Positions 1-48,790 of a stretch of 48,790 bases of DNA are shown here, piece by piece. The DNA is taken from positions 1 through 48,790 of the forward strand of contig JALAGF010001016.1 of assembly GCA_030167865.1 (NCBI GenBank), read 5' to 3'. The stretch comes from Craspedostauros australis (Eukaryota). Made by a program: the position numbers and the translations under genes. The notes under the pieces are model-generated. The model was given only the letters and a program-made list of their open reading frames with translations, was not told the origin of the DNA and made no database searches. Position 1 is the first letter of the stretch; each line of letters starts with the position of its first letter.

Positions 1-724
1 CGAAATCAGTAGTGACAGTTGCGTCAAAATTGCGGTCGCAGTATCGGCCGAGTATTTCACCGACATGTGCGTCGGTGGAAATGAAAACCACCATGTTGGT
101 TCCCCATGTTAGTACTAATCAAAACTCAGCAAATGGTATCAGGTGTTGCTGCCAATGATCCGTGACAAATGCAATGGGACTCGTTTTTTAGTCCTGGGAA
201 ATGTGCGGCATAAAATTACGGTAAATGAGTGAATTTTCCCAGCCGCTGTCAATATGTCGACATTTTCCCCTGCTCCCAGTGATTTTCATTGGACCTCTTT
301 CATGAACCTACTAACTGCTTTATTCTGCGAGCGTTATAATGGGGCATTCAAAATATGTTCAAAATGCATTTCGTCGCAAGTTCGTCGACAGGATCGCTTT
401 TCACGAATCAATGATTTGATCCAACGAGTCAACTCCAGACCCAAACACGAACGGAAACACGATGCGTTGGAAACACGCGATGGTCATTGTGCACGTTGGT
501 GTCTGTGCACGTTGGTGGTTGCTTTCCCACAACACGCGCAGATGCACGCCTCGCTCCAAATGCTTCCATTGCTCCCAACATTCCATTCCATCCCATTCAC
601 TGCCACCACTACTATTACCACTGCTCTGACGACGCCTTTACATCAGCAAGCCACATACCCACATATTACACGCACATACAAGATCCACATATACTCGCAG
701 GCCGCCGCCGCAACAGCGATAGTC

Positions 725-2029
725 ATGGGGCAATCATCTTCGTCGCTGTCAGTGTCGTCGTATCAATCATCCTACCAGGTCCCGACCGGCAAGCGCGTGA
801 TCTTCGACCTCCTCGATGACGAGCTGCAGCTCCTGGTTGCCAAGACGGATCTGACCACAGATGCTGTTCTGCGATGTGCCAAGGAGCTCCAAGCTCAGGA
901 GAAGCTGCTTGCGAACGAAACAGACAATGGCATTGACGACGATGAGACTGACAACGACAGCGACGACGGGAGCAACAGCAGTGCCAACTTGATATGGAAG
1001 GACAGTGAGTTCTATGAGGATTCAGGTGACGAGGATCGCACGAACGCAGCATCGAAGGAAGGATCGGACGATCGGTATCGCATCCAGGCCCAATTGGCGC
1101 TTCGTTTGGTGCAGATTTCCAGGGATGTTGCCAAAGTGCGGTTCCGTATCGTGCCCACCAAGATCAGGGAGCCTATGTTCTGGCGCTCTGTCTTCGTCCT
1201 GTTGGACCGGCAGTTGAACCAATCGTCGTCAAGGAACCCTTCGCGTCATGTTCTTCCACTTTCCATTGGTGAGGATGGACAGCAGCAAGCACTCGATGCA
1301 AGTGGCGCCCATGATGAGTCGATGAATGGCGCCATCTCGCCGGAATGGAATGACGCGGAACCAATGCCAGAGATGTCAACCATATTGATATCGTCGGAGA
1401 CAGAGGAGGGCGAGCAATGCGCGGATGGCAATCCAAGAGCCATTGGCAATCATCCACAGGCAAGTTCCCTCTCCATATCATCATCCTCGTCATCGCCATC
1501 CGAGGTGTCCACGTCCGTAGCCGGATCAGCGTCGACACCGACCTCCACACCACCATTGTCTGAGTTGGAATCGAGCAAAAACAATCATTCCGTCGCAAAC
1601 CAGCGTGTGATGGAGCTGGAAAGAGAGGTCGAGCGATTGCGGAAGATCATTCAACGACAGAAACGCAAGATGAAGCGGCAATCCAAGCAGGTGCAGGCGC
1701 AAAGTGGAAAGGATATCATTGCTGCAGCTGCCGCCACCGCTGCTGCTATTGACAAGAACGAAACGTCACAGAACGAGCAGCAGCATGTACCATCCCTGCC
1801 ACAACAGACAGCACATAAAGGCCAATGGATCATGGACAACGATTCGAAGGAGTTCCTGGAATTCCCAGAAGAACTGAAGCAGAACATGCGTGACGAGAAA
1901 CAGAAACGTCTGAATCAGGTGCGGTTGGAGATGCGGTTCATTTTGGATACGGATCGCATCGAAGATTCGAACGGGCGTTGGGAATGCTGCGGGAGCACGC
2001 AGTATGGCGGCGAATGTAGTACAAAGTAG
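725..2029 (+). CDS. BSD-domain-like protein with possible N-myristoylation site, coiled coil and C-terminal Cys-rich motif
   Basis: First convincing ATG is at 725 (MGQSSS) inside ORF 254..2029. KVRFRIVPTKIREPMFWRSVF resembles the BSD 'FW' motif. Coiled coil ELEREVERLRKIIQRQKRK; C-terminus GRWECCGSTQYGGECSTK. Confidence 0.6.
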   Translation: MGQSSSSLSVSSYQSSYQVPTGKRVIFDLLDDELQLLVAKTDLTTDAVLRCAKELQAQEKLLANETDNGIDDDETDNDSDDGSNSSANLIWKDSEFYEDSGDEDRTNAASKEGSDDRYRIQAQLALRLVQISRDVAKVRFRIVPTKIREPMFWRSVFVLLDRQLNQSSSRNPSRHVLPLSIGEDGQQQALDASGAHDESMNGAISPEWNDAEPMPEMSTILISSETEEGEQCADGNPRAIGNHPQASSLSISSSSSSPSEVSTSVAGSASTPTSTPPLSELESSKNNHSVANQRVMELEREVERLRKIIQRQKRKMKRQSKQVQAQSGKDIIAAAAATAAAIDKNETSQNEQQHVPSLPQQTAHKGQWIMDNDSKEFLEFPEELKQNMRDEKQKRLNQVRLEMRFILDTDRIEDSNGRWECCGSTQYGGECSTK

Positions 2030-2527
2030 ATCCGTGTGTATTCGCGTTTCGACGTGCTTTTGTTTGCGGCCATGAATGGGAAAGATCCGCGGGTGAATTC
2101 ATACGTGTAGGTGTAGGTGCACTCTAGTAAATGAAGATGGTTGGCTGATGGTTGAATGGCTCTGCTGCCATTCATTCATTCATTCTTGGTGCCGTCGTCG
2201 TTTGCAGAATCGAGAGGTCGAATAATGGGGGATCCGTGAAAAAGATGGCCACGCGTTTCCCTCCAAAGAACGCACACGAACGCATTCCGCGATCACGAGG
2301 TCGGATCCAAAAAAGATCGCGATGAGGTGTCACCACCATCGACAACACCACAAAAAAGGAAAAGAGCGCGCGAAAAAGAAGGAAAACTGCACTGTGCATG
2401 GTGACACAAAACGCAACCTCTTGATCTTGCATTCGTGGTTTGCGTCTTGTGTTGCGATCGGATCTGTTTCGGCTTCGGCCTGCTTCCGATCCTTTCTTCT
2501 TCCACTCTCTCCATCTCATTGCCCCTA

Positions 2528-5500
2528 ATGGCTCATCACAATAGTCAGCATCGTCAACAACGTCAACAACAACGCCAACAGAGAAAGCACCGCCAGCACA
2601 GTTCTCACAATAGCAACTTTCGCAGAAGCTCTCACAATTCAAGACAAGCATCATTCGCTTTCATCTGCCTGTTGGGTGCAAGTTTCCTGGTCAACACATC
2701 AGCAGCTTCATCCACTATATCAGCTTCAACCACCTTGTCAGCTTTCCCATCATTGACGATATCGTCATTCGTCCTCTCGTCGCACTCGCAACGACACTTC
2801 CAAGCGTTCCGTCCCACAAACTCAAACGGCGCCACCACATCTGCCACCGCATCTGCCACCACATTCTCTCACCTCACCACCAGCCTCGCCACCAGCAAGC
2901 CAGCAGCCACCATGACCACCGCTGACCAAACCACCCCGCTGATTCCCGGCGACGGCAAGTTCCATTTCGCCATCGATCGTGGTGGCACCTTCACCGATGT
3001 CTTCTGTCGCTTGCCGGACGGAAACGAGGTGGTCTCCAAGCTCCTTTCGGAGGACCCGGCGCACTACCCCGACGCACCCACCGAGGGCATCCGTCGCATG
3101 CTCGATCAGCATGACACCGTCAAGGATGATGTCACCGGTGAACGCCTGCGCACATACCCGCGCAAGCAGCCACTCAACACGTCCCAATTGGGTTCCATCC
3201 GCATGGGCACCACCGTTGCCACCAACGCCCTTCTCGAACGACAAGGCGCGCGCATGGCCTTGATCATCACGAAGGGCTTCGCCGATCTGCTCGAGATTGG
3301 CAACCAATCGCGCCCCGACATCTTCGATCTCACATGTGCCAAACCATCGCTGCTCTACGAGAGCGTCGTCGAAGTGGACGAGCGTGTCACGTTGTCGCAA
3401 TTTTATGAAAAGGATGCAGACCAAGAGCACGAATATCCAACCGCCATCGGCATCACGAAGGAGCAGGTCTACATCGTCCAGAAGCCAAATCTCGAACAGA
3501 TTCGGACCGAATTGGACAAATTGCGCGATGCTGGCATCACCTCCCTCGCCATCGCCTTCTGCCACGCCTACACCTTCGGCGATCACGAGCGCATGGTGGC
3601 CCAGATCGCCGAGGAGATGGGGTGTTTCGAACAGATCTCTCTCAGTTCGCAGGTCATGCCGATGGTGCAGCTCGTGCCGCGCGGACACACCTGCTGCGCC
3701 GCAGCTTACCTCACGCCCAAGATCACCACGTACCTCGCATCCTTCATCCAAGGATTCGATCACAATTTGCAGACCAACGTGCCGCTCACCTTCATGAAGT
3801 CGGATGGCGGTCTTGCGCCATTCAACGACTTTGGCGGTCATCAGGCCATTCTCAGCGGCCCAGCCGGCGGTGTCGTGGGCTACGCCAAGACGACCTACAG
3901 CAAGAAAGACAAGGTCCCCGTCATTGGATTTGATATGGGCGGAACTTCCACGGATTGTTCCAGATATGACGGCCAGTGGGATCATGTTTTTGAGACCGTC
4001 ACTGCCGGTGTCGCCATCCAAGCGTGAGTCCACCGTTTTTTTTGGGTCATCGCGTGTTGTATTGGATCGTGCACTCCATTGCGTTGCATCGCATGCTGTA
4101 CGAGTGCGCGTGGCCCGTTGACCAATGGACCACGCACAATGATAACCATCGTTATTTTTGTGCTCAAACACCCACCATGTCACTTGTGAACTCAGTGTGT
4201 CTCACCTCGCCCTTGTCCTTCCACCACTACCAACCAACAACCAACAACCAATCAATGCAAACAACGCCAACAACTCCAACAATCGTACGCAGCCCACAAC
4301 TCGATATCGTGACCGTCGCGGCAGGTGGAGGCAGCCGCCTCTTCCTCGATCGTGGGATGTTTATCGTGGGTCCCGAAAGTGCCGGTGCTCATCCAGGCCC
4401 CGTGTGCTACCGCAAGAACGGCCACCTCGCCGTCACCGACGCCAACGCGGTCCTGGGTCGCGTCCTGCCGCAGCATTTCCCCCACATCTTCGGACACAAC
4501 GAAGACGAACCGCTCGATGCGGAAGGTGCGCGCGCTGCATTCGAAGAGCTCTCCTCTAGAGCGGAGGGACAGGGACGAAGTCCCGAGGAGCTGGCGTACG
4601 GTTTCCTGCAGGTCGCCAACGAGGCCATGTGCCGTCCAATTCGCAACCTCACGCAGATGAAGGGCTTCGACATCACCACCCACAAGCTCGCGTGCTTCGG
4701 CGGTGCCGGTCCTCAGCACGCCTGCGCGATGGCCAAAGCTCTGGGAATGAAACAGGTCTTCGTCCACAGGTACGGTGGCATCCTGTCCGCCTACGGCCTC
4801 AGCCTCGCCGACGCCGTCCATGAAGAGCAGACTCCAGCGGCCGACATCTACGATGGAAAATTGCCAGCCACCGGTCTGGAAAGTCTCAACGCACTCGCCA
4901 CAACAGCGAAACAGCAGCTCGTCAAGCAGGGCTACGAGGAATCGGACATTGTCATCGAACGATTCGTGAACATGCGATACCAGGGCACCGACAACGCCAT
5001 CATGATCCCGGAAAGCGAAGAAATTACCATGCATGAAGCCTTCGAGGGACAGTACCAGCGAGAGTTTGGTTTCACGTTGAAGGGACGCGATCTGTTGGTC
5101 GATGATTACAGAGTCCGAGCGGTCGTGCTTGGTCAGGAACTGGCCGACCCGCCAACACCACCATCTCTGGGCACGCCAGAGAGCACGTTGGGAACCACGC
5201 GTGCGTATTTTGAGAACGGATGGGAGGAAGTGCCGGTGTACAAGGTCGACGACCTCAAGCCAGGGCACGAAATCCTGGGACCCTGCATCATCGTCCAGCC
5301 AATCAGTACCGTCGTGTTGGAGGTCGGTTGCCATGCCGTCATCACGGCCAACGGTGACATCGCCATCACCGTGGCATCGTCATCATCAGCGGAGGACGAT
5401 GAATCCAGCACCGCGATCACGCAGATCAAGGAGGATCCGGTGAAGCTATCCATCTTTTCGCACCGCTTCATGGGCATCGCCGAGCAGATGGGACGCACGC

Positions 5501-7020
5501 TGCAACGCACGGCCGTCTCCGTCAACATGAAGGAGCGATTGGACTTTTCCTGCGCCCTGTTCACCAAGGACGGTGGACTCGTGGCCAATGCACCGCACAT
5601 CCCAGTGCACTTGGGCGCCATGCAAGCCGCGGTGCGATTCCAGGTCGAGTACTGGAACTCGGAAGGCAGGGAAGGCATCCAGGAGGGAGACGTCTTGGTC
5701 TCCAACCACCCTCAGCTCGCAGGTGGTTCTCACTTGCCAGACATCACAGTCATCACTCCAGTGTTCTACAAGGGCGAGATCATCTTCTTCGTGGCTAGCC
5801 GTGGTCATCACGCCGACATCGGAGGGATCGCGCCAGGTTCCATGCCACCGCACTCGAAGTGCCTCGAGGATGAGGGTGCCATGATCGTGGCATTCAAGCT
5901 CGTGCGAAACGGCGACTTCCAGGAGGCGGGGATCACGGAGATCCTCAATTCGCCTTCCAAACTTCCAGGCAACTTCGGCACACGCAACCTCCGCGACAAC
6001 CTCAGCGATCTGCGTGCCCAGGTCGCCGCCAACAACTCCGGCATTCGCTTGCTGCAAGAACTGGTGCACGAATACAGCTTGCATGTTGTCGAGGCCTACA
6101 TGGGCTTCATCCAGAACAATGCCGAACACTCCGTGCGTGCCATGCTCAAGGACTTCGTCGCCAAGCACGGCGCCACGACCACGAAGGCCATTGACTACAT
6201 GGACGACGGATCGCCGATCGCCCTGACCATCACCATCGATCCAGATTCCGGCAACGCCGTGTTCGACTTTACAGGCACAGGACCACAGGTGCTTGGCAAC
6301 CACAACGCCCCTCCTGCAGTAACATACAGCGCCGTGATCTACTCCCTGCGTTCCCTCGTCGGCAAGAGCATCCCGCTGAATCAGGGTTGCCTGGCCCCCA
6401 TCGAGTTCATCATTCCCAAGAACACGCTCCTGAACCCCTCGTCCGACGCCGGCGTCGTGGGCGGCAACGTCCTGACCTCGCAGCGCATCGTCGACGTCGT
6501 GCTGCGCGCCTTCGAGGCCTGCGCGGCCAGCCAGGGCTGCATGAACAACCTGACCTTCGGCGACAAGAAGTTCGGATACTACGAGACCATCGCCGGTGGC
6601 GCAGGCGCGGGTCCCACCTGGCATGGGCGCTCCGGCGTCCACACGCACTGCACCAACACCCGCATCACGGATCCCGAGATCCTGGAGCGCCGGTACCCCG
6701 TGCTGCTGCACGAGTTCTCCCTGCGCAAGGGGAGCGGCGGCACCGGCAAGTTCAGCGGCGGGGACGGCGTCGTGCGCGAGTTGGAGCCGTTGCGGCCACT
6801 CGTGATGAGCATCCTGAGCGAACGCCGGACGCTGCATCCGTACGGACTGGAAGGTGGCGGGGAAGGTGCCTGCGGACGCAACCTGCTGATCAAGAAGGAC
6901 GGGGTGACCGTGAACATGGGCGGCCGATGCAGTGGCAGCCTGGGCGTTGGAGAACGTCTGCGCATCGAAACGCCAGGTGGCGGTGGCTACGGCGCGGCTG
7001 AAGAGGAGAAGCAGGTGTAA
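2528..7020 (+). CDS. OXP1: 5-oxoprolinase (ATP-hydrolysing; fused hydantoinase A/B-type), 2 exons
   Basis: Motifs [81 protein letters not shown] and TPGGGGYG. Intron 4024-4292 (GTGAGT..CAG) restores 'VAIQAPQLDI'. Start is 2528 or 2912. Confidence 0.95.
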
Positions 7021-7243
7021 CAGACGGGCTAAAATTAAATTAAGGTGGAGCACAATCGAGGCGTCGACGAAGTACCGTACGAAGAATTAACGCTCTCTTC
7101 ATTGTGATTACAGCATATTTGTGATGCAAACACTTCGCACTCACGTTCGTCCATGACTTCCTCGTATAATACATTGCACAAGCACCAAACTTCAAGTCTA
7201 CGACTTGTGTGTAACAGTACTGCAAGATGATTATTATTGTCCT

Positions 7244-8395
7244 TTAAGCACCACCCTCCAGTTGCTGCTGCTGAATGTACCGGATTGCGTAGGCAGCCGC
7301 AACGACCACCAAGACAGCCAGCAAGAGGATGTACCGCCGGCGTGTGCGTCGCTGTTGGCGATCACGGGCAAGCACGCGCAACACGTGCAGGACCTTGCGC
7401 TCTTGCGGCAGCAGCATGAGTTCGACTGCGGAATACGTCTCATCCGATTCCGAGCATGTGGTGTCGGTGCAGTTGATGTTGCAATGCTGCTGTTCTGGAT
7501 CATCACGAAAGCAGTCTGGCGATGCGGCGTCATCGACTTCGTCATCTGGATATTGTATGACCTTGCCCAGGTCCGTGGTTTGATCTTCGACATGATGCTG
7601 CAGTGGATGCCGCTTCCAGTCCTCGATGCGTTTACGCAGTGCTGTGGCTGGCTGAAGGTCCTCCATGCAGCAAGGTTTGCGTGAAACGGGACACATCTCG
7701 TGAATCTCCAACCAATCCAAGATGGCGGTGCGTTCGAAGATGTGGCCGCAACCATCGAAGACGGGCTCTTCGTACAGCTGCAGCGTCAATGGACAGACGT
7801 AGCTTGGAGGTGGCGTTAGTTGCTCTCGCGATACCGGCAACTGTGATGACGACGGAGATGCATCATTGCTGCCATCAATCGTGCTGTTGCCAATGGTGTT
7901 GGTGGTGCTCCTGCTGCTGTGGCGGTGATGGCTCGGCAAAGCAATCTCCGATGTGTTGGAGAGCTGCTCGTGCTGAGCCGATTGATGGCTGGATTTGGAG
8001 AATGGCATCATCCTTGACATGCGATTCATGACAGAGGGTTTGGCTTGCGTCGTCACTTCCATCGGTCGCATCGTTGATGCTGCTGTTGTTGTTGTTGCTG
8101 TGTTGGCGTTGCGTTCTTGAGAACCGTTGTGAATGCCATCATCGTGGATGTCATCGTCCAGATCATTGATGGTAAACATGCCATGCTCAAAGTCGACGCC
8201 TGTCAAAGCGCCCCTTTCTTCGTCGAGATCATCACGATACGGCTGTTGCCCCATCGCTTCGTCTGCGCTCTCAGAGACACCGCCCTCACCACGAATGAGA
8301 CTGTCGCCTTGCTGATGCCCGGCTTCGGTTGTTCCTGCATCCGTGCCTCCATTTGCGGCTCCCACTTGGTAATACGAATGGCGTGAAAACTTCAT
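7244..8395 (-). CDS. U-box domain protein (putative E3 ligase) with C-terminal transmembrane helix
   Basis: U-box PPSYVCPLTLQLYEEPVFDGCGHIFERTAILDWLEIHEMCPVSRKP; hydrophobic tail YILLLAVLVVVAAAYAI; start taken at ATG 8395 (MKFSRH). Confidence 0.8.
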   Translation of the reverse strand: MKFSRHSYYQVGAANGGTDAGTTEAGHQQGDSLIRGEGGVSESADEAMGQQPYRDDLDEERGALTGVDFEHGMFTINDLDDDIHDDGIHNGSQERNANTATTTTAASTMRPMEVTTQAKPSVMNRMSRMMPFSKSSHQSAQHEQLSNTSEIALPSHHRHSSRSTTNTIGNSTIDGSNDASPSSSQLPVSREQLTPPPSYVCPLTLQLYEEPVFDGCGHIFERTAILDWLEIHEMCPVSRKPCCMEDLQPATALRKRIEDWKRHPLQHHVEDQTTDLGKVIQYPDDEVDDAASPDCFRDDPEQQHCNINCTDTTCSESDETYSAVELMLLPQERKVLHVLRVLARDRQQRRTRRRYILLLAVLVVVAAAYAIRYIQQQQLEGGA

Positions 8396-9213
8396 CTTGT
8401 TTGGAGGCAAAATACAGTATTGTGTGTAGGAATGGAGAACTCTAATCGACTGATGCTCAACTGAAGCCCTAGCTGGTTGGAGTATGGGACAGTGTCGCGG
8501 AGTGTAGATTCTTCCGATGATGGTGTACTTATGTTTTGTAGTCGTATGGCATGCACACACACGCTCCTCTCTTTCTCTGTCTTTGTTGTCTTTGGTGCCT
8601 CCTCCTGTTTGTGTCGTTCTTGGTTGTGTTGTTCCTGGCTGGATTGTTCTTGCTCTTTCTCCTTGTGTTGCCTCTTGTCGCGTTGCTTTCCGTCGACCGA
8701 AAAGACACGGACACGCACACGCGCACGATCAACCAACAGTTTCGCCGCGTTTTCGTGAATCTCCTCCGTCTTACCGGATTCCCATCATTCGTGCCTCCAC
8801 TCATTCCCGGATTTGACGTCATCCGAATTGTTCTTCCGCGCCAAAACGAGAACTTGTCCGCAAAAAGTCGAAGAAGTCCAATTCACGCGTTGACCAACAT
8901 GACTGCAAATTTGGCGAAAATGTGCATCCACGATCCAATCGGGTCACGATGACCAATTCGCCGACTTTGACACAAACACCAAAATCTGTCAACGAAAGTC
9001 ATGGTGATGGCGTTGACGATGGTGTTGACGATGGCGGCGGCCACACAACGAGGACCGAACGCACCAGCGACGGACACAATCTCACCCGCGCAACAACGGT
9101 GCAGAGCAACAAGGAGAGCAGACTAGGGCAGGTTGAAGTGGAAGCTGATACCTGTGTGTCCGTGGAAAGAGAGTCATCAGGGCTGTTGGAGGTTGCGTCT
9201 TCTCTTGGTCAAG

Positions 9214-11673
9214 ATGTCCGCAGCACAGCAGGGACAACCGAAGAAGCCGCCAGGCTTCATCCAGGGGCAAGCGCAGCGACAGGCATTGCCAGCCCGCCAT
9301 TCCAAAGCCTTGTCTTCCGCACGCGGCAGCTTCCTCACCAATTACTTCCAGATCGTGCTGTTCCTCTTCGGCGCCGTCTCCCTCATCATCAACACGCAAT
9401 TCCTGGACATCGTCGATGATCAGGTATCGCCCATCGAGGATCATCTCTACAACTCCATCGGTGGTCGCGTCTCGCAGCAGATGCGGGAGCACATCGCCAA
9501 GCAGAATCGACACAACAGCTTCATACCGCACCGCAATATCCACACGAGCCATGCGGCGAAGGCCGCCATTGCTGCGTGGAATGCGAAGCATCCGTCCCTG
9601 CAATCGCCGTTGGATCCCTTGCGGGCAGAGCAGAAGGAGGAGTCTCGCAAACTGGATCCGTCCCACAAAATCGGCGGTCTCAATTGCGATCGGTACGGTG
9701 GGCCATCGCCAGAGGCCGCGCAAGAGATGGTCTACTGGGAAGACATTCCCTCTGATTCGAAATACATCAGTCCCTTCAAGAGCGACACCGAAACGCAGTA
9801 CATGACCTTCGAACCGGACCGGGGTGGATGGAACAACATCCGGATGAGCATGGAGACCGTGTTGGTGCGTGCTCATGATGATTGTGCGGGGTGTCATGTT
9901 GCTACAGAAGGCTGTCGTTGGTGTTCATGGCACTGCAATCAATCAACGACATCGTTCCCATCTCGTGGCATCTTCGGCATTTCTGTCTCCTTGTTGCGTA
10001 CGAATAAAGTTGGTTTGTCAACTCTCACAATCGTTGATTGTTGATCCTCCACTCGCGCTGCACTCTGTACGCTGCATCTCGCCAACGCACAAACGAATGG
10101 ACGAACGAATGACTCCCACAACTGCGACCAGGCCATGGCATTTGCGATGGGACGCACGTTGGTGTTGCCTCCGGACCAGTCCATGTACCTGCTGCGCAAG
10201 AATGACAACAAGCAGCGTCGTCACTTCTCTTTCAACCACTTCTTCCACATGGAATCGATCAGCAACGAGCACGTGGGGTTCAAAATCATCACCATGAAGG
10301 AGTTCCTGGAGACCGTCGCGATGACAGGGCAGATGAGGGACACCGTCACGGGCCAAGTCACATTCCCGCCAGGCAACGTCACAGAGTGGGACGGAAAGAA
10401 CAAAGATCAGATTCAGCAGCTCGATAAGTGGTTGCAGCACTCCACGCGCAGCACCGTCTGGTCGCCCAACGACTGCATGGCCACCTTCCCACGTTCCAAG
10501 GACCCCAAAGACGCGCAGGAACTGTGGAACGATTACAACGACGTGCAGGCCAACGGCGGATTCCCAATGTTCGACAAGTTCGTTGGCAAACCAAACCCCG
10601 TCAATTCCACGGCCAAGATCCGCATGAAGGAGAATTGGGGCAGGCGCAAGACCCTGTGCATGTACGACGAAGAAATGCAAAAGTCCAAGGTCGTCCATTT
10701 CCCCGTCATTGCCGGCAGGAGGAATCAGGAGGCGGAGGCACGGTTGCTGGTGCATTTTTATGCCTTCCTCTTCTTTCAGGATTGGCGTCAAGATCTGTGG
10801 ATGGTGAGTTGTGATACTTCAGTTCCTTTCGTTTGTTCAGCGTTTCTATTGCTTGGTCATTGTGCCGTGCCATGATTGCATCCTTTCGCCTTTCGTATTG
10901 ATGCACATTATCATCTCCTTCATTCGTGCCTCACTCTCGCATACTCTGACCACCAAGCGAATCCGCAAACAAACACAAACTGCAATCAATCAATCGATCA
11001 ACTTCTGCTCTCCAATGCTACCTACAACTGGCAGAAACGATTCATCCGCGACCACGTGCGTTATGTCGATGAGATCCAATGCGCAGCAGCCCGTGTGGTC
11101 GAAGCCGTTCGGAAACGATCCAAACGCAATCCCAAAACACCCAGTCCCACCGGCGAGTTTGACAGCTTCCATATCCGAAGAGGCGACTTCCAATACACAG
11201 TCACCCGATTCGACACACCCAAGATCATGCAAATATCCCAATCCAAACTGGTGAAAGGTGGCACGATCTACATTGCTACGGACGAACGCAACAAGTCCTT
11301 CTTCGACCCGATGCGGGAGCATTACGATCTCGTCTTCCTCGACGACTTCAAGGAGGAGCTGGGTGATCTGAACACGAACTACTTCGGCATGGTGGATCAG
11401 CTGATCGCTTCGCGCGGCCGCACCTTCTTCGGCTGCTGGTTTAGCACCTTCACCGGCTACATTAACCGCCTGCGAGGATATCACGCTGACAACCTGCAGC
11501 TGCCAGGATACGAGGACGGGATCATCAATTCCTACTACTACGCCTTGGCCGATCGTTTCGACCACATGCGGACTTTCTTCCCCGTTAAGCGCGAGTTCTA
11601 CGCAAGGGAGTTCCCCACTAGCTGGAGATTGATCGACACAGGCGTCGGCGAAGTCACGGACGGCAGACAATGA
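9214..11673 (+). CDS. GDP-fucose protein O-fucosyltransferase-like type II membrane protein, paralog 1 (3 exons)
   Basis: Exons 9214-9864, 10132-10803, 11035-11673, joined in frame by GT..AG introns. N-terminal TM; motifs GGWNNIRMSME, GRTLVLPP, HIRRGDF, IYIATDE, DQLIASRGRTFFG and STFTGYINRLRGY. Confidence 0.85.
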
Positions 11674-12240
11674 TGACCTGCATGGGCATCAAGATTTGTC
11701 ATGATTCGTATCCAGTTCATTTATGATTAGCGCACCACTGAAGAAGACCAATAGTTGAGATAAGTATGAACAATAGAGGAGTGTAACCTGCATCATGCTT
11801 GCACTGCACAACTCTGCTACCTGTAACCAGCTGCGGTGTCGTGCGGGATGCCAGCAACCATCGCCAGCAAAAGAATCGCCCCAACGAGACTCGCAATTCT
11901 GTTGTGCATTGTAGACTATCACTAGTGTAGTTTGAAGGCTGCTTGAGCCCTTTGATCAAATCGGTTGGCGGGAATGATCAGTCGTGGACGTTGTGTTTGC
12001 TTGATTTCCGAAAGAGAAGCGAAAAAATGACGGTTTGGTCGTGCGTTGTGTGCGTTTTCCTCACCGATTTGACTACCGCCCTTGCCAAAACACCAAGCAA
12101 CTCACTTCGTTGCACGTCACTGCTTCCGATCACTTCGCAACATGGCAACCATCACAGCTTGAATCATCATCAACCCGACCTCCAGTATCTTCGTCCGCAG
12201 ACCCATCAAAGGGAAACTTCTCCATTTGGCAGGGCAGAGG

Positions 12241-15237
12241 ATGGCATCATCAACGAAGTCATCAAAGTCAGCGTCAATGCCATCATCGTCGTCGTCAATG
12301 CATGCATCGTTGCATTCTTTGTCTTCAGCTTCGATGTCCAGGGGAACGCAACCACAGGCAATGAAGCAGCTCTCGAGCTCACGGGGACGGCCCTCTGTGA
12401 GGTGCTACTTCTTCGCCATCATCCTGGTATTCTGCCTCGCCAACCTCCTCATCTCGACCAAGTTCGCAAGCGTTACGGATCGAGAATTCACACCGATGGA
12501 ACGCTTCGTCGACCACGCGATCGTCCGTGCCAACGCGCACCGCACAGTCCACAAGAAGCCAAGGTTGGCGACGCATCCGGCTGACGATATTCAACGTGTG
12601 CCAAAGCCGTCCGTGCCCTTGCCGAATCCTTCGCAAAGGCTGCAGACGATTCGGAAATCGAAGACGTATACGGAAGCACGCACAAACGCGAAAACCGAGC
12701 CCACGTCCAACACGCAAACGAAAGAGATTCCGACGACAACCGTACCGACGACAACCAAAGCAACCACACAAACAACAACGGCAACAGCAGAAGAAGTAAC
12801 AACACAAGCAACAACGACGACGACAACAACAACATCTGTGTCTCCTTCCTCACAATCAGTACTTTCAATTCCGGCGCAACACAGTGTCGCCGGTTTGAAT
12901 TGCGATCGCTACGGCGGTCCATCGCCAGAGATCGCCAAGGAGATGGTGTACTGGGAGGACATTCCATCGGATAGCCTCTTCATCAGCCCCTTTCGATCCA
13001 AGACGGAAACACAGTACATGACCTTTGACTTGGATTGGGGTGGCTGGAACAACATCCGCATGAGCATGGAGAGCATGTTGGTGCGTATCATTGGATTGCG
13101 TTGAGTTCACTTGAGTTCCGACAACTCCCATGCATCACAAAGGTCATGTGTCGCGAGTAGGATCCGCCGGGCTTCACATTCAAGAGTGCTTTATTGTTTT
13201 TCGCACTGTATGAGGCTTTGCTGCACTCAAACCAGTCTGCATGACAGTGGCTGTGTGCGAACGCAGAAGCGGCCCATCATCCGTCACTGCATTCCTCACA
13301 TTCGTGACTTCAATCATACTTGCGACACCAACATACGTACTGTATACTTGCATTCGAATGCGTTGGTCCGACAGACCCTGGCATTTGCGATGGGACGCAC
13401 CTTGGTGCTGCCGCCGGGCCAAGGTTTTCCTCACCTAGATGATAAGGCGAACAACCAGCGCAAACATTTCTCATTCGATCATTTCTTCCACTTGGACTCC
13501 ATCAGTCAGGAACATGCAGGCATCAAAGTTATCTCAATGAAGCAGTTCCTCAAGACGGTCGCCATGCAAGGAAAGATGCGAAATCGCGTCACTGGTGAGA
13601 TCACTTTCCCACCTGGCAACATCACCAATTGGGATGGCAAATCGTTCAAGGAGATTGAGCACCTGCGCGCATGGTTGCAGGCATCCTCTGATCAGAACAG
13701 CAAATGGAACCCGCGTCTCTGCATGGCAGCATTCCCGAAATCTCCCGATCCGGAAGATGCGCAAAGCCTCCTTGACGATTACAACACAGTGCAAAAGAAC
13801 GGCGGATTCGTTTCGTTCGAGGCATACACTGGCAAACCATTCCCGGTCGATGCACCACCCATCGATCGCATGCAAGAGAATTGGGCGGACCGGGAACAGC
13901 TTTGCATCTACGACAGTGACCTGCAGAAAGCCACTGTGTTTCATTTCCCGCTTCAATTGATTCATCTTAAAGTCGACGAGACTGGGCTGCCACGGCGGTT
14001 GATGGAGGCCGACGAAAGCGACGCAGATGGAGTGTCCGCGGATGATGGAAATGAGGACAGTCATGAGGACAGTCATGAGGACAGTCATGATGACGGACGA
14101 AAGGAGGCAGCCGATGCGAACAGCGCGGATCAGGATGCGGACAGCACAGACGGTGAAAGCAAAGCAGAGAGAGGCAGCAACGAAGATGCGGATGAAAGCA
14201 AAGGGAAGTCAGCGGAAAAGGAAGACGAGGATGAACAACCATCCTCAGCGGAAGAAGCAACCCAAACCGCGGGTGAGAAAAACGACGTCGATGAGGAGGA
14301 CGAAGAAGAAGAGGAAGAGGGACATGACACGCGGTTGCTGGTTCATTTCTATGCCTTCCTCTTCTTCCAGGACTGGCGAGAAGATTTGCTGATGGTACGT
14401 CTTATTACCTTTGAGATCCAGGTGCACAATTCAACTTCTTGGACCCATGATGTTTGAACATGATGTCTGGACACTGATTTTGTATCACTCACAAGCTTGC
14501 GCCCTTCCATTCCTGATTGGTAACATCCCGGGCCCTCTCGAATCTCGATCGTTCATCTCATGTTCCGCATGATACACAACTACTTGCTCGCACAGAAACG
14601 CTTTGTTCGCGATCATGTGCGATACGTGGACGAACTTCAATGTGCGGCAGCTCGGGTAGTTCATGCGGTGCGTGAGAGATCGAAGTCAAACCCTCAAGCG
14701 ATGGATGCGGAGGGACATTTCGACACGTTCCACATCCGGCGTGGAGACTTTGAAGACCATTACGAAGGCACCCAGCAAACCGCGGAGGAAATCATCAACG
14801 TGACCAGGAGCGACATGGTGCCTGGATCTACCGTGTACATTGCAACGGACGAGAGTGACAAATCCTTCTTTGATCCATTCAAGGAAATCTATGACGTCGT
14901 CTTCTTGGATGATTTCATGCATGAACTGGACGGCATGAACACCAATTTCTACGGCATGATCGACCAGCTGATCGCAGCACGAGGTCGCACATTCTTCGGA
15001 TGCTGGTTCAGCACATTCTCGGGCTACATCAACAGGCTGCGGGGATACCACGCTGACAACCTTCAGCTGCCGGGCTACGAGCAGGGTATCGTCAATTCCT
15101 ATTACTACGCGGTCGAAGGTCGTTACGATCGCATGAAGCAATACTTCGCCGTCAAGCAACCTTACTATGCGCGGGAATACCCGACAGGTTGGCGGTTGAT
15201 TGACAAGGGCATTGGACAATTTCAGCCAGTGGCATAA
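12241..15237 (+). CDS. O-fucosyltransferase-like protein, tandem paralog 2 (3 exons), with Thr-rich stem and acidic insertion
   Basis: Exons 12241-13080, 13375-14394, 14596-15237. Same motifs and same two intron positions as paralog 1. TM CYFFAIILVFCLANLLI. Confidence 0.85.
14051..14090 (+). repeat. 12-bp tandem repeat (ATGAGGACAGTC)x3 encoding EDSH repeats
   Basis: Read directly from the sequence; lies inside the acidic insertion of paralog 2. Confidence 0.9.
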
Positions 15238-15559
15238 TCAACGAACGTGGAAAAACGCGATACCCACATCATTCGCGCCATACCCATGACGACGAGTGTT
15301 GTACTGCCAAAAACACGCCGAAATCAAAAGGATGAGCACACTCCTACATTTTAACACGAGTATGAGTGCTCGAACACACATGCATGTACATCTCACTCCC
15401 CGTGGATCGACGTATGAATGAAGGAATGAAGGCATGACAAGTCACGGAACATGATGGAAATGATCCGGATCCAAGGACGAGGAGTCGCGCTCGTGTGCGG
15501 GTTCGAGGACAAACGCGAAACAATGAGCAAGGAATGCCACAACGAGGACGGTGCGAGTT

Positions 15560-16050
15560 GACAGCATGCGACAAGGGCCATGTGGATTGTGTGAAATACT
15601 TGGTGGAATCGTTCGATGTTGACATCGACATGCGATACCCCTTCGGCGACACCCTCCTTCATGTGGCAAGTCCAAGGGTCCATCTGGACTGCGTCAAGTA
15701 TCTTGCGGGCGCCTTGAACGCTGGCACCGACGCTCGGGAGACACTTGGATGGACTCTCTCTCTTGATCAAACGGACATGCGGCGGTGGTCATCTGGAGTG
15801 CATCGGCATTCAAGATCGTAAAGGCAGAACCCTGTTTCATCTTGCGCGCATGAATGGTTATGTGGACTGCGTCAAGAATTGCGTCGACTTGTGCGACGCT
15901 ACCATCGATGCTCAAGATGGCGATGGTGATACCACATTGCAGCATGCGTGTATGAGGACCCAGATGCGATGCGCCTCGTTCTCGGCACGCATAATCATAC
16001 AGCGCCGATATCCATGGTCGGAGGAACAATGGTGTCAGTGCCATGCTTCA
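15560..16050 (+). pseudogene. Degenerate, frameshifted ankyrin-repeat gene fragment
   Basis: Ankyrin-like units ACDKGHVDCVKYLVE..GDTLLHVA..HLDCVKYL lie in one frame (ORF 15495-15821). GGHLECI..KGRTLFHLARMNGYVDCVK..DAQDGDGDTTLQHAC lie in another (ORF 15745-16107). The TPLH motifs are eroded and there is no clean start. Boundaries are approximate. Confidence 0.65.
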
Positions 16051-16892
16051 TATGCATGCAGGAAGGACTCACATCGGATGCGCTTCGTGCTTGGTCAGCA
16101 GAAGTAGAATAGTCCCATACCAGCATAGTAGTGCTTTGAACATGCCTTTGTCTGTTCACTGGAAGATTTCTGCTGAAAGATTTCTTGCTTCCTTGTTGTA
16201 GATAGAGTGCAAGAACAGCAAAACGTGTTTTTGAAATAAGGGCCTTAGTAAGTCCAATTGACTTCCAATTGGAATCCGCGATGTATAGTAGAATGGTCTA
16301 ATCTAGAGAGGAAACCGTTTCTGTTTAGTTGTTGTTTTCGACAGGTTTTGCATCAATCAACCATGTATTGGTATGGTAAGACCATGCACAACAGTGGTGT
16401 CCCGTCTATGTTCGAGGTGGATGAGCACTACTAACTCTTGGAACATGCAGTGAGCACCATCGAAACATGTTTTCGACATCTTCGTTTGATTTTGAGACGA
16501 ACGTAAATTGAAGCCGAGATCGTGTTGTTGCGCCGACGTCTGCGTGCACACGTGTGTCGTCAGTGTCAAGGTGGAATCGAGAAATTCTTGATGTGACGAA
16601 CGCATTTTTGAGATCCATCCTCGCACCAATGGATTCGTGGCAGGTTGGTGCGTACGAGTTCGGCAATGAAGGCAACGCACACAAACACAAAGAGTGGAAG
16701 AGTGCAAGTGCAAGGAGCATCAGTATAGTACGTTGGCACAAAGTGGAACGCCCAAAGAGGAAACAGACGCAAGCGAGAATCGGCCTGCCACTTTCCGAAC
16801 ACAAACGGATCCTCTGCTGCAACAAAGCAGAGCAGAACAGAACTGAAGCAATCCACAGTTATCACAGAGCGCAAAAAAGACAGTCGACGATC

Positions 16893-19800
16893 ATGAGATT
16901 GGGAGCGGCAGTAGCGTTGCTGCTCTCGGCGGCTGCTGTTCCGTCAGCGGGCGCGTTCGTGCTGCCCAACCATCGGCAATTCGACACGCGAGGGCTTGGC
17001 AATGGTGGGGCCGTTAGCAGGACATCGAAAACGGCCACGCAGCTTCACAGCTCCAGCCCACCGGACAACCCCAACCTCTTCGCGGAGCTGCGGGCAGAGG
17101 CCAAGTCTCGCAATCTGCTGCGCAAGGCCGAGAAGGATCTCATTGCGGAGCAGCAGATTCAGGACCAGCACCGGCAGTCCAATCCCCAGGATCATGACGA
17201 TGAAGGCCATCAGCAGCACAACCACCTGCTCCTGCTGGAGGATCATTCGCGCAAGCCCACCTTCGTGCCTTCCACCTACTTGCTGGAGGCCAACGCGAGG
17301 ATGCACAACTATCTCGAGGATCTCAGCGAAACGAGCCTGCCGATGAACAACAGAGACCAGCAGAACGCTGGCTCCTACAGGTTCATGGGTTCGCAGAGCC
17401 CGCACATTGCGCGAGGTGGACGCACGGGTCCCTTGCAAAATGGCGGTCCAGGATTCCAATCCTACGCCGACTCCCTCGCGCACCACTACGTTTCGACCTC
17501 GGAATCGCATGGTGACATCTCCGTTGATGAAACGCATGGGTCTGAGACGGCCGATACAACAGCAGACGCGAAATCGACGGCGGAAGGAGCATCGAAGACG
17601 AAGACCACGCGCTACATCCTCGAGCTGCCATTCTCGGACTTGCCCGAGGGGGCGGTGACGACCAGCGGTGGCCCACCGCTGAGAGAAGACCGAGTGGAGG
17701 AACCAAAGGTCTACCGGTACATGGGGCCGTCAGCGAGGTCTCAGTACACGCACAGCGAACTCCGGGAGAAGTGGGCATCCAGCGACCGAGGTCCTGGTCT
17801 CACCACGTACCTGGACTCCTTGGCTTCGGCAGACAGCCAGGAGGCTCGCCAGGAGGCGGCCAAGGAGATGGAGATTCCGGAAACTGTGGATCTATCCTTC
17901 GATGCCACAGAACCAGTCGAAACCTCCGCTTCGTTCGGTATTCCCTCCTTCGAAGCTGAACGAGCCGCGGCCAAGTCTCTGGCAGTGGCAGGAACCGCGG
18001 GCATGGAGCAAGAGGCCGATCCAACGGCGCAATGGCCGGACCTCGTCGCAACTGCAACGGCGACGCGCACGAATACGTTGGAACGTTCACGCCCGACAAT
18101 CCAGCCCGCCCAGCCAACGCATCATCAGCAGGTTCCACAACAGTCGGGCTCTTGGCAACCCAGTGCGATTAGTACTCCTCCACCACCCAAGAGCAACTAC
18201 CTATATGGCGGCCAAAGCACTGGTGGCAACAGCAACAGCGCACACGTGACAGCAGCCGGCGGTCAAATCAAATTCATTCCTGCTTCGAGTGCGAAGACAA
18301 GCACAAATTCAGGCTCTGGCAATGCCAAAACCAATGAGAGCGAAAGTGCCAGAGAGACGCAAGCAGCGCTCGAAGAAGTGGCCAGCAACTTTGGCATTCC
18401 GGAAGTTATTGAACAGGAAGAGCAGCAGCCAGAAGAAGTGTTGCCAACGTCAGAACCAGCACCAGCACCAGCGACGGAAACTTCTGTATCCATGGAAGCC
18501 GAAGGGCCAAAAGATGGTGCCAACGCCTCCGGCAGCAAGAGCCAAGATTTGGGCACTACCAAGGATGGTGCAATTAATGCGAATGGAACAGCAGGTTCCA
18601 GCGGCGTTGGTGACAAAGGCAACGACGATGGCAGTGGTGGAAATGATGAGGAAAATCATTGCAGCCCATTTGATGAACAAAACATGCAAACAGCGATTGA
18701 ACTTGCGATCGAGAGGTATGTGGATGCACCATCCTAACTGTCCTGTATGCGTGTGTGCCGATGTGGTTACTCTGCGTGTATTGTGGTATCTACCATGCGC
18801 CATCTCCGTGCGATACACACTTGCATGCGTTCGTGTAAGCATGCATACGATGCGTGAGCACGAGCACGTGGCTCTACCCTCTCGTGGTTGTCATGAACTC
18901 GACTTACTCACGACGTTCTCGTATGCTTGAACCATTTCTCTCGTGATTCATCGTGATTGCTCGCATCGTGATCCAACCGCAATTGCAATGGCATTGTGTT
19001 TCCAAAATACTTCAGCGGCGACGAGCGGGCAGCCTTCCCCAAGCCTCGAGCCAGCGCCGTGTTCGTGGCAAACGACGGAACGGTCCTCGGCAAGGGAGTC
19101 ACGAACTACGAGATGGATTGCGTGCAGGCAGCCTTGTTGGATGCTGGAGTTGAGGTCGCCCCCCTCACCGAGTGGAACTTGAATTGGCGAGGGGCCTCCG
19201 CAGTGCGGGGACAACTTCCTTCGGCTACATTGTACACAACCGTCGAACCATCCTTGGACGGGAAAGGTGACATGATGCCACCCATCACGGAACTCATCAA
19301 AGAGAGCGGTGTCGGTCGCGTTGTCATTGGTTGCAGGGATCCCATCCCGGAGGCAGCCACGAAAGGAGCGACACATCTTCACGCCTCCGGCATCGATGTT
19401 GCGATGGGCGAATGTTTCGAGGCCGAATGCGCCGACATGATCGGATGGTACGCTGACACAGTCACATCCGAATTCCAAACTGTGTCACGCAAGCACTTTC
19501 GCAAGCACAAGCGCCCCCTCGGCGTCCTGCATTGCAGCGTCGTGGATAGCAGCAACGTAGAGGCCTTTGCACGCAACGGCAATGCCTTCGGCCGATCCTT
19601 TGGCGGCAAGGAGCTCAGCTACCGCAACCTGGGCGCCTATGAAATCGCCCCACCGCCGGAACAGATCTGGGCGGACGACGTCGACGGCATCGGCGATCTG
19701 ATGGACGGCATGATCCAGTCCGAACTGATGTTGCCGAAGGGACCGGTCATGCCATGGTACGAACAGGTGGACGCCTGCATCGCCACCTTTCCAAAAGCAG

Positions 19801-20872
19801 GCAATGGTCCTGTGGATGACAATTCCCTCCAAGCACGTCTTAATGGGTTGTCCTGGCTGGCAACATTCGGACAGGATCTTCCCCCAGGCGTGGAGCGAAT
19901 CCTCGTCATGGATGCCACCGATTTGGCGGAGCTCCCATTGACCAACAACGATCCAAATCTGCGAGATGGCGTCGATGTGGAAACCTTTTGGAAGGGCGAA
20001 GGACGCAAGCCAACACGAGTGTTGCTGCGACGAGGCAAGAGCGCGAAGGCCCAAGCAGCGGCGAATGCTGCAGCAATGTATGTGCTTCCGACTGCAGTTG
20101 TATTTGCAGTTGCATTTGGTAATTGATGATTGATGCTTGGCGGCCTGTTCGAATGGGTGATGGTGTTGTTATGTTTTTGTGCATGTGCATGTGTTTTTTG
20201 TACCCCATTTCCATCCGTCCATCTCACACTTCAACTCTCTAACTCTACATCGTCCACAGTGCCGCGGAGAATGCCGCCATCGCAGCGCGGGAAGCCCGTG
20301 AGGCGATTGAGACCGGCGATGCGGAACGAGCCGCACAAGCTGCGATGGATTGTGCCAAGGCAGCTGCCGAAGCCGCGGAGATCACCCAGAAGCAGCTCAT
20401 GGAGACACAAGGCTTGAAGCGAAGGCTGCAGAGTTTTGGCGTCATCGTGGAGACGCTGGATGGATCCAAACCCATCGATGTCATGGAGCACATTGGCAAG
20501 CACAACGAACACCGCAATGTCGTATGGAGAGCCGGGTGTTGGGCCAATCGCGGCGTCAGTGCCGTGCTGACAGGCGCATTCCAATGGGCGTCCGCCCATC
20601 TGGCCGTCGATGCCAAGGGCGGTCGCTTCTGGCAGCTCATGCTCGCCGAACGTGCGGTGCAGGCGGCCTGCGGTCCGGAATCGAAGGTCAAGGTGTTTTC
20701 CTCCGATGACGACCTCTCGTTGGAGTACTGCGATACAGTGGAGACGGATTCCGATTGTGCCTTGACGGTGGACGGTCGATCCATCCGTCACGTGCGGTTG
20801 GATTGCCGTGTGAGTTTGGTTGGCGACTCGAAACCGCTCATCCTCACCTCGAAACGAAAACAAAAACGCTAA
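16893..20872 (+). CDS. Plastid-targeted protein with long disordered N-region and divergent RibD/PyrR-like deaminase and reductase-like domains (3 exons, about 1165 aa)
   Basis: Signal peptide plus AF motif MRLGAAVALLLSAAAVPSAGAFVLP. Introns 18716-19015 and 20078-20259 (both GTATGT..CAG) join ORFs 16554, 18996 and 20345 in frame. DEQNMQTAIELA and TLYTTVEPS..MPPITELIKESGVGRVVIGCRDP match the RibD deaminase fold. Confidence 0.7.
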
Positions 20873-21460
20873 GATGATCATGTGCCATGTGCCATGAACT
20901 GGAGCATGGTTGAGAAGGCAATGAAGGTAATAAACAAGCAGAAATGACAGAATGCAGAGAAGCAGCTCAACGTAACTCAACTTAACTTAACGAAGAACAA
21001 GAAAATAGAGGAATCTTCATCACAACAACCCTTACTTTGTGCCAGGACGACAAGTTTGGCATCATGTCGATGCACAACGCATGTCAACACACAAAGAGCA
21101 GTGCACTTGATTGATTCATGCATAGACAATGTCGAGGAAGAAGAAAAAGAGACAGTTACTTTCAAGTGCGCTACCACACAGCATTACCATACGTCAATCC
21201 ACATGCTTGCGGTATTGTGCTGATGCGCATTCATTTTGCGAGACTGGTCGGACATGGATGTTGCGATTCGACTGCCAATTCATTCCGTTGCACCCACAGG
21301 ATTTCATCATTCTACCCGTACCATACCATACGGTCCCGTACAGTATAGAGTAGTACTGTTGATCATTGATCATCGCGCCAGTTGGACCGACGCAGCAATA
21401 CACTCGCCCATCGACCTCCTACAGTCGCAGATGTTTCATTCACATGGATTCTGCACCACT

Positions 21461-22548
21461 CTACTTGCCCTGCGCCGTGAGCCATTCCACCACCTGATCA
21501 ATGTTGGTGCATTTGAGGGCGCTGATGGGCAGGACCATCCATGGCGTCTCCATGACGTAGTTGAGTTGCAGTTTGTCAATAAGCTCGGCCTCTCCGACGT
21601 GCGGTTGGATGTCGATCTTGTTGGCCAGCACGAGCATTGGAGTCGTGCCGATGGATCCATCATCCAGCAGCTTGTGCAGTTCCTTCTTGGCCAGCGTCAG
21701 TTTCTGCGGTGCGGCGGCGTCCACAACAAACAGCACAACGTCGCAACCTTTCGTGTATCGACTCCATTCGCTTCGGTACTGCTCCTGCCCGCCTATATCC
21801 CAGCATTTCATGTTCACATTTCCTTTCTTGAAGACCTTGACGTTGAGTCCGATGGTTGGAACAGTCTCGACAGCTTCCCCATGAGCCAGCACTGAGAGTA
21901 ACGTCGTCTTTCCACTGTTTAGATTGTGATTGCATTTGTGGTGGTGTTGACATTAATGTGATGCAACAGTATGTATGGTACGCATTTTAGTTCGAAGGAG
22001 CATGGATTTGAATTCGAGTATTCCATAGCATAGTCGTGCCGAGATGTTCGTTGTTGTCATTGAGTCGATTCGGATTGAATCCAATCCGGTGGAATTGGAT
22101 GAAACCAGCGTTGAATTTGAAGTGAAGGCGTGTGTGTCGTTTGTCATCACATCACATCGTATCGTGTCGTATCGCATACGGTTGCGAATATTCGGAGAGT
22201 ATCCATTTCCACAGCCACGTTGTTTGCAAAGTATGGTGGTTCGACGATAGCGACGATGATGGCAGTTGCATGGGTACCAAAGAGAAGCATGATTGAACGA
22301 AAGTCGCAGCAGCGTGTTAGTCGTGGAGTACATCATCGTTGCTTGTTCTGATTGCGACGGTACCCCTGCATCCCCCGTATCGCCATGTCAATGATAATCA
22401 TGATGCCAAAGCACAGAAACAAGAGAAGGAAGATGGCATGGCCATGATAATGGCCAAAGAAGACGCACCTATTTTCAAGACCAATGACGACCATGTCCAG
22501 CTTCTTGGTCCAGAATATCTCCAGCAATCTCGTGAGTACGGCGCCCAT
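21461..22548 (-). CDS. ARL8: ARF-family small GTPase, ARL8-like (2 exons)
   Basis: Exons 22548-22469 and 21914-21461. Splicing gives the P-loop GLENSGKTT. Also VPTIG, KGNVNMKCWDIGGQ and NKID. The N-terminal amphipathic helix LLEIFWTKK is ARL8-like. Confidence 0.85.
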
Positions 22549-23984
22549 TGTGAATGATTTGAGTGATTCGAGTGTTACGGTATAGTCGGATGTATAATGG
22601 TAGGCTAATCGAAGCAGAGCTTAGAGCTGTCTTCGTTTGAAGTGGGTCGGCGATGAGATTCAAAGCGTTCTGATTGAAATGTTCTTGCAGATGATGTTTG
22701 CAAGCAAAGCGAAGTCAGACAGAGCAATGGTGTGGGCCTGGAATAAACTGGGAGGGGAGTGTCAATGGCAATGTCGATGTTGGCGTTGATGTCAATGAAG
22801 AGTTGCGTGGATGATTTCGATGCCTTGAGTGACGGAAGTTCTGACCGTGGCAAGTTGTTGATGGTGGAGATCCAGGTCTTGCATGGAAGTGAATGCAGTC
22901 GCTGGTTCTTGAGGCTGTTGCGCTTGCGAAGTGCTGTCCGTTACAGTTCCTCGCCTTGCTCTTGGAACAACGATGAGGTCGTTCGTTGTTGTCGTCCACG
23001 CTCGCATGGTGCTGGACAAACTCGCGCACGGAATCAAACGGCCAGAAAACTAAAAACAAGCATGTCTCGGATTTCGCAAATTCGTTTTAACGTCTTAGTT
23101 AACGCCATCGTCACACAGGCGGGTCAGTCAACATAACATTCATTCAGAACTGAATATAAAAGGATTAATTTCGGATTGAAGCCTTCCAATTGGTCCGTAG
23201 GTGTCGTATGGGACGTTCATCGGACAATGCGAAGAAGCTAAAATATAAATGTAGACTCTGACAATCCGTCCAGCAAACAGGGTCGACCCTCTCGTACTAG
23301 TACCTTCTCGTGCGCCGTTCAAAGACATCCAAACTGCTCAAAGCAGAGCATCATTATACAATGTTGGGAACAGCACACTAGCCATACAAGAGCAACCATG
23401 AGAGTGCAATATGTTGGACCCGATCAAAGTGTGCATGTTACTGTTATTGTATGTACGAGTACTTGACGCGATGTGAAAGGGACCAGGATTCCAATCCAAT
23501 CAAACTTTATGGATCTACAACATCCCTGTGTGAGACGTCATCAGTGTGTTGTTTGGGAGTGGAACGAAATGTACATTGTGTTTCTGCCTGTGGATAGATA
23601 GCAGGGTTGTGATATCGTATGGTGTGGAGAATGGTTTCTGTCCACGGGCGTCTGTTTCTTTGGTTTCGTTTGTGGTGTGCTACCTTGTCGATAGTGTGGT
23701 AGCGAATGTTGTTTGTTGATGAAGGGTTGGTGTTCTCCGTATGCCACGAGCGTCGGGGATTACACCTCCATTCATTGAGTGGTGGTTGGTTGATTTGAGA
23801 ATTGCAGGATTGTCTGTCCAATGATGTCGTGCTTTCGCACGGTATGACGAAGTGGCGTGTAGTGCGCGCACACATGGAGAGTTGTTTCCATTTGTACGCT
23901 GACACCATTCTCGATCTCATTGGTCTTCGTTGCGTTGTGAGATGATCGCATCACAACGACGATAGAGAGATGGGACTGCTGCAA

Positions 23985-25092
23985 TTATGGGTGCCAGACT
24001 GGGAGGGCTCCTGGGATGGCCTCGTTGGAAACCCATGCGGCGATGGTCATCCTGTGAAAAATAAGTATGTGCATTGCATTGCATAGTATTGTCGATGTTG
24101 ATTGAGTTATTGGAACGATGTGACAGATTTGCGATGGTGAAGAAGGATGCAGGTGAGAAACACGGATTGCCAATGGGGTTGTGCAGGCTGGAAGAGGCAT
24201 TGGAGAGGTTGTCGGAGTGCGTGTGTTGCGCGGAGTATGATACTCGTGATGTGCTCATTCGCTCATCCGTCGCGCGCCTCTGCACTCAGTCGACTGCCTC
24301 CCACACGCACACATGCGTCCACACGCAGTTGTGCATCCTCCTAGTGCACTACTCCATCTCAATGCAATGAATCCAATTGCGATGTATTCCAACTCCAATG
24401 CAATGCAATTCATTCATCTTCACAGCGTCGGCTCCCTCGCATGGCCGTGCCCCCACAACAACTTACATAGCAACACGTCCGTTCTTGATCTCCTTCATGC
24501 GGAGGCTCTCGAAGTCCTTTCCGGCGATGCCACCCTCCTTCTTGGTGAAACCGAGCGGATCGTATCCGTAATCTCCTGGGATCTCGCGTCCCTCGGCCCA
24601 CTGGCGGTTGTAGGCGATGGACTCGAACCATCCGGCGGCGATGAAGATCTGCAGCCATCCGGCGGCTGGGACCATGCCGATGGCGTCGAGAGGAGCGGCG
24701 TGCGCGATGTCCGAGAATGTGACACCGGTGGTGGAGGAGAGGTACCAGGAATCGACGGACTCTGGGTTGAAGCAATTGCTGCCGGATGGTCCGAAGTAGA
24801 GCGGGAAGTGGACTCCGAGCTTCTGCACGAGGAAACCGATGGTGGCGACCATGGCGACGCGTCCGTGCTTGATCTCGGCGTTCTGGAACCACTTGACGGC
24901 TCCTGGTCCCTTACCCTCGAGGATCATGCGGCCGAGCGGTGGGCACTTGCGCCCGGTCTCGACGGAGACGCCGAAGGCCTCATCGATGGGGGAGGCGGCG
25001 AGGGCGGAGCTTCCGGCCTTGTTCATTTGGGAGGCCGGGGCGAACGCCGAGGCGGACGCGACGAGGAGGGAGAGAACGGCGGCGGTCTTCAT
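23985..25092 (-). CDS. Light-harvesting complex (fucoxanthin-chlorophyll a/c-binding family) protein, 2 exons
   Basis: Bipartite signal MKTAAVLSLLVASASAFAP. Chlorophyll-binding helices AEIKHGRVAM and KEIKNGRVAM; PGDYGYDPLG. Intron 24466-24052 (GTAAGT..CAG) gives the C-terminus MMTIAAWVSNEAIPGALPVWHP*. Subfamily not assigned. Confidence 0.95.
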
Positions 25093-26105
25093 GGTGGAGC
25101 TGTTGGTTGGTGCTGTTGCTGTGGTTGTGACGGGTGTGGCACGGGTGTGGCTGGTATCGCGTGTTGATGGTGTATCTTCGCTGTCGTCACGAGATCGCAG
25201 CACAAACCAGAGGCAACAGAAGGCGCAACAGACAAGGAGAGAGAACACAGGCACAGAGAAGAGAGGAAGACGACAGCGCCCTTCCTTGCACGAGGAGCCA
25301 ACACGAGTCGCGATCCCGAGATGGCACGAGGATCCAGACACAGCGAGATAGCGAGACGACGAAGAACACAAACAGCAGTCAACTTGACCTCGCACGAACA
25401 CACGAGGAAAACAACCACAACACAACGCAACCAACCACAAAAACAACGCCAATTCGTGTGACCGCATGCGTCTCACAAGATATGCCGGTTTCGATCTTCA
25501 ATTTGGGTCGAGTCAACTGGGTCCCGTATAATTCGTCGAGTCATGATAGGAATTTGGATGATAGGGAATCTCACTTTCCTTTGTTCGCATCGAATTCGTT
25601 CCTTGTCACCGCTGCGCAACAACACAAGACGCCATGGAACCCGACACGACACGACACGATCATGACAGAACGGCAAAAGAACCCAAACACCACAAATCAA
25701 GGCAACCAGCACCACCACCGACCACCATGGCACATGAGATCTTCTGAAGCATTTTGCCGAGAGCAATCTGCCCGAAGCAGTGCAGCGTTCCACAATGGCC
25801 ACTTCGACACCCAAGCATGCAGCACGAGGACACAATCTTGACAGAGAGAACAATTACAAGACGAGCAGAATAGAACAGAGCAGAATATAATAATAAATTG
25901 GAGCACAGGACTGCGCACAACGGTGGCCATCACAACTTGCTGCATTCGACGCTCCTCATCCAGCCATCCGTTCGTTGATCCTGCTCAGTTCACCTCGGTG
26001 AAGCGCACACAAGCTACGCTCACCACAACCTGAATACGATCAGCACCCACGCAATCAGAGCAATCAGAACAATCATACTCTCAAGAGTGCCCTCGCAATA
26101 GCAAG

Positions 26106-27050
26106 ATGTCGGCCATCTCCACGGTTGAAGTAATCAAGGACTCGCTGTCCAAGATGCTGCCCGCGGACAACATCACGGAGGACGGACAGGTGGAGGCGTG
26201 CAGCGACATGCTCGAGCAGTTGCTGAAGGTCCGAATGACGCTGGACATCCTCACGAAGACTCTCATCGGAACGGTTGTCTCCAAATTCAAAACGCACCAG
26301 CAACTCGGCCACAAGGCAAAGCTGCTGGTCAAGCAGTGGAAGAAGGTCGCCAAGCAAGGTGCCGCTGCTGCGACGCCCTCCAATTCAAAACGAAATGGTG
26401 CTGCCGCTGCTGCAAAGAACGCCGCCAAGGCAGAACGGAGGGATTCCAATGTCAGCCAAGCGATCAACGAAATGAAGGAAGAATGGGGCAGCTTGCAACC
26501 TGCTAGGCAAAACACGTGCGCCAAACTTCTGCAGTTTCTCACGCTCGCCAAGCCCGACCTGGTCAAAGATGGAATCAACGGAGACGCCATCGACCAGCTC
26601 CTCGTCGAACGCGTCTCGGAGATCGAAGTCTCCATCCACAAGCACTGCAGAGATGACAAGGCAGCTTACGCCAGCAAGGCAAGGTCACTGTGCTTCAACA
26701 TCAAAAAGAACGTCAAGCTCGGAGGTCAGATCATCCTGGGACATATCAGTGCCGAGCAGCTGGTGGGAATGACCAGCGAGCAACTCGCCTCCGATGACAA
26801 GCGCAAGGAGATGGCGGAACGCATGGCCAAGATGATGGACACCAAGCGATTGGATTGGGATCAGGCCAACGAGTCCAAGATCAACGACATGTGCGGCATC
26901 AAGGGCGACCTCCTCAAGGCCAGCCTCTTCACATGCGGCAGATGCAAATCCGTCAAAACGACAAGCACGCAGAAGCAGACCAGATCCGCCGATGAACCCA
27001 TGACCGTCTTCGTTCTCTGTCTCAACTGCGGGAAGCGATGGAAGTGCTGA
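26106..27050 (+). CDS. TFIIS: Transcription elongation factor S-II (TFIIS)
   Basis: N-domain LTKTLIGTVVSKF..AKLLVKQWKK; central YASKARSLCFNIKKN; zinc ribbon CGRC..QTRSADEPMTVFVLCLNCGKRWKC. Confidence 0.95.
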   Translation: MSAISTVEVIKDSLSKMLPADNITEDGQVEACSDMLEQLLKVRMTLDILTKTLIGTVVSKFKTHQQLGHKAKLLVKQWKKVAKQGAAAATPSNSKRNGAAAAAKNAAKAERRDSNVSQAINEMKEEWGSLQPARQNTCAKLLQFLTLAKPDLVKDGINGDAIDQLLVERVSEIEVSIHKHCRDDKAAYASKARSLCFNIKKNVKLGGQIILGHISAEQLVGMTSEQLASDDKRKEMAERMAKMMDTKRLDWDQANESKINDMCGIKGDLLKASLFTCGRCKSVKTTSTQKQTRSADEPMTVFVLCLNCGKRWKC

Positions 27051-27895
27051 TCTGCCTCCGTCTGGGGGAGCTGCACCACGTGAGTAGAGGATGGTACGGT
27101 AGATTGCACGCATGTTGTGTTAAATTATCATGGATTGTATCTTAGAATTGCATCTAAACTACAACATTGCACTGTGCTTGTGTATATACTCTTGTCATAG
27201 ACAGGTGCTTGCCGTCGTCGTTGTCGTCGTCATTGCCTTGACAGGGATGCGGTGCTATCGAAAAGATCGATGTTGCTGGAGTGCCACATTAGTGTACCAT
27301 AATGTAAGTACTGTAACGCACAGGACATCGAACTATGGTAGTACCATGGCAGGTTCTCGTTCTCTGGGTTGTGCGGACTGACATCATCGTTCGTTTTCGC
27401 TCCATCACGTTCGGGTTTCCTTTTGTGACAACTGGTGACACGCCCTTGTCGATGATGCGTCCCATCAGATGGAGGCGAGCCATCGCATCGTCTCATTTTG
27501 CAATCGCATCGTCATGATCGCATCCAATCTTGTGGGGCATTCCATTCCTTTCTCTTTCTGAAGCTGTGACATGACGGTGCTGATGGTGATGGTGATGACG
27601 ACGATGACGGTGACGGTGACGATGCCGATGGGAGAAGATTGATGACCCAAACCATCAACAAGACTGTTGGCACGAGTACGAGCTACCCGTAGCGCGAGAA
27701 TGCCATGATGTGGACCTCCGCCTTGGCACTACTCGTATCAGTACGCTGGGACGAGATGAACCAACAACTCATCACCGACGACATGTTCTCACAATTCCGA
27801 AAAGAGACAGAGAGCAGGTCACACTCCTCTTCCAAACACACAGTTAAACATCTTTCATCACCAACACCAACACCAACACCAACACCAGCTCAAGC

Positions 27896-30418
27896 ATGTC
27901 AAGAGCCACTCTCCGCATGGACGGCGCCGCCAAGACACCACGAGGAATGCGCTCCTTGCCCCCAAGGGCACACCCGCAACCCAATGAACTGGCGCGCCTC
28001 AAGGAGGAAGCTGCCAGCATCGAGCGATGGTGGTCAACCGAGCGCTGGAGCCATACCAAGCGAACGTACACAGGTGTGTTTGCGTGTTGTGCGCGGCATG
28101 CTGATGTAGATTCCTTGTATGGCACAATACTGTAGTTTGCTTTACTTGATTGCCAACACCCTGCACACTGCACGGGACTGCTTACTGGCCTGGCCTGTGC
28201 GCTCCGATGACTCTCACATCAACATGCATGTGTTCCTCTTCGGATCGTACCAAACTATTCGTTCCAAAACAAAATACCCAACAAAACACAACAAACGCAC
28301 AGCCATGGACGTCGCATGCTTGCGACCATCGAAGGAGGCACGCGGCGGACAGGCCATGTCTCCCAAGTGCCTCTTTTCGTCGTCGCAGTCTGACCGGCTC
28401 TACAATCTCCTGCGACAGCTCCAAAGAGTCGGCGGATACTCCCACACCTTCGGCGCATTGGATCCAGTCCAAGTCATCCAGATGGCGCCGCACTTATCCA
28501 CCATTTACATCAGTGGATGGCAATGTTCCTCGACGGCATCGACCACCAACGAACCAGGGCCGGACTTTGCGGATTATCCAGCCAACACGGTCCCAAACAA
28601 GGTGGATCAATTGGTCCGCGCCCAGCTCTTCCATGATCGACGTCAGAACGAGGAGCGCTGTAGCAAGTTGCTTCGCAATGAGAGCCCCGGACCCAAGGTC
28701 GAGTATTTGAGACCAATTATTGCCGACGGCGACACTGGCCATGGTGGATTGAGCGCCGTCATGAAACTCACGAAGATGTTCGTAGAGGCCGGCGCCGCGG
28801 GTATGCATCTCGAAGATCAGAAGCCGGGCACCAAAAAGTGCGGCCATATGGTAAGTGAGGGCGCTGGTGTACTCGGAGGTGTATGCCAAGACGTGACACA
28901 CACACGTGTACGGCTGCCTATGGATGCGGGGGCATGCATTGTCGTCGTTCATGTCGTCACATAGCTCTACGATTAAAACGCAGGCTTGCAGTTGCTCTCT
29001 TCAGCATGTATACATTGCAGGTGAATGTGAATGTGTATGTGCATTTGCATTTCAATTCGACTCGCTTCCTCCATTCCCAAGCTCACAATGCGCATATGCC
29101 GCGGACTCTCAATGCATCATCACACCCACCACCACTACCATCATCATCGCAGGGAGGCAAAGTGCTCGTCAGCACACAAGAACACATCGATCGATTGGTC
29201 GCGGCACGTCTCGCGGCCGATGTCATGGGTGCTTCGTTGGTCATCGTGGCAAGGACGGATGCGGAAGCAGCGACGCTGTTGGACTCCAACATGGACAAGC
29301 GTGACCATCCGTTCATCGTGGGTGTCACCGTACCTGGAATGAAGAGCCTCCAGCAGACGCTGCTGGACGCCACCGACAAGGCCGCTGCCGGTTTGGAGTG
29401 GAAACAACGAGCACGCCTCATGACGTTCGGCGAGGCAGTGGAAGCCAAGATCCATGACATGTCCATCCATCCGCAGGAAAAGCGCCGCATGATGAATGCA
29501 TGGAGAGCGGCCAATCCAGATTCGTTGTCCAACACCCAAGCTCGTCGCGTTGCGGATTCCATTTTTGGCAAGGCCAATGCGGTAAGTTGTGGCATGGTAT
29601 GATGCTGGATGTGTAGCTGAATCATATGCTTCCGTGAGGGCGCAAACGGCAGACCGAGGAGGCGTTCATCTTCAGGCCTCCAAGAAGCACGAACACTCCA
29701 AGATCTCTAATCTGCTCTGCTGGAGGCTGAAATCTCACCATTCTTCACCCCCGCCATTGCTATCGTGATGACTTGCATCATCTGCACTGCTATCAATGCT
29801 TCGACTGCATTGTGCTTCTCTTCATCAAATTCAATTCAATCTCCTCCAACGACACAGGTCTACTTCGATTGGGAGCTATGCCGAGTTCGGGAGGGGTACT
29901 ACCAAACCAAGCCCGGCATTGACTACTGCATCAAACGAGCCCAGGCCTACGCACCATACTGCGACATTATCTGGATGGAGACGAAGGTGCCGGGTATTGC
30001 GGACGCACAGAAGTTTGCACACGGCGTGCATTCCAAGTGGCCACACCAAATGCTGGCCTACAACCTCTCGCCGAGCTTCAATTGGGATGCGTCGGGCATG
30101 TCCGACGGACAGCTCGCCACCTTCAACGATGCGCTGGGCAAGCTCGGGTACACCTGGCAGTTCATCACCCTTGCTGGGTTCCATTCGAATGGTTTGGTCG
30201 TCACCAAATTGGCACGTGAATTCGGCGATCGCGGGATGCTGGCATACGTCGAGACGATCCAACGTCAGGAGAGGAAGCACAAGGTGGAGCTGCTCACGCA
30301 TCAGAAGTGGTCCGGCGCGGAGCTTGTCGATCGGATGGTGAATGTCGCCTCGGGTGGCACATCTTCCACAGCCGCCATGGGAAGTGGTGTCACTGAAGCG
30401 CAGTTCGCAAACAACTGA
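27896..30418 (+). CDS. ICL: Isocitrate lyase (long eukaryotic type), 4 exons
   Basis: Exons 27896-28073, 28303-28850, 29153-29581, 29858-30418. Motifs [81 protein letters not shown] and HQKWSGA. Confidence 0.95.
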
Positions 30419-30676
30419 ACTGCTCTCTTTATCATATAATACGCACGAGGAGAGAGAATCGTATCGGCACACACAGTCCACAACAACAATACAACACGAC
30501 ACGACATATACATTTGCATAGCGTACTCGGTATTCACAGAAAAGAATGATCAAGATTCGGAACACTATTAGAATACTCAACTGTCAAGATTGAGATGGTA
30601 TTATTCCACTGCTGCACGCACTCCCCTGCTGACAGAGCGTGCATGTGACAATAATGTCTCTCTCTACCCGTACTCT

Positions 30677-33600
30677 CTAGATGATTTCGGTCAGCTCCAT
30701 CTTCTTGCCTGCCTCTGCGGCCTTCTCGAAGGCTCCCTTGGAACTCACGACGGCGACGCTTGGGTGCTTCATGTTGCGCAGACGCTCAGCGAAGTCACGG
30801 AAGTCGCTTGGTTTGGTGTTGAGGACCTCTCCGCGGTACTTCTGTCGGTGCTCAGCGGTCTCGTTGATCAACCAGCGCTGGAATGCGACGTTGCCCTTTT
30901 GGTCTGGCGTGAGGGCGCCGTCCAGGTCACCGATGGCGCCGATGATGGCGGTTGTGAGGATGTCAGGGTTCTTCTCCATGTCGTCGGCGGCGGCCATCAA
31001 AGCATCGGCGGCACCGTCGTACACGTCCAAAGTCTTCTCGAGGTTGGGGTCGCGGTAGGACAGGAAGCCGAGCAGACCGGAGAATGGGGAGAAGACGCAG
31101 AATCCTCCGTACGCTCCGCCCATGACGCGGACGTGGTCCCACAGGTATCCAGTTCTCAAGAATCGTGCGACAACGGATGCCGATCCCGGAATGTACTCGC
31201 CTTCGTCGTAGAGCATGCCGCCCTTTCCGACATAGGAAACCTGTGTTGGGACGACGAAGCCTTCATCCTTGTCGATCGCAGCCATTTGCTTCTTGGCATC
31301 GTCAACCCAAGGGTGTGGCTGCTCGTAAAAGTCCATCATCTTCTCTCCGTGGGAATCTCCTGGGAGGACGTTCAAGAAGTTCTCAAGGTTTGGTTGGATG
31401 TCATCAAGCACCTTCTTCTCTGCTGTGACGTCCAGCATCATGCCGCTGCGGCAAGTGGACTGCTTCAACAAGGTCGAGCGGATGTTCTCCAGGCGTGCCA
31501 GGACGGAAGGCCAGTCCTTCTCTGCTTCCGCAAGGATTTCCTTGATAGCCTCGAGGTGTGCAATACCGCCCGTCAATTCGTCGACGTATCCGCCGACACG
31601 ATAACGTGCCTTGAGGCGAGAGTTGACGATGGAGTGTCCGGAGCCCTGCACGGACGACTCCATGCGCGACTTGGTCTCCTTCAGGATCTCGATCACCTTG
31701 TCCTTCGAGTCCAGCTTGGCGTCGGTCAGCATGAGGTTGAAGATGTTGAAGAGTTCATCGATCTTCTCGCTGGTGGCCTTGCCCTTCAGCACCATCTTCG
31801 TTTGCATGTTCTCACCGTTAACGGAGTATCCGGCTTCGGCTCCGGCTGGGTTGACGGCCGTGGTCAGGAGGTTCACTCTAACCCCTCCGGTGTGGGTGCC
31901 GATGCGCCGGCTGAATGCGACGGAGTCGTACTCGCCTGCACCGGCCTCGGTCATGATGCGTGTGAGGAGCGGAAGCAGCGGCACGTCATCCAATGACAAC
32001 GACGAGAGGTCGACCGCAAGTCCGACGTAGGCAATTCCGGATGTGGAACCCATTTCGTGGCGGACGACGGTGACGCCGGAATCGTTCTCATTCTCGCTGA
32101 CTGTGATTGGGTATTCAGCCTGCTCGCGCTTCAAATCCTCTAACTCCAGTCCTGGGATTGTGGCACGGTCCTCTGGTGTATCCTCAGCGCCCTGCAGGGC
32201 CTTCAGCTTCTCGGCTCGTGCGATGACCTCGTCGAGCTCCTCCTTGGACATGGCGTCCTTGATGGCGGCCAGACGCCCCTTCTCCTCCGTCTTGATCTCC
32301 TCCTCCATGGTCTTGGATGGCGTGAGCTGGACCATGGATTGATGCTTGTTGTTGACGAAAAGTTCGGTGAGCATGTCCTGGAAGATCTTGGATCCGGATT
32401 CGGCGATGGATGCCTTGAGCTGTGCCAACGGCTCCTCGAATTTGAGGCCGGAGGTTGGAGACTCGTCGTAGAGCCACTTGCTGTTGGCTCCGAGCATGAA
32501 GCTGAGGTACTTGGGGAAGGAGCCGGTGTTGAATTCGCGCAGTTGGAATTCGATGGTGTTGAGAGAGGATGCGATGTCGTCCGCGGTAAATCCCTCGTCG
32601 GCGCACTTGGCGATGGTGTCGTGGATGAGCTTCTCCGCCTTGTCGACGTCCTCCTCGTTGACCCCCTTGAGGCCGATGGAGAAGGTCGCCTGGAGGAGCT
32701 CATCAGAGACGCCGCCTCCTGTGATGGCTTCACCCAACTTGCTGCCCAAGAGGGCTCCGTAGAGAGTTGACGACGGTGTTCCGAGAAGCAGGTGGTCCAG
32801 CACGCCGATGGTCAGCTCCTCGAGCTCGGTGAAACGACGATCATTGAGCAGCCAGTTAACGGTGAACATGTGCTTTGGTGGCTGATCCGCACCGGCTGGG
32901 TACGGCTCCACCTCCTTGCGTGGCTCGGAGAATTCCTTCTTCTGCCAGTCGATGGTGCTGATCTTGCGGTACTCCGGGGAGTCATCGAATTCGTTGAGAT
33001 ACTCATCCATGAGGGCCAGGCGGTCGTAGGCATTGTCATCTCCTGCGAAGTAGATGCGGGAGTTGGATGGGTGGTAGTGCTTCTCGTGGAATCCCTTGAA
33101 TTGCTCGAAGCTGAGGTCAGGAATGTTCTTTGGATCACCGCCGCTGTCGACAGAGTAAGTGTTCTCCAGGAACAGCGATCTCTGCGAGGCGCGGTTGAGC
33201 AGAGAATCGGCAGAACTGTACACTCCCTTCATCTCGTTGCTGCACGAGTCGGATCCAGTCGAGTGGCGTGGATGAGAATTGCATGGTTTGGTTGTTGATG
33301 CGTGTGCATGTAAGTGTGCGTCACATCATCGGAGGATGTTAAGAGTTGTGTGAGAATGAGAAGCGAAAGAACGAAATGGGTGGCAGCTCGGCGTGGAGAA
33401 GAAGGACACGATTTGGGAACATCTCGTTGCACAAGCCCACGGTCGAGCATGTGTGCCAGACATGTCTGTGCAGTACAGTCGTTGTGCACACGATGTTGTA
33501 CTTACTACACGACACCATTGTAGATGAGATTCTCGCCTTCCTCATCCAATTCCAAATGCCATCCCTCCTGCGCGTGGACCATTGGGTCGCTGACGGCACG

Positions 33601-34338
33601 TGGGTGGTAGACGGCATCGGCGTAGACGTTGACGAGGTTGTAGAAATCCTTGTGGTTCTGACTGGCAACGACGTAGCAGGTACGGTCGGGGTACGTGAAG
33701 GCGTTGAGGAAGGTCTGCAAGCTTCCCTTGAGGAGCTGCACGAATGGGTCCTTGGTCTTGTACTTGCGGCTTCCGCACAGGACGGAGTGTTCCAAGATGT
33801 GCGGGACGCCGGTGGAGTCCTCCGGTGGGGTGCGCAGGGTGATTCCGAAGACCTTGTTGTCGTCGTCGACGGAGACGGAAAGGAGCTCGGCACCGCTCTT
33901 CTTGTGGCGGTAGAGGGTGCAGTAGGCACCGTACTCGGCGACAAGGTCCTTGGAGACGATCTCGTAGGCCGGATGCTCCGTGTTGAACTGTTCCTCGAGG
34001 AATTCCTGCGTGACGCCAGTTCCTGCGGAGATTTCCGGAGCCGCCGCAGTGCTCGAGAGAGCCGTGGTGCTGGTGGTGCCGTCGGTGTTGATGGTGCCCA
34101 TGATGAGGGTTGGGTCGTGGCTTGGACGTCCGGGGATTGGTCTTCTGCCTCCGCCGCGCATGCGGAGGGAGCGAGCAGCTGATGCGGATGCCGACGAAGC
34201 CTTACGGGAGGTGAGTGGGTTGGAAGTCGCAGCTGAGATGGCCGATTGGCGGAAGTTGGCGTTGACGACCGAGAATGCAGCGACCAGAGTGCGTTGTCCT
34301 GCGTTGTTGCGGACTGTGTTGCCGAACACTGCGAGCAT
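30677..34338 (-). CDS. PreP: Presequence protease (PreP/PITRM1, peptidase M16C)
   Basis: Inverted zinc motif GVPHILEHSVLCGSRKY, plus TFLNAFTYPDRTCY. Intron 33505-33240 restores 'GVVYNEMKG'. C-terminal YLWDHVRVMGGAYGG..SYRDPN. The start is uncertain; a possible upstream exon is given in the findings. Confidence 0.93.
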
Positions 34339-34978
34339 GAGGAAGATGCTCACGATGGGGTGCTGCTGAAACGAGGATTTCGTGCGGCGCGGGCTGTTGC
34401 AATCCACAGTTGTCGATGTGTTGGTTGGAGGCAGTGGAGCACGAGTAGTCGTATGAGTACGTGTGGTATGGTAGTCGTATGCGTGCGCGCACGGTATCAA
34501 AATTGAAATTAGTTCCGAGTTGCGATTGCGAAAGCGCAGTTGGTTTTTATTGGATTTGGATTTGTGCGTTGGGCCAAGAATCACGTTTGGATTGCGGAAT
34601 GGTTGGTGTGTTGGAAGGATTCCGCGAGTGTGGTCCATGTCGTGGAAGTGATCACCAAGAGACCCAAAATACGAAAGGGAGTGGGTGGAGGGAGGTGAGT
34701 GGACACGATCAACGGCGCCAACATGAGTCGACGTTTGTGCTGATTGGTGGCTCGTGCTACGAGTGGTGTGCACACAAGAGAACGCAGGTCACAAATGGCC
34801 TAGAGAGAGAGAGAGAGAGATACGGGGCTTGGATGGATCCTTGGCGTTGCTGCCATCCTTCTCTCTCCTTCCCACGTTCTCTGCCAAGACCGAGTATGGC
34901 GCAAAGTGTGCACTGCATGTTTGGGCAGGCAGCATCACCTCCGATTGAATTGCGATTCTTGGCGCAAGCGTCCCGTAC

Positions 34979-35436
34979 CTCTTGCTGGCGGCGCCAAGTG
35001 ACAGTTTCATAGGATCGGTTTGGGTAATGATCTGTTGCTGATCAGGGAGCTTGTTGTTACTGTTGCTATTGATGTTGCTATTGCTGTTGCTTTTGTGAGA
35101 CGAGAGGGAGAAGCGTCCTGCTTGGTGCTTCTCTTCTGTGGATTTGTATTTGTTTTCGTGTTCGTATTTGTATTCGTGTTCGTATTCTTGGCCGTGTTGG
35201 TGATGGTGCTGGTGGCCTTCGATTGTTGCCAAACCTGCGATGGATGCAATGAGCACAAGAGCAAACAATGCCAAACGTTGACTCTGACCTGTGCTTCTGG
35301 CTTCGTTGTGGTTCCTCCTCTGTCGTCTCTGAAGACTGTTCGCGATGCTGGTCTCGCTTCGACGAATACGATGGCAACTGCGAGAGCGCTCGCGACGTTC
35401 GCTGAGGCTGTCGGTGTCACTGTTGGCGCGCTGCAT
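34979..35436 (-). CDS. Putative upstream coding exon of the PreP gene, or a short separate secretory-type ORF
   Basis: ATG at 35436; hydrophobic LALFALVLIASIAGLATI; His/Glu/Tyr-rich stretch. Donor AG|GTACGG at 34978 and acceptor CAACAG ending at 34394 join it in frame to the PreP ORF. Confidence 0.4.
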
Positions 35437-36284
35437 CAGTCAGTCTGTGAGAAAAAGGGAAAGATATTTTGGTGTTGCGGTTGTGCGATGGATCTTCTTC
35501 GTTGGTTTGTCTGCCACTGCCTCAATTCCACATCATCATCACCATCTCTCTGATGTGCTCTTTGGTCTTCGAAGCCGCTCTCTGGCGTCCGTTGATGTCA
35601 TCACACAGACGACGCACAGAGAGAGACAGAAGGCAACACACACATAGAGTCATCCAAAAAGGCGATGGATCCACGTGACAACCGCCCATGTTCCTCACAC
35701 GCAACATAGCGTCATTGTCGTTGGCATCACGCGCGAAACCACCAACGCGCGCCAACAGCACACACGACCAACGCAGCAAGGCGAAAACAGAACAAAGCCA
35801 GCCAAACCACCTCAGCCAGTCCTGTTCACCTGTTCGTGAACGAGTGAACCAATCATATCAATTTGGGGCATAAGTTCCGTACAAGACTACATTATCGTGA
35901 TTCAACATTGCTCGATCAGTCCGAATGCCATTCCAAACACAACCACATTCCCACCGAAGAACAAAACGACGAAGATCGACAAAACGAAGATCGACAACAT
36001 GACACGTCCATCATCAGCCTCCACAGAACACAGACAGAAGTTCTCGCTCTCCCGCATCCGCATCCACGTTCACCTCCATTTCCACATCCTCTACTTCCTC
36101 TGCCCCCTCTTCCACTTCTGCGCGTTGATGACAGAAGATCGCTTCGGTTCTGTGGTTGGATGGAGGTCATGCCAACTCGCACTGCGGTAGCCGTGTCTCC
36201 AGTTGAGGTCTCCGCAGCACCAGCAAAGTACAAGGACGAGCCTTCTCCCGCAACAGAGTATAGCAGGACCAACCGCGGTCGACG

Positions 36285-37859
36285 ATGACGAAGAAAGGCA
36301 AGGGACGCCAGGCCGGTGCATACGGATCCAAGAAGATCCAGATGGAGCTCCAGCGGCATTGGCAGGCGGATGCGTTGGAGGAAATCACGCATCGCAAGCA
36401 GGCCCAGCTCAGGAGGCAGAAGCGTCAGAGCAAACGGGAGGCCTCGCAATCATCACGCGAGCGTCCGCGATTCACGAGGGCAACGCCGCTGCGTTCGCTG
36501 CTGCGGGAGAGGGATTCGTACGACCAATACCAATTTATGGAACGTCGCAGAGCCAACGGCTTTCTGCCGAACCAGCAGTTCCAAACAAAATGGAATGGCG
36601 ACGTGCGAGCAACGCATGCGAGGTCTCGCGGTGGGGATTCAATGATCTTGTCGGCGTTGGAATCCGATCATCCGCCTGGATGGTTGCTGTATTATGCGGA
36701 AATCACGGATGAGTACGAGCACCTCAAGCATGTGGGCGCGATCATTAAGAAGTCGCTCGATGACAGCAATCGGCCTTCCACTTCCACATCGCAGTCGAAA
36801 CAGCACTCGCGGTCACAATCGCAGTCAAATTCAACGATGACGTTCGCTTCCGAATGCCCACCCAACTACATCTACCCGTTGCAAGACCTTGCGATGTACA
36901 CATTGGCCAAATACCTTCCGGAATACCTGGATGCCTGGGGTGTGGACCAACTGCGCTCTGTGATGTCTCTGTTGTGCGCCAAAGATCTGGCCAAGCTCTC
37001 CGTCCTCGTATCGAGCACGACGCAAGGAATGACCAACGGTCTCGCCATCGCACTTGGCAGGCACTCCCACATTCAAAAGATCTGCATTCGTTCTGGACAC
37101 TCTGGTGATGCTGCGCACGACCACCATGTCACCGATGCTGGCCTCCGTGAACTCGTCCCACGCGCCATGCGTCAACGGCATAAACAGAGGCAAAGTACGC
37201 GAGACGAGCATACCCATACGAATGTACATGCGCACGATGATTCACGAGATGAGGATCAAAAACTCCCAGCATCATCGCCTGCGTCCACATCCACCAATTC
37301 ATCGTCGTTGTCCGTATTCGACGACAACAGCAGCAGCAGCAGCAGCAGCGTATGTGACAATTGGGAAGACTGGGTTGATGATAGCGACGATGACGGTGAC
37401 AAAAATCGTGATCACAAAGATACCGAATCGCTTCATCGCCAACAGCAACAGCGCTTCTCAGACGCTGCCGCAACATCCAAACTGGACAGCATGGAACTCC
37501 CCACAATGGACGGAATCAGCCTGGAATTGGAACGATTGGAACTGCTGGATTGCACGGACGTCACCGCCGACGTGGTGATCCAACTGCTCTCCCAATGTGG
37601 CGCCATCACACACCTATCGCTGGCGGGATCCTTGTCACAAGATGGGCCCAAAGTTTTCCTGGCCATACCGCAGCTGCTGCTGCATCTGAAAGTGTTGGAT
37701 GTTGGGTGTTGCAGTTGGATGACGGCGTCGCTCTTGCGCGAGTTCAACGTCTTGTGCCAGCAGCGGTCCTTCGAGTATGCCATCCCAGAAGTGCTGACGC
37801 AGGGCTGCATCCTGGAACCGTTTGCCAAGGAATCCGCTGTCGATGCGTGGGGTGGATGA
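36285..37859 (+). CDS. Hypothetical protein with RNI-like leucine-rich repeats
   Basis: 524-aa ORF with a basic N-terminus. LRR-like units LERLELLDCTDVT, ITHLSLAGS, LKVLDVGCCSWMT and VTDAGLRELV. Confidence 0.65.
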   Translation: MTKKGKGRQAGAYGSKKIQMELQRHWQADALEEITHRKQAQLRRQKRQSKREASQSSRERPRFTRATPLRSLLRERDSYDQYQFMERRRANGFLPNQQFQTKWNGDVRATHARSRGGDSMILSALESDHPPGWLLYYAEITDEYEHLKHVGAIIKKSLDDSNRPSTSTSQSKQHSRSQSQSNSTMTFASECPPNYIYPLQDLAMYTLAKYLPEYLDAWGVDQLRSVMSLLCAKDLAKLSVLVSSTTQGMTNGLAIALGRHSHIQKICIRSGHSGDAAHDHHVTDAGLRELVPRAMRQRHKQRQSTRDEHTHTNVHAHDDSRDEDQKLPASSPASTSTNSSSLSVFDDNSSSSSSSVCDNWEDWVDDSDDDGDKNRDHKDTESLHRQQQQRFSDAAATSKLDSMELPTMDGISLELERLELLDCTDVTADVVIQLLSQCGAITHLSLAGSLSQDGPKVFLAIPQLLLHLKVLDVGCCSWMTASLLREFNVLCQQRSFEYAIPEVLTQGCILEPFAKESAVDAWGG

Positions 37860-38095
37860 AAATGCTGTTAACAATAATGAACGAGAATGAAAGTACAAGG
37901 ACGCATGTACTGAATTTTGCAGAAGAGTACTAATCCGAGTCGAGTAGGGCAATAGAAATAACCCTATACTTCCATTACCAAGCATTCATGTTGTGTTCTT
38001 ACGTATTAGCAATACTTGTAGTGTGTGGCGTTGAGGGGGAGGAAGTGTCTTCCATCTTGTATTGTAGTAGTATTATAGAAACAGCAGGTGCATCT

Positions 38096-39880
38096 CTAGG
38101 AGCAGCCGGCAAACTGCTCTATCCTCTGCCGCTTTGCATGGTTGACCTGCGTCACGTCCGTCGCAGTTGTCGCAACTGGCTTGGCACGGGCCTTCTTGAT
38201 GCCGTCCATCTCCCGCTTCTTGCGGAATCCGTGCGACACCTTGTCCCGGGCTTCGACGAAGTCCACCTCGTACCAGGCACCGTCGTCCTTCGCCTTGCCT
38301 CGCTGCACCTTCTTGAGGAACCTCCCGCCCACCTTGTGGATCTCGTTGACGATGTGTTCTGACACTACCTTCTTCGTGCGGCGCGGCGAGGCCTCATAAC
38401 GATCGAACCATTCGCAGATCGACCGGCGCAGACGTTCGTTACCGCTGTGGCTTTGGAAGGGGCGTCCGCGGCCCAGGAGGATGTCGTGCTCGGTGATTTC
38501 GGTGATGCAGTTCTGGGGCTCCTTCTGTGGCTCTTCTGCTGCCTGATCTTGTTGGACCGAATGGCTGGAGCCTTGTGATGCGATGCTCTCCGTCGCGCTG
38601 CCGCTGGCGTTGACACTGCCATCGCTTACGCTCACATCGTCGCCTGGCTTGACTTGCGACGATTGCGAGGAGGACGCGATGTGCGCGGTGGAGATCTGCT
38701 GGATGGCTGCTGCCTGCAGCAGCTGCGCGGAGATGTTCTGCATGTGGATGGATGCTTCAAGCGTACGTCGATGATCAAGCCACTTGAGATGGTGAGTCAT
38801 GGTGATCTTGCCGTCGTCCGTGACCGGCATAGACGAGACCGGGATGCCGTAGCACATGAGCGCGTATTTGCATTGCTGCAGCGATCCGTAATGGACGCGG
38901 CATCGGTGGCGCACCTCCATGGGGAACGCCAGCTGGAGCTTGTCGATGATGCGCAGGAGGGTGTTGTTGAATTCGCCGACAAGATGGAGGCACTGGAACC
39001 GCACAGGAAGGAAGTTGAGGTTCTGGGCGCAGCGGAGGTAGTTGAGGAGCTGTTGGGCGTCCATGCCAACCGAGAGGTTGGTGGTCGTGTGGATGCAGAC
39101 GAAACCTGTCCTTTGGTTTTCCTCGTCGTCGACCATCGCCATTCCAAAGTAGAAGAAGACCTCGACTGGCGCAGGCGTTGAGAAGAGCTCGGCATCGAAG
39201 TTGAGGGAGCACATGATCGGCCTGCCAGCATGGTCGCGCCTGGGACACAGCTGCACCTTGCCGCTGCAGATGAGATCCTTGGCTTCATCCGAGAGGTCGT
39301 CCATAGTAATGCGTTTGACCAGAACGTCCTTGCCGAAGGTCTGTAGCTTGATCTCGAACCACCCCACGAATCTCTCGGCAGCCATCTTGGGGTTGAAGTG
39401 TTCGGTTCGGAGGAACATGATCCGAAGCTTGGCGTCATGGACGTAGGCTGGAGACTGCTGCAAGGCCAGGTTGTAGGCAAGCTTGTTGGGGATCATGTTG
39501 ATGTGGATGTCCATGTCGTCGAGCTTGGCGATGAGGAAGGAGGAAGTCTCCTCGTTGGGGCGCGACATCCCGTGCACATCCTGGTACACGCGTTGCTGGT
39601 CGTTGATGGACATGTTGCTCATCTCTCTGGCGATCAGTTCGGTTGCTGTGAGGTCAGTCGTCGCGTTGATGTCGTGAATTGTACCAATAATGCTATGAGA
39701 GGCTTGAGCTTTGTCGTTGTTGTTCCCTTTGGCGTGTTGTGCGTTGCAAGTGTTGTATGTGTTGTTTGTGTTGAATGTGTTGTGGGCGTTGTGGTTCTGC
39801 TTTCCGTTGTCGATGTGAGTTTTGTAAGGATTGTGAGAGGTGGTGGGAGATGTTGCGAGAAGTGGTGTGAGTATTATCAT
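38096..39880 (-). CDS. Diatom DUF6824-family protein with N-terminal CRAL-TRIO-like region
   Basis: C-terminal HDILLGRGRPFQSHSGNERLR..GGRFLK..WYEV..ARDKVSHGFR (DUF6824 pattern). LRIMFLRTEHFNPKMAAERF, RDHAGRPI and LPVRFQCLH are CRAL-TRIO-like. The start is uncertain. Confidence 0.75.
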   Translation of the reverse strand: MIILTPLLATSPTTSHNPYKTHIDNGKQNHNAHNTFNTNNTYNTCNAQHAKGNNNDKAQASHSIIGTIHDINATTDLTATELIAREMSNMSINDQQRVYQDVHGMSRPNEETSSFLIAKLDDMDIHINMIPNKLAYNLALQQSPAYVHDAKLRIMFLRTEHFNPKMAAERFVGWFEIKLQTFGKDVLVKRITMDDLSDEAKDLICSGKVQLCPRRDHAGRPIMCSLNFDAELFSTPAPVEVFFYFGMAMVDDEENQRTGFVCIHTTTNLSVGMDAQQLLNYLRCAQNLNFLPVRFQCLHLVGEFNNTLLRIIDKLQLAFPMEVRHRCRVHYGSLQQCKYALMCYGIPVSSMPVTDDGKITMTHHLKWLDHRRTLEASIHMQNISAQLLQAAAIQQISTAHIASSSQSSQVKPGDDVSVSDGSVNASGSATESIASQGSSHSVQQDQAAEEPQKEPQNCITEITEHDILLGRGRPFQSHSGNERLRRSICEWFDRYEASPRRTKKVVSEHIVNEIHKVGGRFLKKVQRGKAKDDGAWYEVDFVEARDKVSHGFRKKREMDGIKKARAKPVATTATDVTQVNHAKRQRIEQFAGCS

Positions 39881-41410
39881 GCCCTACTGTTCCAATGTTC
39901 ATGTTGTGTCATGCCATGTCATGTTCAGGAAGGATCATGCCAACAGCAACCGCCACAGTCTCAGCACAAGAACAGATACCCACATTCGTTTTTGCGTTTG
40001 CATTCGTATCTGTATTCGTATTTGTATTCGCACTTGCATCTCGGATGTCACAATCGACTGTGGCGCCCCCACTTTCTTTCGCCGCTACGGTAGTAGCAGT
40101 AGTAGCGACACGGGACAGTTTATCCACACTTTCCGCACCACCAAAAATGTGGCCGAGAGGAGAAGAAGTCCGTGGGGGACTTGGCGAAGCGCCTCCAGGG
40201 ATGGGTTCCGCATATTTCTTGCAATCGTTCGCAGTGAAGGCAGGAGGCGCGTGCACGACAGAACCCCCATCGAACAATATTTCTCTGCCAAGACGCATGA
40301 GGGCGCCTGCTGTGGAGGTGCTCCCTGCAAACCTGATGGTGACGGTCTCGGCTGTGTTGATGCTGCTGCTGACGCTGCCGATGATGGCAACGATGATGAG
40401 GCGTCGGTGGATAAAAGCAGCGCTGCAAGGCTGTCGATGGAACCGATGCGCGAGAGGTCCACGTCTTCCCAATCCTTTTGATCCATCGTGCCTGGTCTTG
40501 TGTGAATCTTGGCACTGCTATGGGATGATTCGTCGAGAAGGGATCCGCCCCCACCCCTAAGATACGAACAAGCCACGAGCAGGAAAGACAAACGCGAGAA
40601 TCGGGGTGGCGGTGTTCGTGTGGTGCTCATACCCGACACGACATGGTTCGCACACACTGATGACGGTCTGCAATACTCATACCAACGTTCTCAGTTGCTC
40701 ACAAGGGTGACGTTTGCTTTCGATTCGACACCGAAAGGGGAAGAGAACGAAGAGTGGAGCGCGCCCATGGACGTACGACTAGTCGCACCACACGAACCAG
40801 CCTGTTCCGGTTATTCTTCCCCGAGTGAGAGTTGTGGTGTGTGTCATGCGTGAGCGTGGAAATGCAAGGGAAGGCGTCTCCGCCTCCACTTTCTTGGCGG
40901 GAGCTTGGTGTTCCTCGGCGAGCCGCGTGTTGGCTCATGGAGGCGCAACGATGTCAACTGGCGGTTATGAAGCGTTATTTCAAATAGTTCTCGTTTGTGG
41001 GGGCGCTGCGTCCTGACTCATTCGTGATTTGACGGTTCATGCCACGTCATGGACCAGGCGAATGACAGACGTAATAAGAGACAAATAAATGCAAGTTCAA
41101 GCAAAACAACAAACAACAAACAACAGAACAACCAAAAAATGAACGTGTCATTTCGAAGAACGCAAGCGGGGAAGTTTGGTTTGGTTTGGTTTGCTGTGTG
41201 CAATCTCCGTCCACGTTGTCGTGTGTTACGATTTGAAAGGCTTCGATACTTCCATTCGTTCTGTTCCAACATCGGTAACAGGAACGTCGCCAACAGGAGC
41301 AGCAACAACAGGAGCACCATTTGCTCTTCTCTCCAACATCGAAACGGGAAGTTTTGGGGGCACAGATCCACATTCATAAAAAACAATCACAGACAAAATC
41401 GAAGTGCAAG

Positions 41411-43090
41411 ATGAGAGTATCGAGTTTAGCCGTGCTGCAACTGGCGGTTGCCGCGGAGCTGACGGCAGCATTCAGCAGCGTTCAGGCATTGACGACGCAG
41501 AGCAGACAAGCATCGGCACCCACGAAGAACTTCTCCGGTCTGCGTGCTTCCGTCGTTCCCGATCAGGAGCAGGTGGAGACGGATGCGTCGGAAGATGGCG
41601 ATGACGGCTGGCGACGCGCTGATCTCTTCGGAACGACGTTGATCGATCAGACGTTGGAGGAGCTGGAGACGGACGAGGAATACCAGGAGACGTCGAAGCG
41701 CATTGAGCAGATCGGATTGGAGGGCGTCTCCAGAGAGGAGCGCACCCAGCGCCGACGTGCGCTCACCAACCTCGGCATCCCATCGTTCTCCAAGTTCCTC
41801 GTGGATCAGCAGAAGGAGGTGGATGCCAAGGCAGACGCCGATGCCGCATCCACGGAAGCTCCAGAAGGGAGCAGCAACGCGAGCCGGAGGAAAATCTACC
41901 CACTGGAACGCAAGCCCACCACCATCCTGCAGTTGAACATCGGCCTGTACTGCAACATGGCCTGCAGCCACTGTCACGTGGAGTCGTCGCCGCTGCGCAA
42001 GGCGGAGATGATGACGGCCGAAACAGCCGCGCGCTGCATCCAGCTCTTGAAGTCCACGCCCTCGGTCACCACCCTCGACATCACGGGCGGCGCTCCCGAA
42101 TTGAATTCCAACTTCCGGTACCTGGTGCAAACGGCGCGTGCCGTGCGGCCGGACATCGACATCATCGATCGCTGCAACCTCACGGTGTTGCAGGAACCAG
42201 GACAGGAGGATCTCATCGATTTCCTCAAAGACAACAACGTGCACATCGTGGCGTCCCTGCCATGCTACTCCGAAGACAACGTCGACAAGCAGCGCGGGCG
42301 CGGTGTCTTTGATCGTTCCATCGCGGCCCTTTTGGCGCTCAACGATGCTGGCTACGGCAAGCAGAATGAAAACACGAAGCTCGACCTCGTGTACAACCCT
42401 GGCGGCGCCTTCCTTCCGCCGGAACAGGCTGGGTTGGAAGTGGCCTACAAGAAGGAGCTCAAGGCCAACTTCGACATCACCTTCGATTCGCTCTTCACCA
42501 TCACCAATATGCCCATCAAGCGATTCGCCGACTACTTGCACCGCAATGGAGAATTGACCCAGTACATGGACCTGTTGGTGCAGAATTTCAACCTCGAGAC
42601 CGTGGACAGCCTCATGTGCTTAGACACCGTCAGCGTCGGTTGGGACGGCAAGGTGCGTACGAATACAGCGGAGTGGCATGTCCTGACATTTTCATTTCCA
42701 TTGCTGTTCTTTTGCGCTGCTGCCGCTGAGTGTATCTTTGGTGTGCTGCGCTCATCAACCTTCGCGAGCTGCAGCGTGGAACGGACTGCAGTCTCACATC
42801 CCAAAGCAATCGACCGGCCAATCAACCTACCAACCGATCTGATCACTTCTCTTCTTCTCCCAAACTCCATCGCCAATGCCAACGCAAATACAAAATGCCA
42901 GATCTTCGATTGCGACTTCAACCAACAACTGGGATACGGCGTCGGAGTGGACAGCATCCATCGCGGTGGCATGACGGTTTACGACGTCGAGTCGCTTGAT
43001 GAGTTGCTGGCCAAACGGATCCGCACCGACAACCATTGCTTCGGTTGCACGGCCGGCATGGGTTCCAGCTGACAGGGTGCCACGACGTAA
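41411..43090 (+). CDS. arsS: Radical SAM/Cys-rich protein of the ArsS (arsenosugar biosynthesis) family; probable selenoprotein with plastid-type leader (2 exons, about 476 aa)
   Basis: CxxxCxxC motif LQLNIGLYCNMACSHCHVESSP, plus LDITGGAPELN, ASLPCY, LVYNPGGAFLPP, ITNMPIKRF and DCDFNQ. Ends HCFGCTAGMGSS-TGA-QGATT-TAA. Intron 42653-42901 (GTGCGT..CAG). Leader MRVSSLAVLQLAVAAELTAAF. Confidence 0.88.
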
Positions 43091-43332
43091 TGCAATTCCA
43101 TCGAGGAGTACGTACTAGTACCTCTGCGTACGGTAGAGCACAGTACTCCGGAATTGCATGCGCCGTGGCGATCCCAACGATGAGGCAGATCTTGGCAGAC
43201 CCCATTGCTGTCATGCTGACGTTTGCCTCATCGATTCATCCAATTATCGAAGGTTGATGCGGAGTGCAATCTGCTTGGATTCAGAAATGGGAGGGCATCC
43301 GTCTCGCCGTCCCCCAAAACCTTGCACACGTA

Positions 43333-43392
43333 GGATAGCAATGAATGACTCCTTGTGCGTCTCGATGCACAAGGATGAACAATTGCCCGTCC
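43333..43392 (+). promoter_or_regulatory. Candidate non-canonical SECIS element in the arsS 3'UTR
   Basis: Helix I GGAT/GCAAT pairs with ATTGC/GTCC. Core A-TGAC (43345-49) faces TGAA (43376-79). Helix II TCCTTGTGCGT(C) pairs with (G)ATGCACAAGGA over 11-12 bp. The apical loop has no AA. Confidence 0.6.
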
Positions 43393-43724
43393 TTCTCATG
43401 GCGTCGCATGTGCTCCGATGGAGTTCAATTGATTGACGAAGTCAGCACGATGTGGTCCATGAGGTCCAAAGCACGATCTGGCACTAACGCACAACTTTCA
43501 AACGGTTTGGACAACATGACGAAACACTATAATCGACCTAAGACATGATTGTTCATACGAAGAGACCGACACCTACACTTCAAAGTCGAGCAGCGTGCTG
43601 TGTCTATTGCTCAGGTCGAATGTCTATTCACTATCGACAGGAGATAGTGTCACTCTGATTGCCGCGCTGTTGTTGCTTCAAGAGTGTTGCATGTTGGCAG
43701 CACCAGCAACAACCATCTCGTCGC

Positions 43725-44348
43725 CTACAACTCGCCCCGGAACGCATCCTGCGATGCTTCCTCCGCATGAGCATCCTCCACCGGATGCTTCAGTCTGTGC
43801 CTTGCGCTCATCACCAACTGCGTTACCACGTGATCCGCGCCCCACTTATCCACCGCCATATCGATGACGGGCACGCCGTCGTTGGTCACCGATTCCGCGT
43901 CCACCCCCGCACGCAGCAGCAGGTCTACCACTTTCTCATGACCCCGGCTCACGGCGAAATGCAGCGGATTCCAACCCTTCTTGTCGCGCCGATCCTTGTA
44001 TTCCGGTTTCCATTCCAGATACTGCTTGATGAGCTCGATGTTGCCATTGGCTGCCGCAACACGGACATCCTTGGGCGTGAAGCGGGTTTTCGCGGGCGGT
44101 TGCTTGGACATCTGCTCGGCCTTGGCGCCGGCCTTGTCGTAGATATAATCGATGTCCGGATTCTGCGGTTGGTGAAAGGATTCGGCATGGACGTCCATTG
44201 CGATGTGCTCATTCTCCATCTGCTGCTTCATCATGGCGTTGATGGATGCGAATGCTGCATCCCTCGCATCGGCCTCGTCTTTGTATGGTGGTGCCGCATC
44301 CGTCTCATCCTCATCATCATTGTGTCCATCGGCGTATCTTTCCTCTGC

Positions 44349-44392
<44 letters not shown>

Positions 44393-45935
44393 GCTGCTGT
44401 TCTTCTTCGATGTGGTCATCGTCATTGTCACTATCACCATTGTCGTCACTGGGGATGCGGTTGTGCTCAGCACTCTCCCGTTCCTGCTGCATCTCCTGCA
44501 ACAATCGATCCAATCGCTCCTGCTCTTTGAGTTGCTCTTCGTATTCGTCATGCACTTCCGGCATCTCCTGATCTTGTTTCTCGTGCTGGTGCTGCGCGTT
44601 GCCTTCACCAACATCGTCGGCATCGCTGTTGTAGTATGCGTCGTATGCTGGATCAACTATGCCGTTGCGGCAGTAGTAGTCGTCATTGCCGTAGTCATCG
44701 CCGCACTGATCCCATGAAGAAGATCTGGATTGGCGGTTCCGTCGCTTGCCGTTGCTCCCGCAGAAAATGAGGCACGCCTTGGGATGCTTGGGGATGGTGA
44801 AGATGGTGACGAACGAGAAGACGAAGATCCCTGCCAGCGCAATGATGGTGGCGTAAGTGTTGAATGAACGCTTGCGACCTTCATCCACATGAGCCTTCAC
44901 CTTCTTCGCCGCCTTGGTGACATCCGCGACATTCTGGGCAACCGTGTCCTCCATCTCGTTCAGGAGCCCGCCCGTTTGACGCTTGATCTTGGAGTGGATG
45001 TCCTTCGTCGCCTCCTTGATTTGCTTGACCATCGTCGCAATCGCCGCTTCCATCTGTTCACGTTGCTCCTCCTGCAGTTCCTGGATGGACGTCTTGGAGT
45101 TCGCTGATGACCCGGTAGCAGCGTTCGAACTCGACGCGTGGCGATTCCTCGTCGATCTGGTTTTGGATTTCTGCTTTTGGGACGATGGTGCGGATGCCTT
45201 CTTCTGGTTGCTGTGATGCACGGTGTCCTGCGAGTGAGCGGACTGTAGAGTTGCAGCATATTGTTGGTGATCCGAGCAGTCGTTCGCTGACATGCCTTTA
45301 TCTTCTCCATCATCGAAGTCATCCAGATCTTCCTCATACTCCTCCATGTCATCACCGCTATCATCAGAGTCGTTGTAGCTGCCATCGTCGTACTCGTCGT
45401 CATCATGAGCGTGACGATCATCACGCCCTCCAGAGTCAGCTCCGGCATCGGCTCGGGCATCGTCCTTCGTCTCTTCAGCTGCGGAACCGGTCATTGCCAT
45501 TGCTGCCGTCTGTCCAACAGAAAAGAAGAGCTTCTGCACAACCTCCGCTGTCGCTGTCGCTTTCGTTGCTGTTGTGAGCGGCGGGAGCTTGCCGCCACCA
45601 CCGACCGCTGGCGAAGGAAGGATGCCATCCCGTGCCTGCAACCGCCTCTGCTCGGCAATCGCATGCGCGCGGCGGCAGGCATGATCCACGCGCTGTGCCA
45701 GCTGGTCGTACAGGACTGTATTGTCGCAAACCAGAGCGAGCTGCGACACATGCTGCTGCCACAGATTCTGGCAGTACTCCGCTCGCAGGATGATGGCGTT
45801 CCATGACTGATACTGCGGTCGATGCTGCGGCATCATCTCGTCGTACGGAGGCGTGGTCATGGCGAACAACAGCCGCTCCAGCTCGTACAGCTTCACTCGC
45901 TCGAGCCGAGCGCGGTGCTCTGTGGATTCCGACAT
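43725..45935 (-). CDS. Use1-like SNARE (coiled coil + TM) fused to an acidic/polyQ linker and ankyrin repeats, ending in RGEL
   Basis: Single open frame; first ATG is at 45935. SNARE-like helix EQREQMEAAIATMVKQIKE..LNEMEDTVAQNVADV, then TM IIALAGIFVFSFVTIFTIPK. Ankyrin units AAANGNIELIKQYL and DKKGWNPLHFAVSRGHEKVVDLLLRAGVD. Confidence 0.7.
44349..44393. repeat. (TTG)15 microsatellite encoding polyQ on the minus strand
   Basis: Read directly from the sequence. Confidence 0.95.
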
Positions 45936-46432
45936 GCTTTCGATGAATGATTCCAACGAGATGGGTGTAACGGTGTTCCTATGGATCTTCAGTGTGTTTG
46001 GGTGTTGCTACTGCGGTTTCTTGTGTGCTGCCTCTTCTTTGTCGTTGTTGATGTTGTTGTTGTTGTTGTGTGGTCATTTGCCCTTTCTTCGTGTTGTGTC
46101 GTGTCGTGTTGCTCGTCTTGTCCCGTGTCTGGTGCGATTGCGAAAGCTGCGGTAAGTTTACATTAGGTGGTATATAATAGCGTGTCCGTGTGACACATTC
46201 GAAAAAGGACATATCTCTACTACGTCCGTCATTCAACCGAATGTCTAAACCAAAATAGACCAACAGGTCCATCATCCCCGTCACTGTTTCGCAAGTTACG
46301 ACGACTCAACTACGGTTGCTGCTGGTCAAGAGGGTAACGATTGAAAGTGGCCTCTAACTCTCCATAGATTAATGAACAGGCGTCTCATTCGCTTATGGTT
46401 GTTACGGAGTCCTCCCATACTCACGTGCTCAC

Positions 46433-47980
46433 TCACTCGCGCACACATGCCACTGCCGTGCCACGGCCTTCGGATGCTGCATCCACCGATTGTGGTCGCT
46501 CATGCTGGTTTGCGACGGTCGTCGACACAGCGTCTGCTGAAGCCGCACCTGGCATAGACTTGACCCGCGTGGTCGGTGCCATTGGAGATGTGGAGGCTAC
46601 TTGGGCATGCTGTGCCAGTTGCGTACTCTGTTCGCTTGCAGAAAGCTGCGATTGGACAAGTCTCTCCAGATGTGCCAGAAGGTAGTGTTGCTGCTGCTGC
46701 CGTTGTTGTTGTTGGATCTGGTGCAAAGACTTCATCAAATTGGCCTGGCAAAGCAAAGAATCCCACAGCCCGGACGGGAGCGCTTGGGAGTTCATCGATG
46801 ATCGATCAGCTTGGTGCGGATCGTTGGCTCTTGCACTTTGGCCGAGCTGCGAAGTCGGCAGTGGCAATGACATGGACGCAATCGATGGCGGAGGCCAGGC
46901 GGAAGCCTGCTGTAGTGCTGGTCCTATTGAGAGGTGGGAATGTGATGATGACACAAGACGCAATGGCAGGCCCGTTTCTGTGGTTGCGACTTGGTTTGGC
47001 CAAACGAGTGGATTCGCCAGCCCTCCCACCTGTTGATTCGGAGCCATTTGGACGGAAGCGTCTTGATGGCCGGTGCCGCTTCTGGGCGGAGAAGGGGATG
47101 ATAGCTTGGTTGATACAGACTGCGGCTGCCGTTCTTCAGCAATGGATGGCCAGTCTGTTCCACCGCTCGAGCTGACTCCATCGGTTTGCTTCATCGCGGG
47201 AAAGTGTCCCACCATCGACACCCGAGCCTCTTGCCGTCTGGCAGTGCGTTCCATCACATTGTGAGGGTGGCTGCCTTCGTCCGCAACCACCTGGTGATAG
47301 ATCCTGACGCGTTCGCGTCGGATTGCCCGTCGGAGATCGTCAGACACCTTCTTTCGAACCTTGTCCTTGGGCAGAACGATCCACGTATCTTCTTGATGAT
47401 CTGCGGCATGATCTGTCTGCCCACACGATTTGCTCCCGCGCCTTGTTCTGTTGGCCAGCACCCTGTCGCATGTTGCGCCGCTTTCGGTTTTGCAGTTGCC
47501 CTTGGACTTGATTCCATTCTTCTGCAGTTTCGTTTTCTTCTCCGCGACCTTCTGAACGAAGCGGCCGTTCCTGGATGAGATTTCCGCAACGATCTGCTGT
47601 ATCATCTGCGGCCTGGCCTTGCTGGTCATCATGGTGTTGTACTCTTCACGGTACTGATTCACAAGTTTGCGATACACCACGGTTCCTGGCCATTTCTCGT
47701 GATCTCCTCTGCCTCTACCGCACACTACATCCGCAGCCGTGATCGAGTGGATGACTTGATCGAAAGTATCATCAGCGCCCGAACCGTTGTTGCCTTGCTG
47801 CGGATTGGTTGCCGATGCAGCTGCCGCACATCCGCCATCGCCACAGTCTTTCCGCGACGGGATACTGCGTGAATTTGAAGATGAACTTAATGGCGTGAGC
47901 GGCGTCTCCGAAGGCATTGCATTGGTATCCTGCGTGCCATCGACGGCGTCGCCGATTACGTCCACCACATCATGCAGCAT
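46433..47980 (-). CDS. DUF6824-family protein with low-complexity C-terminus
   Basis: ADVVCGRGRGDHEKWPGTVVYRKLV..IVAEISSRNGRFVQK..WIVLPKDKVRKKVSDDLRR; Gln/Ser/Pro-rich tail. Confidence 0.7.
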   Translation of the reverse strand: MLHDVVDVIGDAVDGTQDTNAMPSETPLTPLSSSSNSRSIPSRKDCGDGGCAAAASATNPQQGNNGSGADDTFDQVIHSITAADVVCGRGRGDHEKWPGTVVYRKLVNQYREEYNTMMTSKARPQMIQQIVAEISSRNGRFVQKVAEKKTKLQKNGIKSKGNCKTESGATCDRVLANRTRRGSKSCGQTDHAADHQEDTWIVLPKDKVRKKVSDDLRRAIRRERVRIYHQVVADEGSHPHNVMERTARRQEARVSMVGHFPAMKQTDGVSSSGGTDWPSIAEERQPQSVSTKLSSPSPPRSGTGHQDASVQMAPNQQVGGLANPLVWPNQVATTETGLPLRLVSSSHSHLSIGPALQQASAWPPPSIASMSLPLPTSQLGQSARANDPHQADRSSMNSQALPSGLWDSLLCQANLMKSLHQIQQQQRQQQQHYLLAHLERLVQSQLSASEQSTQLAQHAQVASTSPMAPTTRVKSMPGAASADAVSTTVANQHERPQSVDAASEGRGTAVACVRE

Positions 47981-48730
47981 GATTTCGTTGTCCTCGTCGC
48001 AGCGGCGTTCCTTGGGTGTAACGTAGAGTAGAGTACTAGCACGATGATTGTATCCGTGCGTTTGTATGTATCAGTTGGTTGAGTATCTGGAAATCTCACG
48101 TACGACTAGTCCTTCCTCCCATCGTTGCTTTGCCTCGGTTGGATCTCGTCACAAACAGGTTTCGTCGAATGATGCGCGCTGCACCGCCGTCGAGAGCAGT
48201 CGTCGTCGATACGTCAAACACAGGATCTTCCGCACTTTCTCCTTCTCTTGTTGTTGGTAATACTGACAAGATGATCTCTCTTGGTGTGAAAGCCGGTGAA
48301 CAATGGTGATTCTGATTTCGCCGAAATTTGTTTCCATTTCGTGAGATGCGCGTCGATGGCGACTGTGTCGTGTTGTTTTGGCGATAGTGTTGAACATAGC
48401 GCGAATATGACGTCTGGTACATGTCGTATTGACATCATTCCGATATTAACTTTATTCAGTGTTGAGTAGTAATAATAATCTGCATGTCGGTGATGCGACA
48501 TGGACACTTGACTCCAACGCATGGCTGCGCACAAATTGCTTTGGCGAATGGTGGATCGTGTGATTCTTTGGTTCGCGAACAACGATTTTCCTTCCAAGAT
48601 TGACCACTTCGATCAGAACTGCAGCAAAGGACGAATTGGCTTTTTCTCGCTCACGACTCGGAAAGCCGCCGAAATGGATCGAAGAAAGCAGCATCACGTA
48701 CTATCTCTATATCCATAATGAGGGTTTTCA

Positions 48731-48790
48731 TGTCTGTGGAGACAAACTCTACGTAGTTTGTCTCCACAGGCAAATTGAAGTCTCAATTTG
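48731..48790. repeat. Two abutting inverted repeats (hairpins)
   Basis: TGTCTGTGGAGACAAACT-ctacgt-AGTTTGTCTCCACAGGCA (18-bp arms, 1 mismatch), followed by CAAATTGA-agtc-TCAATTTG. Confidence 0.85.

Follow-up and report, generated by a model that had tools for sequence, protein, structure and literature searches.

The locus considered here raises the question of whether a TGA codon that ends an open reading frame also ends the protein. In the window (the whole 48,790-nucleotide stretch of Craspedostauros australis DNA that was analysed), the list of open reading frames holds a 553-codon frame ending at 43072. The first-pass annotation had proposed that this frame belongs to an ArsS-type radical SAM enzyme, and that its terminal TGA encodes selenocysteine (Sec). 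The frame opens with an ATG at 41411 on the plus strand and reads, up to the TGA, ...HCFGCTAGMGSS, followed by TGA at 43070-43072 and by CAG GGT GCC ACG ACG TAA. The codons immediately 5' of the TGA (CAT TGC TTC GGT TGC ACG GCC GGC ATG GGT TCC AGC) encode H-C-F-G-C-T-A-G-M-G-S-S. The TGA, the tail and the TAA are thus exactly as that annotation had described them, but a 249-nt intron upstream had been missed. The gene was modelled as follows:

41411 to 42652, plus strand: exon 1 of the ArsS gene, 414 codons, its end set by the joint in a contig of run X1 together with an alignment gap.
42653 to 42901, plus strand: intron of the ArsS gene, 249 nt, GT..AG, in frame and stop-free.
42902 to 43069, plus strand: exon 2 up to the TGA, with the invariant DCDFNQ and HCxGCTxGxGSS motifs and the invariant cysteines C501, C543 and C546 (unspliced numbering).
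43070 to 43072, plus strand: in-frame TGA, very probably read as selenocysteine; residue 471 of the spliced product and 554 of the unspliced translation.
43073 to 43087, plus strand: five tail codons, Q-G-A-T-T, very probably translated; the tail is matched both in the TGA loci and in the Cys forms.
43088 to 43090, plus strand: TAA, very probably the true stop; in the Cys forms shown, the stop likewise lies five codons past the Cys.
43091 to 43561, plus strand: minimum extent of the 3'UTR, from the X1 contig that is identical to the window over 42900-43561.

The assignment to ArsS, also made by the first-pass annotation, was confirmed by profile searches. With the intron left in, the translation scored 395.9 bits against NCBIfam TIGR04167 (cut-off 300, E 1.1e-118), a family now named "arsenosugar biosynthesis radical SAM (seleno)protein ArsS". 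The Pfam domains DUF3641 and Radical_SAM were matched with 156.1 and 49.5 bits, respectively. Across 70 aligned diatom and bacterial sequences, the radical-SAM CX3CX2C cysteines C181, C185 and C188 are invariant, as are four further cysteines, C403, C501, C543 and C546 (unspliced numbering). The Cys-rich motif of the DUF3641 C-terminus, ending in GSS[C/U]xG, is present, with either Cys or TGA at its last position. A structure model of the unspliced translation (mean pLDDT 74.1, pTM 0.75) has as its closest folds SPASM/twitch-type radical-SAM enzymes with auxiliary clusters, led by SkfB (6efn, E 2.2e-8) and including BlsE, EpeE, MoaA and SuiB. A sequence search of the PDB returned no solved ArsS and one weak radical-SAM match (8wm2_A, E 3.1e-4). 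The product is ArsS, a radical SAM/Cys-rich protein, and by analogy its adenosylation activity is presumed to be that of the cyanobacterial enzymes. These use the 5'-deoxyadenosyl radical of SAM to convert dimethylarsenite to 5'-deoxy-5'-dimethylarsinoyl-adenosine (PMC13598754; a 2026 bioRxiv preprint), and according to the same source it is in cyanobacterial enzymes only that ArsS function has been established (PMC13598754). The reaction is the committed step towards arsenosugars. The arsM gene adjoins arsS in cyanobacterial operons, an arrangement that is not defining for eukaryotes; among the 25 long open reading frames scanned in the window there was no methyltransferase match that could represent arsM. 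The other genes of the window are ordinary eukaryotic or diatom genes, encoding an oxoprolinase, a light-harvesting protein, TFIIS, isocitrate lyase, a PreP peptidase, a DUF6824 protein and an ankyrin protein.

The 553-residue open reading frame is not a single exon. A spliced contig from run X1 spans 42295-43561; in it 42650 is followed directly by 42900, the 249 nt left out have GT..AG ends (once the cut is shifted by +2), and the contig is otherwise identical to the window. The skipped segment, 42653-42901, is an intron that goes unnoticed in a naive open reading frame because it is in frame and free of stops. In the protein alignment it appears as an 83-column gap in 27 of 29 homologues; the remaining two (P0059 and P0083) have shorter insertions at this site, which we take to be retained introns. 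AlphaFold modelling of the unspliced translation gave pLDDT values below 50 over exactly residues 414-492, in further support of the intron. In the protein, exon 1 accounts for an N-terminal presequence, a helical extension specific to eukaryotes, the radical-SAM core with its CNMACSHC cluster motif and the beginning of DUF3641. The spliced product comprises 414 + 62 = 476 residues, with the TGA as codon 471. X1 was the sole run used; its RNA type is a guess ('RNA?'), and it may share its source organism or culture with the assembly. It has no cover over 41300-42283 and carries no information either way on that part. A separate X1 contig, from the convergent neighbour gene, begins at 43603. 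These data show that the ArsS gene is a diatom nuclear gene of two exons that is transcribed and spliced.

The TGA position was compared across homologues at both the DNA and the protein level. For metagenome-contig loci, the best 80 of 593 relatives were fetched, and a C-terminal motif pattern matched 71 of these, the nine misses being mostly cut contigs or variant motifs. The codon aligned with the TGA is TGC in 53 of the 71 loci and TGT in 14 (67 Cys codons in all), TGA in three (L001, L002 and L007) and ACT in one. The TGA loci are 59-60% identical to the window protein in their best tblastn segment. Protein homologues were collected by a word-indexed search that returned thousands of relatives, and the best 120 (59-88% identical) were used. 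The named ones among them are all from diatoms, namely Cylindrotheca, Nitzschia, Pseudo-nitzschia, Seminavis, Epithemia, Fistulifera, Mayamaea, Attheya and Eucampia. Within this set of 120, 98 proteins have GxGSS as their very last residues, 20 go on with GSSCQG... and two are cut elsewhere; several of those ending at GxGSS are transcript open reading frames flagged 'complete'. Both forms occur within one genus, Cylindrotheca fusiformis having the Cys form and C. closterium a protein that ends at GxGSS. The first-pass annotation had placed the TGA at the conserved C-terminal Cys position and had expected standard gene callers to stop just short of it; the 67 Cys codons, three TGA codons and one other codon bear out the former for the Cys of GSSCxGA, and the 98 proteins ending at GxGSS are in line with the latter.

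This distribution bears directly on whether the TGA is an error of assembly or sequencing, or whether this copy of the gene is a pseudogene. A single-base error can make TGA from TGC or TGT, although nothing specific points to one at this site. The X1 contig differs from the window by 0 letters over 42900-43561, although, as said, run and assembly may share a source. An identical TGA is found in three independent metagenome loci and is implied by 98 of the 120 best homologue proteins, and the rest of the frame is unbroken, with no invariant residue missing. We regard an artefact or a decayed copy as scarcely credible.

A stretch of five open codons behind a stop is not unusual on its own. The QGATT tail goes beyond chance because it is homologous to the tails of the Cys forms and its stop falls in the same place. 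In all four TGA forms (the window and L001, L002 and L007) the TGA is followed by Q-G-[A/T]-T-[T/A] and then a stop. The tail of the three metagenome loci is Q-G-T-T-A, with synonymous differences (CAG/CAA, GGT/GGG, ACG/ACC/ACA), and the second stop of the TGA forms is in the same register as the stop of the Cys-form genes. The Cys-form proteins (20 of 20 among the best 120) continue C-Q-G-[A/T/S]-x-x, a pattern that QGATT fits. Conservation of the residues behind the TGA, which the first-pass annotation had singled out as a check, was therefore found as a match at the protein level accompanied by synonymous nucleotide changes.

Were the UGA a genuine stop, most diatom ArsS proteins would lack the last Cys and the tail, and the codons behind it would be the remnant of a Cys-to-stop change. 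TGA is indeed an ordinary stop in the window, where it ends four of the 11 Pfam-supported open reading frames, including those of TFIIS and isocitrate lyase at their profile ends; TGA is not reassigned genome-wide. Termination would also accord with pLDDT values below 50 for residues 556-559, the last residues behind TGA codon 554, which may thus be dispensable, and with a downstream hairpin (described below) that lacks the apical AA of a canonical SECIS. A remnant would decay, however, whereas the amino acids of the tail persist through synonymous changes in four of four TGA forms, with the second stop in register. Moreover, the position is Cys in the homologues that reach it (67 loci and 20 proteins), and a kink-turn hairpin follows four of four TGA forms and none of five eukaryote-like Cys forms. 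We consider it improbable that translation simply ends at this UGA. The alignment of Cys and TGA, the conserved tail, the spread of the TGA form and the ordinary use of TGA elsewhere are, taken together, consistent with a conserved Cys/Sec pair and not with a decaying remnant.

Precedents for Sec exist both in the family and in diatoms. A 2026 review of the prokaryotic selenoproteome enters TIGR04167 as 'Radical SAM domain protein, GxxU' (PMC13188914); together with the '(seleno)protein' in the family name, this agrees with the earlier statement that some family members carry Sec at this site. Diatoms are described as carrying 20-44 selenoprotein genes (PMC7539508). For Thalassiosira pseudonana the Sec tRNA has been sequenced, and ArsS is not one of the 16 selenoproteins listed in that report (PMC2375036). 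ARAGORN detected no tRNA gene in the window; by analogy with other diatoms, the organism would have the Sec machinery (tRNA-Sec, SBP2, eEFSec, PSTK, SepSecS and SPS2). A literature search for a link between ArsS or radical SAM proteins and selenocysteine in diatoms or other algae found none.

The 3'UTR was inspected for an element that could direct Sec insertion, and a candidate was located within the part covered by the spliced X1 contig:

43332 to 43393, plus strand: SECIS-like kink-turn hairpin, recognised by folding, a strict pattern, analogues after TGA forms and inverted repeat I1.

The hairpin lies 255 nt past the TAA and 275 nt past the UGA. It consists of an outer stem (43332-36/43389-93), a helix I (43338-42/43382-86, GCAAU/AUUGC) and an internal loop in which a core AUGA (43345-48) stands opposite GA (43377-78; UGA-A), then a C.U mismatch and an 11-bp helix II (43350-60/43365-75) closed by a 4-nt apical loop, CUCG. 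Its minimum free energy is -25.8 kcal/mol (z -4.35), and 0 of 200 shuffled sequences were as stable. A strict pattern (AUGA, one unpaired nucleotide, at least 8 contiguous pairs, one unpaired nucleotide, GA) occurs at two sites in the 97,580 nt of both strands of the window, one of which is 43345-43378 on the sense strand; a strict-pattern site with helix I arose in 2 of 2000 UTR shuffles. The second site (minus strand, 5003-4942) is antisense within the oxoprolinase coding region and was ignored. Two other stretches were rejected as SECIS candidates: 43178-43233, an inverted repeat whose arms pair perfectly, without a kink-turn, and 43545-43642, where a weak 9-bp match encloses a 74-nt loop and reaches past the end of the RNA contig.

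A relaxed version of the pattern was found 82-292 nt past the stop in four of four TGA-form genes and in none of five eukaryote-like Cys-form genes, against a background of 46 matches in 750,042 nt (0.037 per 600 nt); the relaxed pattern was tuned on the same four elements, making these statistics optimistic and the contrast indicative only. The elements of L001, L002 and L007 have the same architecture and share the 5' core GAAUGA[C/A], with unrelated helix sequences; that of L001 does not satisfy the strict pattern. When the four elements were aligned with MAFFT and passed to RNAalifold, 0 pairs were returned, the 3' halves having failed to align.

In its apical part the hairpin departs from the canonical form. 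An unpaired AA or CC 10-13 nt after the core is absent, positions 10-13 after the AUGA being C-G-U-C within the continuous helix, and a clear AAA at the apical position is seen in only one of the four elements (L007). Because of the missing AA/CC and the 4-nt loop we term the hairpin only SECIS-like. SECISearch-type tools are described as needing an unpaired AA or CC after the core (consensus NTGA_AA(or CC)_GA) and an apical loop of ordinary length (PMC2375036, PMC3753652), and the hairpin would fail the primary pattern and filters as set out in those papers. Searches with the Rfam SECIS families gave no match at E<=10 in 42900-44200 or in an 86-nt stretch around the hairpin, and none in the four whole loci or the L007 element; the only matches in these scans were to miRNA or sRNA models at chance level. 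This silence is uninformative for these organisms, since L007, the most canonical-looking element, was missed as well. Our working hypothesis is that the hairpin acts as the SECIS of this gene even with so short a loop (CUCG). The Sec reading of the first-pass annotation thus gains a SECIS-like element in the transcribed 3'UTR, one in which the canonical apical AA is missing.

The UGA could also be read through without Sec, either by near-cognate insertion of Cys or Trp, or by programmed read-through aided by a hairpin right after the TAA. A stable stem-loop with 9-bp perfect arms does occupy 43091-43158 (fold z -3.08), a similar one is found just past the UGA in L001 (z -3.03), and the missing apical AA of the downstream hairpin would fit a mechanism that needs no SECIS. 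The structure near the UGA is not conserved, however, with L002 giving a z of +0.14. In addition, Cys and Sec alternate at this position in a family whose use of Sec there is established, and the specific SECIS signature, an AUGA/GA kink-turn core together with helices I and II, tracks the TGA forms. Read-through to another amino acid is, in our judgement, very improbable. We conclude that the UGA at 43070-43072 in all likelihood encodes selenocysteine, the protein ending ...GSS-U-QGATT.

Selenocysteine at this position suggests the following mechanism. The UGA would be recoded by the eukaryotic SECIS pathway, directed by the kink-turn hairpin of the 3'UTR, and we hold with high confidence that SBP2 and eEFSec-type machinery would put Sec at codon 471. 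By analogy with the nearest SPASM/twitch folds, C403, C501, C543 and C546 probably hold an auxiliary Fe-S cluster, an assignment in which our confidence is moderate. The fifth Cys/Sec is placed by the structure model on a low-confidence, probably flexible C-terminal tail, and might be a free thiol or selenol; we speculate that this group could bind the As(III) substrate or relay electrons. By analogy with thioredoxin reductase, a shortage of selenium might lead to termination at the UGA and so to a nearly full-length but impaired enzyme.

The truncation has practical consequences. With the UGA taken as the end, gene callers would make the protein six residues too short. Public protein sets appear to truncate diatom ArsS systematically, and annotation as well as structural and functional work on the diatom enzyme would miss the Cys/Sec residue. 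Sec at this position would place a selenium-dependent step in the arsenic detoxification/arsenosugar pathway of major marine primary producers. A broader picture can be drawn tentatively, although we think it unlikely to hold as a whole: in most diatoms ArsS would be a selenoenzyme whose selenol binds arsenic through an As-Se bond, the marine output of arsenosugars and arsenolipids would depend on selenium, and recoding would rely on a subclass of SECIS in which helix II is closed and the apical AA is missing. Were such a subclass real, standard finders would reject its members and diatom selenoproteomes would be under-counted. If the hairpin described here works, SECIS finders that demand the AA can miss diatom selenoproteins.

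Several known systems offer points of comparison. In selenoproteins of the thioredoxin reductase type, Sec sits on a flexible C-terminal tail. In that enzyme, and very probably in diatom ArsS, only a few residues follow Sec, and termination at the UGA gives a nearly full-length, presumably impaired protein; fold and chemistry are unrelated and the likeness is an analogy only. With regard to eukaryotic SECIS elements, the window hairpin shares the AUGA/UGA-A core (fitting UGAN/KGAW), helix I, the internal loop, an 11-bp helix II and the site in the 3'UTR (PMC3753652, PMC2375036), but differs in lacking the unpaired AA/CC, in its 4-nt apical loop and in matching no Rfam SECIS family.

Catalogues of algal selenoproteomes include an 'FeS oxidoreductase (FeSoxR)' family (PMC7539508), and an 'Fe-S oxidoreductase' is given among the selenoproteins of Aureococcus (PMC5917014). 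Since UniRef names one of the diatom homologues (P0069) 'Fe-S oxidoreductase', FeSoxR may be the ArsS family; the main texts of these papers give no FeSoxR sequence, Pfam identifier or motif.

Among arsenic enzymes the comparison is with cyanobacterial ArsS. The diatom form very probably has Sec in place of Cys, and carries in addition the presequence and the N-terminal extension. The characterised cyanobacterial ArsS is reportedly described in Cheng et al. 2021. The cyanobacterial enzyme, a Cys form that converts DMAs(III) to DDMAA (PMC13598754), and the diatom protein have in common the CX3CX2C motif, DUF3641 and a C-terminal motif of the HCxGCTAGxGSSCxGA type.

Compared with the Sec forms of prokaryotic ArsS, the diatom gene is eukaryotic, has an intron, encodes an N-terminal extension of ~160 residues and carries its kink-turn element in the 3'UTR. 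Bacterial recoding relies on a SelB-bound hairpin located inside the open reading frame or just after it. Family, Sec position (G-S-S-U fits GxxU) and the interchange of Cys and Sec are the same in the two (PMC13188914). The first-pass annotation had anticipated that any novelty would be at the level of species or lineage, and with Sec at the same position already catalogued for prokaryotes (PMC13188914), it is at lineage level only. The Sec/Cys family and its principle were known already; what appears to be new is a eukaryotic, diatom-wide member.

Among the 120 best homologues (P0002-P0121), truncated ArsS proteins ending at GxGSS, which correspond to the Sec type, and proteins of the Cys type are intermingled among diatoms. 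Both types occur even inside Cylindrotheca, with a truncated protein in C. closterium and a Cys protein in C. fusiformis. This pattern suggests that ArsS has switched repeatedly between Sec and Cys.

A Cys-form homologue is also present on a 1.6-kb metagenome contig, L005:

L005 68-1180, Cys-form ArsS homologue

Within its frame TAG occurs four times and TAA twice, each at a conserved position, and the gene terminates with TGA; one of these six codons occupies the Q position of the C-Q-G found in other homologues. These placements indicate that in the source organism both TAA and TAG specify an amino acid, as they do under NCBI table 6.

For the related TGA-form metagenome locus L007, a SECIS-like element was located:

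L007 4604-4680, SECIS-like element comprising AUGA, a helix II of 8 bp, unpaired AAA and a mini-stem

In a 106-nt search covering this element, the SECIS models of Rfam gave no match at a threshold as loose as E<=10, and they appear insensitive to such stramenopile elements. The 3'UTR of the Craspedostauros australis gene itself carries two further inverted repeats:

43091-43158, ArsS 3'UTR, perfect 9-bp inverted repeat with a 50-nt spacer, directly after the TAA
43178-43233, ArsS 3'UTR, perfect 10-bp inverted repeat with a 36-nt spacer

The first of these has a fold z of -3.08. A comparable hairpin lies approximately 10 nt past the UGA of L001, another TGA-form locus, and none was found when L002, also TGA-form, was examined. 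Such hairpins may assist read-through or Sec redefinition, or may be unrelated to either.

The coding region is interrupted once:

42653-42901, + strand, sole ArsS intron, 249 nt

As the intron is in frame and free of stops, a naive ORF call adds 83 spurious residues to the protein. Inserts that look like retained introns occupy the same position in two homologous proteins from public sets, P0059 and P0083. Elsewhere in the window, two adjoining ORFs cover successive parts of a single Pfam profile in each of three genes, encoding an oxoprolinase (2528-7020), an O-fucosyltransferase (13210-15237) and an isocitrate lyase (28119-30418); these genes probably contain introns, like that of ArsS.

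The remaining feature concerns the start of the protein:

41411-41900, + strand, ArsS N-terminal region, residues 1-165

A hydrophobic N-terminus is followed by Ala-Phe and then by a helical extension of ~100 residues (pLDDT 70-93 in the predicted structure). The extension had no match in a Pfam search; in the alignment it is kept in diatom and eukaryote-like sequences and missing in bacterial ones. The Ala-Phe pair is common to many diatom homologues in the alignment consensus. The hydrophobic segment looks like a signal peptide and, together with Ala-Phe, resembles the diatom plastid-import signal.
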